64,000 nt of DNA, taken from NCBI GenBank assembly GCA_031253545.1, contig JAIRWH010000068.1, forward strand, positions 16,165 through 80,164, written 5' to 3'. This document shows, in pieces, positions 1 through 64,000 of this stretch. The first letter of the stretch is position 1. Each line of letters begins with the position of its first letter. The notes beneath the pieces are model-generated. The model was not told the origin of the DNA. It made no database searches and saw only the letters and a list, made by a program, of their open reading frames with translations. This DNA is from Oscillospiraceae bacterium. Its GTDB lineage: Bacteria; Bacillota; Clostridia; Oscillospirales; UBA929. Made by a program: the position numbers and the translations under genes.

Positions 1-100
1 TCACGTCGTCCACGGCTTTCACAAAGCGCTTCTTGCCCGCCGGGAAATACTGCTTTATGTTTTTCGCCTCCACCAAGGGAAACGCGCCCTTTTCGCTCAC
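1..100 (-). CDS. oppF: oligopeptide/dipeptide ABC transporter ATP-binding protein, N-terminal fragment (gene runs off the left edge)
   Basis: Reverse-strand reading from GTG at 98-100 gives VSEKGAFPLVEAKNIKQYFPAGKKRFVKAVDDV, a typical OppF/DppF N-terminus. GTGA start/stop overlap with oppD stop (97-99). Confidence 0.6.
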   Translation of the reverse strand, partial: MSEKGAFPLVEAKNIKQYFPAGKKRFVKAVDDV

Positions 101-1104
101 GGAGCCGCCACCCCCTCGCCGTCGCTCGCCGCGCGGTTTTTCAGCGTCAGCCAGCAGGAACTGTAATGCGCGTCGGACAGGTATGTCACGGGCGGCCTTT
201 GCCGCAGGCAGATTTTCATGCAGCTTTGGCAGCGCGGGGCAAACGGGCACCCGTCCGGCAGGTTGAGCACATCGGCGGGCACTCCGGGTATAGGCTGCAG
301 CCGCTCGTGCGCGCGCGCGTTGATTTTCGGTATGCTTTGCAGCAGCCCTTTGGTATATTCGTGGCCGGGGTTGTAGAATATATCGTGCGCGCTGCCGTAT
401 TCCACCACGCTCCCGGCATACATCACGGCGATTTTCCCGCACACCGACGCCACCACGCCGAGGTCGTGGGTGATAACGATAATGGACATACCGTGCTTCT
501 TTTGCAAGCTCATCATCAGCTCCAATATCTGCGCCTGTATGGTCACGTCGAGCGCCGTGGTGGGCTCGTCGGCAATCAGCAACTTCGGCTCGCAGGCAAG
601 CGCCATGGCTATCATCACCCTCTGCCGCATGCCGCCGGACAGCTCGTGGGGGTATTGGCGCAACCTGCGTTCCGGCTCGTTTATGCCCACCTCGCGCAAA
701 AGCCGCAACGCCTTTTCGCGGGCTTCGCGGCGCGTTGCCTTCGTGTGGAGCAGCAGCACCTCGCAGATTTGGTTGCCCACGGTATACAGCGGGTTGAGGC
801 TTGTCATGGGGTCTTGGAACACCATGCCAATCTCGTTGCCGCGCAAACGCCGCATGGCCTTTTCGGGCAAGGTGGAAATCTGCCTGCCGTCAAACACCAC
901 GCTGCCGCCCACAAGCCTGCCCGGTTCGGCTATCAACCCCACCACGGAGTAAGCCGTAACGGACTTGCCGGAGCCGGATTCGCCCACAATTCCCAGCACC
1001 TCGCCGTGCTTCATGGCGAGCGACACGTCGTTTACGGCCTTCACCTGCCCGGCGTGGGTGAAGAAGGTCACATATTCGTTTTTCAGCTCCAGCAGGTAAC
1101 TCAT
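97..1104 (-). CDS. oppD: oligopeptide ABC transporter ATP-binding protein
   Basis: Track ORF 97..1131 trimmed to MSYLLELKNEY (ATG at 1104, GGAGGG SD 6 nt upstream). Walker A GESGSGKS, LSGGMRQR signature and the C-terminal oligopeptide-type extension with Cys residues are present. Confidence 0.85.
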   Translation of the reverse strand: MSYLLELKNEYVTFFTHAGQVKAVNDVSLAMKHGEVLGIVGESGSGKSVTAYSVVGLIAEPGRLVGGSVVFDGRQISTLPEKAMRRLRGNEIGMVFQDPMTSLNPLYTVGNQICEVLLLHTKATRREAREKALRLLREVGINEPERRLRQYPHELSGGMRQRVMIAMALACEPKLLIADEPTTALDVTIQAQILELMMSLQKKHGMSIIVITHDLGVVASVCGKIAVMYAGSVVEYGSAHDIFYNPGHEYTKGLLQSIPKINARAHERLQPIPGVPADVLNLPDGCPFAPRCQSCMKICLRQRPPVTYLSDAHYSSCWLTLKNRAASDGEGVAAP

Positions 1105-1181
1105 TATATGCCCTCCGCATCGCGAGTTCAATTTGCCGCGCCCCGTCCGCTAACCGCCGACGACCGACAGCCGGCCCCCGC

Positions 1182-2255
1182 CTAGCCCTTCACGCTGTCG
1201 TGCTTGAGTTTGGGGTCAAACGCGTCGCGCAGGCCGTCGCCGAGCAGGTTAAACGAGAGTATAATGAGGCTTATCATCACGGCGGCGGAAATGAGCCTGT
1301 GCGGGTAGGACCATATGCCGCTCAGGGCGTCGCTTGCCATGCTGCCCAAAGAGGTCATGGGCGCGGCCACCCCCAGACCCAAAAAACTGAGGAAACTCTC
1401 GGTGAATATGGAGGCGGGGATTTGCAGGGTGGTGGTCACGGTGAGCGTGCCGATACAGTTGGTGAGCAAATGCCGCCTAATAATGCGGCCGCTCGACGCG
1501 CCGAGCGCCCTCGCCGCCACCACGAAGTCCTGCTGCTTGAGCGCGAGTATCTGCGAGCGCACAATGCGCGCCATGCCCACCCAGTAGAGCAGCGAAAACA
1601 CGATGAATATACATATCAGCGACACGCCAACCTTCTCTATCCACGCGAACCCCGGCACGTTCGCGGCCAATTTCTTCAGCGGCTCTTTCAGCGTCACTTG
1701 CAGGATAATGATTATAAGTATATCCGGCACGCTGTATATTAAGTCCACAATACGCATCATCACAATGTCCGCGCGCCCGCCGAAATACCCCGCCACAGCG
1801 CCGTACACGGAGCCGATGAGCAGTATGATGGCGCTGGCGATGATGCCCACGAGCAGCGATATGCGGCTGCCCATGAGCAGGCGTATCATGGTGTCCCTGC
1901 CGAGCTGGTCCGTGCCCATAAAATGCGGGAACACGCGCTCGCCGTTTTCCATGCGCGCCTTTTCGGCGTCCGAATGTTGCAAGGGGCGCAGGTTGCCGCT
2001 TTCTTTATCCATCTTGTCGTAAGAATACGGGTAGAAGAAGGGCACCACAAACGCCCCGACAATAAAGACGGCTATCACGGCCAAGCTGACCATGGCGATT
2101 TTGTTGCGCCGCAAGCGCCGCATACCCTCTCCCCAAAAGCCCGCGGAGGGGCGCATTACCGCGAGGCTTTCCCGCTCGGCAATGTCCGCCGGCTCAAAGT
2201 CCGCGGGGTCTATGTTCAGGTGAAACGAGGGGAACGGGTGCTTTTTGCCGTCCAT
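1182..2255 (-). CDS. oppC: oligopeptide ABC transporter permease
   Basis: 357-aa multi-TM protein with a BPD-transporter EAA-like region (ARALGASSGRIIRRHLLTNC). Sits between oppB and oppD. Confidence 0.8.
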   Translation of the reverse strand: MDGKKHPFPSFHLNIDPADFEPADIAERESLAVMRPSAGFWGEGMRRLRRNKIAMVSLAVIAVFIVGAFVVPFFYPYSYDKMDKESGNLRPLQHSDAEKARMENGERVFPHFMGTDQLGRDTMIRLLMGSRISLLVGIIASAIILLIGSVYGAVAGYFGGRADIVMMRIVDLIYSVPDILIIIILQVTLKEPLKKLAANVPGFAWIEKVGVSLICIFIVFSLLYWVGMARIVRSQILALKQQDFVVAARALGASSGRIIRRHLLTNCIGTLTVTTTLQIPASIFTESFLSFLGLGVAAPMTSLGSMASDALSGIWSYPHRLISAAVMISLIILSFNLLGDGLRDAFDPKLKHDSVKG

Positions 2256-2264
2256 AAATATCTC

Positions 2265-3176
2265 CTATTTGAAGGTTATGCGCGGGTCCACCAGCCTATA
2301 TACGATGTCCACCGCCACGTTCATCACGATGATGAGCGCGGCGAGGAAGAGCGTGGTGCCCATAATCATGGGGTAGTCGCGGTTGATGATGGAGGACACG
2401 AATTCATTGCCGAGGCCGGGTATGGTGCATATCCGCTCCACCACAAAGCTACCCGTGAGCGTGTAGGCCACGGCGGGGCCGAGGTAGGTGATTACGGGGA
2501 GCACGGAGTTGCGCAGCGCGTGCTTGAAGAGTATAACCGCCTGCGAAAGCCCCTTCGCCTTAGCCGTGCGCATATAGTCCTGCCCCATCACATCGAGCAT
2601 ACTGCTCCGAATAAGGCGGGCGATGTATGACATGGGCAGAAACGCCAAAGCCGCCACGGGGATAATGTAGTGGGCGGGGGTAGCTAAGCCGAAGGTCACA
2701 TTGTTTTTCACGCCGAATGTCACAAGGAGCAGCGAGGCCGTGATGAAACTGGGCACGGATATGCCCGTGGTGGCCGCCACCAAGATAAGGTTATCCTGCC
2801 ATTTGCCCCGGCACAGCGCCGCGATACTGCCGAGCGGCACACCGAGCAGCACGGCCACGGCGATGGCTATGGCGCCGAGCTTTGCGGACACGGGAAAGCC
2901 CGCGGCGATTATCTCCGCCACAGTGCGCCCGCGCTTCTTGATGCTCGGGCCGAGGTCGCCCCGCAAAACGCCCTTCATGTAGGTGAAATACTGCTCCACG
3001 GGGTGCTTGTCCAAACCGTATTTGGCTTCGAGCGCCGCCGTGACGGCGGCGGAGGGAGCTTTTTCCGCGAGAAACGGGCCTCCCGGCACGAACTTCATCA
3101 ACGCGAAGGTGATGACGGATATGCCCAGCATGGTGATGACCGCCGCCAGAACCCGCTTGCAGATATATTTGACCAT
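2265..3176 (-). CDS. oppB: oligopeptide ABC transporter permease
   Basis: N-terminus MVKYICKRVLAAVITMLGISVITFALMKFVPGGPF is the canonical OppB/DppB start. Also has DYMRTAKAKGLS. Confidence 0.85.
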   Translation of the reverse strand: MVKYICKRVLAAVITMLGISVITFALMKFVPGGPFLAEKAPSAAVTAALEAKYGLDKHPVEQYFTYMKGVLRGDLGPSIKKRGRTVAEIIAAGFPVSAKLGAIAIAVAVLLGVPLGSIAALCRGKWQDNLILVAATTGISVPSFITASLLLVTFGVKNNVTFGLATPAHYIIPVAALAFLPMSYIARLIRSSMLDVMGQDYMRTAKAKGLSQAVILFKHALRNSVLPVITYLGPAVAYTLTGSFVVERICTIPGLGNEFVSSIINRDYPMIMGTTLFLAALIIVMNVAVDIVYRLVDPRITFK

Positions 3177-3406
3177 TACTCCGTTGCCTTTCCCCGCCGA
3201 CTCGCGGCATTACCGCGGAAACAAACGGCGGCAATCTCCCTTGCCTCTCCCCTTACGGGGAGGGACACACCCCCGCCCCGTCGCGACGGTTGTCTTCGGG
3301 GGTATATCCGCGCGACGACTGTGATATTCTATCATATAAATCCGCAAAGAGCAACCCGCCCGGGCGAAAATCCGCGGCAAACGCAAAACCGGCCTCGCGG
3401 CAAGCG

Positions 3407-3958
3407 TCACAGCAGCGCCTTGTCCACCTTCAGCCTGCAAAGCAGCATTGCCGCCACATAGGTAATAATCATCTCCGGGAGCATGTAGGCGGCGTTGTAT
3501 GTCAGCGAATAGGCAAGCGGCGAAAAACCGTCCCAGGCGTATGAGCCCCACAAGACCACGCCGCCCGCCGAGTGGCATATATAGCGCAGGCCGAGGCAGA
3601 CGGGCACGGAGTAAACAAGCCCGCTGTCTTTGCCGTGAAAGAACCCGGACAGGCCGAGTACGCCGAAGGCTATGATATAGTCGAGCAAGAGCATTATGAC
3701 AAAAGCCTCCGGTGTGCCCGCCGGAGGAGGGTACAGCCCGCCTTGCAGCATTTGCAGCCCGCTGTACACCAGGGCGGCGCCCACGCCCCAACGCCACCCG
3801 CGCCGCACGCCGAGCAGCAGGAGCGGCAGCATGGAAGCCGCCGTAATCGCGCCGCCCTGCGGGAAGCGGAAAAACTTGATGTAACTGAGCGCGAAGGCCA
3901 TGGCCACGAGCATGGCGCTTTCCACCAAGGAGAGCAGGGCCGTGTTGCGACGTTTCAT
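3407..3958 (-). CDS. thiT: thiamine transporter, ECF S-component ThiT/YuaJ family
   Basis: 183-aa 6-TM protein with PQGGAIT, LLDYIIAFGVLGLSG and YSLTYNAAYMLPE motifs, as in B. subtilis YuaJ (from memory). Directly preceded by a TPP riboswitch. Confidence 0.8.
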   Translation of the reverse strand: MKRRNTALLSLVESAMLVAMAFALSYIKFFRFPQGGAITAASMLPLLLLGVRRGWRWGVGAALVYSGLQMLQGGLYPPPAGTPEAFVIMLLLDYIIAFGVLGLSGFFHGKDSGLVYSVPVCLGLRYICHSAGGVVLWGSYAWDGFSPLAYSLTYNAAYMLPEMIITYVAAMLLCRLKVDKALL

Positions 3959-3999
3959 GGGGAAACACTCCTTCCGTAACGGACGGGGTCACCCCTTGT

Positions 4000-4103
4000 T
4001 TTTCTCCCTACGCCCGCATTACCGGGGTCAGGTTCCAAGGGTTCGCGGCGGCGTTACGCCGCGTCTCAGCCGGTTTGCTCCGGCACCCCGCGTTATCCGA
4101 TTT
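4000..4103 (-). promoter_or_regulatory. TPP (THI-box) riboswitch in the thiT leader
   Basis: Reverse strand reads GGGGUGCCGGAGCAAACCGGCUGAGA...ACCCUUGGAACCUGACCCCGGUAAUGCGGGCGUAGGGA. This matches the conserved THI element blocks (GGGGUGC, GCUGAGA, ACCC, AACCUGA, GGUAAU, CGUAGGGA). Confidence 0.85.
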
Positions 4104-4109
4104 GCGCTG

Positions 4110-4138
4110 ATTGTAACACTGTTTCGCGCGGTTGTCAA
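4110..4138 (-). promoter_or_regulatory. sigma-A type promoter for riboswitch-thiT
   Basis: Reverse strand TTGACA (4133-4138), 17-bp spacer, TACAAT (4110-4115). Confidence 0.55.
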
Positions 4139-4201
4139 GCAAGGCGCCCGGCGAAAACCCGCGCCGGAAGATAATCCTTCGTTTCGCCCCGCGGCGCGTG
4201 T

Positions 4202-4300
4202 TTAGTAGTTAGTTGTTAGTGGTTAGTGATTAGGGGTTAGGGGGCGGGGGTTGCCAAGCCGGGCGGAAGGGGGCGGTACCCTTTGGGTTGGCGGGCTTTT
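4202..4300. repeat. intergenic modular repeat copy (inverted orientation): GGTTAGT heptamer array plus GC-rich module
   Basis: ttagtagttagttgttagtggttagtgattaggggttaggggg has TAG every 7 nt, followed by gggggcgggggttgcc...gggcgg. It is the reverse complement of the ACTAACC arrays seen at 11952, 55826 and 58352. Confidence 0.7.
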
Positions 4301-4343
4301 TGCGGTAAGCGCGCGTTTGCCGTGCGCCCGCAGCGCGCGCGTA

Positions 4344-4372
4344 TTGACAGCGGACGCTTTTTTTGTTATAAT
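4344..4372 (+). promoter_or_regulatory. sigma-A type promoter for serC-serA
   Basis: TTGACA (4344-4349), 17-bp spacer, TGtTATAAT extended -10 (4367-4372). Confidence 0.6.
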
Positions 4373-4402
4373 GGCAGGGATTTTGCGGGAAGGCGGTATG
4401 TT

Positions 4403-5476
4403 ATGAGCAGGGTTTACAATTTCTCGGCGGGGCCGGCCGTGATGCCGGAGGAAGTGCTCGCGCGCGCGGCGGCGGAGATGAGCGACTACAAGGGCACGGG
4501 CATGAGCGTGATGGAGATGAGCCACCGCAGCGCGGCGTTTGAGGAGATTATCGCCGCCGCAGAGGCGAAGCTGCGCGCGCTCATGCGTGTGCCGGACGGC
4601 TACAAGGTGCTCTTCATTCAGGGCGGGGCGCATTTGCAGTTTTCAATGGTGGCCATGAACCTCCTCGGCCGCACGGGCAAGGCCGACTACGCCGTTACGG
4701 GGCAGTTTTCGTCCGTGGCCTACAAGGAGGCGCAAAAGTTCGGCGCGGTACGCGCCTGCTGCGATATGTCCTCCGTCAACCACACGCGCATACCGGAGCA
4801 GGGCGAGCTTTCGCTGAGCGGCGATGCCTCGTATATGCACTACTGCATGAACAACACCGTGTTCGGCACATTGTGGCCGTATATACCCGACACGGGCACC
4901 GTGCCGCTCGTGAGCGACATATCCTCGTGCATACTCTCCGAGCCGCTCGACGTGAGCCGCTTCGCGCTGCTCTACGCGGGCGCGCAGAAGAACTTGGGGC
5001 CGGCGGGCTTTGCCGTGGTCATCCTGCGAGAGGACATGCTCGCGCCGATTTCCGCGCCGCTGCCCACATACTTAGACTACGCCACGCACATCAAGAGCGG
5101 CAGCATGTATAACACCCCGCCCACTTACTGCCTCTATATGCTCGGTTTGGTGCTCGACTGGCTGCGCGACCGGGGCGGGCCGGAGGCAATGCGCGAGCGC
5201 AACGAAAAAAAGGCCGCCGAATTGTACGCCGCCTTAGACGGTTCGGAGCTGTTTACTTGCCCCGTGGAGCGCGGCAGCCGCTCCAAGATGAACGTGGTGT
5301 TCACCTCCGGCAACGCCGACACAGACGACAAGTTCATCAGGCAGGCCGCCGGCGAGGGGCTTGTCACGCTGCGCGGCCACAGGAGCGTGGGGGGCATGAG
5401 GGCCTCGATTTATAACGCCATGCCCGCCGAGGGCGTGAGCGCGTTGGCGGACTTCATACGCCGCTTTGAGGGGTAG
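4403..5476 (+). CDS. serC: phosphoserine aminotransferase
   Basis: Track ORF trimmed to MSRVYNFSAGPAVMPEEVL, the canonical SerC start. About 357 aa. Followed by serA. Confidence 0.9.
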   Translation: MSRVYNFSAGPAVMPEEVLARAAAEMSDYKGTGMSVMEMSHRSAAFEEIIAAAEAKLRALMRVPDGYKVLFIQGGAHLQFSMVAMNLLGRTGKADYAVTGQFSSVAYKEAQKFGAVRACCDMSSVNHTRIPEQGELSLSGDASYMHYCMNNTVFGTLWPYIPDTGTVPLVSDISSCILSEPLDVSRFALLYAGAQKNLGPAGFAVVILREDMLAPISAPLPTYLDYATHIKSGSMYNTPPTYCLYMLGLVLDWLRDRGGPEAMRERNEKKAAELYAALDGSELFTCPVERGSRSKMNVVFTSGNADTDDKFIRQAAGEGLVTLRGHRSVGGMRASIYNAMPAEGVSALADFIRRFEG

Positions 5477-5484
5477 GCGCGAAA

Positions 5485-6636
5485 ATGTATAATATCAAGA
5501 CGCTGAACAAAATTGCCGCCGTGGGGCTGGGTGCCCTGCCGCGCGACAGCTTCACCGTGGATGCCGACGCGCCCGCCGATGCCGTGCTCGTGCGAAGCGC
5601 GTCCATGCACGGGCAGCCGCTGCCGCCTTCGCTGCTGTGCGTGGCGCGGGCGGGGGCGGGGGTGAACAACATACCCGTGGAGCTATGCAGCGAACAGGGA
5701 GTGGTGGTGTTTAACACCCCCGGCGCAAACGCCAACGCCGTGAAGGAACTGACGCTCTGCGCCCTGTTGCTCGCCTCGCGCGACATAGCGGGCGGCCTCG
5801 CGTGGGCGGCCACGCTCAAAGGCAAGGGCGCGGAGGTGCCCGCGCTGGTGGAGAAAGGCAAGGGCGCGTTTGCCGGGCCGGAGCTGTATAAAAAGACGCT
5901 GGGCGTGGTGGGTTTGGGGGCCACGGGCGCGCTTGTGGCCAACGCGGCGCTCGCGCTGGGCATGAAGGTAATCGGCCACGACCCGTACCTGTCCGTGGAG
6001 TCCGCCTGGCGCGTGGACAGGCACATCGAAAACTGCCCGGACTATAAGAGCGTGTTTGAGCGCGGCGACTACATCACCCTGCACGCGCCCGCCACGGCGG
6101 AGACCAAGGGGTTGATTTGCGCCGCCGCAATCGCGCAGATGAAAGACGGCGTGAGGCTCATCAACATCGCGCGCGGCGACCTTGTGAACGAAACCGACCT
6201 GCTCGCCGCTCTGGCGAGCGGCAAGGTGGCGCGCTATGTCACGGACTTTCCGGGCGACGCGCTGCTCGGCGAGAAAAACGTGGTGGCGCTGCCGCATTTG
6301 GGCGCGTCCACGCCGGAGAGTGAAGACAACTGCGCCGTCATGGCCTGCGAACAGGTGAAGAACTATTTGCTGTACGGCGCGGTGAAGAACTCGGTGAACC
6401 TGCCGGATATAGACCAACCGCTCGCTTCCGGCCACAGGCTCTGCGTGCTGCACCGCAATATACCGAACATGCTCGGCACCGTATCCTCCGCCCTTGCCGC
6501 CGAGGGCATAAACATCGAGAACATGGTGTCTAAGTCTAAAAAAGACTACGCGTACACCGTGCTGGACATAGACGGCCACCCCGCGGCACCCATAAAGGCA
6601 GAGGGTATTATCAGGGTACGTCACCTGAAGATATAG
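5485..6636 (+). CDS. serA: D-3-phosphoglycerate dehydrogenase with C-terminal ACT domain
   Basis: 2-hydroxyacid dehydrogenase fold (GVVGLGATG NAD site, HLGASTPESE). C-terminal ACT-like segment (LCVLHRNIPNMLGTVSSALAAEGINIENM). Confidence 0.85.
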   Translation: MYNIKTLNKIAAVGLGALPRDSFTVDADAPADAVLVRSASMHGQPLPPSLLCVARAGAGVNNIPVELCSEQGVVVFNTPGANANAVKELTLCALLLASRDIAGGLAWAATLKGKGAEVPALVEKGKGAFAGPELYKKTLGVVGLGATGALVANAALALGMKVIGHDPYLSVESAWRVDRHIENCPDYKSVFERGDYITLHAPATAETKGLICAAAIAQMKDGVRLINIARGDLVNETDLLAALASGKVARYVTDFPGDALLGEKNVVALPHLGASTPESEDNCAVMACEQVKNYLLYGAVKNSVNLPDIDQPLASGHRLCVLHRNIPNMLGTVSSALAAEGINIENMVSKSKKDYAYTVLDIDGHPAAPIKAEGIIRVRHLKI

Positions 6637-6638
6637 CC

Positions 6639-7202
6639 ATGCGCGGGGCGGCGGTGTTGGTTTTGTGCGCGGCGCTCCTAACCTCCTGCGCCGAAGGCTC
6701 GAAGGTGGTGGTACACCCGCGCCGCAAGAACCTCACGTTGGGCATATCCTCCGTCACCGCCGCGCAGCTTTCGGCGGAGACGGAGCGGGAGAACGCGCGG
6801 CTTTCGTGGTCCTCTTCCGACCCGGACGTGGCCACCGTGGACGGGCAGGGCTTTGTGACCGCCGTGGGCTACGGCGTCACGCGCGTCACGGCGGCGGAGC
6901 CGGAGGGCGGCGGGCGCGGCGTGTGCACCGTGAAGGTATACACTTTGCCGCAGTCAATCACGCTGCGCGGGAGCGACAAAGCGTTGCGCGCGGGGCGCAA
7001 ACTGAGCTTGCAGGCGCGCTTGGAGCCGGGCGCGCATATACAAAAGCAGCACCGCTCGCTCACATGGTCCTCCTCCGACTCCGATGTGGCCATTGTGGAC
7101 TCATTCGGGCGCGTCACGGCCGTGGGCGCGGGCGTATGCGACATCACGGCGGTGACCGTAAACGGCCTTGAAGCCACCCGCACCGTGGAGGTAACGGACT
7201 GA
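6639..7202 (+). CDS. lipoprotein with two bacterial Ig-like (Big_2) domains
   Basis: Lipobox LLTSC after a signal peptide. Two repeats of the type SWSSSDPDVATVDGQGFVTAVGYGVTRVTA / TWSSSDSDVAIVDSFGRVTAVGAGVCDITA. Confidence 0.7.
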   Translation: MRGAAVLVLCAALLTSCAEGSKVVVHPRRKNLTLGISSVTAAQLSAETERENARLSWSSSDPDVATVDGQGFVTAVGYGVTRVTAAEPEGGGRGVCTVKVYTLPQSITLRGSDKALRAGRKLSLQARLEPGAHIQKQHRSLTWSSSDSDVAIVDSFGRVTAVGAGVCDITAVTVNGLEATRTVEVTD

Positions 7203-7203
7203 C

Positions 7204-7917
7204 ATGAGCTCGTTTGCGCTCAAACTCGCCGCCGCGTGCGCCATGCTCACAGACCACGCCGCCGTCGCGTTTATGCCCTATTTGCCGCCGCACATATATT
7301 GGTCGTGCCGCCTTGTCGGGCGGCTTGCCATGCCCATTTACTGCTGCCTTATCGCGGAGGGTATGCTGAAAACAGGCTCGAAGAAACGCTACCTTACGCG
7401 CTTGGCGGTCTTTGCCGTTGTTTCGGAGATACCCTTCGACCTGATTGTGCGCCGCAGGCTCTGGGACACGACGCATCAAAACGTGCTGTTCACGCTCTTT
7501 TTCGGCTTACTCGGCATCACGTTGTTTGACCGCTTCGCGCAGGGCAACAGGCGAGCGGAGGCGTTGCTTTCGTTGCTTTGCTGCGGCTTTGCGGCGCTCG
7601 CGCTGAAGACGGATTATTCTATCTTCGGCGTGTATTTCGTGTTTGTGTTCTACTTTTCCAAAGGCAGCCCCAAAACCATGACGGCGCTCTTCGTGGCGGG
7701 GGTGCTGTTGCTCTCGTCCGCGTCGCTGCCCGACGGCGGCGTTATGTGGGCGGCGGTGACATTGGGGCACATCGCCGCCCTGCCGCTGCTCTTGCGCCGC
7801 AGCGGCGCTCGCGGCTTTTGGCGGCCGTGGGCGCAATGGGCGTTTTACGTTTTCTACCCCGCGCACTTCCTTCTCTTATACGCCCTGCGCTCCGTGTGGC
7901 ATTACCTCGGAAACTGA
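7204..7917 (+). CDS. TraX family membrane protein
   Basis: 237-aa polytopic protein with FALKLAAACAMLTDHAAVAF and SEIPFDL segments, typical of the TraX family (from memory). Confidence 0.6.
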   Translation: MSSFALKLAAACAMLTDHAAVAFMPYLPPHIYWSCRLVGRLAMPIYCCLIAEGMLKTGSKKRYLTRLAVFAVVSEIPFDLIVRRRLWDTTHQNVLFTLFFGLLGITLFDRFAQGNRRAEALLSLLCCGFAALALKTDYSIFGVYFVFVFYFSKGSPKTMTALFVAGVLLLSSASLPDGGVMWAAVTLGHIAALPLLLRRSGARGFWRPWAQWAFYVFYPAHFLLLYALRSVWHYLGN

Positions 7918-8021
7918 CGGATACGCTTTGCTAAACGCCTCCCTCAGCAGAATCCGGCGGATAGCTGCCGCCCGCCGCTCGCCGAAACCGAATCAACATA
8001 ACGGAAAGGAAGGAACAAATC

Positions 8022-9185
8022 ATGGCCACCGTAACACCGTTTCGCGCGCTGATGTACGACTTTGCCGCCGCGGGGCGGCCGGAGGCGCTCTGCTGCCCGC
8101 CGTATGACATCATACCGAGCGCCGTGCCGTATTTGGCCGCAAGCCCGTATAACATCATACGCTTAGAGAAGCCGGAGGGCGAGCGGGCATACGCCTCGGC
8201 CGCGGGGCTGCTGGCGGGCTGGAAAGCGCGGGGCTTGCTGCGCCGCGCGGAAAAAGACGCTTTCTACGCGTATGAATTGGGCTTTACCCACGCGGGCAAG
8301 GCCAAGAGCACGGCGGGCATATTCGCCGCCGTGGGGCTGCGCGAATACGCCGAGGGCGTAATCCGCCCCCACGAAAACACATTGAGCAAAGCGAAGGCCG
8401 ACCGCTATGAGCTGCTGAAAGCCACGCGCGCGCAAATCTCGCCCGTATACGCCATGTACGGCGGCGAGGCTCCGGCGGCGCTCGCCGCGCTGCGCGGGCG
8501 CGAACGCCCCGCGCTCGACTTTGCCATGCCCGACGGCGTGAGGCACAGGCTTTGGATAATGGACGACCCCGGCGAGTGCGCGGCGGTGGCCGCGTTCTTC
8601 GAGGGCAAGCCGCTCTATATCGCCGACGGGCACCATCGCTACGAGACGGCGCTCAAAGCGCGCGGCGAGCTCGGTTGCAGGCGCTGCCTTATGTTTCTGG
8701 CGGATATGGCGCAGCCGGGGCTTGTAATCCTCCCCACGCACAGGTTGGTGCTCGATAACGGCGCTTTCGATGAATCCGCGCTGCTTAGGTCGCTGGGCGA
8801 AAGATACGATATAGAGAAAGGCGCGCCGCTTGAGGAGCGCTCGTTTGTGCTTATTACGAAAGGCGGCAGGTATCTGTTGCGGTTTAAGGATATGTCCTTC
8901 AACGGATTGGAGGTGGAAGAACTGCATAAGCATATAATGGAGCCGCTGCTGGGCATAGACGCCGCCGTTCAGGCGGCGGGCACGCGCCTTGCGTATACCC
9001 ACGACGAAGGCGAAGCGGCGGAAGCCGTGGCAAGCGGGCGAGCCGTGTGCGCGTTCATCGTCAACCCCACGCGCGCGTCGCAGGTGAAGACCGTGGCCGA
9101 CGGCGGGGGCAAAATGCCGCAGAAGTCCACCTGCTTTTACCCGAAGCTGATTACGGGGCCGGTAATGTATGAGCTCGATAGCTGA
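8022..9185 (+). CDS. DUF1015 domain-containing protein
   Basis: MATVTPFRALMYD...PPYDII...ADGHHRYETAL pattern characteristic of DUF1015 (from memory). Confidence 0.65.
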   Translation: MATVTPFRALMYDFAAAGRPEALCCPPYDIIPSAVPYLAASPYNIIRLEKPEGERAYASAAGLLAGWKARGLLRRAEKDAFYAYELGFTHAGKAKSTAGIFAAVGLREYAEGVIRPHENTLSKAKADRYELLKATRAQISPVYAMYGGEAPAALAALRGRERPALDFAMPDGVRHRLWIMDDPGECAAVAAFFEGKPLYIADGHHRYETALKARGELGCRRCLMFLADMAQPGLVILPTHRLVLDNGAFDESALLRSLGERYDIEKGAPLEERSFVLITKGGRYLLRFKDMSFNGLEVEELHKHIMEPLLGIDAAVQAAGTRLAYTHDEGEAAEAVASGRAVCAFIVNPTRASQVKTVADGGGKMPQKSTCFYPKLITGPVMYELDS

Positions 9186-9843
9186 CAATGTGGCGGCCAT
9201 ACGCCGCCTGTTGCCGCCGGGGGTGCTGCTCATTGCCGCCGCCAAGCAGCAGCCGGTCGGAAGGATATTGGAGGCCGTGGCCGCCGGGGTGGACGGCGTG
9301 GGCGAAAACAGGGTGCAGGAGATGCGCGAAAAGGCGGAGGCATACGCGGGCACAACCCTGCACTTCATAGGCAGGCTGCAAAAAAACAAGGTAAAATATG
9401 TGGTGGGGCAGGCGGCGCTGATACACTCCGTGGACGATACGGAGCTGGCGCGCGCCATCGCGCGCCGCGCCGAAACGCTGGGTATTACGCAGGATATACT
9501 GCTTGAGGTCAACATAGCCGGGCAAGCGAGCAAGGCGGGGTTCGCGCCCTCGGACGCGGGCGCGGCGGCGCGGGAAATATCGGGCTTGCCGGGCGTGAGG
9601 GTGCGCGGGCTGATGTGCATACCGCCGCCGCCGTCGGATTACGGAGGCGGCGAAAAATATTTTTTGCAAATGAACAAATTATATGTTGACATAAAACAGG
9701 ATTTGTTAGATAATAGTTGTGGCCACGTTTCCGCCGGGTTCTCCGTGCTCTCCATGGGCATGAGCGGCGATTTCGCGGAAGCGGTGCGCCACGGTGCCAC
9801 GCTCGTGCGCCTGGGCAGCGCCATATTCGGTTCGCGCGCTTGA
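9169..9843 (+). CDS. yggS: YggS family pyridoxal-phosphate homeostasis protein
   Basis: 224 aa. AAAKQQP (PLP Lys), GENRVQE, HFIGRLQKNKVKYV and LSMGMSGDF motifs. Conserved position upstream of sepF. Confidence 0.85.
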   Translation: MSSIADNVAAIRRLLPPGVLLIAAAKQQPVGRILEAVAAGVDGVGENRVQEMREKAEAYAGTTLHFIGRLQKNKVKYVVGQAALIHSVDDTELARAIARRAETLGITQDILLEVNIAGQASKAGFAPSDAGAAAREISGLPGVRVRGLMCIPPPPSDYGGGEKYFLQMNKLYVDIKQDLLDNSCGHVSAGFSVLSMGMSGDFAEAVRHGATLVRLGSAIFGSRA

Positions 9844-9903
9844 CGGGCGGCGCGGGCGGCAGGTTCCCTTGTTGTCATAATTACGACTTTCAGGAGGATG
9901 GAC

Positions 9904-10347
9904 ATGGGCTTCATAACTGAACTGAAGAAATTGGTGCACCCTTACGCGGAAGAAGACGAAGACGTATTCCCTTCTTTCACCACCCCTTCGCGGGAGCAAA
10001 AGCAGAAGAACGGCTCATCCTCATCTTCCGACACCGCCGCCACAGGCAAGGTACTCAATATCCACACCACCACCCAGCTCCAGGTGGTGTTGGTGCAGCC
10101 CGAACACTTCGAGAGCGCGTCGGATATAGCGGACCACCTGCGCGACAGGCGCACCGTGGTGCTCAACCTTGAGAAAGCCAACGCCGCCGCCATGCGCCGC
10201 CTTGTGGACTTCCTCTCCGGGGTGGTGTACGCGCAGGGCGGCAAGATTAAGCCCGTGGCCAAAAACACATATCTCATTACCCCCTACAACGTGGACATCA
10301 TGGGCGGAGACCTGATGGATGAATTGGAAAGCAACGGCTGGTACTAA
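9904..10347 (+). CDS. sepF: cell division protein SepF
   Basis: C-terminal SepF domain (VVLVQPEHFESASDIADHLRDRRTVVLNLE...LITPYNVDI). Start moved to ATG 9904, 6 nt after AGGAGG at 9892-9897. ATG 9898 is too close to the SD. Confidence 0.85.
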   Translation: MGFITELKKLVHPYAEEDEDVFPSFTTPSREQKQKNGSSSSSDTAATGKVLNIHTTTQLQVVLVQPEHFESASDIADHLRDRRTVVLNLEKANAAAMRRLVDFLSGVVYAQGGKIKPVAKNTYLITPYNVDIMGGDLMDELESNGWY

Positions 10348-10350
10348 CCT

Positions 10351-11160
10351 ATGTTTACGCCTCAGGAAGTAGCCGAAAAGAAGTTTCAGCAATCGTTTCT
10401 CGGCGGCTATAACATGACGGCCGTGGACGAGTTCTTGGAAGCGCTTACCGCCGATTACACCGCGCTCTACAAGGAAAACGCCGTGTTGAAGAGCAAAATG
10501 AAGGTGCTTGTGGAGAAAGTGGAGGAGTACCGCTCCAACGAGGACTCCGTGCGCCGGGCGTATCTTGCCGTGCAGAGCCAGGCCGAGCGCGAGCTCATGG
10601 TGGCGTTGGAGGAGCGGGAGAATATCTTGGTGCAGACGCGCACGGAGGCGCAGCTCGCCAGGGCGCGCATAAAAGACGATATGGTCGAGGCCGAAAAGCG
10701 CTTAGATGTCGTGCGCCGGCAGACCGCCGCTTTTGTCAATACGCTCAAAGAGTGTTACGCCAAGCAGGCAAGCCAGCTTGACATACTCCTCACGGTCGCT
10801 TTGGAGGATTCTCCGAAGAAAAAACGCGACGATGCCGTGGCCGCCGCCGCGCAGGAAATCAACTTCTCGCTTTCGCCGGTGTTGACGGCGATACCCGAAC
10901 CCGCGCCTGTCGCGGTGCCCGCGCCTGCCGCGCTATCCGCGCCGGACGACGCGGCTCCGCCGCCCCCGCCCGCGCCGGACGAGCCCACGAAGCTGCTCCC
11001 CGCCGCGCCCGCGCCGGGGGTTCTTACCTATTCGGAAGTGGTGGGCGGCGAGGATATATGGAAACCCGAAGAGATTACGGAAAGCCACGCGCCGCAGTTC
11101 AATTTCACGTCTCTGGGCGATAACTTCGGCCATGCCGAGGGCGAAGGGAAGCAACCGTAG
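10351..11160 (+). CDS. divIVA: DivIVA domain-containing protein
   Basis: N-terminus MFTPQEVAEKKFQQSFLGGYNMTAVDEFL is the DivIVA lipid-binding domain, followed by a coiled coil and a Pro/Ala-rich tail. Confidence 0.8.
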   Translation: MFTPQEVAEKKFQQSFLGGYNMTAVDEFLEALTADYTALYKENAVLKSKMKVLVEKVEEYRSNEDSVRRAYLAVQSQAERELMVALEERENILVQTRTEAQLARARIKDDMVEAEKRLDVVRRQTAAFVNTLKECYAKQASQLDILLTVALEDSPKKKRDDAVAAAAQEINFSLSPVLTAIPEPAPVAVPAPAALSAPDDAAPPPPPAPDEPTKLLPAAPAPGVLTYSEVVGGEDIWKPEEITESHAPQFNFTSLGDNFGHAEGEGKQP

Positions 11161-11728
11161 CGCGAATCGCCTCACGCATCTCACGCGCGCACACGTCGGT
11201 GTCCGCGTGGAGATAGCGTTTTTTTATGCCGCAATCGGCAAGCGCCTGCGGCGAAAAGTCCGCCTCGTCGGCAAGATACCTGCGGCAGACCTCGCCGTAT
11301 GAGGGCGCGTCGGCGCGACTTTCCCGCTCCACGGCTCGCAAGAGGCGCTCTTTGTCGGGCGTTTCCACATACAGCGGGCATACGCGCGCGCCGCCGAATG
11401 TGCGTATATAGCTTCTCAGCGCCGCCGGCGTGGCCACGCAAATGAGCGCGCCGGGTTCGTCGAGCGCCCCGCCGCGCAGCGTGGCGTAGACCCATGCGCC
11501 GTGGACCGTGAGGTATTCGCGCCTTTCCACAAAGCCCCTCTCGCGCCCCAGGTCCTCCATCTGCTCCGCCGTCACGAAGTGATACGCCTTGCCGTCCGCC
11601 TCGCCCGCGCGAATAGGGCGGGTGGTGTGCAGCGTGAGCCTGTGCAGGCGCAGGGCTTCGTCCGCGAGCAGGAGTTCGCAGAGCGTGTCTTTGCCCGTAC
11701 ATGATTTGCCGCAGACGCAAAAGAGCAT
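11105..11728 (-). CDS. guanylate kinase-like protein
   Basis: Trimmed to MLFCVCGKSCTGKDTL (P-loop variant) followed by TTRPIRAGEADGKAYHFV, a guanylate-kinase signature region. The 3' end overlaps the convergent divIVA by about 56 nt. Confidence 0.6.
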   Translation of the reverse strand: MLFCVCGKSCTGKDTLCELLLADEALRLHRLTLHTTRPIRAGEADGKAYHFVTAEQMEDLGRERGFVERREYLTVHGAWVYATLRGGALDEPGALICVATPAALRSYIRTFGGARVCPLYVETPDKERLLRAVERESRADAPSYGEVCRRYLADEADFSPQALADCGIKKRYLHADTDVCAREMREAIRATVASLRPRHGRSYRPET

Positions 11729-11778
11729 ATCCACGCCGTCACCTCCCGACAATGGGATTATAACATAAAAATGCCCCC

Positions 11779-11808
11779 TTGACAAACGCGGGGCGTGTAA
11801 AGTATAAT
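11779..11808 (+). promoter_or_regulatory. sigma-A type promoter for ylxM-ffh operon
   Basis: TTGACA (11779-11784), 18-bp spacer, TATAAT (11803-11808). The repeat element lies inside the resulting leader of about 185 nt. Confidence 0.55.
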
Positions 11809-11845
11809 GGCTTTACTCACCCGCAACACCGCTTGAACCCGGCGT

Positions 11846-11990
11846 TTCCATTCGCCCCCGCCCGCCCGCCCGCCCGCAGCAGAGCGAGGGCTGCCGCCCC
11901 CGCACCCCCGCGACCCCCGCAACCCCCCCGCGACCCCCGCGACCCCCGTCTCCTAACCACTAACCACTAACCACTAACAACTAACCACGA
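11846..11990. repeat. intergenic modular repeat copy: (CCCG)5, GAGGGCTGCCGCCCCCGCACCCCCGCG core, CGCGACCCCCG iterations, ACTAACC heptamer array
   Basis: The 29-nt core gcgagggctgccgcccccgcacccccgcg is identical to the one at 43288-43316. TAA occurs every 7 nt from 11954 to 11984. Confidence 0.8.
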
Positions 11991-11998
11991 GGTGCGCT

Positions 11999-12361
11999 AT
12001 GACCAAAACAAAAGACGTGGCCACAATGGCGCTGCTGCTGGACTTTTACGGCGAGCTCCTCACGGAGCGCCAGCGGGAGTTTTTTGACCTCTACCACAAC
12101 GGCGACCTTTCGCTTGCCGAAATCGCCGCCGACGCGGACATCTCGCGCCAAGGGGTGCGCGACATCCTCGTCCGCGCGGAGGAGCTGCTCTTGGGTTACG
12201 AGCAAAAGCTCGGCTTGGTGGAAAGGTTTTGCCGCCCCTGGGTCAGCGATGTCATAGCGCAATGCGGAGCCATATTGGCCATGCCCGACGATAAGCGGGA
12301 AGTGGCGTATCGCGCGGAGAAAATCATCGAGATAGTGAGGGAGCACGCTCATGGCGTTTGA
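11999..12361 (+). CDS. ylxM: YlxM/UPF0122 putative DNA-binding protein
   Basis: LLDFYGELLTERQREFFDLYHNGDLSLAEIA...ISRQGVRD helix-turn-helix. Canonical position immediately upstream of ffh. Confidence 0.85.
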   Translation: MTKTKDVATMALLLDFYGELLTERQREFFDLYHNGDLSLAEIAADADISRQGVRDILVRAEELLLGYEQKLGLVERFCRPWVSDVIAQCGAILAMPDDKREVAYRAEKIIEIVREHAHGV

Positions 12362-13679
12362 GAGCCTTGGTGAAAAATTGCAGGCGGTTTTCAAGAAACT
12401 GCGCGGCAAGGGCAGGCTTTCCGAAGCCGACGTGAGGGAAACCATGCGCGCCGTGCGCCTGGCGCTCTTGGAGGCGGACGTGTCTTTCAAGGTGGTTAAG
12501 GACTTTACTGATAAAGTAAGCGAGCGCTGTGTGGGCGCCGCCGTCTTGGAATCTCTCAACCCCGCGCAAACGGTGGTCAAGGCCGTCAACGAGGAGCTTA
12601 CCGCCCTGCTCGGCGGCGAGGCCGCAAAGCTCAACATCAGCCCCAAGCCCCCCTCCGCCGTCATGCTCATCGGCCTGCAAGGCGCGGGCAAGACCACCAA
12701 CGGCGCAAAACTCGCGGGGCTGCTGAAAAAGCAAGGCAAACGCCCGCTGCTCGTCGCCTGCGACATCTACCGCCCCGCCGCCATAACGCAGCTGCAAATC
12801 GTGGGTTCGCAGCTCGGCGTGCCCGTATACAGCGAAGAGGGCGCAACCGACCCCGCCGCCATCGCCGCGCGCGCTTTGGAACACGCCAAGCGCCACGGCA
12901 ACGATTATTTGCTGCTCGACACGGCGGGCAGGCTGCATATAGACGAGGCGCTCATGGACGAGCTGCGCCGCGTAAAAGACACGGTACGCCCCTGCGAAAT
13001 AATGCTTGTGGTGGACGCTATGACGGGGCAGGACGCGGTAAACGTGGCCTCCGCCTTCCACGGGGCGCTGGGCTTAACCGGCGTGCTCCTGAGCAAACTC
13101 GACGGCGACGTGCGCGGCGGCGCGGCGCTGAGTGTGCGCGCCGTCACGGGCTGCCCCGTAAAATATTGCGGCATGGGCGAAAGGTTAGACAAAATCGAGG
13201 TCTTTCACCCTGAAAGGATGGCCTCGCGCATACTCGGCATGGGCGATATGCTCACGCTCATTGAGAAGGCCGAACGCGGCATGGATGCGAAAAAGGCCGA
13301 GGAAATGGAGCGGCGGCTGCGGCAGGGCAAGTTTACGCTCGACGATTATGTGGGGCAATTGGCGCAGGTCAAGGGCATGGGCTCCATAGCGGACATAGCG
13401 GGCATGATACCGGGCATGGATAAGCACGCGCTCAAAAACGCGAAGTTCGACGAAAAAGCCCTCTCTCGCGCGGAGGCGATATTGCTTTCCATGACAAAGC
13501 ACGAGCGCGAAAACCCCGAAGTGCTCAATTCCTCGCGCAAACGCCGCGTGGCTGCCGGGAGCGGCACGAGGGTGGAGGACATCAACAAGATGCTGCGGCA
13601 ATATGAAATGATGCGGCAGCTCACCAAGCAATTGGCGTCCGGCAAAATACCCAAAGGCTTAAAGGGGTTCGGGTTCTGA
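12351..13679 (+). CDS. ffh: signal recognition particle protein
   Basis: [21 protein letters not shown] start, [16 protein letters not shown]-domain with Met-rich segment. Confidence 0.95.
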
Positions 13680-13732
13680 CGAGGCTCCGCCCCGCTAAGT
13701 ATAAAACAAAAACAGACGGAGGCAAAAAGGCA

Positions 13733-13972
13733 ATGGTCAAAATCAGGCTGCGCCGCATGGGCGCAAAGAAAGCGCCGTTTTACCGCATCGTGGTGGCGGA
13801 TTCGCGTTACCCGCGCGACGGGCGCTTCATCGAGGAAATCGGCACGTATAACCCCCTCAAGGAACCTTCCGAGATTGTGGTAAACGCCGAATCGGCCAAG
13901 GAATGGATGTCTAAGGGCGCGCTCCCCACAGACACGGTCAAGCGCCTGTTCAAGCAAACCGGGGTGCTCTGA
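13733..13972 (+). CDS. rpsP: 30S ribosomal protein S16
   Basis: [25 protein letters not shown], the canonical S16 sequence. Confidence 0.95.
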
Positions 13973-13973
13973 G

Positions 13974-14216
13974 GTGGGAGCCGACTTAAAAGAGCTTCTC
14001 ACCTACATCGCCGTAAACCTCGCCGATTACCCGGACAAAGTGGCGGTGAGCGAAACGCCGCGCGGCGACGGCGTGGCCTACGAGCTGCGCGTGGCCTCGG
14101 AAGACATGGGCAAGATTATCGGCAGGGGCGGGCGTATCGCCAAGAGCATACGCACCATATTGCGCTCGGCCGCGGGCGACGACGCAAAGGTGTTCGTGGA
14201 TATATCCGACGCTTAG
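13974..14216 (+). CDS. khpA: KH domain RNA-binding protein (YlqC/KhpA family)
   Basis: 80 aa with GKIIGRGGRIAKSIRTI GXXG KH motif. Conserved position between rpsP and rimM. Confidence 0.8.
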   Translation: MGADLKELLTYIAVNLADYPDKVAVSETPRGDGVAYELRVASEDMGKIIGRGGRIAKSIRTILRSAAGDDAKVFVDISDA

Positions 14217-14224
14217 GGCAACCC

Positions 14225-14719
14225 GTGCGTTTGCGGCAATGGCTTGAGGCCGGGCGCGTCGCGGCCGCCCACGGTGTGCGCGGCGAGGTGAGGTTGCGCG
14301 TTTTTTGCGACGACGCGGCGTTCTTGCTCCCCGTGCCGCGCTACAAGGCCCACGACGGGCGGGAGCTCACCGTGGAGGGCGCGAGGCCGCACAAAGGCGC
14401 GCTGCTCGTCAAGTTCGCGGGCATAGACAGCCGCGCGGCGGCTTTGGCGCTCAAGGGCGCGACGCTCAGTTTCCGCCGTTCCGACGCGGCGCTGCCGGAA
14501 GGGCGGCATTATATCTGCGACCTTGTGGGCATGGACGTATATAACGCCGACGGCGAGCGCCTCGGCTTTGTGGCCGAGGTATTGAAGCTGCCCGCCCACG
14601 ACGTATACCGCGTGGCGGGCGGTTCCCGCGAACGCCTCATACCCGCCTCCGGCCCGTTTGTGCGGAATGTGGACATAGAGGCCGGCCGCATGGACGTGGC
14701 GCTGATAGAGGGGATGTGA
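14225..14719 (+). CDS. rimM: 16S rRNA processing protein RimM
   Basis: GRVAAAHGVRGEVRL PRC-barrel type N-terminus. 164 aa, GTG start. Conserved operon position. Confidence 0.85.
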   Translation: MRLRQWLEAGRVAAAHGVRGEVRLRVFCDDAAFLLPVPRYKAHDGRELTVEGARPHKGALLVKFAGIDSRAAALALKGATLSFRRSDAALPEGRHYICDLVGMDVYNADGERLGFVAEVLKLPAHDVYRVAGGSRERLIPASGPFVRNVDIEAGRMDVALIEGM

Positions 14720-14721
14720 CG

Positions 14722-14885
14722 GGGCGGTCGGGCGGCAACCGGCAGCCCCGCACCCCCGCCCCCGCTCCCCGTAGGGGCGGTTGTCCTCAACCGCCCGCCG
14801 TAACTCCCGCAACGGACGGGGAACGCGCCTTTCGGGCAAGGCCAAGGGGCTGTGCGCCTTCACACCCCTCCCCGGCATAGGCAAA
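14722..14885. repeat. intergenic modular repeat copy (GC-rich module plus GGGAACGCGCCTTTCGGGCAAGGYCAAGGGGCT module)
   Basis: gggaacgcgcctttcgggcaaggccaaggggct at about 14818-14850 recurs at about 56557-56589 with one mismatch. cggcagccccgcacccccgc resembles the family core. Confidence 0.7.
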
Positions 14886-14927
14886 AAGCCCGTAATCAAG
14901 GTCAGGAAACCCCTTGTACTTAATTAT

Positions 14928-14959
14928 GGACTTTGGGCGACAGCCAAATCCCGTTTTTT
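14928..14959 (+). terminator. rho-independent terminator candidate downstream of rimM
   Basis: Hairpin ggactttgg-gcgacag-ccaaatcc followed by cgTTTTTT. Confidence 0.5.
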
Positions 14960-14963
14960 CCTA

Positions 14964-14992
14964 TTGACAAACCTCCTTGCCTGTGGTATCGT
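14964..14992 (+). promoter_or_regulatory. sigma-A type promoter for rplS
   Basis: TTGACA (14964-14969), 17-bp spacer, TATCGT (14987-14992). Confidence 0.45.
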
Positions 14993-15028
14993 ATCGGTTG
15001 AACGTTTCCGAAGGAAGGGGTATCTCTT

Positions 15029-15370
15029 ATGGACTTGTTAGATACGGTCACCCGCCCTCAGCTGCGCTCCGACTTGCCGGAGCTCCAAATCGGCGACACG
15101 GTGCGGGTGCACATCAAGATTAAAGAGGGCAACCGCGAACGCATACAGGTATTCGAGGGCACCGTCATCGCCATGAAGCACGGCGGTATCGGCGAAACCT
15201 TCACCGTGCGCCGCGTGTCTTACGGCGTGGGGGCCGAAAAGGTCTTCCCGCTCCACAGCCCGCACATCGCCCGCATAGACATCGTGCGCCACGGCGTGGT
15301 CCGCCGCGCCAAGCTCTATTACCTGCGCCGCCGGGTGGGCAAGGCGGCGAGGGTGAAGGAAAGGGTATAG
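15029..15370 (+). CDS. rplS: 50S ribosomal protein L19
   Basis: [42 protein letters not shown], the canonical L19 sequence. Confidence 0.95.
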
Positions 15371-15371
15371 C

Positions 15372-15965
15372 GTGGAGCCCGGCGAGGAAAGCAAGCCCGC
15401 CCGCGCCCGCGTGGATGTCGCAAGGGAAGTGTTCGAGTGGAGCCAAATGCTCACGGGCGGCATTGTGGTCGTGGTGCTCCTGTTCGTGCTTGTGTTCTCG
15501 CTCTTCACCGTGTCCGGCCCGTCCATGTTAGACACCCTCCACGACGGCGAGATGCTGCTCATATCGCGTCTCTTCTATACGCCCCGCCGCGGCGACATCG
15601 TAATGTTTTCCAAAGCCGGATTAGAGCTGAAAGACGACGAAACCGGCCGCCAAACCCCCCTTGTCAAGCGGATTATCGCCATAGGCGGCGACCACATCAA
15701 AATCATCCACAGCGAGGGCGCCGTGTACCTCAACGGCGAATTGCTGCCCGAAACATACATCCGCGAAAAGATGACCGGCGGCCTGTACCCGGACATAATC
15801 GAGCTTACCGTGTCCGAGGGCAGCGTGTTTTGCATGGGCGACAACCGCAACAATTCCAAAGACAGCCGCAGCCTGCGGGAAGTCGGCGAGATAGACTCGC
15901 GCTTCATCTTGGGTCGTGTGCTCTTTCGTCTCACGCCGTTTTCCAAGCTCGGCTTCGTGACCTGA
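15372..15965 (+). CDS. lepB: signal peptidase I
   Basis: SGPSML catalytic Ser box, KRIIAIGGD Lys box and GDNRNNSKDSR box. Confidence 0.9.
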   Translation: MEPGEESKPARARVDVAREVFEWSQMLTGGIVVVVLLFVLVFSLFTVSGPSMLDTLHDGEMLLISRLFYTPRRGDIVMFSKAGLELKDDETGRQTPLVKRIIAIGGDHIKIIHSEGAVYLNGELLPETYIREKMTGGLYPDIIELTVSEGSVFCMGDNRNNSKDSRSLREVGEIDSRFILGRVLFRLTPFSKLGFVT

Positions 15966-16771
15966 TGGACTCCGCCCGCGTTTCCTGGTACCCCGGCCAC
16001 ATGCGTAAAACCCTGCGCGCCCTCCAAGACGACATAAAGCGCGTGGATGCCGTGTGCGAGGTTCTCGACGCGCGCATACCGTTTTCCTCGCAAAACCCGG
16101 AGCTTGGCCATATAATCGGCTCAAAGCCGAGGTTGATTATACTAAACAGGGCCGACTTGGCCGACCCGAGCGCCACGGCGCTCTGGTTGCGCCGCCTCGC
16201 GCCGTGCGTGGCCGCCGTGGGCACAAGCCCGTCGGGCGTGAGGGATATAGAGCCCGCGCTGCGGCGGCTGCTTGCCGCCCTGCGGGAAAAATACGAAAAA
16301 AAGGGGCAAGGCGGCAGGAGCATGAAGGTCATGGTGGCGGGCATACCAAACGTGGGCAAATCATCGCTCATCAATTCGCTTTGCGGCAGAAGGGCGCAAA
16401 AGACGGAAAACCGCCCCGCCGTCACGCGCAAGCCCCAATGGTGCGGCGTTTCGCGCGGCTTAGACATGCTCGACACCCCCGGCTTGCTTTGGCCGAAGCC
16501 GGAGGGCGGGTTTCACTTAGCCGTGACCGGCGCGGTGAAAGACACCCTGCTCGATACTTCCGACCTTGCCCGCTCGCTGCTGGCCGAACTTGGCGGCATA
16601 TATCCGGAACGCCTGCGCGACCGCTACGGCACGGCGGAGCTGCGCGGGGCCGCCCTCGGCAGGGGTTACCTGTTGCGCGGCGGGGAGGCGGACGAGGAAC
16701 GCATGGCCCTGGCCGTGCTCGACGATTTCAGGAGCGGCAAACTCGGCCGCGTGACGTTGGAAACGCCGTGA
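15965..16771 (+). CDS. rbgA: ribosome biogenesis GTPase A (YlqF/RbgA)
   Basis: Track ORF 15437..16771 trimmed to MDSARVSWYPGHMRK (ATG 15965 overlapping the lepB TGA). Circularly permuted GTPase motifs (ILNRADL ... GIPNVGKSSLIN). Confidence 0.9.
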   Translation: MDSARVSWYPGHMRKTLRALQDDIKRVDAVCEVLDARIPFSSQNPELGHIIGSKPRLIILNRADLADPSATALWLRRLAPCVAAVGTSPSGVRDIEPALRRLLAALREKYEKKGQGGRSMKVMVAGIPNVGKSSLINSLCGRRAQKTENRPAVTRKPQWCGVSRGLDMLDTPGLLWPKPEGGFHLAVTGAVKDTLLDTSDLARSLLAELGGIYPERLRDRYGTAELRGAALGRGYLLRGGEADEERMALAVLDDFRSGKLGRVTLETP

Positions 16772-17307
16772 TTGTCTGCGGGGTAGACGAAGCGGGGCGC
16801 GGGCCGCTCGCCGGGCCGGTGTACGCGGCGGCCGTGGTCTTGCCGCAGCCGTGCGGCATAGAAGGCCTGCGCGACTCCAAAGCGCTCACCGAGCGGCAGC
16901 GCGAGCGCCTTTTCGGGCAAATCACCCGCCTCGCGCTCTCATACGCCGTCGCGAGCGCGAGCGAAGAAGAAATCGAGCGCGTGAATATCCTCCAAGCCTC
17001 CCTCCTTGCCATGCGCCGCGCCGTGGCTTCGCTCGCCGTCACGCCGGACTTGCTGCTCGTAGACGGCTCGCAGGCCGGCGGTTTTCCGTTGCCGGCGCGG
17101 GCCGTGGTAAAGGGCGACCGCCTGCACCCGTGCATATCGGCCGCGTCCGTGCTGGCAAAGGTAACGCGCGACGCGCATATGCGCGAGGCGGCGCGCCTCT
17201 ACCCCGGTTACGGTTTCGAGCGCCACAAGGGCTACGGCACAAAGGCCCACTACGCCGCCCTCGCCGCGCTCGGCCCCTGCCCCATCCACAGGCGGAGCTT
17301 CCTGTGA
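16768..17307 (+). CDS. rnhB: ribonuclease HII
   Basis: Track ORF trimmed to VIVCGVDEAGRGPLAGPV (GTGA overlap with the rbgA stop). DSK and HKGYGT motifs. Confidence 0.9.
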   Translation: MIVCGVDEAGRGPLAGPVYAAAVVLPQPCGIEGLRDSKALTERQRERLFGQITRLALSYAVASASEEEIERVNILQASLLAMRRAVASLAVTPDLLLVDGSQAGGFPLPARAVVKGDRLHPCISAASVLAKVTRDAHMREAARLYPGYGFERHKGYGTKAHYAALAALGPCPIHRRSFL

Positions 17308-17642
17308 ACCGAAAAGGCGAAAAGGGCGAGCGCATCGCGCTGGAATACCTCACGGCCAAGGGTTACGGCTTAGTCGCCAAGAATTACTCAAACCGCTTCG
17401 GGGAGATTGACATTATCATGCGTCAGGGGGAATACCTCGTGTTTGTGGAGGTAAAGCAACGCCGCGATAAGCGCTTCGCGCGGGCGGCGGAGTTTGTCAC
17501 CCCGAAAAAGCAGGCAAAGCTCAGGGCCGCCGCGCTGGGTTACCTCTCCGCAAACGCCACGGAGCTTTACCCGCGCTTTGACATAGTGGAGGTCTACACC
17601 GAACCGCGCTTGCAAATAGAGCACCTGCAAAACGCTTTTTGA
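17304..17642 (+). CDS. yraN: YraN family endonuclease-like protein (UPF0102)
   Basis: Track ORF trimmed to VNRKGEKGERIALEYLTAKGY...GEIDIIM...VFVEVKQR (GTGA overlap with rnhB). Confidence 0.85.
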   Translation: MNRKGEKGERIALEYLTAKGYGLVAKNYSNRFGEIDIIMRQGEYLVFVEVKQRRDKRFARAAEFVTPKKQAKLRAAALGYLSANATELYPRFDIVEVYTEPRLQIEHLQNAF

Positions 17643-17655
17643 GGGGGAGAGCCGC

Positions 17656-19038
17656 ATGGACTATATCAGCACAAGGGGAAAAGGCGAGCCATATTCGTCC
17701 GCCCGAGCCATCCTGCAAGGGCTCGCGCCGGACGGCGGCCTATTCGCGCCGCGGGCGTTGCCCGCCTTGCCGCCCTTGCGCGCGGGCGCTTACGCGCAAA
17801 CCGCCGCGGCGGTAATGAGCCTCTTCTTCGGCGATTTGCCCGGCATAGACGATATGTGCCGCAAGGCTTACGCCTGCCCGCCGTTCGACACCCCGGCAAT
17901 CGCCCCGCTCAACGGCGACGTGTTGGAGCTCTTCCACGGGCCCACCTGCGCCTTCAAGGATATGGCGCTCCAAGTGTTGCCCTTCCTCATGAGCGCCGCG
18001 CGGGACACGCTCGGCATAAGCGAGGATATACTCATACTCACCGCCACGAGCGGCGACACGGGCAAGGCGGCCTTGGAAGCCTTCGCCGATAAGCCGGGCG
18101 TGAAAATCTTGGTCTTTTACCCGCTTCGCGGCGTATCCCCCATGCAGCAGCTGCAAATGACCACGCAGGAAGGCGCGAATGTGCGCGTCTGCGCCGTGAA
18201 CGGCAACTTCGACGACACGCAGAGCGCCGTGAAGGCCATCTTCGACTCCCCCTCGTTTGCCCAAAAGGCCAAAGAGGCCGGCACGCGCCTGTCCTCGGCC
18301 AATTCCATCAACATAGGCCGCCTCATACCGCAAATCGCCTATTACGCGCACGCGTACAACCTATCCGGGTGCAAAGACGGGGAGAAGGTCAATTTCTGCG
18401 TGCCCACGGGCAACTTCGGCAATATACTCGCCGGGCTGTACGCCAAGCTCATGGGTCTGCCGATTGGCAAACTGCTCTGCGCGAGCAACGAAAACCGTGT
18501 GCTCACCGACGCGCTCACCACGGGCGAATACAACGCCGGGCGCGAGTTCCGCGTCACATACTCGCCGTCCATGGACATACTCGTCTCCGGCAACTTCGAG
18601 CGCGCCCTCTTCCTCCTCTCCGGCGGCGACGCCGGGCTCACCGCCTCGCTCATGGCGCGGCTGCGCGAGGAAAGGCGATATACCGTGCCGCCGGAGCTGC
18701 TCGGCAAACTGCGCGAGCACTTCGCGGCCTATTCCTGCACGGACGCGGAAACGCTGGAGGAAATCGCCCTCACCGGCGCCGACCCGCACACCGCCGTGGC
18801 GCTGCGGGCTTTGCGGCGGCACAGGGAACAGACGGGCGACGGCACGAAGACAATCGTATTGGGCACGGCAAGCTGCTATAAGTTCCTTGAAACCATGCGT
18901 AAAGCGGGCCTCGCGCCCGACGAGAGCCGTATGCCGCGGAAACTGAAAGAAGCGGCGAATAAACCCGCGCGCTTCACGGGTTTCGCGGAGAAGGGCGACC
19001 TGCCGCGCGTGGCGGAAGACTTCATGCGCGGCGGCTGA
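17656..19038 (+). CDS. thrC: threonine synthase
   Basis: MDYISTRG start and FHGPTCAFKDMALQ PLP-lysine motif. 460 aa long form. Confidence 0.9.
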   Translation: MDYISTRGKGEPYSSARAILQGLAPDGGLFAPRALPALPPLRAGAYAQTAAAVMSLFFGDLPGIDDMCRKAYACPPFDTPAIAPLNGDVLELFHGPTCAFKDMALQVLPFLMSAARDTLGISEDILILTATSGDTGKAALEAFADKPGVKILVFYPLRGVSPMQQLQMTTQEGANVRVCAVNGNFDDTQSAVKAIFDSPSFAQKAKEAGTRLSSANSINIGRLIPQIAYYAHAYNLSGCKDGEKVNFCVPTGNFGNILAGLYAKLMGLPIGKLLCASNENRVLTDALTTGEYNAGREFRVTYSPSMDILVSGNFERALFLLSGGDAGLTASLMARLREERRYTVPPELLGKLREHFAAYSCTDAETLEEIALTGADPHTAVALRALRRHREQTGDGTKTIVLGTASCYKFLETMRKAGLAPDESRMPRKLKEAANKPARFTGFAEKGDLPRVAEDFMRGG

Positions 19039-19051
19039 GAAAAGGGGAGGT

Positions 19052-19747
19052 TTGGTCTTGCTGTACGCCATAGGCGATTTGCATTTATCCATGAAAAGCG
19101 GCAAGGAAATGGACGTGTTCGGCGGGGCGTGGCAGGGCTATGTGCGGAAAATCGAGCGCGGGTTCGCGCATATTACCGACGAAGACACCGTGGTGCTCTG
19201 CGGCGACACCTCCTGGGGTCTCAACCTGGGGGAGGCGCTGCCCGATTTTCAATTCTTGGAGACCCTGCCGGGCAGGAAGCTGCTGCTCAAAGGCAACCAC
19301 GATTATTTTTGGGATACGGCCGCAAAGCAGCTGGCGTTTTTCGCGCGGCACAACCTCGCAAAGCTCTCGCTCCTGCACAACAACGCCCGCCTTATCGGCG
19401 GCGCGGCCGTGTGCGGCACAAGGGGTTGGTTTTACGAAGAGGAACGCCTCGCCCATTCGGAAAAAATCTTCCGCAGGGAATTGGGGCGTTTGAGGGCTTC
19501 GCTTGAAGCGGGCAGGAAGCTCACGGACGGCGAACTGCTTGCGTTTTTGCACTACCCGCCCATACACAGCGACTACCGCTGCGAAGAGGTCGCGGGCATA
19601 CTGGGCGAATACGGCGTGAAACGCTGCTATTACGGCCATTTGCACGGCAGGGCGCACGCGTCCGCGTTTGAGGGCGAAGACGGCGGAGTGAGCTACCGCC
19701 TTGTGGCGGCGGACTATGTGGACTTTACGCCCGTGCGGGTGCTGTAA
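19052..19747 (+). CDS. metallophosphoesterase family protein
   Basis: GDLHL, CGDTS and GNHDYFW motifs. Start is TTG 19052 or TTG 19058 (AAAGGGGAGG SD at 19041-19050). Confidence 0.75.
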   Translation: MVLLYAIGDLHLSMKSGKEMDVFGGAWQGYVRKIERGFAHITDEDTVVLCGDTSWGLNLGEALPDFQFLETLPGRKLLLKGNHDYFWDTAAKQLAFFARHNLAKLSLLHNNARLIGGAAVCGTRGWFYEEERLAHSEKIFRRELGRLRASLEAGRKLTDGELLAFLHYPPIHSDYRCEEVAGILGEYGVKRCYYGHLHGRAHASAFEGEDGGVSYRLVAADYVDFTPVRVL

Positions 19748-19766
19748 GAATATATTATTTTCACTA

Positions 19767-19795
19767 TTGGCATTTGTCTCATTGTGTGATATAAA
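19767..19795 (+). promoter_or_regulatory. sigma-A type promoter for tig
   Basis: TTGGCA (19767-19772), 17-bp spacer, TGaTATAAA (19790-19795). Confidence 0.5.
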
Positions 19796-19826
19796 TATCC
19801 TTGAACGCGATTTTGGAGGGCGGGCA

Positions 19827-21149
19827 ATGAAACTCATCGGACAGGAAAACAAAGGCAACCACATCGTATGCCTCACCGTGGAGGTGAGCGCGGAGGAGTT
19901 CGCGCCGGCGTTGGAGCGCTCCTTCCGCAAAAACTCCCCCGGCCTCACCGTACACGGTTTCCGCAAAGGCAAAGCGCCGAGGAAGATGATAGAGAAAATC
20001 TACGGCGAGGGCGTCTTTTATGAAGACGCCGTGGCTTACGCCTACCCGGAGGCTTACGCCGCCGCCGTGGCCGAAGCGGGCATAAAGCCCGTGGTGAACC
20101 CGGATGTCAACGTCGAGAGCATATCCGAGGCCGAAGGCTTCGTGTTCACCGCCTCCGTCACGGTTCGGCCCCCCGTGGAGCTGGGCGCGTACAAGGGTCT
20201 CAGCGCCGAATACGCGCCAAGGCCCGTCACCGAGGCCGACATAGACGCGCACATCGCCCGCCTGCGCGAACGCAACGCCGCCATGCAGGCGGTGGAGCGC
20301 CCCGCCGCCGAAGGCGACACGGTACTCCTCGATTACGAAGGCTCGATAGACGGTGTGCCGTTTGACGGCGGAAAAGCCGTGAACGCGCAGCTCGACATCG
20401 GCGCGCGCCGCTTCATCACGGGCTTTGAGGAGCAAATACCGGGTCATTCCGCGGGCGAGGAGTTTGAGATTACCGTTACCTTCCCCGAAGGTTACCCCTC
20501 GGCCGCCCTCGCCGGCAAAACCGCCGTGTTTGCCGTGAAGCTGCATGAAGTGCGCGAAAAGCTGTTGCCCCGGCTCGACGACGAATTTGCCAAAGACGTG
20601 TCGGAATACGACACAATGGAGCAGCTGCGCCAATCCGTGGCCGAGCAGACAGAGGAGGCCAACCGCCTCCGCGCGGACGCGGAGTTCGAGGACAGGCTCA
20701 TCAGGCAGATGATTGACAACGCGAAGGTTGATATACCCGACGTGATGGTGGAGCAGGAAACAGACGGCATCATGCGGGAGCTGGCCTACCGAATGTACGG
20801 GAGCGGCATTGACTTGCAGGCATACCTCTCCTCCACGGGGCAGACCGCAAAGAGCCTCAGAGACAGCCACAAAGCCGAAGCCGCCGCCAAGGCCAAGGCC
20901 GAGCTCGTCTTCGACGCCGTGGCGGAGGCGGAAAACCTCACCGTCACAGACGAGGAAACAGACGCCGAATACGCGCGCCTTTCGCGTGAGCACTCGGCTC
21001 CGCGCGAAGCCGTTGAGAAAAGCCTGAGCGCCGAGGCGCTGCGCTCTGAGCTGCTCATGAAAAAGGTTGTCAAAACCCTCGTGGATTCCGCGGTAAAGAC
21101 CGCCCCCGCGCCGGGCGGCACAAATACGAAGGAGGATAAAGCACCGTGA
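19827..21149 (+). CDS. tig: trigger factor
   Basis: Track ORF trimmed to [28 protein letters not shown] ribosome-binding motif and FKBP-type PPIase core. Confidence 0.9.
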
Positions 21150-21790
21150 ACACACACATCATTCACCCGCGCGCCTCCGGCCTCCCCCTCGCCGTTACCC
21201 CTCCCTCGGCGGAGCTTGTGCCGATGGTGGTGGAGCAGACAAGCAGGGGCGAGCGCCAGTTCGACATCTTCTCGCGCCTCCTCAACGACAGAATAGTCAT
21301 GCTCTCGCGCGATGTCAACGAAGTTACCTCGTCGCTCATTATAGCGCAAATGCTCTTCCTCGAAGCGCAGGACCCGGACAAAGACATACAGTTTTACATC
21401 AACAGCCCCGGCGGCGGCGTGAGCGACGGCATGGCCATATTCGACACCATGCGCTTCGTGAAATGCGACGTATCCACCATATGCATCGGCATGGCGGCCT
21501 CCATGGGCGCGTTTTTGCTCGCGGCGGGCGCGAAAGGCAAGCGTTTCGCGCTGCCCAACTCCGAGATTATGATACACCAGCCCTCCGGCGGCGTGCGCGG
21601 CCAAGCCACGGATATACACATACACGCCGAGCATATCATCAGGACGAAAGACAAGCTCAACCGCCTGCTTTCCGAAATGACGGGGCAGCCGATGGCCACC
21701 GTGGCGGAAGACACCGAGCGCGACAACTACATGACGGCCGAGGAAGCCTTGGCCTACGGCATCGTAGACAAAATAATCGAAAAACACTAA
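21146..21790 (+). CDS. clpP: ATP-dependent Clp protease proteolytic subunit
   Basis: [31 protein letters not shown] (Ser) and MIHQPSGG (His). GTG 21146 has an AAGGAGG SD 9 nt upstream. A shorter start near 21218-21224 is possible. Confidence 0.9.
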
Positions 21791-21802
21791 GAGGGGGTAG
21801 CC

Positions 21803-23107
21803 ATGCCCGGAGATGATACGCGCAACATACGCTGCTCGTTCTGCAACAAACCGCAGGACAACGTGCACAGGCTCATAGCGGGCCCCGGCGTATGTATATG
21901 CAACGAATGTGTGAGCCTGTGCCTTTCCATACTCGACGACGGTCACGGCTATTCCAAGGGCAGCATGCTCTCGGAGCCGGCGAGCGACCTGCCGCGCCCG
22001 AAGGAGATACGGGCGTTTCTCGACGACTACGTGATAGGGCAAGACAAAGCGAAGGTCGTGCTTTCGGTGGCGGTCTACAACCACTACAAGCGCATATACT
22101 TCGACAGCGGCGACGGCGTGCAGTTGCAAAAGAGCAATATCCTCATGCTCGGCCCCACGGGCTGCGGCAAGACGCACTTCGCCTCCACCCTCGCGCAAAT
22201 CCTCAAAGTCCCGTTCGCCATCGCCGACGCCACCACCCTCACGGAAGCGGGCTATGTGGGCGAGGACGTGGAAATCATACTGCTGCGCCTCATACAGGCC
22301 GCCGATTACGACGTGGCCTTGGCGGAACGCGGGATTATCTACATAGACGAATTAGACAAAATCGCCCGCAAAAGCGAAAACACCTCCATCACGCGCGATG
22401 TTTCGGGCGAGGGGGTGCAGCAGGCCCTGCTCAAAATCTTGGAGGGCACGGTGGCCAACGTGCCGCCCACGGGCGGGCGTAAGCACCCGCACCAAGACTT
22501 CATACAGATAGACACGTCCAACATACTCTTCATCTGCGGCGGCGCGTTCGAGGGCATTGAAAAAATCGTGGAAAACCGCTTGGGCAAGACGGGCATGGGT
22601 TTCAACGCGCAGGTGGAAAGCAGGAAGGAAAAAGACATCACATCGCTGCTTGCCGAGGTTATGCCCCACGATATACTCAAATACGGCATCATACCGGAGC
22701 TCGTGGGCAGGTTGCCCGTCATAGCGCCGCTCGGCCAGCTCACCCGCGAGGAATATGTGCGTATACTCACCGAGCCGAAAAACGCGCTCGTGAAGCAATA
22801 CCAAAAGTTACTGCAATACGACAACGTGTTGCTCGACTTTGAGCGCGAGGCGCTTGAAGCCATAGCGGACAGCGCCATTGAGCGCAGCATCGGCGCGCGC
22901 GGCTTGCGGGCCATCATCGAAAACCTCATGACCGACGTGATGTACAACGTGCCCACGGAGCCGGACGTCTCACGGGTCACCATCACCAAAGAAACGGTGC
23001 TCGGCAGCCTGCCCCCCTGTTTCTCCCGCGACACGGAACACCACATCAAGGCGGCGCAGGCGAAACTGCCCAAACCGGCGGCCAAGGCGAAGAAGAATGT
23101 GTCGTAG
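21803..23107 (+). CDS. clpX: ATP-dependent Clp protease ATP-binding subunit ClpX
   Basis: CSFCNK...CICNEC zinc ribbon, GPTGCGKT Walker A and IYIDELDK Walker B. Confidence 0.95.
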
Positions 23108-23119
23108 GCCGGTGGCGCG

Positions 23120-25444
23120 ATGACTTTGCCGTTGATAGCCTTGCGCGGAATGACGGTGTTTCCGCGCATGATGCTGTATTTTGACATAGGCCGTGAAAAG
23201 TCCGTCAAGGCGCTCGAACAGGCCATGCAAAACCGCGAAAACGTATTCCTCACGCTCCAGAAAGACATACGCGCCGACGAGCCGAACGAACACAATGTGT
23301 CGCACATAGGCACAGTGGCGCAAATCCGCCAGATGCTGCGCCTGCCGGGCGACAGCGTGCGCGTGTTGGTGGAAGGGCAAACGCGCGGCAAAATCGTCAA
23401 CTTCGTGAGCGTGGAGCCGTTCCTCGCCGTGGAGGTCGAGCCGTTTGCCGACACAAAGCGCCCGCGCGGCTCCGCGCCGCAAATCGAGGCGCTCATACGC
23501 GAGGTCCGCAACCTGTTTGAGAGCTACGCCGCGTTCGTGCCCCGGCTCTCGCCGGAGCTCGTCGTCAATGTGCTCGCCGCCCGCGAGCCGGGTTATTTGG
23601 CCGACTACATCGCGCAAAACACCCCCATACCCTTCGAGAGCAAGCAGAGCATATTGGAGGAACGCGCCCCCCTGCGCAGGTTGGAGCGCCTTTCCGCCGT
23701 GCTCGCCTCCGAAATCGAGATTTTGGAGCTTGAAAACGACATACACACAAAGGTGCATGAGCAAATAAACAAAAACCAGCGCGACTACTACCTGCGCGAA
23801 CAGCTTAAAACCATACAGGCGGAGCTGGGCGACGAACACGAAGCCGACGAGCTCGGCGACGACTACACCCGCCGCATACTCGCCCTGAAGCTGCCACGCG
23901 ACACCGAGGAAAAGTTCCTCAAGGAAGCGTCGAGGCTCCGCCGCCTCCACGAAGGCTCCCCGGAAAGCGCCGTGGTGCGCACATACTTAGACACCGTGCT
24001 GGAATTGCCGTGGCGCAAAACCACGCGCGACAGGTTAGACATCGAGGCCGCCCGCCGCGTGCTCGACCGCGACCATTACGGCATGCAGAAAATCAAGGAG
24101 CGCGTGTTGGAGTTTTTGGCGGTGAAGCGCCTTGCCCCCGAATTGAAGGGGCAAATACTCTGTTTTGTGGGGCCGCCCGGCGTGGGCAAAACCTCGGCGG
24201 GCATTTCCGTGGCAAAGGCCCTCGGCCGCAAAATGGGCAGGCTCTCGCTGGGCGGGGTGCGCGACGAGGCCGACATACGCGGCCACCGCAAGACCTACAT
24301 CGGCGCCATGCCCGGCAGAATCATCAACGCCGTGAAGCAAGCGCAAAGCCGTAACGCCGTGTTGCTGCTCGACGAAATAGACAAGCTCGGCAGCGACTTC
24401 CGCGGCGACCCCGCCTCCGCCCTGCTTGAAGTGCTCGACCCGGAGCTGAACGCCACGTTTCGCGACCACTACGTGGAAGCGCCGTTTGACCTATCCGACA
24501 TATTGTTCATCACCACCGCCAACACCACCGACACCATACCCCGCGCCCTGCTCGACCGCATGGAAGTGCTCGAGATGACCAGCTACACGGACGAGGAGAA
24601 GGTCACCATAGCCACCGAACACCTCATCCCCAAGCAGCTGCGGCGGCACGGGCTGAAAAAGGCGCAGCTTTCCATACCCGCGCCCACCCTGCGGGAAATC
24701 ATCTCCGGCTACACGCGCGAATCCGGCGTGCGCAATTTGGAGCGCGAACTGGCGGCTATATGCCGCAAAGCCGCCCGGCGGGTGGCGCAAGGCGAAACGC
24801 GCAGGGTTCGCGTCGCCCCGCAAGACTTGGAGGGGCTGCTGGGGGTACGCAAATACAAGCCCGAGCGCAAGCGCGGCGAAGACGAGGTGGGCGTGGCCAA
24901 CGGCCTCGCGTGGACTAAGGTGGGCGGCGAACTGTTGGAAGTGGAAGCGGGCATATTAGACGGCACGGGTAAGGTGGAGCTGACGGGCAACCTCGGCGAG
25001 ATAATGAAGGAATCGGCAAAGGCGGCGCTCAGTTACATACGCAGCAGGGCGAAAATCCTTGCCATTGACCCGAAGTTTTACAAAAACAAGGATATACATA
25101 TCCACTTCCCGGAGGGCGCGATTCCCAAAGACGGCCCGTCGGCGGGCATCACCGTGGCCACGGCCATGATTTCCGCCCTCACCAACACGCCCGTGCGCCG
25201 CGACGCGGCCATGACGGGCGAAATATCCCTGCGCGGGCGCGTGCTGCCCGTGGGCGGCCTGAAAGAAAAAACCATGGCGGCCTACAGGGCCGGTATCGGC
25301 ACGGTGATTATCCCCGCGGAAAACGAAAGCGACTTGCAGGAGATAGACGCCACCGTGCGCGAGGCGCTCACCTTCGTGACCGCCGACCACATGGACACCG
25401 TGCTCAGCGCCGCCTTGGGTCTGACCGTCGGCCATGAAAAGTGA
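23120..25444 (+). CDS. lon: Lon protease (LonA)
   Basis: LON N-domain, GPPGVGKTS Walker A, and DGPSAGIT catalytic Ser in the C-terminal protease domain. Confidence 0.95.
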
Positions 25445-26021
25445 GCCCGCTTCTTTTATATGCTCGGCGTACTCCCCCGAAGACTTTATCATCGGCGGCA
25501 AACCCGTGGTGGCGTTCGCGGGGCGCTCCAACGCGGGCAAAAGCTCCGTTATCAACACGCTCACGGGCCGCCGCTCGCTCGCCCATGTGGGCAAAGCCCC
25601 CGGCAAGACCCAAAGCGTGAACTACTACGCCATAGGCTCCAAGCTCTGTTTCGCGGACCTGCCCGGCTACGGCTACGCCAAAGTGGGCAAAGCGACGATA
25701 GACGCTTGGTCGGTCTTAATGGAGGCCTTCTTCGCCCGCCCCGACACGGTGGCCTTCGGCATACTCGTGGTGGATTCGCGCCACACCCCCACAAGCCAAG
25801 ACGCGCTCATGGCGCGTTATTTCGCGCAGAGCGCGAAGCCGTGGGCGGTTGTTGCCAACAAAGCGGATAAACTGAAAAAAAGCGATATACCCGCCGCGGC
25901 GGCGGCGCTGCGCGGGGCGCTCGGCGCGGGCGCGGACGTGCCCGTCACGGCGTTTTCGTGCGTGAACGGGTTGGGAAAGGATGAGATATTGCAATGTATC
26001 TACCGCAATGTTGCTCGGTAA
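25434..26021 (+). CDS. engB: ribosome biogenesis GTP-binding protein YihA/YsxC
   Basis: [16 protein letters not shown]1, DLPGYGYA G3 and NKADK G4 motifs. Conserved position after lon. Confidence 0.9.
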
Positions 26022-27280
26022 GCCCAAACGGCCGCCTGCTCATGGACGGCTTAGACGTGGCGGATATAGCGCGGGAATACGGCACCCCGCTCTACCTGAT
26101 GAGCGAGGAGAGCATCGTCTCCGCCTGCCGTTTATTCACGGATACGCTCAAAGCCGCCTACCCCGGGCAAAGCGTAACGGCATACGCGAGCAAGGCGCTC
26201 TCGTGCAAATACATACTCTCTCTCGCGCGGCGCGAAGGCCTTTGGGCGGACGTGGTCTCCGGCGGCGAGCTGTACACGGCGCTCGCCGCGGGCTTTGACC
26301 CGCGGAATATTATCTACCACGGCAACAACAAAACCGAAGGGGAGCTTACCTACGCGCTCGCCTCCGGCGTGGGCTATTTCGTGGCGGACAGCACCCGGGA
26401 GCTGTATCTGCTCGACGAACTGAGCGGCAAGGCGGGCGCGCGCCCCGACGTGGCGCTGCGCCTCAAACCCGGCATAGAGGCGCACACGCACGAATATGTG
26501 CAGACGGGCAAAATAGATTCCAAGTTCGGCATACCCATGGAAACGGACGAAGCCCTCCGCGCCGCGGAAATCGCGGCAGGCATGAAAAACATCAGCCTCG
26601 CGGGCCTGCATTGCCACATCGGTTCGCAAATCTTCATCTCCGAGCCGTTTGTCTGCGCCGCGCAAACGCTGCTGCGCTTTGCCGGGCAAACGGGCCTGCC
26701 GCTGCGCGACGTCAACATCGGCGGCGGCTTCGGCATAAGGTATACCGATTCCCAAACGCCGGAAGATATTTCCGCCATGCTCGCCGCCGCCGCGAATGCC
26801 GTGGTTCTCGCCGCCGGCGAACAAGGCTTGCCGCTGCCGCGCCTCATGTGCGAGCCGGGCAGGAGCGTCGTGGGCCCCGCGGGTATCACGCTATACACGG
26901 TGGGCGGCGTGAAGCATATACCCGGCGTGAGGACATATGTATCGGTAGACGGCGGCATGACGGACAATATCCGCCACGCCCTCTACGGCGCGGAATACAC
27001 GGCCGCCCTCGCCGAGCGTATGCGCGAGCCGCCCGACGCTGCGGTCACCATTGCCGGCCGCGCCTGCGAGAGCGGCGACCTCATCGGCACAAATATGCCC
27101 CTCGCGAACGCGAAACCGGGAGATATACTTGCAATATTCGCCACGGGAGCGTATAATTACTCCATGGCGAGCAACTACAACCGTGTGCCGCGCCCGCCCA
27201 TAGTCGTTGCGCGCGGGGGGCGAGCGGAGGCGGTCGTGCGGCGGGAAACCTACGAAGACCTCACGCGGTGCGACCTGTAA
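25994..27280 (+). CDS. lysA: diaminopimelate decarboxylase
   Basis: YGTPLYLMSE, YASKAL (PLP Lys), GGGFGIRY and CESGD motifs. Confidence 0.9.
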   Translation: MYLPQCCSVSPNGRLLMDGLDVADIAREYGTPLYLMSEESIVSACRLFTDTLKAAYPGQSVTAYASKALSCKYILSLARREGLWADVVSGGELYTALAAGFDPRNIIYHGNNKTEGELTYALASGVGYFVADSTRELYLLDELSGKAGARPDVALRLKPGIEAHTHEYVQTGKIDSKFGIPMETDEALRAAEIAAGMKNISLAGLHCHIGSQIFISEPFVCAAQTLLRFAGQTGLPLRDVNIGGGFGIRYTDSQTPEDISAMLAAAANAVVLAAGEQGLPLPRLMCEPGRSVVGPAGITLYTVGGVKHIPGVRTYVSVDGGMTDNIRHALYGAEYTAALAERMREPPDAAVTIAGRACESGDLIGTNMPLANAKPGDILAIFATGAYNYSMASNYNRVPRPPIVVARGGRAEAVVRRETYEDLTRCDL

Positions 27281-28041
27281 TGCCGGAATCCCTCACGTTT
27301 AAGCTCGAGTGCGTGGTCAAAGCCAAGCAAGAGGTGATGGAAGACTTCGAAGGGCCGCTCGACCTCATCTTGGAGCTTCTCAGGCGCGAAAAAATCGAGA
27401 TATGCGACTTACGCATATCGCTCCTCACCGAGCAATACCTCGCGTGGATGGCGTTGCGCCGCCGCCTCGACTTAGAGGTCGCGAGCGAGTTCGTGGCCAT
27501 GGCCTCCCACCTTGTGTACCTCAAAACCAAGACGCTCCTCGCGGTGGGGCAGCGCCGCGACGAGGAAATGGACGAGCTTATGCTGGCGCTGCGCGAACGG
27601 GAACGCCGGGAGGAATACAGGAGAATCCTCGTCGCCCGCGCGTTTTTGGAGCTCAGGGCAAACATAGGCCGCGACATCATCGCAAAGCCGCCGGAAAACC
27701 TCGCCCCCGCGGCCGCCTACACCCACACCCACGAAATATCCGCGCTCCTCGCCGCAATGGCGGACATCGGCCTGCGCGCGCTCCACAAAGCGCCGCCGCC
27801 CGTGGAGGTCTTTTCGCAAATCATCACCCCCGAAAAGTACCCCGTGCAAGAAAAAATGGCCCACATCATGCGCGAACTGGCAGGCTCCGCCAAGGCATCG
27901 CTGCAAAGCGTGCTGCGTTCGCAAAGCCGCTCCGAATCCATCGCGCTCTTCTTAGCGGTCTTGGAGCTTTGCCGGAGCTACGCCGTGCTGATTACCGAGG
28001 AGGAAGGGCGGCTTTACTTAGTGAAGGCGGACGCGGCATAA
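27280..28041 (+). CDS. scpA: segregation and condensation protein A
   Basis: FEGPLDLILELLRREKIEICDLRISLLTEQYL kleisin N-terminus. ATG 27280 overlaps the lysA TAA. GTG 27268 is an alternative start. Confidence 0.85.
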   Translation: MPESLTFKLECVVKAKQEVMEDFEGPLDLILELLRREKIEICDLRISLLTEQYLAWMALRRRLDLEVASEFVAMASHLVYLKTKTLLAVGQRRDEEMDELMLALRERERREEYRRILVARAFLELRANIGRDIIAKPPENLAPAAAYTHTHEISALLAAMADIGLRALHKAPPPVEVFSQIITPEKYPVQEKMAHIMRELAGSAKASLQSVLRSQSRSESIALFLAVLELCRSYAVLITEEEGRLYLVKADAA

Positions 28042-28087
28042 CGCGCGCCGGGCGCGGCGCTATCCGCGCGGGAGGTGACTGCGAGGC

Positions 28088-28645
28088 TTGGACACAGGCG
28101 AATTGGAATCCGTCATCGAGGGCATACTGTTTGCGGCCGGGGAACCCATATCGCTCACGCGCCTCGCTCAGGCCGCCGACGTCGAGCCGGGCGAAGCCGA
28201 AAGGGCCGCGCGCTCCGTGGCGGACAGGCTGCGCTACGAAAGGCGCGGTATGCGCATAGCGGAGATGGACGGCGTGTATCAAATGGTCTCCGCCCCCGAA
28301 TACGCGCCGCTCATTCGCAAGGCCATGGAAGAGCGCAGGCCGCCCCCCCTCTCCAAAGCCGCCTTGGAAGTCCTGTGCGTCACGGCATACCGCCAGCCGG
28401 TCACGCGCGCGGAAATCGAGCGCATACGCGGCGTAGACAGCTCCAACACGGTCGCCCTGCTCGCGGAAAAGGGTCTTATTGAGGAAGCGGGGCGGTTAGA
28501 CGTATTGGGCAGGCCCATGCAATACCGCACAACCCCCGCGTTCCTGCGCACATTCGGGCTCAAGAGCTTAGACGAACTGCCGGACATCGAACAAATGGAA
28601 GGGCAGCTTGCCATGCTCGCGGATATGCAGGGTGTCTCGCCGTGA
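28088..28645 (+). CDS. scpB: segregation and condensation protein B
   Basis: IEGILFAAGEPISL and LSKAALEVLCVTAYRQPVTRAEIERIRGV winged-helix repeats. TTG start. Confidence 0.85.
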   Translation: MDTGELESVIEGILFAAGEPISLTRLAQAADVEPGEAERAARSVADRLRYERRGMRIAEMDGVYQMVSAPEYAPLIRKAMEERRPPPLSKAALEVLCVTAYRQPVTRAEIERIRGVDSSNTVALLAEKGLIEEAGRLDVLGRPMQYRTTPAFLRTFGLKSLDELPDIEQMEGQLAMLADMQGVSP

Positions 28646-29316
28646 CGGCCGGAGCGCCGCTTGCCGCAGGGGGGTTCATCGTCGCCCTCGCCGCCTCCCC
28701 TTGGTTACCCCTCCCGCTCCTCCTGCTGTCCGCGGGCTTATTATCGCTCTTGCTCACGCCCTTGGGCATCGTGGCCTACCACCACAACGGGCAAACGCGC
28801 GTGAAGCTGAAAATCGGCTTTCTGCGCGTGGCGCTGTGGCCGCGAAAAGCGAAAAAACCCCGCGCGCGCCCCGCCGCGCGCCGTCGCCCGAAAAAAGCCG
28901 CCGAAAAAGGAAAAATGCTCAAAAACCTCCTGCCGGGCGCGGACGACGCGGGCAAATTGCTTGCCTTCGCAAAGAAAACCGCGGGGCGCTTTTTCGGCGT
29001 CATCAGCGTAAACAGGTTGGGTCTGCGTTGCGTGATGGGGAGCAGCGACGCGGCGGCGACCGCGCTGAACTACGGCAGGCTCTGCGCTCTCGTCCACACG
29101 GCGTTGCCCTTGCTCCGCGAGGCCGTGAATATCCGCCGCGAAAGCATAGACATCACCCCGGACTTCCAAGCGGGCAAAAGCGACATAACATTCATCGCGG
29201 ACATCACGCTCACCTTAGCCTCGCTCATAGGCTTCGCGGCGCTCACGGCGGCCGGGGCGGCGGGCTATATACTGAAAAAAACCACTACACATTACAAGGA
29301 AAAGGCGGTGCGGTAA
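28642..29316 (+). CDS. DUF2953/YtfI-like sporulation membrane protein
   Basis: N-terminal TM segments, Lys/Arg/Pro-rich linker, position directly upstream of ytfJ. Family assignment is from memory and context. Confidence 0.5.
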   Translation: MTAGAPLAAGGFIVALAASPWLPLPLLLLSAGLLSLLLTPLGIVAYHHNGQTRVKLKIGFLRVALWPRKAKKPRARPAARRRPKKAAEKGKMLKNLLPGADDAGKLLAFAKKTAGRFFGVISVNRLGLRCVMGSSDAAATALNYGRLCALVHTALPLLREAVNIRRESIDITPDFQAGKSDITFIADITLTLASLIGFAALTAAGAAGYILKKTTTHYKEKAVR

Positions 29317-29688
29317 ATGGCAAACCACGAAATCAACGCCATGATGGAAACCACAATGGGCAAAATCAAAGAGATGGTGGATGTCAACACGGTGGTGGGG
29401 GAACCCATATTCACGCCCGACGGCGGCACCGTCATCCCCGTATCCAAATGCACCTTCGGCTTTTGCGTGGGCGGCTCCGAGTTCGGCAAAAACGAAAGCG
29501 CGAAGAGCTTCGGCGGCGGCAGCGGCATAGGCGTCACGGTGGTGCCCACCGCTTTCCTCGTCATAGACGCCTCCGGCGTGAAACTTGTGCCGATAACGCC
29601 CCCGGCGGGCAACACCGTGGACCGCTTGGTGGAAATGGTGCCCGGCGTTATAGACAAAATCACCGCGTTGTTCAAGGGAGGCTCTTAA
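29317..29688 (+). CDS. ytfJ: sporulation protein YtfJ (GerW family)
   Basis: MGKIKEMVDVNTVVGEPIFTPDGGTVIPVSK...GGGSGIGVTVVPTAFLVI pattern typical of YtfJ. Confidence 0.8.
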   Translation: MANHEINAMMETTMGKIKEMVDVNTVVGEPIFTPDGGTVIPVSKCTFGFCVGGSEFGKNESAKSFGGGSGIGVTVVPTAFLVIDASGVKLVPITPPAGNTVDRLVEMVPGVIDKITALFKGGS

Positions 29689-29695
29689 AGCCGCG

Positions 29696-30349
29696 TTGCG
29701 GGAAAGACTGCAAAAAATCATCGCTTCCGGCGGCAGCTGTTCCCGCCGCGAGGCCGAGCGCCTCATTGCCGCCGGCCGTGTCACGGTCAACGGCGTCGCG
29801 GCGGCCGCGGGCGACACGGCGGACCCCGCGCGCGATGTTGTGGCGGCGGACGGCGCGGCGGCAAACGCCCCGAAACGCCGCGACTACATACTCATGTATA
29901 AGCCGCGCGGCGTGGTGGTCACAAGGCGCGACGAAAAGGGGCGCAAGACGGTGATGGACCTGTTGCCGGGGCAATACCGCCACCTCGTGCCGGCGGGGCG
30001 TTTGGACTTGTCCTCCGAGGGCCTTCTGCTCCTCACAAACGACGGCGACGTGATATACAACCTCACGCACCCTTCGCGTAAAATAAAGAAGGTCTACCTC
30101 GCCTGGGTGCAAGGAAGCGCGGCCGCCTTGCCGCCCCACGCCCGCCCGGTTTCGCCCGGTCTGCTCGCCGTAACGCTGCGGGAGGGCAAAAACAGGCAGG
30201 TGCGCAATATGTGCGAACACGCGGGGTTGCACGTCACCCGCCTCAAACGCGTGGCGGAAGGCCCGCTGAAAATCGGCGGCTTAAAGAGCGGCCAATGGCG
30301 GCTCCTCACCGAAAAGGAAATAGAAAAGCTGAGGCTGCTGTCCCGATGA
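29696..30349 (+). CDS. rluB: rRNA pseudouridine synthase (RsuA/RluB family)
   Basis: S4 domain (RLQKIIASGGSCSRREAERLIAAGRVTVNG), GRLDLSSEGLLLLTNDG catalytic Asp motif and EGKNRQVRNM. TTG start. Confidence 0.8.
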   Translation: MRERLQKIIASGGSCSRREAERLIAAGRVTVNGVAAAAGDTADPARDVVAADGAAANAPKRRDYILMYKPRGVVVTRRDEKGRKTVMDLLPGQYRHLVPAGRLDLSSEGLLLLTNDGDVIYNLTHPSRKIKKVYLAWVQGSAAALPPHARPVSPGLLAVTLREGKNRQVRNMCEHAGLHVTRLKRVAEGPLKIGGLKSGQWRLLTEKEIEKLRLLSR

Positions 30350-31464
30350 GCGCGTTTACCGTGTTGCGCGAGGAAGGCCACGCGCGGCGCGCGGTATACG
30401 CCACGGCGCATGGGGATATTCACACGCCCGTATTCATGAACGTGGCCACGCAGGCGGCCATGAAAGGCGGCCTCGCCGCCTGCGACCTGCGCCGCGCGGG
30501 TTGCTCCGTGGTTCTCGCCAACGCCTACCATCTGCACCTGCGCCCGGGCGAGGATACCGTGCGTTCAATGGGCGGGCTGCACGGCTTCATGCGCTGGTCC
30601 GGCCCCATGCTCACAGACAGCGGCGGCTTTCAGGTCTATTCGCTCGCGGGCAGGCGCAAGATTACCGACGAGGGCGCGGAGTTTGCCTCGCACATAGACG
30701 GCGCGCGCGTATTTATCGGCCCGAGGGAAAGCGTGAGAATCCAAACCGCCCTCGGCGCGGACATCATCATGGCTTTCGACGAATGTGTGGAAAGCACGGC
30801 CTCGCGCGAGGTTGTGCAAAGCGCTTCGGAGCGCACGCTGCGCTGGCTGGATTGCTGCATAGACGAGCACGGGCGCGCGGGGCAAGGCGCGCGGGCGCTC
30901 TGGGGCATAAACCAAGGCGGCGTGTACGAGGATATTCGCGCGGACAACCTCCTGCGCCTCCAAGAGCGCGGTCTGCCCGGCGTGGCCATAGGCGGCCTTG
31001 CCGTGGGCGAGGAAAAGGCCGCGATGTACCACATCCTCGACATACTCTGCCCATTACTGCATAAGCATATTCCCCGTTACCTCATGGGCGTGGGCACGCC
31101 GGAGGATATACTGCAAGCCGTGAGCCGGGGCATAGACTTCTTCGATTGCGTGCTGCCCGCCAGAAACGGCCGTCACGGGCACCTGTACACGCGCAAGGGC
31201 AAAATCAACATCAAAAACGCGCGTTACAGGCTCGACGAAAACCCCATAGACGAACAATGCGGGTGCGAGGTCTGCGCCCTGTACACAAGGGCGTACCTGC
31301 GCCACCTGTTTACCTGCGGCGAACTGCTCGCGCTGCGGTTGGGCGCGTACCACAACCTTTACTATTACAACAGCCTCATGGCGCAAATACGGCAAAACTT
31401 GGAAAACGGCACGTTTAACGCTTTCAGAAAGGCGATGACAGAATGTTGGACTTCCGGGCCCTGA
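30346..31464 (+). CDS. tgt: queuine tRNA-ribosyltransferase
   Basis: Track ORF trimmed to MSAFTVLREEGHARRAVYATAHGDIHTPVFMNV (ATGA overlap with rluB). TDSGGFQV and CxCxxC zinc site (CGCEVC). Confidence 0.9.
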   Translation: MSAFTVLREEGHARRAVYATAHGDIHTPVFMNVATQAAMKGGLAACDLRRAGCSVVLANAYHLHLRPGEDTVRSMGGLHGFMRWSGPMLTDSGGFQVYSLAGRRKITDEGAEFASHIDGARVFIGPRESVRIQTALGADIIMAFDECVESTASREVVQSASERTLRWLDCCIDEHGRAGQGARALWGINQGGVYEDIRADNLLRLQERGLPGVAIGGLAVGEEKAAMYHILDILCPLLHKHIPRYLMGVGTPEDILQAVSRGIDFFDCVLPARNGRHGHLYTRKGKINIKNARYRLDENPIDEQCGCEVCALYTRAYLRHLFTCGELLALRLGAYHNLYYYNSLMAQIRQNLENGTFNAFRKAMTECWTSGP

Positions 31465-32336
31465 CGCCGGACGACGCGCCCACCGTGAAGGCTTACCTTT
31501 CCCACTGCGCCCACCGCCTTTCCGACATCACTATGGGCACGCTGTTCATGTGGCGGGATTATCTGCATACGCAGATTGCCGCGCAAGGTGGGAGCCTGTT
31601 CATAAAAATCGCCCCGCCCGACATAACCGGTTACTTACACTACATACCGCTCTCGCGCGATTTCCCCGCCGCCGTGCGCGCCGCGGCGGAAGATATGCGA
31701 AAAGCGGGCGAAGAGCCGAGGTTTTCCACCGTGTCACGCGAACAGTTAGCCGCCTTGCGCGGTGTGCTCAACATCAAGCGCGCCGTCACCTCGCGCAACT
31801 GGCACGACTACCTCTACGACGCGCCCTCGCTCGCCGCCATGGCCGGGCGCAAATACGCCGGCCAGCGCAACCATATCCACAAGTTTGAGAAAGCCTGCCC
31901 GCTCGCGCGCTTTGTGCCCTACTCAACCGAATACGACGGGGCTTTGCGGCGTTTCACGGAGCGTTTCTACGCCAAGAACCCCACGCAAGACGCCACGGCG
32001 GAGGAAGAACGCCGCAAACTCATGGATATGCTGCACGATTTAGAGCGCTTCTCCCTGTTTGCCTCCCTGCTCGTTGACGGCGAGGAGATAGCGGCGCTCG
32101 CCGTGGGCGAGATACTCGGCGACACGCTCTTTGTGCATACGGAGAAAGCGGACACAAGCTACCCCGGCGCGTACCAGACCGTCGTCCGCCGGTTCGCCCA
32201 AGCCCACGCCGGCGAAGGGGTGCTTTACATCAACCGCGAGGAAGACCTCGGCATTGAGGGGCTGCGCGTTTCCAAGCAAAGCTACCACCCCCTCAGGCTA
32301 TTGGAAAAATACACGGTCACTGTAGCACTGCCTTAA
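31443..32336 (+). CDS. DUF2156 domain protein (aminoacyl-phosphatidylglycerol synthase C-terminal-like, GNAT fold)
   Basis: FMWRDY and GQRNHIHKFEK segments typical of DUF2156 (from memory). 297 aa. Confidence 0.5.
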   Translation: MLDFRALTPDDAPTVKAYLSHCAHRLSDITMGTLFMWRDYLHTQIAAQGGSLFIKIAPPDITGYLHYIPLSRDFPAAVRAAAEDMRKAGEEPRFSTVSREQLAALRGVLNIKRAVTSRNWHDYLYDAPSLAAMAGRKYAGQRNHIHKFEKACPLARFVPYSTEYDGALRRFTERFYAKNPTQDATAEEERRKLMDMLHDLERFSLFASLLVDGEEIAALAVGEILGDTLFVHTEKADTSYPGAYQTVVRRFAQAHAGEGVLYINREEDLGIEGLRVSKQSYHPLRLLEKYTVTVALP

Positions 32337-32421
32337 TTAATGCTTATGTACATACAATTGCGGCAATGGCGCAGGTTTAACGCGAACGCGCCGCGCTTGC
32401 CCTGCCCGTGTCAATTCGGTG

Positions 32422-32450
32422 TTGCGTTTGGCGCAAAAGTGTGTTATACT
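32422..32450 (+). promoter_or_regulatory. sigma-A type promoter for the tRNA pair
   Basis: TTGCGT (32422-32427), 17-bp spacer, TGtTATACT extended -10 (32445-32450), about 13 nt before the tRNA-Thr 5' end. Confidence 0.55.
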
Positions 32451-32463
32451 GTCTCGGTGTCAC

Positions 32464-32539
32464 GCTGCTGTAGCTCAAACGGCAGAGCGCGTCCTTGGTA
32501 AGGACGAGGTAGCCGGTTCAATCCCGGCCAGCAGCTCCA
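32464..32539 (+). tRNA. tRNA-Thr (anticodon GGU), CCA encoded
   Basis: Hand-folded cloverleaf: acceptor GCTGCTG/CAGCAGC, D arm GCTC/GAGC, anticodon arm CGTCC-TTGGTAA-GGACG, T arm GCCGG-TTCAATC-CCGGC. 76 nt. Confidence 0.9.
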
Positions 32540-32546
32540 CTTGTGC

Positions 32547-32620
32547 AGGGGCATGATGTAATGGTAACATACCGGTCTCCAAAACCGTTTTTGAGGGTTC
32601 GAGTCCTTCTGCCCCTGCCA
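32547..32620 (+). tRNA. tRNA-Trp (anticodon CCA), CCA encoded
   Basis: Acceptor AGGGGCA/TGCCCCT, anticodon loop CTCCAAA, T arm GAGGG-TTCGAGT-CCTTC. 74 nt. Closely resembles B. subtilis tRNA-Trp (from memory). Confidence 0.9.
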
Positions 32621-32624
32621 TACA

Positions 32625-32650
32625 GCGCCGCAACGGCACCGTTGCGGCGC
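32625..32650 (+). other. perfect GC-rich hairpin after tRNA-Trp (processing/termination signal candidate; no U-tract)
   Basis: gcgccgcaacgg / ccgttgcggcgc 12-nt inverted repeat with a minimal loop. Confidence 0.5.
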
Positions 32651-32677
32651 GGCGGTAAACGCGGAGGTTACGGGCGC

Positions 32678-33583
32678 ATGGAACAACCTGCTGTATTACG
32701 CACGGACGGACTGACGAAGAAATACGGCGCTTTCACCGCGCTCAACGCCGTGTCGCTCACGGTGCGCCCCGGCGACATATACGGGCTGATAGGGCGCAAC
32801 GGCGCGGGGAAGACCACCCTCTTCAAGTGCGTCATGGGGCTTGCCGCGCCCACGGCCGGTACTGTGGCAATCAACGGCGAAAGTTCGCGCTTGAGAGCCG
32901 AAAGGCGCAAAATGGGCTTTATGCTCGCCCCGTCGTTCTTTCCGTATCTGACCGCGAGGGATAACTTGGAATACCTGTGCAGGCTGAAAGCCGTGCGCGG
33001 GCGCGGGGAGGCGGAGCGGGTGCTCTCGCTTGTGGGTCTTCGCGGCGAAAAGAAACCGTATAAAGCCTTTTCGCTGGGCATGAAGCAGCGTTTGGGCATC
33101 GCGGCGGCTCTGCTCGGCGCGCCGGGCGCGGCGGTGCTCGACGAACCGATAAACGGCCTTGACCCGCAGGGTATTATTGACATACGCAATGTCATCAAAG
33201 ACATTCACTCGCGCGAAGGCGTCACGTTCGTCATATCCTCGCATATACTGGCGGAGCTGGAGCTGACGGCCACGGTGTTCGGCTTTATCGAGCAGGGGGC
33301 GTTGCTTAGGGAAATATCGCGCGAAGAGCTGCGCGAGAGCACGAAAAAGACGCTGACAATTGATACCGACGACCCGCAAAAGGCAAGGCTGGTGGTAGAG
33401 GGAATGGGCGCGGGCGACATTGCTCAAAACGGCTCCGCGCTGGTGCTTTCCTCCGGCGCGGAACGCGCCGGGCTCTACGCCCGCGCCTTGGTGGAAAGCG
33501 GCGTGGAGTTACGCCGTTTGAGCGCGGAGGAGACCACACTGGAGGAATATTTTTTGCGCCTTATAGGTGGCAAAAGTGTTTAG
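32678..33583 (+). CDS. ABC transporter ATP-binding protein (ABC-2/bacitracin-lantibiotic exporter type)
   Basis: Track ORF trimmed to MEQPAVLRTDGLTKKYG (GGAGG SD). GRNGAGKTT Walker A, SLGMKQRLGIA signature and LDEPINGLD Walker B. Confidence 0.85.
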   Translation: MEQPAVLRTDGLTKKYGAFTALNAVSLTVRPGDIYGLIGRNGAGKTTLFKCVMGLAAPTAGTVAINGESSRLRAERRKMGFMLAPSFFPYLTARDNLEYLCRLKAVRGRGEAERVLSLVGLRGEKKPYKAFSLGMKQRLGIAAALLGAPGAAVLDEPINGLDPQGIIDIRNVIKDIHSREGVTFVISSHILAELELTATVFGFIEQGALLREISREELRESTKKTLTIDTDDPQKARLVVEGMGAGDIAQNGSALVLSSGAERAGLYARALVESGVELRRLSAEETTLEEYFLRLIGGKSV

Positions 33584-34319
33584 CTTAATCCGCGCCGAGG
33601 TCTACCGCCTTCTGCGGAAAAAGAGTATGTACGTCTACTTTTGTTCGCTTGCCGCCGCTTACGCGCTCATAGCGTTCGTGCGCTCGGGCGGTTTCAACGC
33701 CGAATCCATAGTAGGCGACGCGGTAAACTTCCTGTCGCTTCTGCCGATTGTGGCGGGCGGGTTTATCTTTACGGCGGTCTACACCGACGATTTGGCCTCG
33801 CGCGCTCTGCCCGCGCTCATAGGCTCCGGCATGAGCAGAGGCGGCATAGTGGCCGCCAAGCTCATACTCGCGGCGATGCTCGGTGCTTTTGTCTTCGGTC
33901 TCGCGCCGCTCGTGCCGTATGCCACGCACGCCGCGCTCGGCTTTGCGGCTTCCGGCGCGGTCATGGCGCGAATATACGCCGCGGCCTTGAAGTTCTGTTT
34001 GGTCACGGTGGGCTATTGCGCGCTGTCCGGCGCGGCGGTATACGGTTTGCAACGCGCCACGGCCGCCGTGGTGCTGTATATACTGCTCTCACTCAATGTT
34101 GTCGGCGGGCTGCTCGCCGTGCTGCTGCGCAACGCGCTGGGCGAGGCCGCCGCCACGGCCATCGCCTCGCGCACACTTTCCGGCATTACCGACAGGCTGC
34201 TCGACGCGCTTGTCGGCTCCGCGTCGGCATTGCCGCCGCTCGTTGAGTTTACGGCATATACTGCAGCCTCGGTTCTGCTCTCGGCGGCGTTGTTTTACAA
34301 AAAGGAGTTGGAGTTTTAG
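33567..34319 (+). CDS. ABC-2 family transporter permease
   Basis: 250-aa protein with about 6 hydrophobic segments. Overlaps the ATPase stop. GTG start. Confidence 0.65.
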   Translation: MAKVFSLIRAEVYRLLRKKSMYVYFCSLAAAYALIAFVRSGGFNAESIVGDAVNFLSLLPIVAGGFIFTAVYTDDLASRALPALIGSGMSRGGIVAAKLILAAMLGAFVFGLAPLVPYATHAALGFAASGAVMARIYAAALKFCLVTVGYCALSGAAVYGLQRATAAVVLYILLSLNVVGGLLAVLLRNALGEAAATAIASRTLSGITDRLLDALVGSASALPPLVEFTAYTAASVLLSAALFYKKELEF

Positions 34320-34721
34320 GTGAGCGGGAAAAAGAAACCGATAATCTGCGCGGCGGCGGCCCTTGCCGCCGCGGGAGTAATCGCCGCCGCCGTGTGGGGC
34401 AGACAGTATTACAACGACCGCTATGTGGGCGCGGACTATTACGCCCGTGTTCCGGCGGATTACGATGTGACGCCGGAAACGCTGTACTCGGACAGCGGTG
34501 AGGATGTGGGCCTCGGTAAAGTATACAGCCTGACGGCATACGACCCGCAAGGCGAGCCGAGGACGGCGGAGTTCATTGTCCACGCGGACAGGTCGGCGTT
34601 GCCGCAGCCCGGCGCGTATCTGTATATCGGCGCGAGCCGGCAGATAGTGCTCTCCTGGAGTCTCATCAATGAAGGCGACATTCCCCCGGCGGCGCTGGAA
34701 AAGCTCAAAGCGGGTGATTGA
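34320..34721 (+). CDS. YxeA family protein (DUF1093), membrane anchored
   Basis: N-terminal anchor, then YYNDRYVGADYYARVP...YSLTAYDPQGEPRTAEF...GAYLYI pattern typical of YxeA/DUF1093 (from memory). Confidence 0.6.
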   Translation: MSGKKKPIICAAAALAAAGVIAAAVWGRQYYNDRYVGADYYARVPADYDVTPETLYSDSGEDVGLGKVYSLTAYDPQGEPRTAEFIVHADRSALPQPGAYLYIGASRQIVLSWSLINEGDIPPAALEKLKAGD

Positions 34722-34764
34722 GCATATTTTACGCGATACATGACCGAAAAGGGAGAAATGCGAT

Positions 34765-35976
34765 TTGACCGATACCGTGATGGCGGTGATTGTGCCCGAC
34801 GGCGCGGCCGACCACCCCGTGGCCGAATACGGCGGCAAGACACCTTTCGAACAGGCGGACACACCCTGCCTTGACGCTTTGGCGCGACGGGGAGTGTGCG
34901 GCTTAGTGAAAACCGTGCCGGAAGGCATGTTCCCCGAAAGCGACACGGCCAACCTTTCCATACTCGGTTACGACCCGGCGGTTTATTCCAAAGGCCGCGC
35001 GCCGTTGGAGGCCGTCAGCATGGGCTTGGAAATGCGCCCGTCCGACACGGCTTTTCGCTGTAACCTAATTACCCTTACGCCCGGCGGCGCTTTCGGGCAA
35101 AAGGTCATGTCGGACCACAGCGCGGGCGGCATAGACTCGGCGGACTCCCACCAACTGCTCGCATATCTGCATAAGCACTTAGGCTCGGAGGCGGTCAGGT
35201 TCCACGGCGGCGTGAGTTACAGGCACTGTGTGCTGTGGGGCGACTGCCCGCCTTACGGCGGTTTTGCCCGCCCGCACGACATATTGGGAAAGCCCGTGGG
35301 CGAATACTTACCCGACGAAACCGAATATGCGGACTTGATGGAACGCGCCCACGAACTGCTCGCCGCCCACCCGCTCAACGCGCGGCGGCGTGAACAAGGT
35401 CTGCCCGAAGCCAACGGCATATGGCTCTGGAGCCCCGGCGGAAAGCCGTTGCTGCCGAGCTTTGAGCAAAAATACGGCATGAGCGGCGCGGCGGTGGCCG
35501 CCGTGGACCTGATAAAAGGCATAGCCCTCTGCGCCGGCTTGGAAGCGCCGGCGGTGCCCGGCGCCACGGGCGACTGCCGCACCGACTACGCCGCCAAAGG
35601 CCGCGCGGCGGTGGAGGCGTTCGAGGGCGGGGCGCGCTTTGTGTTCGTGCACATAGAAGCGCCCGACGAAGCCGGTCACGCCGGCGACGCGGAGCAGAAG
35701 ACCTTGTCGCTTGCCCGCATTGACGCGCGCATCACGCGGCCGATATGCGAATACTTAGACGAAACACACGCCGACTACACGGTATTGGTGCTGCCCGACC
35801 ACCCCACGCCCCTGCGCCTGCGTACACACACGGGCGACCCCGTGCCGTATCTGCTCTACCGCAAAGGCGCGGAAACACAAGGCCCCGCCGCCTACTGCGA
35901 GCGCGCGGCGCACGAGGGCAACGGCCCGTATATTCCGCGGGGGCACGAGCTGCTCGATTACGCCCTGAGGCGCTGA
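34765..35976 (+). CDS. apgM: cofactor-independent phosphoglycerate mutase, archaeal-type (ApgM family; also annotated as proposed homoserine kinase)
   Basis: VIVPDGAADHP...TPFEQADTPCLDALA...SDTANLSILGYDP...HIEAPDEAGHAGD metalloenzyme-superfamily motifs. TTG start with AAGGGAGA SD. Confidence 0.75.
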   Translation: MTDTVMAVIVPDGAADHPVAEYGGKTPFEQADTPCLDALARRGVCGLVKTVPEGMFPESDTANLSILGYDPAVYSKGRAPLEAVSMGLEMRPSDTAFRCNLITLTPGGAFGQKVMSDHSAGGIDSADSHQLLAYLHKHLGSEAVRFHGGVSYRHCVLWGDCPPYGGFARPHDILGKPVGEYLPDETEYADLMERAHELLAAHPLNARRREQGLPEANGIWLWSPGGKPLLPSFEQKYGMSGAAVAAVDLIKGIALCAGLEAPAVPGATGDCRTDYAAKGRAAVEAFEGGARFVFVHIEAPDEAGHAGDAEQKTLSLARIDARITRPICEYLDETHADYTVLVLPDHPTPLRLRTHTGDPVPYLLYRKGAETQGPAAYCERAAHEGNGPYIPRGHELLDYALRR

Positions 35977-35985
35977 GGAGCGCCG

Positions 35986-36222
35986 TTATTCAACCACCAG
36001 CGTCTCCACCTGGGCCTTGAAGGCGGAGAAGTCCTCGTCTGTGCCGTGAACCTCCACCCTGACGGGTTTGGACAGGTCTATGCTGAATATGCCCATGATG
36101 GATTTCGCGTCTATGACATAGCGGCCGCCGATAACGTCAATGTCGAACGGCATTTGACACGCCGCGGCCACAAACCTCTTGACGCTGCCGATAGAATCGA
36201 AAAGCACGTTGAATGATTTCAT
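35986..36222 (-). CDS. HPr-family-like small protein lacking the catalytic His15 context
   Basis: 78 aa. VIDAKSIMGIFSIDLSKPVRVEVHGTDEDFS matches the central/C-terminal HPr pattern. The N-terminal region reads SIGSVKRFVAAAC where HPr has GLHARPA. Confidence 0.55.
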   Translation of the reverse strand: MKSFNVLFDSIGSVKRFVAAACQMPFDIDVIGGRYVIDAKSIMGIFSIDLSKPVRVEVHGTDEDFSAFKAQVETLVVE

Positions 36223-36461
36223 GCCGCGTATTCACCTCCCGTATTGCATACCGCCTATTATACCCCGCCGCCGCCGAAAAAGCAACGCCCAATTACCGGG
36301 GGGATGCGCCCGTTCGCGCTTCCCGCAAGAACTCCGCCAACCCAAGCGGCGCCGCCCCCGTCTTCCCGTTCCGCCTGTGCCCGCGCTTCCCCTTCCCGGA
36401 CGCGGGAGGAGAAGACGGTTAAACCTGCGTTTTGCCCCCCAAAAACCCCAAAAAATCCTTG

Positions 36462-36499
36462 TTGACTATTTATTCACCTTATGTTATAATTATGCATAA
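36462..36499 (+). promoter_or_regulatory. argG promoter with overlapping AT-rich inverted repeat (operator candidate)
   Basis: TTGACT (36462-36467), 17-bp spacer, TATAAT (36485-36490). The 21-bp imperfect palindrome TTATGttATAATTATgcCATAA at 36479-36499 spans the -10. Confidence 0.6.
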
Positions 36500-36513
36500 A
36501 GGAGGTACCCGCG

Positions 36514-37705
36514 ATGCAGAATTACAAGAAGGTGGCCTTGGCCTACTCCGGCGGATTGGATACGTCCGTCATCATTCCGTGGCTCACCGAGACCTACGGC
36601 TGCAAAGTTGTGGCCGTGGCGGCGGACTTAGGGCAAGGCAGCGAATTAGACGGTCTGGGCGAAAAGGCCGTGAAGACCGGCGCTTGCGCCTGTTTCATCG
36701 AAGACCTGCGCGGCGAGTTTGTGCGCGACTTTATCTTTCCTACGCTTAAGATGGGGGCGGTTTATGAGGGCGAATACCTGCTCGGCACATCGTTTGCCCG
36801 CCCCGTCATCGCCAAGCGCGTGGTGGAAATCGCGCTGCGCGAGGGGTGCGATGCCATCGCCCACGGCTGCACGGGCAAGGGCAACGACCAAGTGCGCTTC
36901 GAGCTTACCATCAAGGCCTTCGCGCCGAATATGCCCGTCATAGCCCCGTGGCGCGTGTGGGACATCAAGTCGCGCGAGGAGGAGCTGGATTACGCGCAGG
37001 CGCGCGGCATACCCCTGCCCATATCCCGCGAGACCAACTATTCCAAAGACAGGAACCTCTGGCATCTTTCCCACGAGGGCCTTGACCTCGAAGACCCCGC
37101 CTGCGCCCCGGACTACGAAAAAATCTTGGAGCTGTGCGTTACCCCCGAAAAAGCGCCCGACGAGGGTGAGAATATTTCCGTGGGCTTCGAACACGGCATA
37201 CCTACCAAGCTAAACGGCCGGGAATTGGACGGTGTGCAGTTAATTAGCGAACTAAATAAGCTCGGCGGCAAACACGCCATCGGCATAACCGACATGGTTG
37301 AAAACCGCCTTGTGGGCATGAAAAGCCGGGGGGTGTATGAAACGCCGGGCGGCGCCATCCTCTACAAAGCCCACGCCATGCTCGAGCAGCTTTGTTTGGA
37401 CCGCGACACGCAGCACCTGAAAGCGCGGCTTGCGGGCAGGTTCGCCGAGCTTGTGTACAACGGCCAGTGGTACACGCCGCTCAGGGAGGCCCTGAGCGCG
37501 TTCGCGGACAAAACGCAGGAAAACGTGACCGGCGAGGCGCGGCTGAAACTGTATAAGGGCAACATCATCGCCCAAGGCATGACAAGCCCCCGTACGCTCC
37601 ACGACTTAGAACTTTCCAGTTTCGGCGAAAGCAGCTACAACCAAGCCGACGCGGAGGGTTTCATCAACCTGTTCGGCCTGCCGGTCAAGGTGGGGGCGCT
37701 GCTGC

Positions 37706-37713
<8 letters not shown>
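36514..37713 (+). CDS. argG: argininosuccinate synthase
   Basis: [17 protein letters not shown]-binding motif. 399 aa. Confidence 0.95.
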
Positions 37714-39093
<1,380 letters not shown>

Positions 39094-39097
<4 letters not shown>

Positions 39098-39972
39098 TCA
39101 GCGTGTTTATAGACGGCTCGGAGGGCACCACGGGCTTGAACCTGCGCCAAAGGCTCACGTTTTCGGACGTTGAGATACTCGATATTGACGAAAACCTCCG
39201 CAAGGAGCCCGACGAGCGGAAGCGTCTCATCAACGCCGCCGACTGTGTATTTTTATGCTTGCCCGACGAAGCCGCCCGGCAAGCCGCGGCGCTGTGTGAA
39301 AACCCGCGCACGGTTATCATAGACGCGTCCACAGCCCACAGGGTCGCGCCCGGCTGGGCATACGGCTTTCCGGAGCTTTCCCCGGCTCACGCCCTGGCCG
39401 TTGCCGCCTCGCGCAGAATCGCCGTGCCCGGCTGCCACGCTTCGGGCTTCTGCGCCCTCATATACCCGCTCAGGGCAAAGGGGCTGCTCCCGCGCGAGGC
39501 CGAGCTTTCCTGCGTGTCGCTCACGGGTTACAGCGGCGGGGGCAAAGCCATGATAGAGCAATACGAGGGCGGCGGCCGGGCAAACGCTTGCGCCTCTTAT
39601 TACGCGCTTACGCTGCGCCATAAACACCTGCCGGAAATGCAGGCCGTCTGCTCGCTCGCCGTCCCCCCCGTGTTTACCCCGGCGGTGCTGCCGGTGCGGC
39701 AGGGCATGCTCGTCACCGTGCCGCTCCACGCCGACGCCGATACGCTCTATGCCGCGCTCGCCGGCCATTACGCCGCGTGCGAAGGCATTACCGTATACCG
39801 CGACACCGGCGGCGCGATGCCCGATATACAGGCCGCCAACGGCACGGACAGGTTAGACATTTTCGTATTTGGCCACGGCGCGCAAACCTTGCTCGCCGCC
39901 CGCTTCGACAACCTCGGCAAAGGCGCGTGCGGCGCGGCGATACAATGTTTCGGAATGAGGTATGGATTATGA
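39094..39972 (+). CDS. argC: N-acetyl-gamma-glutamyl-phosphate reductase (short type)
   Basis: Track ORF trimmed to MISVFIDGSEGTTGL (ATGA overlap with argH). PGCHASG catalytic Cys motif. Confidence 0.9.
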
Positions 39973-41180
39973 TTACGGAAATACCCGGCGGCGTGTGCGC
40001 CGCGCAAGGCTTCCGCGCTTCCGGCATACACGCCGGCCTGAAGAAAAACCCCGAAAAGCCCGACTTGGCGCTCATTGCCGCCGATTGCCCGTGCGCCGCC
40101 GCCGCCGTGTATACGCAAAACCTCGCGGCGGCCACCCCGCTCGCGCTCACGCGGCGGCATCTGTCCGGCGGCTTTGCCCGCGCCGCCCTTGTAAACAGCG
40201 GCAACGCCAACGCCTGGGCGGAGGATTCGCTCGCCAACGCCGAGCGCTGCTGCCGCGCGCTTGCCGCCGAGATGGGTATCGGCGAAAACGAGATAATCGT
40301 CAATTCCACGGGGGTTATCGGCCGCCGCCTGCCTGTGGAAATAATCGAGGCCGCCATGCCCGCCTTGGTGCAAAACCTTGCCGCAAGCCCCGCGGCGAGC
40401 CTTGCCGCCGCCGCCGCGATTATGACCACCGACACAAAACCAAAAGAGGCGGCCGTGGGCTTTGAGCTTTCGGGCAAACCCGTGCGCCTTGGGGCGATTG
40501 CCAAAGGCAGCGGTATGCTGCACCCCAACATGGCCACGATGATTGCCCTGCTCACCACAGACTGCGCCATAGAACCCGCGCTTTTGCGAAAGGCGCTGGG
40601 CGAGAGCGCGAGGCTTTCGTATAACCGCGTGTCCGTGGACGGCGACACGTCCACCAACGATATGTGCGCCGTATTGGCAAGCGGCCTCGCCGGCAACCGC
40701 GCCATTGCCGGCCCCGGCGAAGACTACGGGAACTTCCTTGACGCGATGAACCGCGTGAACCTCAAGCTCGCCCGCCTCATAGCCGCCGACGGCGAAGGCG
40801 CCACAAAGCTCATTACCTGCCGCGTGGAAGGCGCGAACAGCAGGGAGGACGCGGAGGCGCTCAGCCGCGCCGTGGTGGCCTCCGCCCTTGTCAAGGCCGC
40901 CATGTTCGGCGCGGATGCCAACTGGGGGCGTGTGCTGTGCGCTATGGGTTACAGCGGCGCGCCGTTCGACCCTTCGCGGGTGGGCATCGCCTTTTCCGAC
41001 TTGAAGGTGTGCGAGGGCGGCATGGGTTTGGACTTTGACGAAGACGCGGCGAAGAAACTGTTGAGCGGCAAAGAGGTGTATATCAACATCACGGCGGGCG
41101 GCGGGCCGGGCGAGGCCGAAGCCTACGGCTGCGACCTTACATACGACTATGTGAGGATAAACGGGGATTACAGGTCATGA
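39969..41180 (+). CDS. argJ: bifunctional ornithine acetyltransferase/N-acetylglutamate synthase
   Basis: Track ORF trimmed to MITEIPGGVCAAQGFRASG (ATGA overlap with argC). GMLHPNMATMIALLTTD autoprocessing site. Confidence 0.9.
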   Translation: MITEIPGGVCAAQGFRASGIHAGLKKNPEKPDLALIAADCPCAAAAVYTQNLAAATPLALTRRHLSGGFARAALVNSGNANAWAEDSLANAERCCRALAAEMGIGENEIIVNSTGVIGRRLPVEIIEAAMPALVQNLAASPAASLAAAAAIMTTDTKPKEAAVGFELSGKPVRLGAIAKGSGMLHPNMATMIALLTTDCAIEPALLRKALGESARLSYNRVSVDGDTSTNDMCAVLASGLAGNRAIAGPGEDYGNFLDAMNRVNLKLARLIAADGEGATKLITCRVEGANSREDAEALSRAVVASALVKAAMFGADANWGRVLCAMGYSGAPFDPSRVGIAFSDLKVCEGGMGLDFDEDAAKKLLSGKEVYINITAGGGPGEAEAYGCDLTYDYVRINGDYRS

Positions 41181-42031
41181 CCACCGCCGAGAGAGCCGAT
41201 GTGCTCAGCGAGGCGCTGCCGTATATCCGCCGGTTTTACAAAAAGACCGTGATTGTCAAATACGGCGGCAGCGCCATGCAAGACGGGGAAATCCGCCGCG
41301 ACGCCATAAGCGATATAGTGCTGCTCTCGCTTGTGGGCGTGCGCGTGGTGGTGGTACACGGCGGGGGGCCGGAAATCAACGCCGCGCTGCGCCGCATGGG
41401 CATTGAGCCGCGCTTTGCGGACGGCTTGCGCTACACGGACGAGGAGACTATGGACGTGGTGCAGATGGTGCTCTGCGGCAAGACGGGCAAAGACTTGGCG
41501 GGGCTTATATCCTCCATGGGCGGCAAAGCCGTGAGCCTCTCCGGGTTAGACGGCTCCATGCTCATGGCAAAGCGCCTCGGTCCGGGCGATTACGGCCTTG
41601 TGGGCGAAATTACGGCCGTGGACACCGCCCCCATTGACATGGCGCTCGACAACGGCTATATACCCGTGGTGTCCACTGTAGCGCAAGGCGCGGACGGCGC
41701 GGCGGCCTACAACATCAACGCCGACACCGCCGCCGCCGAGCTTGCCGCCGCCCTCGGCGCGGAGAAGCTCATATTGCTCACGGACGTGCGCGGGCTTTGC
41801 GCCGACCCGGACGACGACACCACGCTTTTGCGGCAAGTTTCCATAGGCGATATTCCCGGGCTTGTGAAAAACGGCGTGGTGCGCGGCGGTATGCTCCCGA
41901 AGATTGACTGCTGTGTGCATGCCGTGCGGCGCGGGGTCAAGCGGGTACACATACTCGACGGCAGAATCCCCCACGCCATACTCATAGAAATGCTCACCGA
42001 CGCGGGTATCGGCACGATGATACTGCCCTGA
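41177..42031 (+). CDS. argB: acetylglutamate kinase
   Basis: VIVKYGGSAM, VVVHGGGPEIN and NINADTAAAELA motifs. Confidence 0.95.
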   Translation: MTTAERADVLSEALPYIRRFYKKTVIVKYGGSAMQDGEIRRDAISDIVLLSLVGVRVVVVHGGGPEINAALRRMGIEPRFADGLRYTDEETMDVVQMVLCGKTGKDLAGLISSMGGKAVSLSGLDGSMLMAKRLGPGDYGLVGEITAVDTAPIDMALDNGYIPVVSTVAQGADGAAAYNINADTAAAELAAALGAEKLILLTDVRGLCADPDDDTTLLRQVSIGDIPGLVKNGVVRGGMLPKIDCCVHAVRRGVKRVHILDGRIPHAILIEMLTDAGIGTMILP

Positions 42032-42059
42032 CGCGGCGGGTGAAAGGAAGTAGGTAAAT

Positions 42060-43196
42060 ATGACAGGCGGTTATATTCTGCCCACCTACGCGCGTTACGA
42101 CGTATGCTTTACGCGCGGCGAGGGCGCGAGGCTCTACGACGAGGGCGGCAGGGAATATATTGACTTCGCCTCCGGCATAGGGGTCAATTCCGTGGGCCAC
42201 GCCCACGCGGCTTGGGTGAGCGCCGTGAGCGCCCAAGCCGCCGCGCTTGCCCATGTGAGCAACCTTTACCTGACACGCCCGGGAGCCGTGCTGGCCGAGC
42301 GGCTGTGCGCCTTGGCGGGGTTGGAGGCGGTGTTCTTCGCCAACAGCGGCGCGGAAGCCAACGAGGGCATGGTCAAGTGCGCCCGCAAATACGGCGCGGG
42401 AAAGCGGGAGGGCAGAAACGTAATCGTGGCGCTGGAAAACTCGTTTCACGGCAGGACGGTTACCACCCTTGCCGCCACGGGGCAGGAAGCCTTCCACCGC
42501 CACTTCCACCCGTTCACGCCCGGTTTCCGCCATGTGCCCCTTGGCGACATAAACGCGCTTGCCGCGCAGCCGGACGACGTGTGCGCCGTGCTGCTCGAAT
42601 TGGTGCAGGGCGAGGGCGGCGTGATAGAGGCCGACCGCGGCTACGCGCGCGCCGTGGCGCGCCTGTGCGCGGAAAGGGACTGGCTGCTTTGCGTGGACGA
42701 GGTGCAGACGGGCATAGGGCGCTGCGGGGCGTGGTTTGCCTTTCAGCTGTACGGCATTGCGCCGGACATCGTGTCGTTTGCCAAGGGCATAGCCGGCGGC
42801 CTGCCGCTGGGCGGCTTCATCTGCGGCAAGAAAACCGCCGCCACGCTCGAAAAGGGCGACCACGCCTCCACGTTTGGCATGAACCCCGTTTGCTGCGCCG
42901 CCGCGAACGCCGTGCTGGACATCCTCGCCCCGGTGTTGCCGGATGTGCCCCGCAAGGGCGAATACATCAAAAGCAAGCTGTCCGCCATGGGTCTGTCTCC
43001 GCGCGGCCTCGGCCTCATGCTCGCGGCAAAGGCGGAAAACCCCAAGGAAACGGCGGCAAGGCTCTTAGAACGCGGGCTTGCCGTGCTCACGGCGGGCAAA
43101 GACGCGTTGCGTTTCCTCCCGCCGCTGACAATAGAATACAACGAAATAGACAAGGGGCTTGACATACTGCGTGAAACGCTTGCCGAAACTCGCTGA
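42060..43196 (+). CDS. argD: acetylornithine aminotransferase
   Basis: Class-III aminotransferase: NSGAEANEG, DEVQTGIGRCG and SFAKGIAGG (PLP Lys). Confidence 0.9.
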   Translation: MTGGYILPTYARYDVCFTRGEGARLYDEGGREYIDFASGIGVNSVGHAHAAWVSAVSAQAAALAHVSNLYLTRPGAVLAERLCALAGLEAVFFANSGAEANEGMVKCARKYGAGKREGRNVIVALENSFHGRTVTTLAATGQEAFHRHFHPFTPGFRHVPLGDINALAAQPDDVCAVLLELVQGEGGVIEADRGYARAVARLCAERDWLLCVDEVQTGIGRCGAWFAFQLYGIAPDIVSFAKGIAGGLPLGGFICGKKTAATLEKGDHASTFGMNPVCCAAANAVLDILAPVLPDVPRKGEYIKSKLSAMGLSPRGLGLMLAAKAENPKETAARLLERGLAVLTAGKDALRFLPPLTIEYNEIDKGLDILRETLAETR

Positions 43197-43200
43197 CCTC

Positions 43201-43430
43201 CAACCGAGCGTCATCCCGGCGGCAAATTGCGTAAAGACCGCGCCGGGAAGTTTCCGTTTCCGACCCGCCCGCCCGCCCGGCTGACGGGCGAGGGCTGCCG
43301 CCCCCGCACCCCCGCGCCCCGCCGCTCTCGCCCGCCGGCCCCGGCAAAGCGTCATCCCGGCGGCAAACTGCGTAAAGGCCGCGCCGGAGAGGAAACAAGG
43401 AAACCCCCGCCGATATTTTCCAAAGCGCAG
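43201..43430. repeat. repeat-element insertion between argD and argF (two 40-nt direct repeats flanking the family GC-rich core)
   Basis: agcgtcatcccggcggcaaaYtgcgtaaagRccgcgccgg occurs at 43207-43246 and 43348-43387. The core cccgcccgcccgcccggctgacgggcgagggctgccgcccccgcacccccgcg lies between them and shares 29 identical nt with 11885-11913. Confidence 0.8.
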
Positions 43431-43465
43431 GAACACAACGAAACAGACAAGGGGCTTGATACCGC

Positions 43466-44377
43466 ATGAAACACTTACTGAAACTCGCCGACCTCGGCAA
43501 AGCCGACATACTGCGAATACTCAACCTCGCCGACCAGCTCAAATACAACCAAAAGCACGGCTTCGGCCAAAGCGGGTTGCGCGGCAAAACGCTCGTTATG
43601 CTGTTCAACAAATCCTCCACGCGCACGCGGGTGTCGTTCGAGACGGGCATGTATCAGCTCGGCGGCCACGCCGTGTTCCTCACGGGGGCGGACAGCCAGA
43701 TAGGGCGCGGCGAGAGCGCGGCGGACACCGCCCGTGTGCTCTCGCGCTACGCGGACGGCATTATGGTGCGCACATACGGCCAAGACGAGGTGGAGCAGCT
43801 CGCGCTGCACTCGTCCGTGCCCGTCATCAACGGGCTGACCGATTACGCCCACCCCTGCCAGGTCTTGGCCGACCTCATGACCATACGCGAGCACCTCACC
43901 GTGTTAGACGGGTTGAAAGCCTGCTTTATCGGCGACGGCAACAACGTGTGCAATTCGCTCATCGTGGGCGCGGCCGCCTGCGGCATGACGGTCACGGCCG
44001 CCTGCCCGGAAGGCCACGAGCCCCACCCGGATGCCGTGGCCGCGGCGGGCGCGGCCTTCACGCTCACGCGCTCCCCGCGGCAAGCCGCCCGCGACGCGGA
44101 CGTGGTGTTTACCGACGTGTGGGCGAGCATGGGGCAGGAAGGGGAAGCGGCGGCAAGAGCCGAGGCTTTCAAGGGCTTTCAGGTAAACGCCGAGCTTATG
44201 GCCTTGGCCAAGCCCGGCGCCATCGTGCAGCATTGCCTCCCGGCGCATAAGGGCGAAGAGATTACCGAGGAGGTTTTCGAGGCCCACGCGCGCGAGATTT
44301 TCGACGAGGCGGAAAACCGGCTCCACGCGCAAAAGGCCGTGATGCTGCTGCTCATGGGCGACGGCGCGGGCGCGTAA
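43466..44377 (+). CDS. argF: ornithine carbamoyltransferase
   Basis: MKHLLKLADLGKADI start, STRTRVSFE, HPCQ and HCLPA motifs. Confidence 0.95.
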   Translation: MKHLLKLADLGKADILRILNLADQLKYNQKHGFGQSGLRGKTLVMLFNKSSTRTRVSFETGMYQLGGHAVFLTGADSQIGRGESAADTARVLSRYADGIMVRTYGQDEVEQLALHSSVPVINGLTDYAHPCQVLADLMTIREHLTVLDGLKACFIGDGNNVCNSLIVGAAACGMTVTAACPEGHEPHPDAVAAAGAAFTLTRSPRQAARDADVVFTDVWASMGQEGEAAARAEAFKGFQVNAELMALAKPGAIVQHCLPAHKGEEITEEVFEAHAREIFDEAENRLHAQKAVMLLLMGDGAGA

Positions 44378-44404
44378 TATAATAATGGGCGTGGTGATAC
44401 TGCA

Positions 44405-44923
44405 ATGGCTCGCTACGGCTTTACGGGCTCGAAAGAGCACTCCAAGCTCCTGATACTCCACATACTGCGCCTTTTTGACGGAACGGCGACCCGCCGCTTG
44501 CTCGAAGAGCTGTTTATGCTCGACGACAACGCGGATTATTTCGTCTTTTCCGAGGCTTGCGCGGAGCTGCTTACCGACAAATTGCTCACGAAGGGCGAAA
44601 GCGGCGAATTGCTCGCCTCGGAGACCGGTCTTGCCAAAGCCGCGCTCTTGGAGACGGGGCTTTCGGTGTCGCTACGCAGGGCCACGGCGGAAAAAGCGGC
44701 GCCGTATTTAGAGCGGGCGCGCCGCCAAAGAAGTGTGGGAGGCGAGGCATACACCGACGAACACGGGCAAGTATACGCCTGCCTGCGCCTGTCGGATTCC
44801 AAGGGTCTGCTCGCGGAGCTGCGCCTTGCGGCGGGCGACCGAACCCAAGCCGAGGCTGTAATCGCCCGGTGGCAAAGCGCGGCGGAGGAATTGTATTTAT
44901 TGCTCTTGGAGCGTTTGACCTAA
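44405..44923 (+). CDS. hypothetical protein (possibly DUF4364 family)
   Basis: 172 aa. N-terminal SKLLILHILRLFDG looks like a winged-helix/PadR-like start. Family assignment from memory only. Confidence 0.35.
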   Translation: MARYGFTGSKEHSKLLILHILRLFDGTATRRLLEELFMLDDNADYFVFSEACAELLTDKLLTKGESGELLASETGLAKAALLETGLSVSLRRATAEKAAPYLERARRQRSVGGEAYTDEHGQVYACLRLSDSKGLLAELRLAAGDRTQAEAVIARWQSAAEELYLLLLERLT

Positions 44924-45409
44924 AGCGCGCATCCGCCTTAACCCTTCTTGCTCTAATTCCAAAAGCGCCCGCTTCATCTCCAATCCGCCGCCGTAGCCCG
45001 TGAGCGCGCCGTTGCCGCCGATGACCCTATGGCACGGCACGGCGAGCCACAGCGGGTTATTGCGGCAGGCTTGCCCCGCCGCCCTGCGCGCGCGCGGGCT
45101 GCCCGCCGAGGCGGCAATCTGCGCGTAGGTGCGGGTTTGCCCGTAGGGTATATCGAGCAGCGCCGCCCGGACTTTCATTTGGAAGGCTGTGCCTTGCGGG
45201 CGCATGGGAAAATCAAACGCGCTTCGCGTGAGGGCGAAATATTCCCGTATCTGCGCGGCGGCGCTGTCGGACACGGCGGAGCGGCGGTCTTCGCCCGGCG
45301 GAGCGGCGGCGAGCTTTATGCCCGCGACGGCGCCGCCGTCGTGCGTGACGATGAGATAGCCGTGCCCGAAAGGGTAACAGGCGGTCGCGCTCGCGGAAGT
45401 CTTTTCCAT
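44897..45409 (-). CDS. ogt: methylated-DNA--protein-cysteine methyltransferase
   Basis: PCHRVIG active-site motif and IPYGQTRTYAQIA helix. Confidence 0.9.
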   Translation of the reverse strand: MEKTSASATACYPFGHGYLIVTHDGGAVAGIKLAAAPPGEDRRSAVSDSAAAQIREYFALTRSAFDFPMRPQGTAFQMKVRAALLDIPYGQTRTYAQIAASAGSPRARRAAGQACRNNPLWLAVPCHRVIGGNGALTGYGGGLEMKRALLELEQEGLRRMRALGQTLQEQ

Positions 45410-45413
45410 AGCG

Positions 45414-48400
45414 CTACTTTAAGGCTACGTTTTCTTCGCCGACTAAGGCGCGAAGCTCCGTGAGCAACGCGTCGTTCACCCCGCATAAACCGCCGAGGCG
45501 TTTTTTGACGGCGGTAAAGCACACCACCACAGGCGAAGTGCCGGGAAACATTTCCAGCACGGCGAGCACGCGGCGGAGCAGCGGTGAGGTATCCGCGGGC
45601 AGGCGCACGTATAGGGTGCCCACCGGCTCGGCGGGGGAACTTCCGCCGTCCGGCGACAGCTCTCTCAGCGGGCGCAGGGTGTCCACGAGCAACTGCGGCG
45701 GTTTGTCGTCGCGCACGCTGAGTTTACCCGTGACGAGCACCACGTTATCGTCTCTGATAAGTTGCCCGGCTTGCGTGACGATTTTGGGAAACAGCAGCAG
45801 CTCGATGGCCCCGGTCTTGTCCTCAAGGGTGGCGTAAGCCATGAGCGCGCCGTTTTTGGTGGCTTTGGTCTTTACCGCGGTGAGGAAGCCGGCGACTTTG
45901 GCGCTCGCGCCGTCTTCGTGGCGCTCGCCTCCCTCAAGATAGGCGCGCGCGGGCAGCGCGCGCGCGATGTGCAGCTCCCGGACATAGGGGTCTAGGGGAT
46001 GCCCGGAGAGGTACAGCCCCGTGACCTCGCGCTCAAAGGCAAGTATATCCGCAAGCGCCAGCTCCGGCAGGGCGGGCCATTGGGTATGCGGGAGGTTCAG
46101 CTCGCCGGAAAACATGGACGACTGGCCGTCTAAACCCCGGCGGCGCTCGGCGGCTATGTCGTCTATAAACAGCTCGAATGTGGCGAGCAGCTGCGCGCGG
46201 TTTTTGCCCAAACTGCCGAAAGCGCCGCACTTGATGAGGCTCTCCGCGGCTTTTTTGTTTAGGTCGCGGCTGTACATACGCGAAACGAAGTCCTCAAACG
46301 AGGCGAACGCCCCTCCCTGCTCGCGTTCACGCACAAGCTCATCAATAAAGCGCCTTCCCACGTGCTTCACGGCCGCGAGACCGAAGCGTATGCCGCCCTC
46401 GCCGATGGCGAATTCCGCGCCGGAGGCGTTGATGTCGGGCGGGGCTACGGCGATGCCCATATCAAGGCACTCGGCGATGTAATACTGCACCATGTTTTGC
46501 TGGTCGAGCACGGACGAGAGCAGGGCCGCCATATATTCGCGCGGGTAATGGCACTTGAGGTAGGCCGTGCGGAAAGCCACCACGGCGTAAGCTATGGCGT
46601 GAGCTTTGTTGAAGCCGTAATCGGCAAACTCCATTATTTCGTCAAACACGGTTTGCGCCGCCGCGCCGTCTATGCCCCTCTCGGCGCAACCGCGCAGAAA
46701 CGCCTCTTTTTCGCCCGCCAGGGCGTCGTATTTCTTCTTGCTCATGGCGCGGCGCACAAGGTCGGCGTGACCCGTGGAAAACCCCGCGAGGCGTTTTAAC
46801 ACTTCCAGCACGTGTTCTTGATAGACCATGCAGCCGTATGTGGCGGCAAGGATGGGTTCAAGCAGCGGGTGGGTGTAGGTGATGGCGGCGGGGTTGCGTT
46901 TTCCGGCGATGAAGCGGGGTATCTGCGCCATTGGGCCGGGACGGTAGAGGGCGATGACGGCGCCGATGTCTTCTATGGATTGCGGCTTGAATTGTACGCA
47001 CACGCTTGTCATGCCTTGACTTTCCAGCTGAAAGACACCCACCGTTTTGCCCTCGGCGAGCATGGCGAATGTGGCTTCGTCGCCGTCGGGTATGCCGCCA
47101 TACGAGGGGTTTGTTTTCTTCACAAGCTCGGCGGCCTCGTGGATAACCGTGAGGTTGCGAAGGCCGAGGAAGTCTATTTTAAGCAAACCGAGGCTTTCCA
47201 GCGTGTCTTTCGGGAATTGCGTCACGATGCTCTCGTCGTTGCGCGCGAGGGGCACGAAGTCGCTGACCTCGCCGGCCGTGATGACCACGCCCGCCGCGTG
47301 GGTGGTGGCGTTGCGCGGCATGCCCTCCAGGGCGAGCGCCGTGTTGAGCAGTTCCCTCACGCGCTCGTCTTCGTCGCGCATTTGGCGCAACGCGGGCGAT
47401 TCGACCAGGGCGCGGCCGATGGTCATGGTGGGTGAGAAAGGTATGGTTTTTGATACCGCGTCCGTCTCCGCGTAGGTGTAGCCCAAGGCGCGGCCCACGT
47501 CTTTCACGGCGGCCCGCGCCTTCAATGTGCCGAAGGCTATGACTTGCGCCACATGGTCTTTGCCGTGCTTCTCGATTACATAGTCCATGACTTCCGCGCG
47601 CCGTTTCACGCAGAAGTCTATGTCAATGTCGGGCATACTCACGCGTTCGGGGTTGAGGAAGCGCTCGAAGTAAAGCCCGTAGCGCACGGGGTCTATGTCG
47701 GTAATGCCCAAGCAGTAGCTCACAATGCTGCCCGGGGCGCTGCCGCGCCCGGTGCCGACGGGTATGCCCCGGTTGCGGGCGAAGGCGATGAAGTCGCCCA
47801 CGATGAGGAAGTATTCCACAAAGCCCATGCGGGCAATCATGTCAAGCTCGTCCGCAAGCCGCCGCGCGTATTCCCCGCCGCCGTCCGGGTAGCGTTCGCG
47901 CAGCCCTTTTTCGCAGAGTTTGGCGAGATAGGCCTTCGCGTCCGGCTCGTTGGGCGGGAGCGTGAAGGAGGGCAGGCGGTAGCGGTTAAACTCGTATTCG
48001 AAGTCGCAGCGCTCGGCGATTTTTACCGTGTTGTCTATGGCCTCGGGCGGAAAAAGCGCGCGCATTTCGCTCTCGCTTTTTATGTAAAACTCGTCCGAGC
48101 CGAAGCGCATACGCGTGGTGTCGTATACCGTCTTGCCCGTCTGCACGCAGAGCAGCACGTCTTGGTAGCGCGCGTCCTCGCGCATGAGATAATGCGCGTC
48201 GTTGGTGGCGACGACGCCTATATCCATTTGCTTGGCAAGGCGCAACAGATGGTTGCCCACCTTCTTTTGCTCGGGCAGGTTGTGGTCTTGCAACTCCAAG
48301 AAATAATTGGACGAACCGAAAATATCGCGCATTTTGGCGCAAAGCCGTTCGGCGGCGGTAAACTCGTCCGCCAGTATTAGGCGCGCGAGGTGGCCGGACA

Positions 48401-48842
48401 GGCAGGCGGACAGGCAGATAAGCCCCTCGCTGTGGCGTTCCAAAAGGTCATAATCTATGCGCGGGCGCGAATAGAAACCGTCTGTGTAGGCGACGGTCAC
48501 CAATTTCATGAGGTTGCGGTAGCCCTTTTCGTTTTCACAAAGCAAGACGAGATGGTATGGGTCGGAATCGTGCTCGTAGGTTTTGTCGGTGTGGCTCCTG
48601 CGGGCGACATATACCTCGCAACCGATGATGGGTTTGACTCCGGCGGCCTTAGCCGCGCGGTAAAAGTCCACAACGCCGAACATCGCGCCGTGGTCGGTGA
48701 TGGCGCAAGCGCGCTGACCCAGGGCGGCCACCCGCCCAAAAAGCCCCTTGTACGACGAGTGACCGGACGGGTCGTCTATTCTGCACGCGCCGTCGAGCAG
48801 GCTGTATTCCGTGTGGACATGGAGGTGCGCGAAGCCGCTCAC
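45414..48842 (-). CDS. dnaE: DNA polymerase III alpha subunit
   Basis: FAHLHVHTEYSLLDGA PHP domain start. 1142 aa with polymerase core and OB-fold tail. Confidence 0.95.
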   Translation of the reverse strand: MSGFAHLHVHTEYSLLDGACRIDDPSGHSSYKGLFGRVAALGQRACAITDHGAMFGVVDFYRAAKAAGVKPIIGCEVYVARRSHTDKTYEHDSDPYHLVLLCENEKGYRNLMKLVTVAYTDGFYSRPRIDYDLLERHSEGLICLSACLSGHLARLILADEFTAAERLCAKMRDIFGSSNYFLELQDHNLPEQKKVGNHLLRLAKQMDIGVVATNDAHYLMREDARYQDVLLCVQTGKTVYDTTRMRFGSDEFYIKSESEMRALFPPEAIDNTVKIAERCDFEYEFNRYRLPSFTLPPNEPDAKAYLAKLCEKGLRERYPDGGGEYARRLADELDMIARMGFVEYFLIVGDFIAFARNRGIPVGTGRGSAPGSIVSYCLGITDIDPVRYGLYFERFLNPERVSMPDIDIDFCVKRRAEVMDYVIEKHGKDHVAQVIAFGTLKARAAVKDVGRALGYTYAETDAVSKTIPFSPTMTIGRALVESPALRQMRDEDERVRELLNTALALEGMPRNATTHAAGVVITAGEVSDFVPLARNDESIVTQFPKDTLESLGLLKIDFLGLRNLTVIHEAAELVKKTNPSYGGIPDGDEATFAMLAEGKTVGVFQLESQGMTSVCVQFKPQSIEDIGAVIALYRPGPMAQIPRFIAGKRNPAAITYTHPLLEPILAATYGCMVYQEHVLEVLKRLAGFSTGHADLVRRAMSKKKYDALAGEKEAFLRGCAERGIDGAAAQTVFDEIMEFADYGFNKAHAIAYAVVAFRTAYLKCHYPREYMAALLSSVLDQQNMVQYYIAECLDMGIAVAPPDINASGAEFAIGEGGIRFGLAAVKHVGRRFIDELVREREQGGAFASFEDFVSRMYSRDLNKKAAESLIKCGAFGSLGKNRAQLLATFELFIDDIAAERRRGLDGQSSMFSGELNLPHTQWPALPELALADILAFEREVTGLYLSGHPLDPYVRELHIARALPARAYLEGGERHEDGASAKVAGFLTAVKTKATKNGALMAYATLEDKTGAIELLLFPKIVTQAGQLIRDDNVVLVTGKLSVRDDKPPQLLVDTLRPLRELSPDGGSSPAEPVGTLYVRLPADTSPLLRRVLAVLEMFPGTSPVVVCFTAVKKRLGGLCGVNDALLTELRALVGEENVALK

Positions 48843-48869
48843 GGCAAATGTCCCTATCCGACGCGAAAA

Positions 48870-49076
48870 TCAGATGAGGACCTCGTCCGCGTCCTCCTCG
48901 TCGTGGTCGTTGGAATGAGCCGAGAAAAAGACGTGCTTCTTCTCGACGAGGGTCTCCTTGAAGCGTTTGAGGCAAGCCGTGAGCACGTCGAAATACTTGA
49001 CGACCATGAATGTGGCGGCACCGAGGAGCGCGCAGATGAAGACGATGGAGACGACGATTCTGATGATGTTTTTCAT
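48870..49076 (-). CDS. small membrane-anchored protein with acidic C-terminal tail, unknown function
   Basis: Track ORF trimmed to MKNIIRIVVSIVFICALLGAATFMVV... ending HSNDHDEEDADEVLI. AAAGGAG SD upstream of ATG 49076. Confidence 0.45.
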   Translation of the reverse strand: MKNIIRIVVSIVFICALLGAATFMVVKYFDVLTACLKRFKETLVEKKHVFFSAHSNDHDEEDADEVLI

Positions 49077-49320
49077 GTGGCGGTCAGCTCCTTTCGATAG
49101 TGTATCCATTATAACCCGCCGCGAGCCCGTTGGCAAGGGGTGTTTTTACATAGGGCGCGACGGTTGTCGCGCGATGGGCATGGCGGCGGGCGCTCGCCCC
49201 GCCCGGATTGCCTTTTATCGGTTGCTCTTGCGGGCTTGACCGCGGGCGGCGGGATGTGGTATTATTATTTCGCCCCGCGGTTAGGGCGGAGACACAAACT
49301 TATTATACGGAGGTAATGAT

Positions 49321-50400
49321 ATGCCGCAAGTGCTGTATTCGTCTGTGAAATACTCCGGCTACGACCCTGCGGGCACGCTGCCGGGCAAGTTCGGCAGGCT
49401 CCTTGCCGCCGCGGGCTTTGCCGAACGCGTGAAGGGCCGCAGCGTGGCGGTGAAGATGCACGTGGGGCGCGGCGTGGGCTACACCACCATCTCGCCGCTG
49501 TTTGTGAAGATGGTCACGGACCGGGTGAAGGAGGCGGGCGGGCGGCCGTTTATTACCGACCAAACCGTGGAAGACGCGAAGACGCGCGGCTACTCGGAGT
49601 CGCTCTTCGGTTGCCCCGTGCTCGACTGCTGCGGGCTGTTGGGCAAGTATTACTACGAAAAGCGCGTGGATTACAAGGGTTTCACCCATGTGGACGTGGC
49701 GGGCTATATACACGACGCGGAGGTGATGGTCAACCTTTCCCACGTGAAGGGCCACGGCGCTTGCGGCTATGGCGGCGCTTGCAAAAACATTGCCATGGGC
49801 TGTGTGACCGACCGCACGCGCCGGGAAATCCACGGCTTGGAGGGCGGCTTGGTGTGGGACAAAAACAAATGCACCCGCTGTAACGCCTGCATTACCGGCT
49901 GCAACCACAACGCGAACAAGTTTACCGAAAGCGGCGAGTACGATGTGTTCTACCATAACTGCACACTCTGCCAGCATTGCGTGAAGGCCTGCCCGGCGCA
50001 GGCGATTACGCTCGACAGCGATTGCTACGAAGATTTCCAGACGGGCATGGCTCTGTGCACGAAGGAAGTGCTCGGCACTTTTGCCCCCGGCGACGTGTAT
50101 CACATCAACTTCCTGACCAATATCACGTTCCTGTGCGATTGCTGGGGTATTTCCACGCCCGCCTTGGTGCCGGACATAGGCATTATGGCTTCCCACGACA
50201 TAGTGGCGTTGGAGAGCGCCTGCCTCGGCGCGATAAAGGAGGAAAACCTCCTCAAAGACGGGCTGCCGCAGGGTCATGTTATGCAGCCCGGCACACACCT
50301 GCTGGAAAAAATCCACGCGAAAAACCCTTACATACAAATCGGCAAACTGCAAGGCATGGGCCTTGGCAGCGACGATTACACGCTTTGCGAGATTGAATGA
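49321..50400 (+). CDS. DUF362 domain protein with 4Fe-4S dicluster ferredoxin insert
   Basis: VAVKMHVG...TISPLFV DUF362-like N-terminus. CTRCNACITGC and CTLCQHCVKACP cluster motifs. Confidence 0.6.
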   Translation: MPQVLYSSVKYSGYDPAGTLPGKFGRLLAAAGFAERVKGRSVAVKMHVGRGVGYTTISPLFVKMVTDRVKEAGGRPFITDQTVEDAKTRGYSESLFGCPVLDCCGLLGKYYYEKRVDYKGFTHVDVAGYIHDAEVMVNLSHVKGHGACGYGGACKNIAMGCVTDRTRREIHGLEGGLVWDKNKCTRCNACITGCNHNANKFTESGEYDVFYHNCTLCQHCVKACPAQAITLDSDCYEDFQTGMALCTKEVLGTFAPGDVYHINFLTNITFLCDCWGISTPALVPDIGIMASHDIVALESACLGAIKEENLLKDGLPQGHVMQPGTHLLEKIHAKNPYIQIGKLQGMGLGSDDYTLCEIE

Positions 50401-50414
50401 GGAGCGGAAAGACT

Positions 50415-51887
50415 ATGGAAAGCTACATTATCGGCATTGACGTGGGCACAAGCGGCACAAAGGCGCTGCTGCTGTGCGGCGGCGAGGTGGCGGGCAGCGC
50501 GAGTGCGGAATATCAGCCGGACTACCCGCAAGACGGCTACTCGGAGCAAGACCCCAATGTGTGGTGGGAAGCCGTAATCGCGGCGGTGACGGGGCTTTTG
50601 GAGAAGTACCCGATGGCGAAGGGCAAAGTGGCGGCCTTGGCCTGCTCCGGGCAGATGCACAGCTCCGTGTTCTTGGATTCGCAGGGCTATGTGGTGAGGA
50701 AGGCGTTGCTTTGGAACGACACGCGCACCACGAAGCAAGTGGCGTATCTCAACGAAACGGTGGGCGCGGAGAGGTTTTTGGAGTATACGCAAAACCGCGC
50801 CTTAGAAGGCTTCACGCTCCCGAAAATCCTTTGGCTGCGCGACAACGAGCCGGAAAACTTCGCCCGCACGGTGAAGGTGGTATTGCCGAAGGATTACATC
50901 AACTATATGCTCACGGGCGTGCTCGCCACGGAGTTTTCCGACGCGGCGGGCAGCGCGGCGTTTAATGTGCGCGAACGGCGCTTCTGCCGCGAACTGCTCA
51001 TGGAGATAGGCTTAGACGAGAGCCTGTTCCCTCCCGTGCTGCAATCCACGGCCGTGGTGGGCACATTGTTGCCCGCCGTGGCGGCGCATTTGGGCCTTTC
51101 GCCGGACACAAAGGTTGTGGCGGGCGGGGCGGACAATTCCTGCGCCGCCGTGGGCAACGGCATCACCAAGGCGGGGCAGGCCGTAATCAGCTTAGGCACG
51201 AGCGGCACCGTGGTGGCCATGTTAGACAACCTGCGCGGCAATATTACGGGCGACGTGCATTTGTTCAACTATTCGCACCCCGGCGCGTATTACGCCATGG
51301 GCGTAATGCTTAGTGCCGGCGCTTGCCTTGAATGGTACCGCTCCGTGTCCGGCTACGACAGGTTCAGGGTTATGGACGGCGAGGCGGGCGCGGCGGAGCC
51401 GGGCAGCCGGGGCGTGGTGTTTCTGCCGTATTTGGCGGGGGAGCGATGCCCATCCAACCCCCACGCGCGCGGTGTGTTTTTCGGTTTGTCCAATTTGTCG
51501 GGCAAGGCGGAGATGGCCCGCGCCGTGATGGAGGGCGTGGCGTACAGCTTCCGCTTCATGCTGGAGCTTGTGGAGGGCTTTACGGGGATAACGGAGCTGT
51601 ATATTACGGGCGGCGGGGCGAAAAGCGCCGTGTGGCGGCAAATTGTGGCGGATATTACGGGGCGCGAGCTTGCCGTGCTTAACAACACGGAAGGCCCGTC
51701 GCTCGGCGCGGCCATTATCGCCGGCGTGGGCGCGGGCGTTTACCGCAGCTTCGACGAGGCCAAGGGCTTGTTGCTGAGTAAGGAACTTACCGTGACACCC
51801 ACGAAGCACGACGCCTACGAACGGGGCTACAGCCTGTTCAGGAAACTATACGCGGCGCTCTGCCCGCTGTTTGCGGAGGCGCGTTAG
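50415..51887 (+). CDS. xylB: xylulokinase (FGGY family carbohydrate kinase)
   Basis: MESYIIGIDVGTSGTKALL, LLWNDTR, GGADNSCAAVG and YITGGGAKS motifs. Confidence 0.75.
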   Translation: MESYIIGIDVGTSGTKALLLCGGEVAGSASAEYQPDYPQDGYSEQDPNVWWEAVIAAVTGLLEKYPMAKGKVAALACSGQMHSSVFLDSQGYVVRKALLWNDTRTTKQVAYLNETVGAERFLEYTQNRALEGFTLPKILWLRDNEPENFARTVKVVLPKDYINYMLTGVLATEFSDAAGSAAFNVRERRFCRELLMEIGLDESLFPPVLQSTAVVGTLLPAVAAHLGLSPDTKVVAGGADNSCAAVGNGITKAGQAVISLGTSGTVVAMLDNLRGNITGDVHLFNYSHPGAYYAMGVMLSAGACLEWYRSVSGYDRFRVMDGEAGAAEPGSRGVVFLPYLAGERCPSNPHARGVFFGLSNLSGKAEMARAVMEGVAYSFRFMLELVEGFTGITELYITGGGAKSAVWRQIVADITGRELAVLNNTEGPSLGAAIIAGVGAGVYRSFDEAKGLLLSKELTVTPTKHDAYERGYSLFRKLYAALCPLFAEAR

Positions 51888-52558
51888 ACGGGGTACTCGC
51901 GGCAGAGCAGGCGATACGGCGGCTCGTCTTCCTCGATTTCGGGGAAACGACCCACATCGTCGAGAAAGCGGTTGTCCTCCTCGTCGTCGTTGGTTTGGCT
52001 GACCTCGCCGATTAGCACCGCGCCGCAGTCCCTCTTTGCCCAAAACGAATGATATAGCCCCGGTGTGAGCGTGACGCTCTCGCCGGGGGAAAGCTCTATT
52101 TCCGTGCCGGCGGCCACGGTCACGCTCACGCCGTCGCGGGAGATTGTCACGTCCGAATGGCAAAGCGAGCCGTCTTCGGCGGAGTTGTGCAGGCGCATGG
52201 AGAGTATGCCGCCGCCGCGGTTGATGATGTCCTCGGTTTTGCGGTGGTGGTAATGCGTGGGGCAGATTTGGTCTTCCCGGCTGATGAGCAGCTTTTCCGC
52301 GTAGTTTTTTTCGCCCGGCGCGGCGTTTGGCAGACCGTTGCGGAGCGTAAACAGCACCAAGCCCACGCCGGAAAAGCTGCCGAACCCGAAGTCCGTCACA
52401 TCCCAGCCAAGCCGCGCGGCGCGGATGCCGTCGCACTCGCGCCCCTTGCCTTGCCACTGTTCCGGCGTCCAGCGCGCGAACGGCGGCAGGGCGAAGCGGA
52501 AACTTTCGACGAAGGCCTCGGCATCTTTGATGGTTTGGTTGATTTGCGAACGTGTCAT
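51884..52558 (-). CDS. D-lyxose/D-mannose family sugar isomerase (cupin)
   Basis: LGWDVTDFG...LFTLRNG...YAEKLL...HYHHRKTEDIINRGGG...LSPGESVTLTPGLYHSFWA aligns closely with E. coli/B. subtilis D-lyxose isomerases (from memory). Confidence 0.8.
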   Translation of the reverse strand: MTRSQINQTIKDAEAFVESFRFALPPFARWTPEQWQGKGRECDGIRAARLGWDVTDFGFGSFSGVGLVLFTLRNGLPNAAPGEKNYAEKLLISREDQICPTHYHHRKTEDIINRGGGILSMRLHNSAEDGSLCHSDVTISRDGVSVTVAAGTEIELSPGESVTLTPGLYHSFWAKRDCGAVLIGEVSQTNDDEEDNRFLDDVGRFPEIEEDEPPYRLLCREYPV

Positions 52559-53514
52559 GGGTAATTCTCCTTTCTCATTAGCGCTGTCACGTCCTCAAGC
52601 CCGGGCATGGCGGGTATGCCGCCGCGCTTTGCCACGCATAGTGTGGCGGCGGCGTGGGCGAAGGCGCAAAGCTCGCGGGCGAGCGGCTCGGTAATGTTTT
52701 GCGGGCGGAGGCCGCGGGCGAGCAGGCCGCGCAGGAAGCCCGCCGTAAACGCGTCACCCGCGCCCGTGGTATCCGTGACGGGACCGGGGTATGTGGGGGT
52801 ATGGAGGCAAAAGCCGGGCCTGCAAAGCAGCGCCCCGCGCGCGCCGAGGGTGACGCACACGCAGCACGGGCCGCGCGAGAGCAGGGCCTTGCCCGCGCCT
52901 TCGGCATCGCCGATGCCCGTGAGCAACAGGGCTTCCTCCTCGGAAACCTTGAGTATGTCCGTCTGCCCCAACGCGGACGATATGCAGAGCGCGGCGGCTC
53001 GCTCGGACGGCCAAAGCATGGCGCGGTAGTTGGGGTCAAAGGATATAACGCAGCCGGCTTTGCGCGCGAGGCGGACGGTTTTCTGCGTGGCGGCGCGGGC
53101 GGCTATGCTTGTCATAGACAGCGAGCCGAAGTGGAAAACCTTCACGCCGCGCAGGGCGCGCGCGCTCAAAGCGGGAAGTTTGGCGTCCGCGCCGCGCATA
53201 AACGAAAAGCCCCGCTCGCCTTCGTCGGACAGCGCCACAAAGGCCATGCTCGTGGGTTCGCGCGGGTCGGCGGCGAGGTTTGCCACATCCACGCCGCATT
53301 GGAGCAACGCGCGGCGCAGGAAATCGCCGTGCATATCGCGGCCCACCTTTCCGGCGAACGCGGCGCGCCGGCCGAGCTTTGCCAGCGCGGCGGCCACATT
53401 GGCGGGCGCGCCGCCGGCGTTTTGCTCAAAGAGCCGCATGCCCGCGCCGCTGAGCCCCGCCGGGGTAAAGTCCACCAACACCTCGCCGAAACAAACGACC
53501 TCCGCGGTATCCAT
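52555..53514 (-). CDS. PfkB family carbohydrate kinase (fructokinase-like)
   Basis: VVCFGEVLVDF...GGAPANVAAALAKLG N-terminus and DTTGAGDAF ATP-site motif. Confidence 0.75.
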   Translation of the reverse strand: MDTAEVVCFGEVLVDFTPAGLSGAGMRLFEQNAGGAPANVAAALAKLGRRAAFAGKVGRDMHGDFLRRALLQCGVDVANLAADPREPTSMAFVALSDEGERGFSFMRGADAKLPALSARALRGVKVFHFGSLSMTSIAARAATQKTVRLARKAGCVISFDPNYRAMLWPSERAAALCISSALGQTDILKVSEEEALLLTGIGDAEGAGKALLSRGPCCVCVTLGARGALLCRPGFCLHTPTYPGPVTDTTGAGDAFTAGFLRGLLARGLRPQNITEPLARELCAFAHAAATLCVAKRGGIPAMPGLEDVTALMRKENYP

Positions 53515-53714
53515 AACGCGCCCGCTCCTTTCGCGCCCGTTCCGTATATGTTATACTACCACTTACGGGGGAAGGTGTAAAGGCAATTGTCGGCTTTCGC
53601 CTAACGCAGCGCGGCGCGAAAGGGAAAATTGCCGCCGTTTATTCCATTGCCGCCGGGAGTGAGAAAGATGATAAAGCTGACGAAAACGCCCGACAACGCG
53701 CGGAGAGCGTTTGA

Positions 53715-54836
53715 ATGAAACGTGACGGGGCGAAGGTTTTTAACGTATCCCCGATAGCCGCCATCGGCGCGGGCGGCGGGCCGGCGAAGAGCCGCCCCGC
53801 CCTCTTCCGCGGGGGCGGCAGGGTTGCCGCGCTTGCGCTGTGCGCCGTGTTGGCCGTGCCGTCCGGCTGCGGCGGCGGTATGGAGCGGTATAGCGCGGAG
53901 CGGATTGGCCCGTTTGACACAATCACGCAGTTAATTGCTTATGCAGATAATCAACGGGAGTTTGACGCTTGGGCGGAGGTATTCTTCGCGCGCTACGAGG
54001 AACTGCACCGTTACTACGATATATTCAACGAATATGAGGGCGTGAGCAACCTTTGCACGGTGAACAAACGCGCCGCCGACGCGCCTGTGGCCGTGCCGCG
54101 CGAGGTCACGGAGCTTTTGCTTTTGGCAAAACAGGGGTGCGAGATGACGGGCGGGGCGTTTAACGCGGCGCTCGGCCCGGTCACGGCAATCTGGCGCGAA
54201 TACAGGGAGCAAGGCGCGGCGCTGCCGCCGGGGGAAGCCCTGCGCCTTGCCGCGGAATACGCGGATATGGACGACGTGGTGATTGACGAGGCGGCAAGCA
54301 CGGTGTATTTCCGCAAGCGGGGTATGTCTTTGGACGTGGGGGCGATAGCCAAGTCGCACGCGGCGTCGCTGGCGGCCGCCGAGGCCGCGGACGCGGGCAT
54401 GGCCTCCGCGCTCATTAACGCCGGGGGCAATATAATCGCCCTCGCCCCTCCGGCGGAGCGGAGCCGCCGCGACTGGGCGGTGGGGATACAAAACCCCGAC
54501 CCCGCCGCCGGGAACGCGCTTATTGACACAATCTACATAAGCAGGAACACCGTGTCCGTGAGCGGGGGCTATCAGAGGTATTACACCGTAAACGGCGAGA
54601 GTTACCACCACATCATAGACCCGGACACGCTCATGCCCGCCTCGCGTTTCGCGCAGGCGGCGGTGGCGCACGAAGAGGCATGGAAAGCGGACGTACTCTC
54701 CACGGCGCTGTTTATACTGCCATTTGAGGCGGGCGCGGCATTGGCGGAGCAACACGGCGCGAAGGCCTTTTGGGTGGACGCGCGCGGCAAGACGTTTGAC
54801 GCGAACGGCTTTGACGCGCTCAGGAGCGGCAAATGA
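53715..54836 (+). CDS. apbE: FAD:protein FMN transferase (ApbE family) lipoprotein
   Basis: Lipobox VPSGC. GAFNAALGPV, LDVGAIAKSHA and HHIIDPDT motifs. Confidence 0.8.
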   Translation: MKRDGAKVFNVSPIAAIGAGGGPAKSRPALFRGGGRVAALALCAVLAVPSGCGGGMERYSAERIGPFDTITQLIAYADNQREFDAWAEVFFARYEELHRYYDIFNEYEGVSNLCTVNKRAADAPVAVPREVTELLLLAKQGCEMTGGAFNAALGPVTAIWREYREQGAALPPGEALRLAAEYADMDDVVIDEAASTVYFRKRGMSLDVGAIAKSHAASLAAAEAADAGMASALINAGGNIIALAPPAERSRRDWAVGIQNPDPAAGNALIDTIYISRNTVSVSGGYQRYYTVNGESYHHIIDPDTLMPASRFAQAAVAHEEAWKADVLSTALFILPFEAGAALAEQHGAKAFWVDARGKTFDANGFDALRSGK

Positions 54837-55207
54837 GGCGTAAACTTTACAACAAGGGCGATATATGGCTCCTCGCGTTGCTACCGGCGGCGCTTGCCGC
54901 CTTGCTGCTGCTCTCGCGGCGCGGGGAGGGGGCGGAGCCGCCCCGCGCGGTGATTACCGAGGGCGGCGGCGAAGTAATGAGTGTGGCTTTAGACAAAGAC
55001 ATTACCTTTACCTTGCCGGGCGACGGCGCCGTCGCCTTCGAGGTCAGGGGCGGGGCGATAGCCTTTGTGAGCTCGGATTGCCCGGACAAGACATGCGTGA
55101 AAACGGGTTTTGTCGGTCGCCCGGGACAAATGAGCGTATGTGTGCCGCGCCGCCTGTTGCTCGCCGTACGCGGCGGGGAGCGCGACGAAGACACCGTGGC
55201 GTACTGA
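54833..55207 (+). CDS. NusG domain II-containing protein (DUF1312)
   Basis: N-terminal anchor, then SSDCPDKTCVKTGFVGRPGQMSVCVP, typical of the NusG_II family. Confidence 0.7.
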   Translation: MRRKLYNKGDIWLLALLPAALAALLLLSRRGEGAEPPRAVITEGGGEVMSVALDKDITFTLPGDGAVAFEVRGGAIAFVSSDCPDKTCVKTGFVGRPGQMSVCVPRRLLLAVRGGERDEDTVAY

Positions 55208-55208
55208 C

Positions 55209-55745
55209 ATGAAGAAAGCGCGGGAGACGGCTTTCACGGGGCTTATGCTGGCGATAATGCTCGCGCTCACGTTCGTCGAGCACAGCCTGCCCCCGTTGCC
55301 GTTGCTGCCGCCGGGCATAAGGCTCGGCTTGGCGAACATCGCGCCGATGTATTGCGTGTTCTTCGGGGGCAGAACCCGCGCTGTGGCGCTGAACGCGCTG
55401 AAAGCGGGGTTTGTGCTGCTCACGCGCGGCGGGGCGGCGGGGCTGCTCAGTTTTTGCGGGGGCATGCTCTCCGTGGGCGTGGTGATATTGCTCGTGGCGT
55501 TTTTCGGGGAAAAGGCGTCTTATACGTCCGTGAGCGTGGCGGGCGCGTGCGCCCACAACGCGGGGCAATTCGCCGCCGCGTGGCTGCTGCTGCGCTCGCC
55601 GTATTTTTTAGCTTACCTGCCGATGCTGCTTTTGTCGGGCATACTCATGGGGTGCGCCACGGCGGCCTTGCTGCGCGCCGCGCTGCCCGCCCTGGGGCGT
55701 TTGGACATATGGTCCACCCGGCCGCGCAATCGCCGCCGGGAATAA
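55209..55745 (+). CDS. Gx transporter family protein (heptaprenyl diphosphate synthase component I-like)
   Basis: Track ORF trimmed to MKKARETAFTGLMLAIMLALTFVEHSLPPLPLLPPGIRLGLANI. 178-aa polytopic protein. Confidence 0.7.
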   Translation: MKKARETAFTGLMLAIMLALTFVEHSLPPLPLLPPGIRLGLANIAPMYCVFFGGRTRAVALNALKAGFVLLTRGGAAGLLSFCGGMLSVGVVILLVAFFGEKASYTSVSVAGACAHNAGQFAAAWLLLRSPYFLAYLPMLLLSGILMGCATAALLRAALPALGRLDIWSTRPRNRRRE

Positions 55746-55749
55746 AGGC

Positions 55750-56060
55750 GCGCCGCCCCGCCATTCCCGCCCGCTCGGTTTATGGCTGCGCCCCCGCAAC
55801 ACCCGTTCCCCCGCAACCTCCGTCCCCTAACCACTAACCACTAACCACTAACAACTATATCCCCACTCACGTGGTGCGCTATTACGCTTCGCATAATAAG
55901 TTTATCCGCTGACAACTAACAACTAACCACATCGAGGGTGTGGGGGCGGCAGCCCCCGGCCTTTTTGGGCGGGCGGGCGGGATACAATCCCGCGCGGCGT
56001 GCTATTACGCTTCGCGCAATAGGTTTATCCGCTATCCGCCAAAACTCCTACCAAACCCCC
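55750..56060. repeat. repeat hub part 1: GC-rich module, ACTAACC arrays, two copies of the CACGTG/hairpin module, inverted GC module with (GGGC)4
   Basis: TAA every 7 nt at 55828-55851. Module ccccactcacgtggtgcgctattacgcttcgcataataagtttatccgct at 55861-55910, with a diverged copy at 55990-56033. gggggcggcagccccc at 55942-55957 and gggcgggcgggcggg at 55967-55981. Confidence 0.8.
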
Positions 56061-56089
56061 TTGACAAGCCCCTCGCCCCGTGATACAAT
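56061..56089 (+). promoter_or_regulatory. strong sigma-A type promoter driving a short non-coding transcript
   Basis: TTGACA (56061-56066), 17-bp spacer, TGaTACAAT extended -10 (56084-56089). Confidence 0.65.
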
Positions 56090-56095
56090 GGGCAT

Positions 56096-56179
56096 ACAAA
56101 AGGGCGCTGCCGTCAAGCGGTTAGCCTAAGGGAAGCGAAAAATAACCGCTATACCTTGGCCGGTGGGCGGTTATTTTTT
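56096..56179 (+). ncRNA. candidate small RNA of about 85 nt (type I antitoxin candidate), ending in a bidirectional terminator
   Basis: Bounded by the promoter above and the hairpin aataaccgc-N17-gcggttatt (56141-56175) plus a T-run to 56179. No plausible ORF inside. The 3' end is antisense to the stop-codon region and terminator of the convergent 29-codon ORF. Confidence 0.5.
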
Positions 56180-56260
56180 CTTGCCTTTGCCGTTTATTAT
56201 CGCCACAATAATCGCGACTAACGCGAGAAGTAACGAAAGAATCTCGTACAAAGACAACAT
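56171..56260 (-). CDS. 29-aa hydrophobic peptide with lysine-rich C-terminus (type I toxin / holin-like toxin candidate): MLSLYEILSLLLALVAIIVAIINGKGKKK
   Basis: Not in the ORF track (too short). ATG at 56258-56260, TAA at 56171-56173. SD GGGGGTGA 5-6 nt upstream. Own promoter. The terminator begins at the stop codon. A single predicted TM helix followed by KGKKK. Confidence 0.6.
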   Translation of the reverse strand: MLSLYEILSLLLALVAIIVAIINGKGKKK

Positions 56261-56325
56261 CGGCCTCACCCCCTTTCACGGAGGGTATTGGCTAACCGCC
56301 TGCTTTTCAGGCAACGCCCATAAGG

Positions 56326-56354
56326 TTTATACCACAGCGCGGGCAATAAGTCAA
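56326..56354 (-). promoter_or_regulatory. sigma-A type promoter for the 29-codon ORF
   Basis: Reverse strand TTGACT (56349-56354), 17-bp spacer, TGgTATAAA extended -10 (56326-56331). Predicts a 5' UTR of about 58 nt. Confidence 0.6.
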
Positions 56355-56360
56355 TCCGAA

Positions 56361-56726
56361 ATCCCGAAACCCCGCCCGCCCGCCGCAAAGGAGCGGGGGC
56401 TGCCGCCCCCGCGCCCCCAACGGGGGCGGGGAACGCGTCGGCTTTCGCGCCCTGCTGTATACTGCGGTATTACGCTTCCCCCAACGGGGACGGGGAACGC
56501 AAGGCGTATTACCCGGTTTGGCGGGTTGTTGTGTTCGCGCCCTAACGGGGACAGGGAACGCGCCTTTCGGGCAAGGTCAAGGGGCTTCGCCCCCGCGCCC
56601 CGTCCCCTCGTCCGCAATCCCTGTCCCCTGACAACTAACAATTACATTCCCACTCACGTGGTGTGCTATTATGCTTCGCATAATAGATTTTTCCGTCCAC
56701 TAACCACTAACCGCTGACAACTAAAC
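56361..56726. repeat. repeat hub part 2: GC-rich module, three degenerate CCAACGGGGRCGGGGAACGC units, GGGAACGCGCCTTTCGGGCAAGG module, CACGTG/hairpin module, ACTAACC arrays
   Basis: ccccgcccgcccgcc...gggggctgccgcccccgc at 56370-56412. Units near 56416, 56482 and 56541. Perfect 9-bp hairpin ctattatgc-ttc-gcataatag at 56666-56686. Arrays at 56628-56646 and 56697-56726. Confidence 0.8.
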
Positions 56727-56774
56727 GCGCGGAGAGCGGGGTTTCACTTTTTTCCGAAAGGCGCGCGATACGGC

Positions 56775-56804
56775 TTGACAACACGGCGGCGGGTGTGGTA
56801 GCAT
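56775..56804 (+). promoter_or_regulatory. promoter candidate for the galactan-utilisation ABC operon
   Basis: TTGACA (56775-56780), 18-bp spacer, TAGCAT (56799-56804). Confidence 0.4.
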
Positions 56805-56957
56805 AGGGGGTATAAAACGGAATAGATACTCGGCGCGCGGGGCGCAAGTACCGCCGCGCCCCCGCGAAGGGTCGGTCGGAGTCCGCGTGGCCGGCTCTTA
56901 CGCGCCCGCGCGGGCGCTCTCGGCGGACAACAAAATTATTTTACGGGAGGAACAAAC

Positions 56958-58241
56958 ATGAAAAAGCGTATACCCGCCCTACTGCTCGCGCTCACGCTCT
57001 GCTTCACCCTGTTCGGCTGCGCCTCGCCCTCCGGCAGCGACGCGCCGAGCGGCTCCTCGCCGGGCACAAGCCCCGGCGGCTCGTCTCCGAGCGATTCCAC
57101 TCCGGCGGAGGTCAAGGACGTGCACCTGCGCGTGTGGGGCGCGGAAGAGGACCAGGTCATGCTAAAGAGCATGCTCGACGCTTTCGCCGACGCGAACAAA
57201 GCGCAAATCAACTTCACCTACGACCTCGGAGTGCAGGGTGAGGGCGGCACGAAAGACACCGTTCTCGTGGACATCGAGGCCGCCGCCGACGTGTACGCCT
57301 TCGCCCACGACCAAATCGGCGAGCTGTATAAGGCCGGCGCTTTGCAGGAAGTGCTCGACAATGTCGCCGACATCAAGAGCCGCAATGTGTCCAGCTCTGT
57401 GGAGGCCGCCACTGTGGACGGCAAGCTCATGGCGTATCCCATGACCGCCGACAACGGCTACTTTATGTTCTATAACTCGTCCTACTTCACCGAAGACGAT
57501 GTGAAGTCGTTCGACGGCATGCTGGCAAAGGCCGAGGCGGCGGGCAAGAAAATCTCAATGGAGCTTACCTCCGGCTGGTACAACTACGCGTTCTTCAAGG
57601 CCGGCGGCCTCAACGCGAGCCTCAACGACGACGGCGTGACCAATGACTGCGACTGGAACGGCCCCGGCGGCACCGACGTGTTGCAGGCCATGCTCGACTT
57701 AGCCAAGCACCCGGCGTTCGTGTCGCTCGGCTCAGACGAGTTTAAGGCCGGCGTAATAGACGGCTCGGTTATTGCGGGCGTGAGCGGCACATGGAACGCG
57801 GGCGCCGTGGCGGAGGCGTGGGGCGAGAGCTACGCCGCGTCTAAGCTGCCCACCGTGGCCATCGCCGGGGAGCAAAAGCAACTCGGCTCTTTCTCCGGCT
57901 ATAAGCTCATCGGCGTGAACGCTTTCTGCCAAGAGACGGGCTGGGCCATGAGGCTCGCGGATTACCTTACCAACTACGATAACTCACTCAGGCGCTTCAA
58001 CGAGCGTCAGCAAGGCCCGTCCAACACCCTGGCGGCCGCCTCCGACGCCGTGAAGAGCGACCCGGCGCAGCTTGCCATCGCCACGCAGATGCAATTCGCC
58101 ACCCCGCAGATTATCGGGGGCAATTACTGGAGCCCCGCCCAGACGCTGGGTGAGATAATCGTGCAGGGCAACCCCTCCGGCACCCCCTTGCAGACCCTCT
58201 TAGACAACGCCGTGGCGGGTATCACCGCTCCCGTGGGCTGA
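56958..58241 (+). CDS. sugar ABC transporter substrate-binding lipoprotein (family 1; maltodextrin/galacto-oligosaccharide type)
   Basis: Lipobox LFGCAS, Ser/Pro/Gly linker, 427 aa. Context with MalF/MalG-type permeases and a GH53 galactanase suggests GanS/CycB-like function. Confidence 0.75.
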   Translation: MKKRIPALLLALTLCFTLFGCASPSGSDAPSGSSPGTSPGGSSPSDSTPAEVKDVHLRVWGAEEDQVMLKSMLDAFADANKAQINFTYDLGVQGEGGTKDTVLVDIEAAADVYAFAHDQIGELYKAGALQEVLDNVADIKSRNVSSSVEAATVDGKLMAYPMTADNGYFMFYNSSYFTEDDVKSFDGMLAKAEAAGKKISMELTSGWYNYAFFKAGGLNASLNDDGVTNDCDWNGPGGTDVLQAMLDLAKHPAFVSLGSDEFKAGVIDGSVIAGVSGTWNAGAVAEAWGESYAASKLPTVAIAGEQKQLGSFSGYKLIGVNAFCQETGWAMRLADYLTNYDNSLRRFNERQQGPSNTLAAASDAVKSDPAQLAIATQMQFATPQIIGGNYWSPAQTLGEIIVQGNPSGTPLQTLLDNAVAGITAPVG

Positions 58242-58252
58242 CACGCGCCCTT

Positions 58253-58283
58253 GAAACTGCCGCCGTTTCCCGGCGGCAGTTTC
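58253..58283 (+). terminator. intra-operon hairpin/attenuator after the binding-protein gene
   Basis: 13-bp perfect stem gaaactgccgccg / cggcggcagtttc with a 5-nt loop, followed by TTTC only. Confidence 0.5.
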
Positions 58284-58289
58284 TTTCAC

Positions 58290-58400
58290 CTCGCCCCCGG
58301 CCCCGCCCGCCCGGTTTATGGCTGCCGCCCCCGCTCCCTTCGTCCCTTCGTCCACTAACAACTAACTACTAACCACTAACAACTAGCAACCAAACCAACC
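58290..58400. repeat. intergenic modular repeat copy inside the ABC operon (GC-rich module plus ACTAACN heptamer array)
   Basis: ccccgcccgcccggtttatggctgccgcccccgc resembles cccgcccgctcggtttatggctgcgcccccgc near 55770-55800. Array ccactaacaactaactactaaccactaacaactagcaacc at 58352-58391. Confidence 0.8.
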
Positions 58401-58417
58401 GGAAAGGAAGATGGAGT

Positions 58418-59875
58418 ATGACCGACAGCCCGGCGCGCGCGAGGGGCAACAACGTATTCCTCGCGCTGCTCGACTTTTTCAGGCAATTCGGCGCGGACTT
58501 CGCGCGCGGCGACATATTCGTCAAGCTCTCGCTGCTCGTAATGGGCGCGGGCTGTTTCCGGCGCGGGCAAATCATCAAGGGGTTGCTCATCACGCTGTTT
58601 CAGGCGGTAATCATCATCTTTACCATCTCCTTCGCGCTCCCTTACCTTGCCGACTTCTCCACATTGGGCACGGTGACCCGCGCTATGGTATATAACCCCG
58701 ATACCATGAAAAACGAGGTAAACGACTACGACCACTCGTTTAAGATACTGCTATACAGCGTGGTCTCGCTCATAGTGCTGTTTTGCGCCCTTGTCGTCTG
58801 GCTGCGTAACCTGCGCTCGGCGCGGGCGCTGGAAGTGACCGCGCGGCAGGGCAAACGTGTGCCCAGCTTCATCGAGGAGGTGAAGTCTTACCGCAACGAA
58901 CGTTTCCACATCACGCTGCTCTCGCTGCCCTGCCTCGGCGTGGTGGTGTTCACCGTGGTGCCGCTGATTATAATGATAGCCGTGGCGTTTACCAACTACG
59001 ACCAGCAGCATATGCCGCCGGGCGCGCTCTTCACGTGGGTGGGGCTCGCCAACTTCAAGGCCTTGTTTTCCAACAGTATCACGCTCTCTTTCGGCTACGC
59101 CTTCTTCAAGGTGCTGCGTTGGACGCTTATATGGGCGTTCGCCGCCACCTTCACCTGCTATATCGGCGGCATACTGCTCTCGATATTCATAAACAACGCC
59201 AAGACCAAGTGCAAGCAGCTTTGGCGTACGCTCTTCGTTATCTCCATCGCCGTGCCCCAGTTCGTCACGCTCTTGGTGGTGCGCAACTTCTTCCGCAACC
59301 AGGGCATTGTGAACACCTACATGAGCCAATGGGGCATAACGGCGTTTTTACAGAAAATAGGCTTAGTGTCCGAATCGCTCACGTTCATACCGTTCCTCAC
59401 CAACCCGGCGTGGGCAATGGTGATGATAATCCTCATCAATATCTGGATAGGCGTGCCGTATCTCATGCTCATTGCCACGGGCATACTGATGAATATACCC
59501 AAAGAGCTGTATGAGAGCGCGAGAATTGACGGCGCGAGCCCGTTTAAGACCTTTATCCACGTAACCATGCCGTATATGCTCTTTGTCACGGCTCCCTACT
59601 TAGTCACCTCCGTGGTGAGCAACATCAATAATTTCAACGTTATATTCCTCCTCACGCAGGACGTATACATCACCACCGACCAAAAGCTCGCCAACGCCAA
59701 CGCGAAAGAGATAGACCTCCTCGTCACATGGCTCTACCGCCTGACGCAGGAGTATTACAACTACAAGATGGCATCGGTCATAGGCATTATGGTGTTCGTG
59801 GTGTGCGCCGTGTTCACGCTCTTGGCGTTCAACATCGTGCTGAAACGGAATAAGGAGGATAAGTTCCAATTATGA
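58418..59875 (+). CDS. sugar ABC transporter permease, MalF/GanP type (long N-terminal extension)
   Basis: 485 aa, about 8 TM segments. EAA-type loop (ELYESARIDGASPFKTFIHVTMP). GGAAAGGAAG SD 7 nt before ATG 58418. Confidence 0.85.
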   Translation: MTDSPARARGNNVFLALLDFFRQFGADFARGDIFVKLSLLVMGAGCFRRGQIIKGLLITLFQAVIIIFTISFALPYLADFSTLGTVTRAMVYNPDTMKNEVNDYDHSFKILLYSVVSLIVLFCALVVWLRNLRSARALEVTARQGKRVPSFIEEVKSYRNERFHITLLSLPCLGVVVFTVVPLIIMIAVAFTNYDQQHMPPGALFTWVGLANFKALFSNSITLSFGYAFFKVLRWTLIWAFAATFTCYIGGILLSIFINNAKTKCKQLWRTLFVISIAVPQFVTLLVVRNFFRNQGIVNTYMSQWGITAFLQKIGLVSESLTFIPFLTNPAWAMVMIILINIWIGVPYLMLIATGILMNIPKELYESARIDGASPFKTFIHVTMPYMLFVTAPYLVTSVVSNINNFNVIFLLTQDVYITTDQKLANANAKEIDLLVTWLYRLTQEYYNYKMASVIGIMVFVVCAVFTLLAFNIVLKRNKEDKFQL

Positions 59876-60732
59876 AAAAACGGAATGTCACAAAGGCGCT
59901 GTCGCTCACCACGCGCCACTTGTTCCTCGCCGTGCTGTCTTTTATCTGGCTTATCCCCATATTCTGGCTTGTGGCCAACTCTTTCTCCGTGTATCCCGGC
60001 ATAAACATCCGCGCGTTTATACCGGAGGCGTGGACGTTGGAAAATTACAGGCTTTTGCTCTTTAACAGCGCGGACACCGTGGCGCGTTTCCCCATGTGGT
60101 TTAAGAATACGCTCGTCATCGCCGTGTTCTCGTGCGCCATATCCAGCGTGTTTGTGCTCATGGTCAGCTACGCCATGAGCCGTATGCGCTTTCGCGGGCG
60201 CAAGCTGCTCATGAATATCGGCGTGCTGCTGGGCCTATTCCCCGGCTTCCTCTCCATGATAGCCGTGTACTTTATCTTGAAGTCGCTCGGCCTGACCAAC
60301 AACCACTGGGGGCTTGTGATGGTCTATTCGGGCAGTTCCGGCCTCGGCTACCTCATCGCCAAAGGCTTCTTCGACACTATCAGCGAAACCCTGAGCGAAT
60401 CGGCGCGGATTGAGGGCGCCACGGAATCGCAGGTATTCCTGAAAATCATCATACCGCTCTCGCGCCCGATTATCGTGTACACGGTCATCGCCTCATTCCT
60501 CGCTCCGTGGATGGACTTCGTGTTTGCCCGCATTATACTCAATTCCGGTATGGCCGCGGACTGGACGGTGTCTATCGGCCTGTACAATATGTTAGAGCGC
60601 GAGCTGATTAACACCTACTTCGCGCGTTTCTGCGCCGGCGGCGTACTCATCTCCATACCTATTTCCGTGCTGTTTGTCATCATGCAGAAGTTCTACGTGG
60701 AGGGTATCACGGGAGGCTCGGTGAAAGGGTGA
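59872..60732 (+). CDS. sugar ABC transporter permease, MalG/GanQ type
   Basis: 286 aa with TLSESARIEGATESQVFLKIIIPLSRP EAA loop. ATGA overlap with the upstream permease. Confidence 0.85.
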   Translation: MKKRNVTKALSLTTRHLFLAVLSFIWLIPIFWLVANSFSVYPGINIRAFIPEAWTLENYRLLLFNSADTVARFPMWFKNTLVIAVFSCAISSVFVLMVSYAMSRMRFRGRKLLMNIGVLLGLFPGFLSMIAVYFILKSLGLTNNHWGLVMVYSGSSGLGYLIAKGFFDTISETLSESARIEGATESQVFLKIIIPLSRPIIVYTVIASFLAPWMDFVFARIILNSGMAADWTVSIGLYNMLERELINTYFARFCAGGVLISIPISVLFVIMQKFYVEGITGGSVKG

Positions 60733-62675
60733 AACGCCGGTTGCCGTGGCTGCTCGCGCCGTTGCTCATGCTTTCCGCCTGCCATACCGCCTCCGGGGGG
60801 CAATGGTGGTTGCGGGGCGGCCCGGTGAAAGGGGCGCTGTATGTGGACGCGGTGGAAGGGTTGGACGCGGGCTTCATAAAGGGCGCGGACGTGTCGAGTT
60901 TGCTCTCGTTAGAGGCAAGCGGCGTGAAGTTTTACGGCTTCGACGGCAAGGAGCGGGATATGTTGGCCACGCTCGCAGAGGCGGGGTTCAACTACATCCG
61001 CGTGAGGGTGTGGAACGACCCATATAACGCCCGGGGCGAAGGCTACGGCGGCGGCAACTGCGACACGGCCACGGCCGCCGCGCTTGGCAAGCGAGCCGCG
61101 GAGCGCGGCATGAAGCTGCTGGTGGATTTCCATTACTCCGACTTTTGGGCCGACCCGTCTAAGCAAAAAGCTCCCAAAGCGTGGCAGACAATGGCGTTTA
61201 CCGAAAAAGAACAGGCGCTGTATGACTACACCGCGGCCGCCCTTGATGAAATAATCGCCGCGGGCGCGGACGTGGGCATGGCGCAAATCGGCAACGAAAC
61301 CACCACCGGCTTCTGCGGCGAGGAAAGTTGGCCGCGCATATGCGCGCTCATGGCGCAAGGCGCGCGCGCCGTGAAAGACGTGGCCGCGCGGAGCGGCAGG
61401 GACATCGCCGCGGTTATCCACCTGACCAACCCCGAAAGCCGCAACTTCGCGCAGACGGCGCGGCTTTTGGAGGTAAACGGAGTGGATTACGACGTGTTTG
61501 CCACCTCATATTACCCGTTTTGGCATGGCTCACTCGAAAACTTGGCGCAAAAGCTCGGCGAAGTGGCGGAAACCTTCGGCAAAAAGGTGATGGTGGCGGA
61601 AACCGCCTACGCGTACAGCTACGAGGACTTCGACGGCCACGCAAACACCATTGGCGAAGGGGCGGCGTTTGAGAAGCCCTACCCGCTCACCGTGCAGGGG
61701 CAGGCGCGCGCCGTGAGCGACGTGGTGAGAACCGTGGCCTCTTTGGGCGAGGCGGGGCTGGGCGTGTTTTACTGGGAGCCGGGGTGGATACCCGTGCCCG
61801 GCGGCACCGCCGGAGAGCGCGCGGCGTTGTGGGAACGGTATGGCAGCGGGTGGGCGGCGTCCGCCTCCGCCGAATACGACCCCGACGATGCCGGCAAGTG
61901 GTACGGCGGCAGCGCCTGCGACAATCAAACCCTCTTTTCCGCCGACGGCCACCCCTTGGAATCGCTCAAGGTCTTCGGATACTGCCACACCGGAGCCACC
62001 ACGCAACGCCGCTTAGACGAAGTGGCAAACGCGTATATATCCGTGCGCCTGCGTAACCCCGTGACGCTGCCGGCCACCGTGACCGCCACATACAACGACG
62101 GCGCGGAGGAAGATGTGCCCGTGACATGGGAGGACGCGGACTTATCGGCCATCAGCCAAAGCCCCGTGGGCACCTACGCCGTGCGCGGCTCGGCGCGGGG
62201 CTTGCCCGTGACGTGTTTCATCGGCATGGAAGAGGAAAACTACTTGGAAAACCCCGGCTTCGAGGGCGAAGACCGCTCCATGTGGCATCTTGACAACATC
62301 GGCGGCACAGAGCAGCTGCGTTATCAGGAAAAGGCCATGGACGCGCGCGGCGGCAAATATTCGCTGCATTTTTGGGACAGTTCGCGCGTGGAGTTTACCG
62401 CCGAGCAGACCGTGACGGGGCTGCGGCCGGGCGTGTATTCCTTCTCAATCTTCCTGCAAGGCGGCGACGCGGTGAACGCGGAAATGTATATCTACGCCCG
62501 CGCCGACGGCGAGGAATACCGCGAATACACCGGCGTGGACGGCTGGGTCAACTGGCAAACGCCGAAAATCCCCGCCATTGTTACCGCAAGCGGGGAGATA
62601 ACCGTGGGCGTGTATGTCAAATGCGACGGCGGCTGGGGCACGATGGACGACTTCCGGCTCAGCCCCGTGGAATAG
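60729..62675 (+). CDS. ganB: arabinogalactan endo-beta-1,4-galactanase (GH53) lipoprotein with C-terminal Ig-like and carbohydrate-binding domains
   Basis: Lipobox LMLSAC. GADVSSLLSLEASGVKFY, NYIRVRVWNDP and LVDFHYSDFWADPSKQKAPKAW GH53 motifs. C-terminal YNDGAEEDVPVTW (Big_4-like) and a CBM-like segment. Confidence 0.85.
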   Translation: MKRRLPWLLAPLLMLSACHTASGGQWWLRGGPVKGALYVDAVEGLDAGFIKGADVSSLLSLEASGVKFYGFDGKERDMLATLAEAGFNYIRVRVWNDPYNARGEGYGGGNCDTATAAALGKRAAERGMKLLVDFHYSDFWADPSKQKAPKAWQTMAFTEKEQALYDYTAAALDEIIAAGADVGMAQIGNETTTGFCGEESWPRICALMAQGARAVKDVAARSGRDIAAVIHLTNPESRNFAQTARLLEVNGVDYDVFATSYYPFWHGSLENLAQKLGEVAETFGKKVMVAETAYAYSYEDFDGHANTIGEGAAFEKPYPLTVQGQARAVSDVVRTVASLGEAGLGVFYWEPGWIPVPGGTAGERAALWERYGSGWAASASAEYDPDDAGKWYGGSACDNQTLFSADGHPLESLKVFGYCHTGATTQRRLDEVANAYISVRLRNPVTLPATVTATYNDGAEEDVPVTWEDADLSAISQSPVGTYAVRGSARGLPVTCFIGMEEENYLENPGFEGEDRSMWHLDNIGGTEQLRYQEKAMDARGGKYSLHFWDSSRVEFTAEQTVTGLRPGVYSFSIFLQGGDAVNAEMYIYARADGEEYREYTGVDGWVNWQTPKIPAIVTASGEITVGVYVKCDGGWGTMDDFRLSPVE

Positions 62676-62684
62676 CCCCGCCGT

Positions 62685-64000
62685 TTAAGAGCGCGGCAGC
62701 ACCGCCGAGGCATACGGCGGCAGGTACAGCCTGCCGTCTTTGAGCGTGACGGCCTCGCCCGTGGGGCTCACGTAGCCGCCGAGCGAGTCGCCGAGCTCGC
62801 CGCACGGCACATCCGCGCCCGCGCCCGTGAGATTGTGCGCCACGCTCACGCTCCCGGCGTTATACGCGCACACGCCGCGCTCGCCGAGCGGCAACGCCGT
62901 TACTTCGCCGCCATACAGCGCCGGGTGCTTTGCTTTCAGCGCCAGCACGGCGCGGTAATAACCGAGCAGGCTGCCCGGGTCGGCAAGCTGCTCGTCTGCG
63001 GCCGCGGCGGGCAGGCGCGTGACGGTGGCGCCGGGCGGGTTGCTCGCCATGCCGGCGCTCTCGGTGGCCGACCAATACATGGCCGCGCGCTTGTTTTCGT
63101 CCGCGCCGGAGCCTGTCATGCCAATCTCCTCGCCGTAGTAGATAAACGGGCAGCCGGGGAGCAGCAGATAGATGGCGGCGGCGAGTTTGCGTTTATCGGG
63201 GTCAACTATGTAGCCCGCGCTGCGGCCCGTGTCGTGGTTGGATAAAAACACGCAGTCCACGCCGTTAGGGTTGCGAAGGCGGATTTCGTTGCCGTGGCGC
63301 TCAAAGGCGGCGGCAAGCCCCTCGCCGTTGCCGCTTTGCATATAGCGGTTGATAACGCCGTCGTGGCCGGAAAACGGGAAGTTGAAGAGCGCGATACCGC
63401 TCTCGTAATACGGCAACACTTCCGTTTCGTCGCTCCACACCTCGCCCACCAAGAAAACGTCCTCTTTGAGCTCGGCGCACATGGCGGCGAACCACGCCCA
63501 AAAGTCTATGTTCTTTTGCATATTGGCGTATACGTGCTTCACTGCGTCGAGGCGGAAACCCGCCACGCCCTTGCCTGTCCAAAACTCGGCGATACGCGCG
63601 ACTTCCGCGCGCACATTTTCGTTATCCATGTTCAGGTCGGGCATTTCGCTCCAAAACACCGCTTCGTAATAATGCCCGCCCGGCGCGGGGTAATAGCCCG
63701 GCGCGGGTTCGCGGGTGAAGTTATAATAATCGGCGAAGCGGCGCTCCGAACCGCTTCGCAGCTCATCGAGCGCCGCGAGGAACCAGGGGTGCCGGGAGGA
63801 GGTGTGGTTGAGCACAAGGTCAATGATTACGCGGATACCGCGCTTGTCACATTCGGCAATCAGGCGCTCGAAGTCCTCCATTGTGCCATAGGAAGGGTCT
63901 ATGGCGTAATAGTCGGTCACGTCGTATTTGTGGTAGGTGGGCGAGGGCATGACGGGCATGAGCCATATGCCGCCCACGCCTAAGCAGTCTTTGCCCTTCG
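62685..64000 (-). CDS. GH13 alpha-amylase family glycosidase, N-terminus beyond the right edge
   Basis: IWLMPVMPSPTYHKYDVTDYYAIDP, RVIIDLVLNHTS, GFRLDAVKH, VGEVW and FLSNHD conserved GH13 regions. The frame stays open to position 64000 (..KGKDCLGVGG). Confidence 0.85.
   Translation of the reverse strand, partial: KGKDCLGVGGIWLMPVMPSPTYHKYDVTDYYAIDPSYGTMEDFERLIAECDKRGIRVIIDLVLNHTSSRHPWFLAALDELRSGSERRFADYYNFTREPAPGYYPAPGGHYYEAVFWSEMPDLNMDNENVRAEVARIAEFWTGKGVAGFRLDAVKHVYANMQKNIDFWAWFAAMCAELKEDVFLVGEVWSDETEVLPYYESGIALFNFPFSGHDGVINRYMQSGNGEGLAAAFERHGNEIRLRNPNGVDCVFLSNHDTGRSAGYIVDPDKRKLAAAIYLLLPGCPFIYYGEEIGMTGSGADENKRAAMYWSATESAGMASNPPGATVTRLPAAAADEQLADPGSLLGYYRAVLALKAKHPALYGGEVTALPLGERGVCAYNAGSVSVAHNLTGAGADVPCGELGDSLGGYVSPTGEAVTLKDGRLYLPPYASAVLPRS

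Follow-up and report, generated by a model that had tools for sequence, protein, structure and literature searches.

A gene-free interval of 1.2 kb (55746-56957) lies in the 64-kb window, the whole stretch of DNA that was analysed. The genes surrounding the locus are housekeeping and sugar-use genes, neither prophage nor plasmid. Within the interval, about 300 bases hold a candidate module in which a tiny peptide gene and a small RNA gene face each other. The interval around the module is crowded with dispersed repeats and hairpins. The module sequence itself belongs to no dispersed repeat family within the window, has no second copy in the 64 kb, and has a G+C content of 51%, as compared with 62% for the window. 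Two copies of a GC-rich repeat form a 55-nt inverted repeat (80%) on both sides of it. The elements of the locus are as follows.

55927-55981, no strand assigned: left copy of the dispersed GC-rich repeat, a hairpin GGGGGCGGCAGCCCCC with a GGGC-type repeat run GGGCGGGCGGGCGGG
56061-56089, plus strand: antitoxin promoter, TTGACA (56061-56066), 17 nt, TGaTACAAT (-10 hexamer 56084-56089)
A56094 or A56096, plus strand: predicted antitoxin +1, from the promoter position
56096-56184, plus strand: predicted antitoxin sRNA of ~88 nt with inferred ends, made of a hairpin at the 5' end, then a terminator hairpin and U6
56102-56127, plus strand: 5' hairpin region of the sRNA, antisense to the P1 3' arms in the mRNA
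56138-56178, both strands: shared hairpin, arms 56138-56149 and 56167-56178, 12-bp stem, 17-nt loop
56171-56260, minus strand: putative toxin ORF, 29 codons plus TAA (stop codon 56173-56171), encoding MLSLYEILSLLLALVAIIVAIINGKGKKK
G56319 or A56321, minus strand: predicted toxin +1, from the promoter position
56326-56354, minus strand: toxin promoter, TTGACT (56354 to 56349), 17 nt, TGgTATAAA (-10 hexamer 56331 to 56326)
56371-56425, no strand assigned: right copy of the dispersed repeat, inverted, from the repeat analysis

The antitoxin promoter matches the consensus hexamers at 11 of 12 positions and carries the TG. Sites with at least 5 of 6 matches in both hexamers number only 12 in 128 kb (both strands). 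The convergent pair accounts for two of these best promoter-like sites, and each of the two has a 17-nt spacer and a -10 extended by TG. The ORF is preceded by a Shine-Dalgarno (SD) sequence, GGGGGTGA, at 56273 to 56266, 5 nt upstream of the ATG, and no other small ORF in the window has a hydrophobic helix together with a K/R tail and an SD. The arms of the shared hairpin, AAAAATAACCGC and GCGGTTATTTTT (also written AAAAAUAACCGC and GCGGUUAUUUUU), enclose a 17-nt loop that holds an inner 3-bp stem. The stop codon of the ORF sits in one of the arms, and A- and U-runs flank the hairpin on both sides. The initial annotation of this DNA had described a repeat-rich, gene-free interval of 1.2 kb, two near-consensus convergent promoters, a 29-codon reverse-strand ORF with its SD, and a hairpin at the stop codon flanked by A- and T-runs. 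Each of these was found as described.

The peptide and the search for relatives

The peptide consists of one hydrophobic helix followed by a GKGKKK tail and is a putative membrane-active toxin. Its sole Pfam match is Hol_Tox (PF16935), with a score of 14.8 bits (E 0.027) that falls below the gathering cut-off of 23.3 bits. The alignment places peptide residues 9-29 on profile positions 15-34 and leaves the YE motif outside. None of ten shuffled peptides that preserved the lysine tail matched Hol_Tox at E ≤ 10, so the match, although weak, is not purely compositional. BsrG and TxpA, used as controls with sequences verified at 98-100% identity, scored 34.5 and 31.3 bits, both above the cut-off. 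The likeness to Hol-Tox peptides that the initial annotation had noted is real but weak, and it stays short of the family threshold. In a three-sequence MAFFT alignment, which carries no statistical weight and needs a 10-residue gap in the helix, the Y, E, L and KK residues align with those of BsrG and TxpA. The peptide had no match to Fst_toxin (PF13955) at E ≤ 10, while an Fst control matched at E 8.7e-5, and NCBIfam and PHROGs returned no meaningful match.

No homologue of the peptide or of the module was found in any collection searched. A word-index search with the peptide as a tandem query gave no match. The 32-aa version that begins at a GTG was put through an exhaustive phmmer search of 1.84 billion representatives, also without a match, and it has no exact record; a protein database of 5.8 billion clusters lacks the ORF. 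In a tblastn search of plasmids and phages the peptide had no match. Blastn of the module against the same sequences gave one 44-nt chance match only. A degenerate pattern of Y-E, 12 hydrophobic codons and a K/R tail produced six matches in 185,579 species genomes, five of them clearly chance. One doubtful candidate, L005, a Clostridia MAG with the ORF MSDYEILAIILMFLNIIVLILLNKDKK..., was set aside: the ORF runs on for 62 aa into a convergent gene, has no Pfam match, and is accompanied by neither a convergent promoter nor a hairpin. In IMG/VR the same degenerate pattern gave one match, which contains stop codons; a variable-length pattern yielded nothing hydrophobic in the first 120 matches listed; and a peptide-based locus search gave no match. 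When the window peptide was combined with TxpA and BsrG into a profile, the only matches were the TxpA and BsrG of Bacillus.

The flanking genes were also followed. Exact look-ups of the flanking SBP recovered only a 2.2 kb identical contig that ends at 56686. None of 80 metagenome loci that encode SBP homologues at 50-66% identity contains the module. The nearest homologue of the Gx-transporter neighbour is 62% identical, and none of the nearest flanking homologues carries the module. With nearest flanking-protein homologues at most 66% and at most 62% identical, the lineage is one without close sequenced relatives.

Folding and pairing of the two RNAs

The minus-strand RNA was folded in a long and a short form. 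The predicted elements, all from a single sequence, are listed below.

56095-56319, minus strand: predicted long toxin mRNA, ~220 nt, topology P1-SL1-SL2-SL3, from promoter, fold and Rfam alignment
ending near 56133, minus strand: alternative short toxin mRNA, stopping at the shared hairpin
56290-56319, minus strand: P1 5' arms at the mRNA 5' end, GGGCGUUGCC (56319 to 56310, from the predicted +1) and CAGGCGGUUAGCC (56302 to 56290)
56266-56286, minus strand: SL1, in which the SD GGGGGUGA (56273 to 56266) is paired with CCCUCC (56285 to 56280) across a GUGAAA loop
56102-56126, minus strand: P1 3' arms, GGCUAACCGCUUG (56126 to 56114) and GGCAGCGCCC (56111 to 56102), followed by UUUUGUAU

The best Rfam match of this RNA is the BsrG mRNA (RF01412), at 21.7 bits against a gathering cut-off of 55 bits, with a true bsrG control at 185.3 bits. 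The alignment spans the full model (56324 to 56070, minus strand), with mismatched pairs in the SL4 columns. Its E value is 0.02 in a 2.5 kb search and 0.51 over the 64 kb, and it is the top sub-threshold Rfam match of the whole window. The predicted sRNA matches no Rfam family, in keeping with the earlier remark that the RNA partner has no recognisable family.

The long mRNA folds with a z-score of -5.56 and the short one with -4.18; the sRNA has an MFE of -33.6 kcal/mol and a z-score of -2.66. The MFE topology of 56319 to 56095 matches the MFE topology of true bsrG. In the probed structure of bsrG (PMC3834814), helix P1 is present, SL1 contains the SD, SL2 has the start codon at its 5' base, and the stop codon falls within the 5' part of SL3. 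Single-sequence prediction gives the locus mRNA the same order, P1-SL1(SD)-SL2-SL3(stop codon), with SL2 within the 29-codon ORF and an SL3 whose 5' arm includes the stop codon. P1 consists of 10+13 bp in the predicted long mRNA. Each of its arms has a single imperfect position, at which the minus-strand RNA forms a G-U pair but the plus-strand RNA has C opposite A, a mismatch; this favours the minus-strand RNA as the likely carrier of P1. The pairing between leader and SD that had been noted earlier is borne out: the partner is the CCCUCC of SL1, the pairing occurs in every predicted fold, and the GGGGG of the SD has an unpaired probability of 0.00. With the SD paired in every predicted state, how translation would proceed is not evident, and this counts against the bsrG-like reading.

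The two predicted RNAs are complementary over 50 to ~90 nt; the hairpin overlap alone gives a cofold gain of -48 kcal/mol. On the plus strand the shared hairpin appears to act as the sRNA terminator, with its U-tract (56179-56184) being the complement of the KKK codons; on the minus strand it would be either SL3 or the terminator of the toxin mRNA. The hairpin loops of the two RNAs are perfectly complementary and are candidates for a first kissing contact. The 42-nt 5' part of the sRNA is the antisense of the 10+13 bp partner of the extreme 5' end of the mRNA. The sRNA 5' hairpin region resembles the mRNA 5' end (GGGCGCUGCC...GCGGUUAGCC) because it is antisense to the P1 3' arms, an arrangement that makes sense only if the mRNA reads through to ~56095-56102. 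The overlap is therefore probably ~85 nt, not the ~40 nt that the initial annotation had derived from both RNAs stopping at the shared hairpin, which leaves the 42-nt 5' half of the sRNA without a target. Binding of the sRNA is predicted to lengthen SL1 from 6 to 10 bp.

Several features point the other way on where the mRNA ends. No terminator-like site was found after P1, where only UUUUGUAU lies, and downstream of the shared hairpin there is no other good minus-strand terminator. The shared hairpin could thus end the mRNA before P1 forms, which counts against the long-mRNA reading. A type I module in which both RNAs end at this hairpin, overlap by only ~40-50 nt in a par/fst-like layout and act through the 3' duplex alone, the sRNA promoting mRNA decay, would draw on the same terminator evidence, on the A- and U-runs on both sides, on the large gain from the hairpin overlap and on the good fold of the short mRNA. 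We consider it unlikely. The 5' 42 nt of the sRNA pair with the mRNA 5'UTR and ORF at best at -27.8 kcal/mol, compared with a shuffle mean of -29.0 kcal/mol, and 181 of 300 shuffles pair at least as well; a par-like 5' pairing model was rejected on these values and on the inverted orientation of the local repeat. The shared-hairpin ending also leaves unexplained the 10+13 bp 5'-end complement beyond the hairpin and the strand-specific G-U pairs; direct repeats of the par type for 5'-5' pairing are absent, and the peptide lacks the Fst_toxin match. An independently evolved minimal type I system, rather than a diverged bsrG, is unlikely as well. Its starting point is four alternating GCGGUUA/UAACCGC elements (56117, 56143, 56167 and 56293), which would serve as a co-transcriptional switch. 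In one state the leader element would pair with the post-stop element at the expense of the shared hairpin, and this competition would decide between short termination and a read-through that closes P1. One hairpin would then be sRNA terminator, conditional mRNA terminator and kissing-loop target. In the same reading, the 440-bp unit with its inverted repeat flanks and a G+C content 11 points below that of the genome could be a mobile cassette.

The remaining alternatives concern what the locus encodes. The ORF may specify a small membrane protein without toxicity, such as one that modulates a membrane complex, with its mRNA under cis-antisense RNA control. The toxin function of the peptide is only predicted, its score is below the Hol_Tox cut-off and its neighbours are housekeeping and sugar-use genes; BsrE is among family members that are only weakly toxic (PMC6562991). 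We regard this as quite improbable given that toxins are typically silenced tightly and in several layers, here a sequestered SD, a paired 5' end and an antisense promoter that looks strong and constitutive, and that the libraries match only a toxin family and a toxin mRNA. Alternatively, the promoter-like sites and hairpins may have come together by chance or be decayed remains, the peptide not being expressed and the locus perhaps amounting only to an orphan sRNA or a bidirectional terminator. This would fit an interval full of dispersed repeats and hairpins, the failure to find homologues, and evidence that is all predictive. It is very improbable when set against the position of the module outside every repeat family of the window, the convergence here of two of the 12 best promoter-like sites, the window's only ORF with hydrophobic helix, K tail and SD, the fold z-score of -5.6, and two independent libraries that point to one system. 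The combination of promoter pair, ORF and fold exceeds chance expectation.

A bsrG/SR4-like reading and the known systems

The general features of a type I system are present at the locus: an ORF for a small hydrophobic peptide, served by a promoter and ribosome-binding site of its own, and a gene for a predicted antisense RNA, complementary to the predicted mRNA and likewise with a separate promoter and a terminator. These elements support the Gram-positive type I toxin-antitoxin layout proposed at the outset and make the locus a credible candidate example of a well-known kind of module. The two sub-threshold library matches, the fold and the terminator design together lead us to read it as a chromosomal type I module with the bsrG/SR4 architecture in compact form, a reading to which we give a probability of roughly 0.62. 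Both curated thresholds are missed (14.8 vs 23.3 bits and 21.7 vs 55 bits), which counts against the bsrG-like reading, as do the YE motif left outside the Pfam alignment, the failure to find a homologue in the collections searched, the position outside a prophage and the reliance of the folds on a single sequence.

In the bsrG/SR4-like model, the strong promoter at 56354 to 56326 would drive the minus-strand mRNA from near G56319. Its first 30 nt would pair with 56126 to 56102, 3' of the ORF, as the long helix P1, from which the three stem-loops SL1, SL2 and SL3 would branch, with SL1 locking the SD against CCCUCC. The equally strong convergent promoter at 56061-56089 would yield the ~88-nt antitoxin sRNA, ending at a terminator that is antisense to SL3 and whose U-tract the KKK codons template. 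Contact would begin as a kiss between the complementary 17-nt loops, and pairing would then spread 5'-wards along the sRNA, displacing the P1 5' arm. The resulting 50-90 bp duplex would be a substrate for RNase III, and the freed leader would extend SL1 from 6 to 10 bp, tightening the block of the ribosome-binding site. The sequence elements, the predicted folds and the library matches are what the analysis shows; that the locus is transcribed, where its RNAs end, whether the peptide is toxic, the role of RNase and the sequence of pairing steps are inferred by analogy and from folding.

Of the three systems named in the initial annotation, bsrG/SR4, txpA/RatA and fst/RNAII, the first gains from the Rfam match and the fold topology, whereas a mechanism of the fst/par type is not supported, since the 5' half of the sRNA has no par-like 5' target and has the P1 partner instead. 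The locus shares with par (fst/RNAII, Enterococcus faecalis pAD1) a small hydrophobic toxin peptide of ~30 aa and convergent transcription to a hairpin able to terminate both RNAs. Par relies on 5' direct repeats (DRa/DRb) that make both RNAs complementary at their 5' ends and so mediate the pairing of RNA I with RNA II; unlike these, the local repeat here is inverted, which results in pairing inside the mRNA.

The type I modules of Clostridioides difficile, such as CD2517.1/RCd8, resemble the locus in their Clostridia host and in their convergent, overlapping toxin and antisense genes. Their toxins also have a hydrophobic N-terminus and a lysine-rich C-terminus, as the peptide has here, but they are 30-56 aa long, mostly 47-53 aa, are encoded mostly on prophages or beside CRISPR arrays, and are reported to be without sequence homology to the B. 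subtilis families (PMC6563280). No similarity of the peptide to the C. difficile toxins was detected in any search. Systems like txpA/bsrG were reported from only a few Bacillus species and one Paenibacillus (PMC6562991), and homology searches found almost none in Clostridia (PMC6563280). In length, as given in published descriptions, the peptide is close to the toxins of bsrE/SR5 and bsrH/as-bsrH of B. subtilis (30 and 29 aa). The structures of bsrE mRNA and SR5 were described as strikingly similar to those of bsrG and SR4, but SR5 leaves the SD helix unchanged, and the bsrE/bsrH antitoxins are 163-200 nt long (PMC6562991).

The closest likeness is to bsrG/SR4 of the Bacillus subtilis prophage SPbeta. 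Both have a convergent toxin mRNA and antisense RNA, predicted transcripts at this locus, with a promoter each, an SD hairpin that contains the 12-mer UGAAAGGGGGUG, and an antitoxin terminator antisense to SL3 whose U-tract is antisense to the toxin lysine codons. The two peptides also appear alike in an x-x-Y-E-x-L motif near the N-terminus, a single hydrophobic helix and a terminal KKK. The SD helix lengthens on antitoxin binding, by prediction here and from 4 to 8 bp in bsrG/SR4 (PMC3834814). The locus differs in its shorter peptide (29 vs 38 aa) and antitoxin (~88 vs ~180 nt), in having no SL4 terminator after P1 and an SL3 that looks like a bidirectional terminator, in its chromosomal position outside a prophage, and in its host, a lineage of 62% G+C whose proteins are related to Clostridia-type MAG proteins. 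The locus adds incrementally to what is known, as one further unannotated candidate type I module of a sort that escapes gene callers and curated models alike. If the reading is true, the bsrG-type architecture would extend to a high-G+C, uncultured Clostridia-like lineage, and a version as compact as this one, with an ~88-nt antitoxin and a 29-aa toxin, would help to dissect which RNA elements of the bsrG/SR4 design are essential.

Elements of the module and their surroundings

All elements proposed by the initial annotation for a candidate type I toxin-antitoxin pair, with the toxin on the minus strand and the antitoxin small RNA (sRNA) on the plus strand, were found in place when both strands were read and the ORFs listed:

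56354->56326, minus: toxin promoter from strand reading, TTGACT (56354->56349), 17-nt spacer, TGgTATAAA (-10 hexamer 56331->56326)
G56319, minus: likely +1 of the toxin mRNA
56285->56280, minus: anti-SD, CCCUCC
56273->56266, minus: SD core within the region GAAAGGGGGUGA, followed by 5 nt and the ATG
56260->56171, minus: toxin ORF from the ORF listing, ATG at 56260, 29 codons encoding MLSLYEILSLLLALVAIIVAIINGKGKKK, TAA at 56173-56171
56061-56089, plus: antitoxin promoter, TTGACA (56061-56066), 17 nt, TGaTACAAT (to 56089), 11/12 promoter positions matched
56138-56178, both strands: shared hairpin (repeat I7), 12-bp stem AAAAATAACCGC (56138-56149) / GCGGTTATTTTT (56167-56178), 17-nt loop; one arm contains the toxin stop codon

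The joint occurrence of these elements by chance is unlikely. Only 12 promoter-like sites matching at least 5/6 in both hexamers were found in 128 kb (both strands); two of them are the convergent pair of the module and the remainder lie mostly upstream of genes. In a scan of the small ORFs of the window, the toxin ORF alone combined a hydrophobic helix with a K/R tail and an SD. The G+C content of the module is 51%, against 62% for the window, and a repeat search found no second copy within the window. The neighbors are all ordinary chromosomal genes, dnaE, sugar kinases and apbE-nusG_II-Gx upstream and an ABC sugar transporter and a GH53 enzyme downstream, with no phage or plasmid genes among them.

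The flanks of the module are members of dispersed repeat families. A composite intergenic repeat (11865-11990, 58300-58390, 55766-55857, 56692-56724 and, in reverse, 4203-4254) consists, in order, of CCCGCCCGCCCG runs, a GAGGGCTGCCGCCCCCGC hairpin, ACCCCCGC(A/G)AC units and 3-6 heptamers (ACTAACC/ACTAACA); the copies at 11865-11990, 58300-58390 and 4203-4254 lie just upstream of a gene and are oriented with it. The 55-nt inverted repeat around the module (55927-55981 / 56371-56425) is made of the GC-rich part of this composite repeat in two opposing copies. Directly to the right of the module lie three copies of a 23-nt unit, CCCCCAACGGGGACGGGGAACGC (56414-56436, 56478-56500, 56539-56561), spaced 61-64 nt apart and 83-100% identical, an array too short and with too few units for a CRISPR; 56549-56586 has a 95% identical counterpart at 14814-14851. 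A 9-bp hairpin, CTATTA(C/T)GC-TTC-GC(A/G)(T/C)AATAG, is present at 55879-55899, 56002-56022 and 56666-56686 with conserved flanks, which make up an 80-nt direct repeat (55829-55908 / 56616-56695, 81% identical). A T-run follows the third copy of the hairpin, which has a terminator-like score and weakly matches Rfam Gut-1 (E 0.74). Further right, another good promoter-like site at 56775-56804 (TTGACA, 18 nt, TGgTAGCAT; 10/12) precedes the sugar-binding protein gene (56958) by ~150 nt, with a GC-rich leader in between (56805-56957) that contains palindromes such as 56902-56917. The ABC transporter operon is likely transcribed from this site rather than from the antitoxin promoter.

Predicted fold and extent of the toxin mRNA

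Structure probing of the toxin mRNA of bsrG/SR4, the type I pair of the B. subtilis prophage SPbeta, showed a long helix, P1, between nt 1-35 and nt 232-262, the SD inside the 4-bp stem of SL1, SL2 with the start codon at its 5' base, SL3 with the stop codon in its 5' part, and a terminator, SL4, after P1 (PMC3834814). The minimum free energy (MFE) fold of true bsrG has the same topology. The module RNA 56319->56095 has a bsrG-like predicted fold (z -5.56), made up in the minus-strand RNA of:

56319-56310 with 56111-56102: P1, first part, GGGCGUUGCC with GGCAGCGCCC
56302-56290 with 56126-56114: P1, second part, CAGGCGGUUAGCC with GGCUAACCGCUUG
SL1, the SD hairpin: CCCUCC-GUGAAA-GGGGGU
SL2: hairpin within the toxin ORF
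SL3: the shared hairpin at the stop codon

Complementarity is perfect in each P1 arm save at one position. There the minus-strand RNA has a G-U pair where the plus-strand RNA has a C-A mismatch, which assigns the helix to the toxin mRNA. As initially proposed from the pairing of a leader CCCUC with the SD, the ribosome-binding site appears occluded: the SD core is paired in all predicted states (GGGGG unpaired probability 0.00).

GCGGTTA and TAACCGC alternate four times in 183 bp (56117-56123, 56143-56149, 56167-56173, 56293-56299), so that, as far as MFE folding goes, mutually exclusive pairings are open to both RNAs. The mRNA leader may pair with the post-stop element or the terminator hairpin may form, and the sRNA 5' element may pair with the RNA's own terminator arm. 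A co-transcriptional switch is possible.

In the initial annotation both RNAs stop at the shared hairpin, which gives an overlap of ~40-50 nt. SL3 could indeed stop the toxin mRNA as well, since it has an A-run and a U-run on both sides, and the pair would still be a type I module. Such a short form is nevertheless rather improbable, as it leaves the first 42 nt of the sRNA without a target. These 42 nt are the exact antisense of the P1 3' arms, which favors at least partial read-through of SL3 to ~56095-56102; the overlap is therefore probably ~85-90 nt, longer than first proposed. Duplex formation is predicted to gain -94 kcal/mol with this long form and -48 with the short form. A terminator scan found no further terminator-like site downstream on the minus strand; the long-form 3' end could be set by P1 plus U4, or by exonuclease trimming back to P1. 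A 5'-5' interaction of the par (fst/RNAII) type was ruled out because the best duplex of the same 42 nt with the mRNA 5'UTR and ORF (-27.8 kcal/mol) is no better than shuffles (mean -29.0 kcal/mol; 181 of 300 at least as good).

Family matches and search for relatives

The sole Pfam match of the toxin peptide is Hol_Tox (PF16935; residues 9-29, E 0.027), at 14.8 bits against a cut-off of 23.3. The resemblance to Hol-Tox peptides noted initially thus recurs, below the family threshold. BsrG and TxpA (query sequences 98-100% identical to SPbeta-type phage and database proteins) score 34.5 and 31.3 bits with the same model, which identifies Hol_Tox as the TxpA/BsrG family. The match is more than a hydrophobic stretch plus lysines, since none of ten shuffles keeping the NGKGKKK tail matched. 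NCBIfam and PHROGs searches added nothing.

A permissive Rfam search of 55000-57500 gave as top match the BsrG toxin mRNA (RF01412; 21.7 bits, E 0.02; cut-off 55 bits, true bsrG control 185 bits). The full-length model aligns to 56324->56070 on the minus strand in register with the module, ATG on ATG and A-run plus stop on their counterpart. When all 64 kb were searched, no other sub-threshold match scored higher, and only two tRNAs and a TPP riboswitch ranked above it. Nothing else in the window exceeds an Rfam threshold; the two tRNA genes are adjacent, at 32464-32536 (+) and 32547-32617 (+), and the riboswitch (59.3 bits) is at 3988-4100 (-), its near-consensus promoter at 4138-4110. Both matches of the module being sub-threshold, it does not qualify as a member of Hol_Tox or of Rfam BsrG. 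Although the RNA model takes in the coding region, the libraries are for the most part independent, and both single out the experimentally studied bsrG system, on the correct strand and in register.

The host lineage is isolated: a single 84-kb contig carries the flanking Gx-family protein, whose nearest relatives are at most 62% identical, and none of the metagenome homologues of the sugar-binding protein (50-66% identical) carries the module. A 2.2 kb contig of identical sequence, from one sequencing run, breaks off within the repeats, short of the module. Nothing credible came from searches with the peptide, with patterns or with DNA against proteins, genomes, viral contigs, plasmids and phages. 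One ORF of a Clostridia MAG (RGIG7689, JAFZEI010000033.1, 349-537 (-), 62 codons, MSDYEILAIILMFLNIIVLILLNKDKKLTAH..., SD GAGCGGGGTGA), directly after a tRNA gene, has AAAAAACTAACCGCCCAC resembling the window's AAAAAATAACCGCCCAC at the stop codon. It was set aside, having no Pfam match and, at the locus examined, no convergent promoter or hairpin; the likeness is probably chance, but could reflect a distant or frameshifted relative.

Comparison with bsrG/SR4

A type I toxin-antitoxin module on the bsrG/SR4 model, rather than par, is retained as the best explanation (probability about 0.6); the peptide would be toxic judging by its shape and weak family match. Among the systems named initially, bsrG/SR4 is the one picked out by the Rfam match and the mRNA topology. 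Systems like txpA/bsrG are reported from a few Bacillus species and one Paenibacillus (PMC6562991) and are near-absent from Clostridia (PMC6563280). The module is notable for this narrow reported range, and because it is very compact and invisible to standard annotation. It would work like bsrG/SR4, as either a diverged relative or a convergent design.

The SR4 terminator loop makes first contact with loop 3 of bsrG mRNA; SR4 then opens P1 and the SD stem grows from 4 to 8 bp (PMC3834814). In the module, sRNA binding would free the leader, lengthening SL1 from 6 to 10 bp, the same direction, with the AUG more paired, as predicted by folding with the sRNA-complementary segment blocked. The module differs in its shorter antitoxin (~88 nt vs ~180 for SR4) and toxin (29 aa vs 38 for BsrG), and, unlike bsrG, it has no SL4 after P1, only UUUUGUAU. 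The runs beside SL3, which could make it double as an mRNA terminator, are a further difference. Common to both systems are the 12-mer UGAAAGGGGGUG of the SD hairpin, an antitoxin terminator antisense to SL3, and an antitoxin U-tract templated by the toxin lysine codons.
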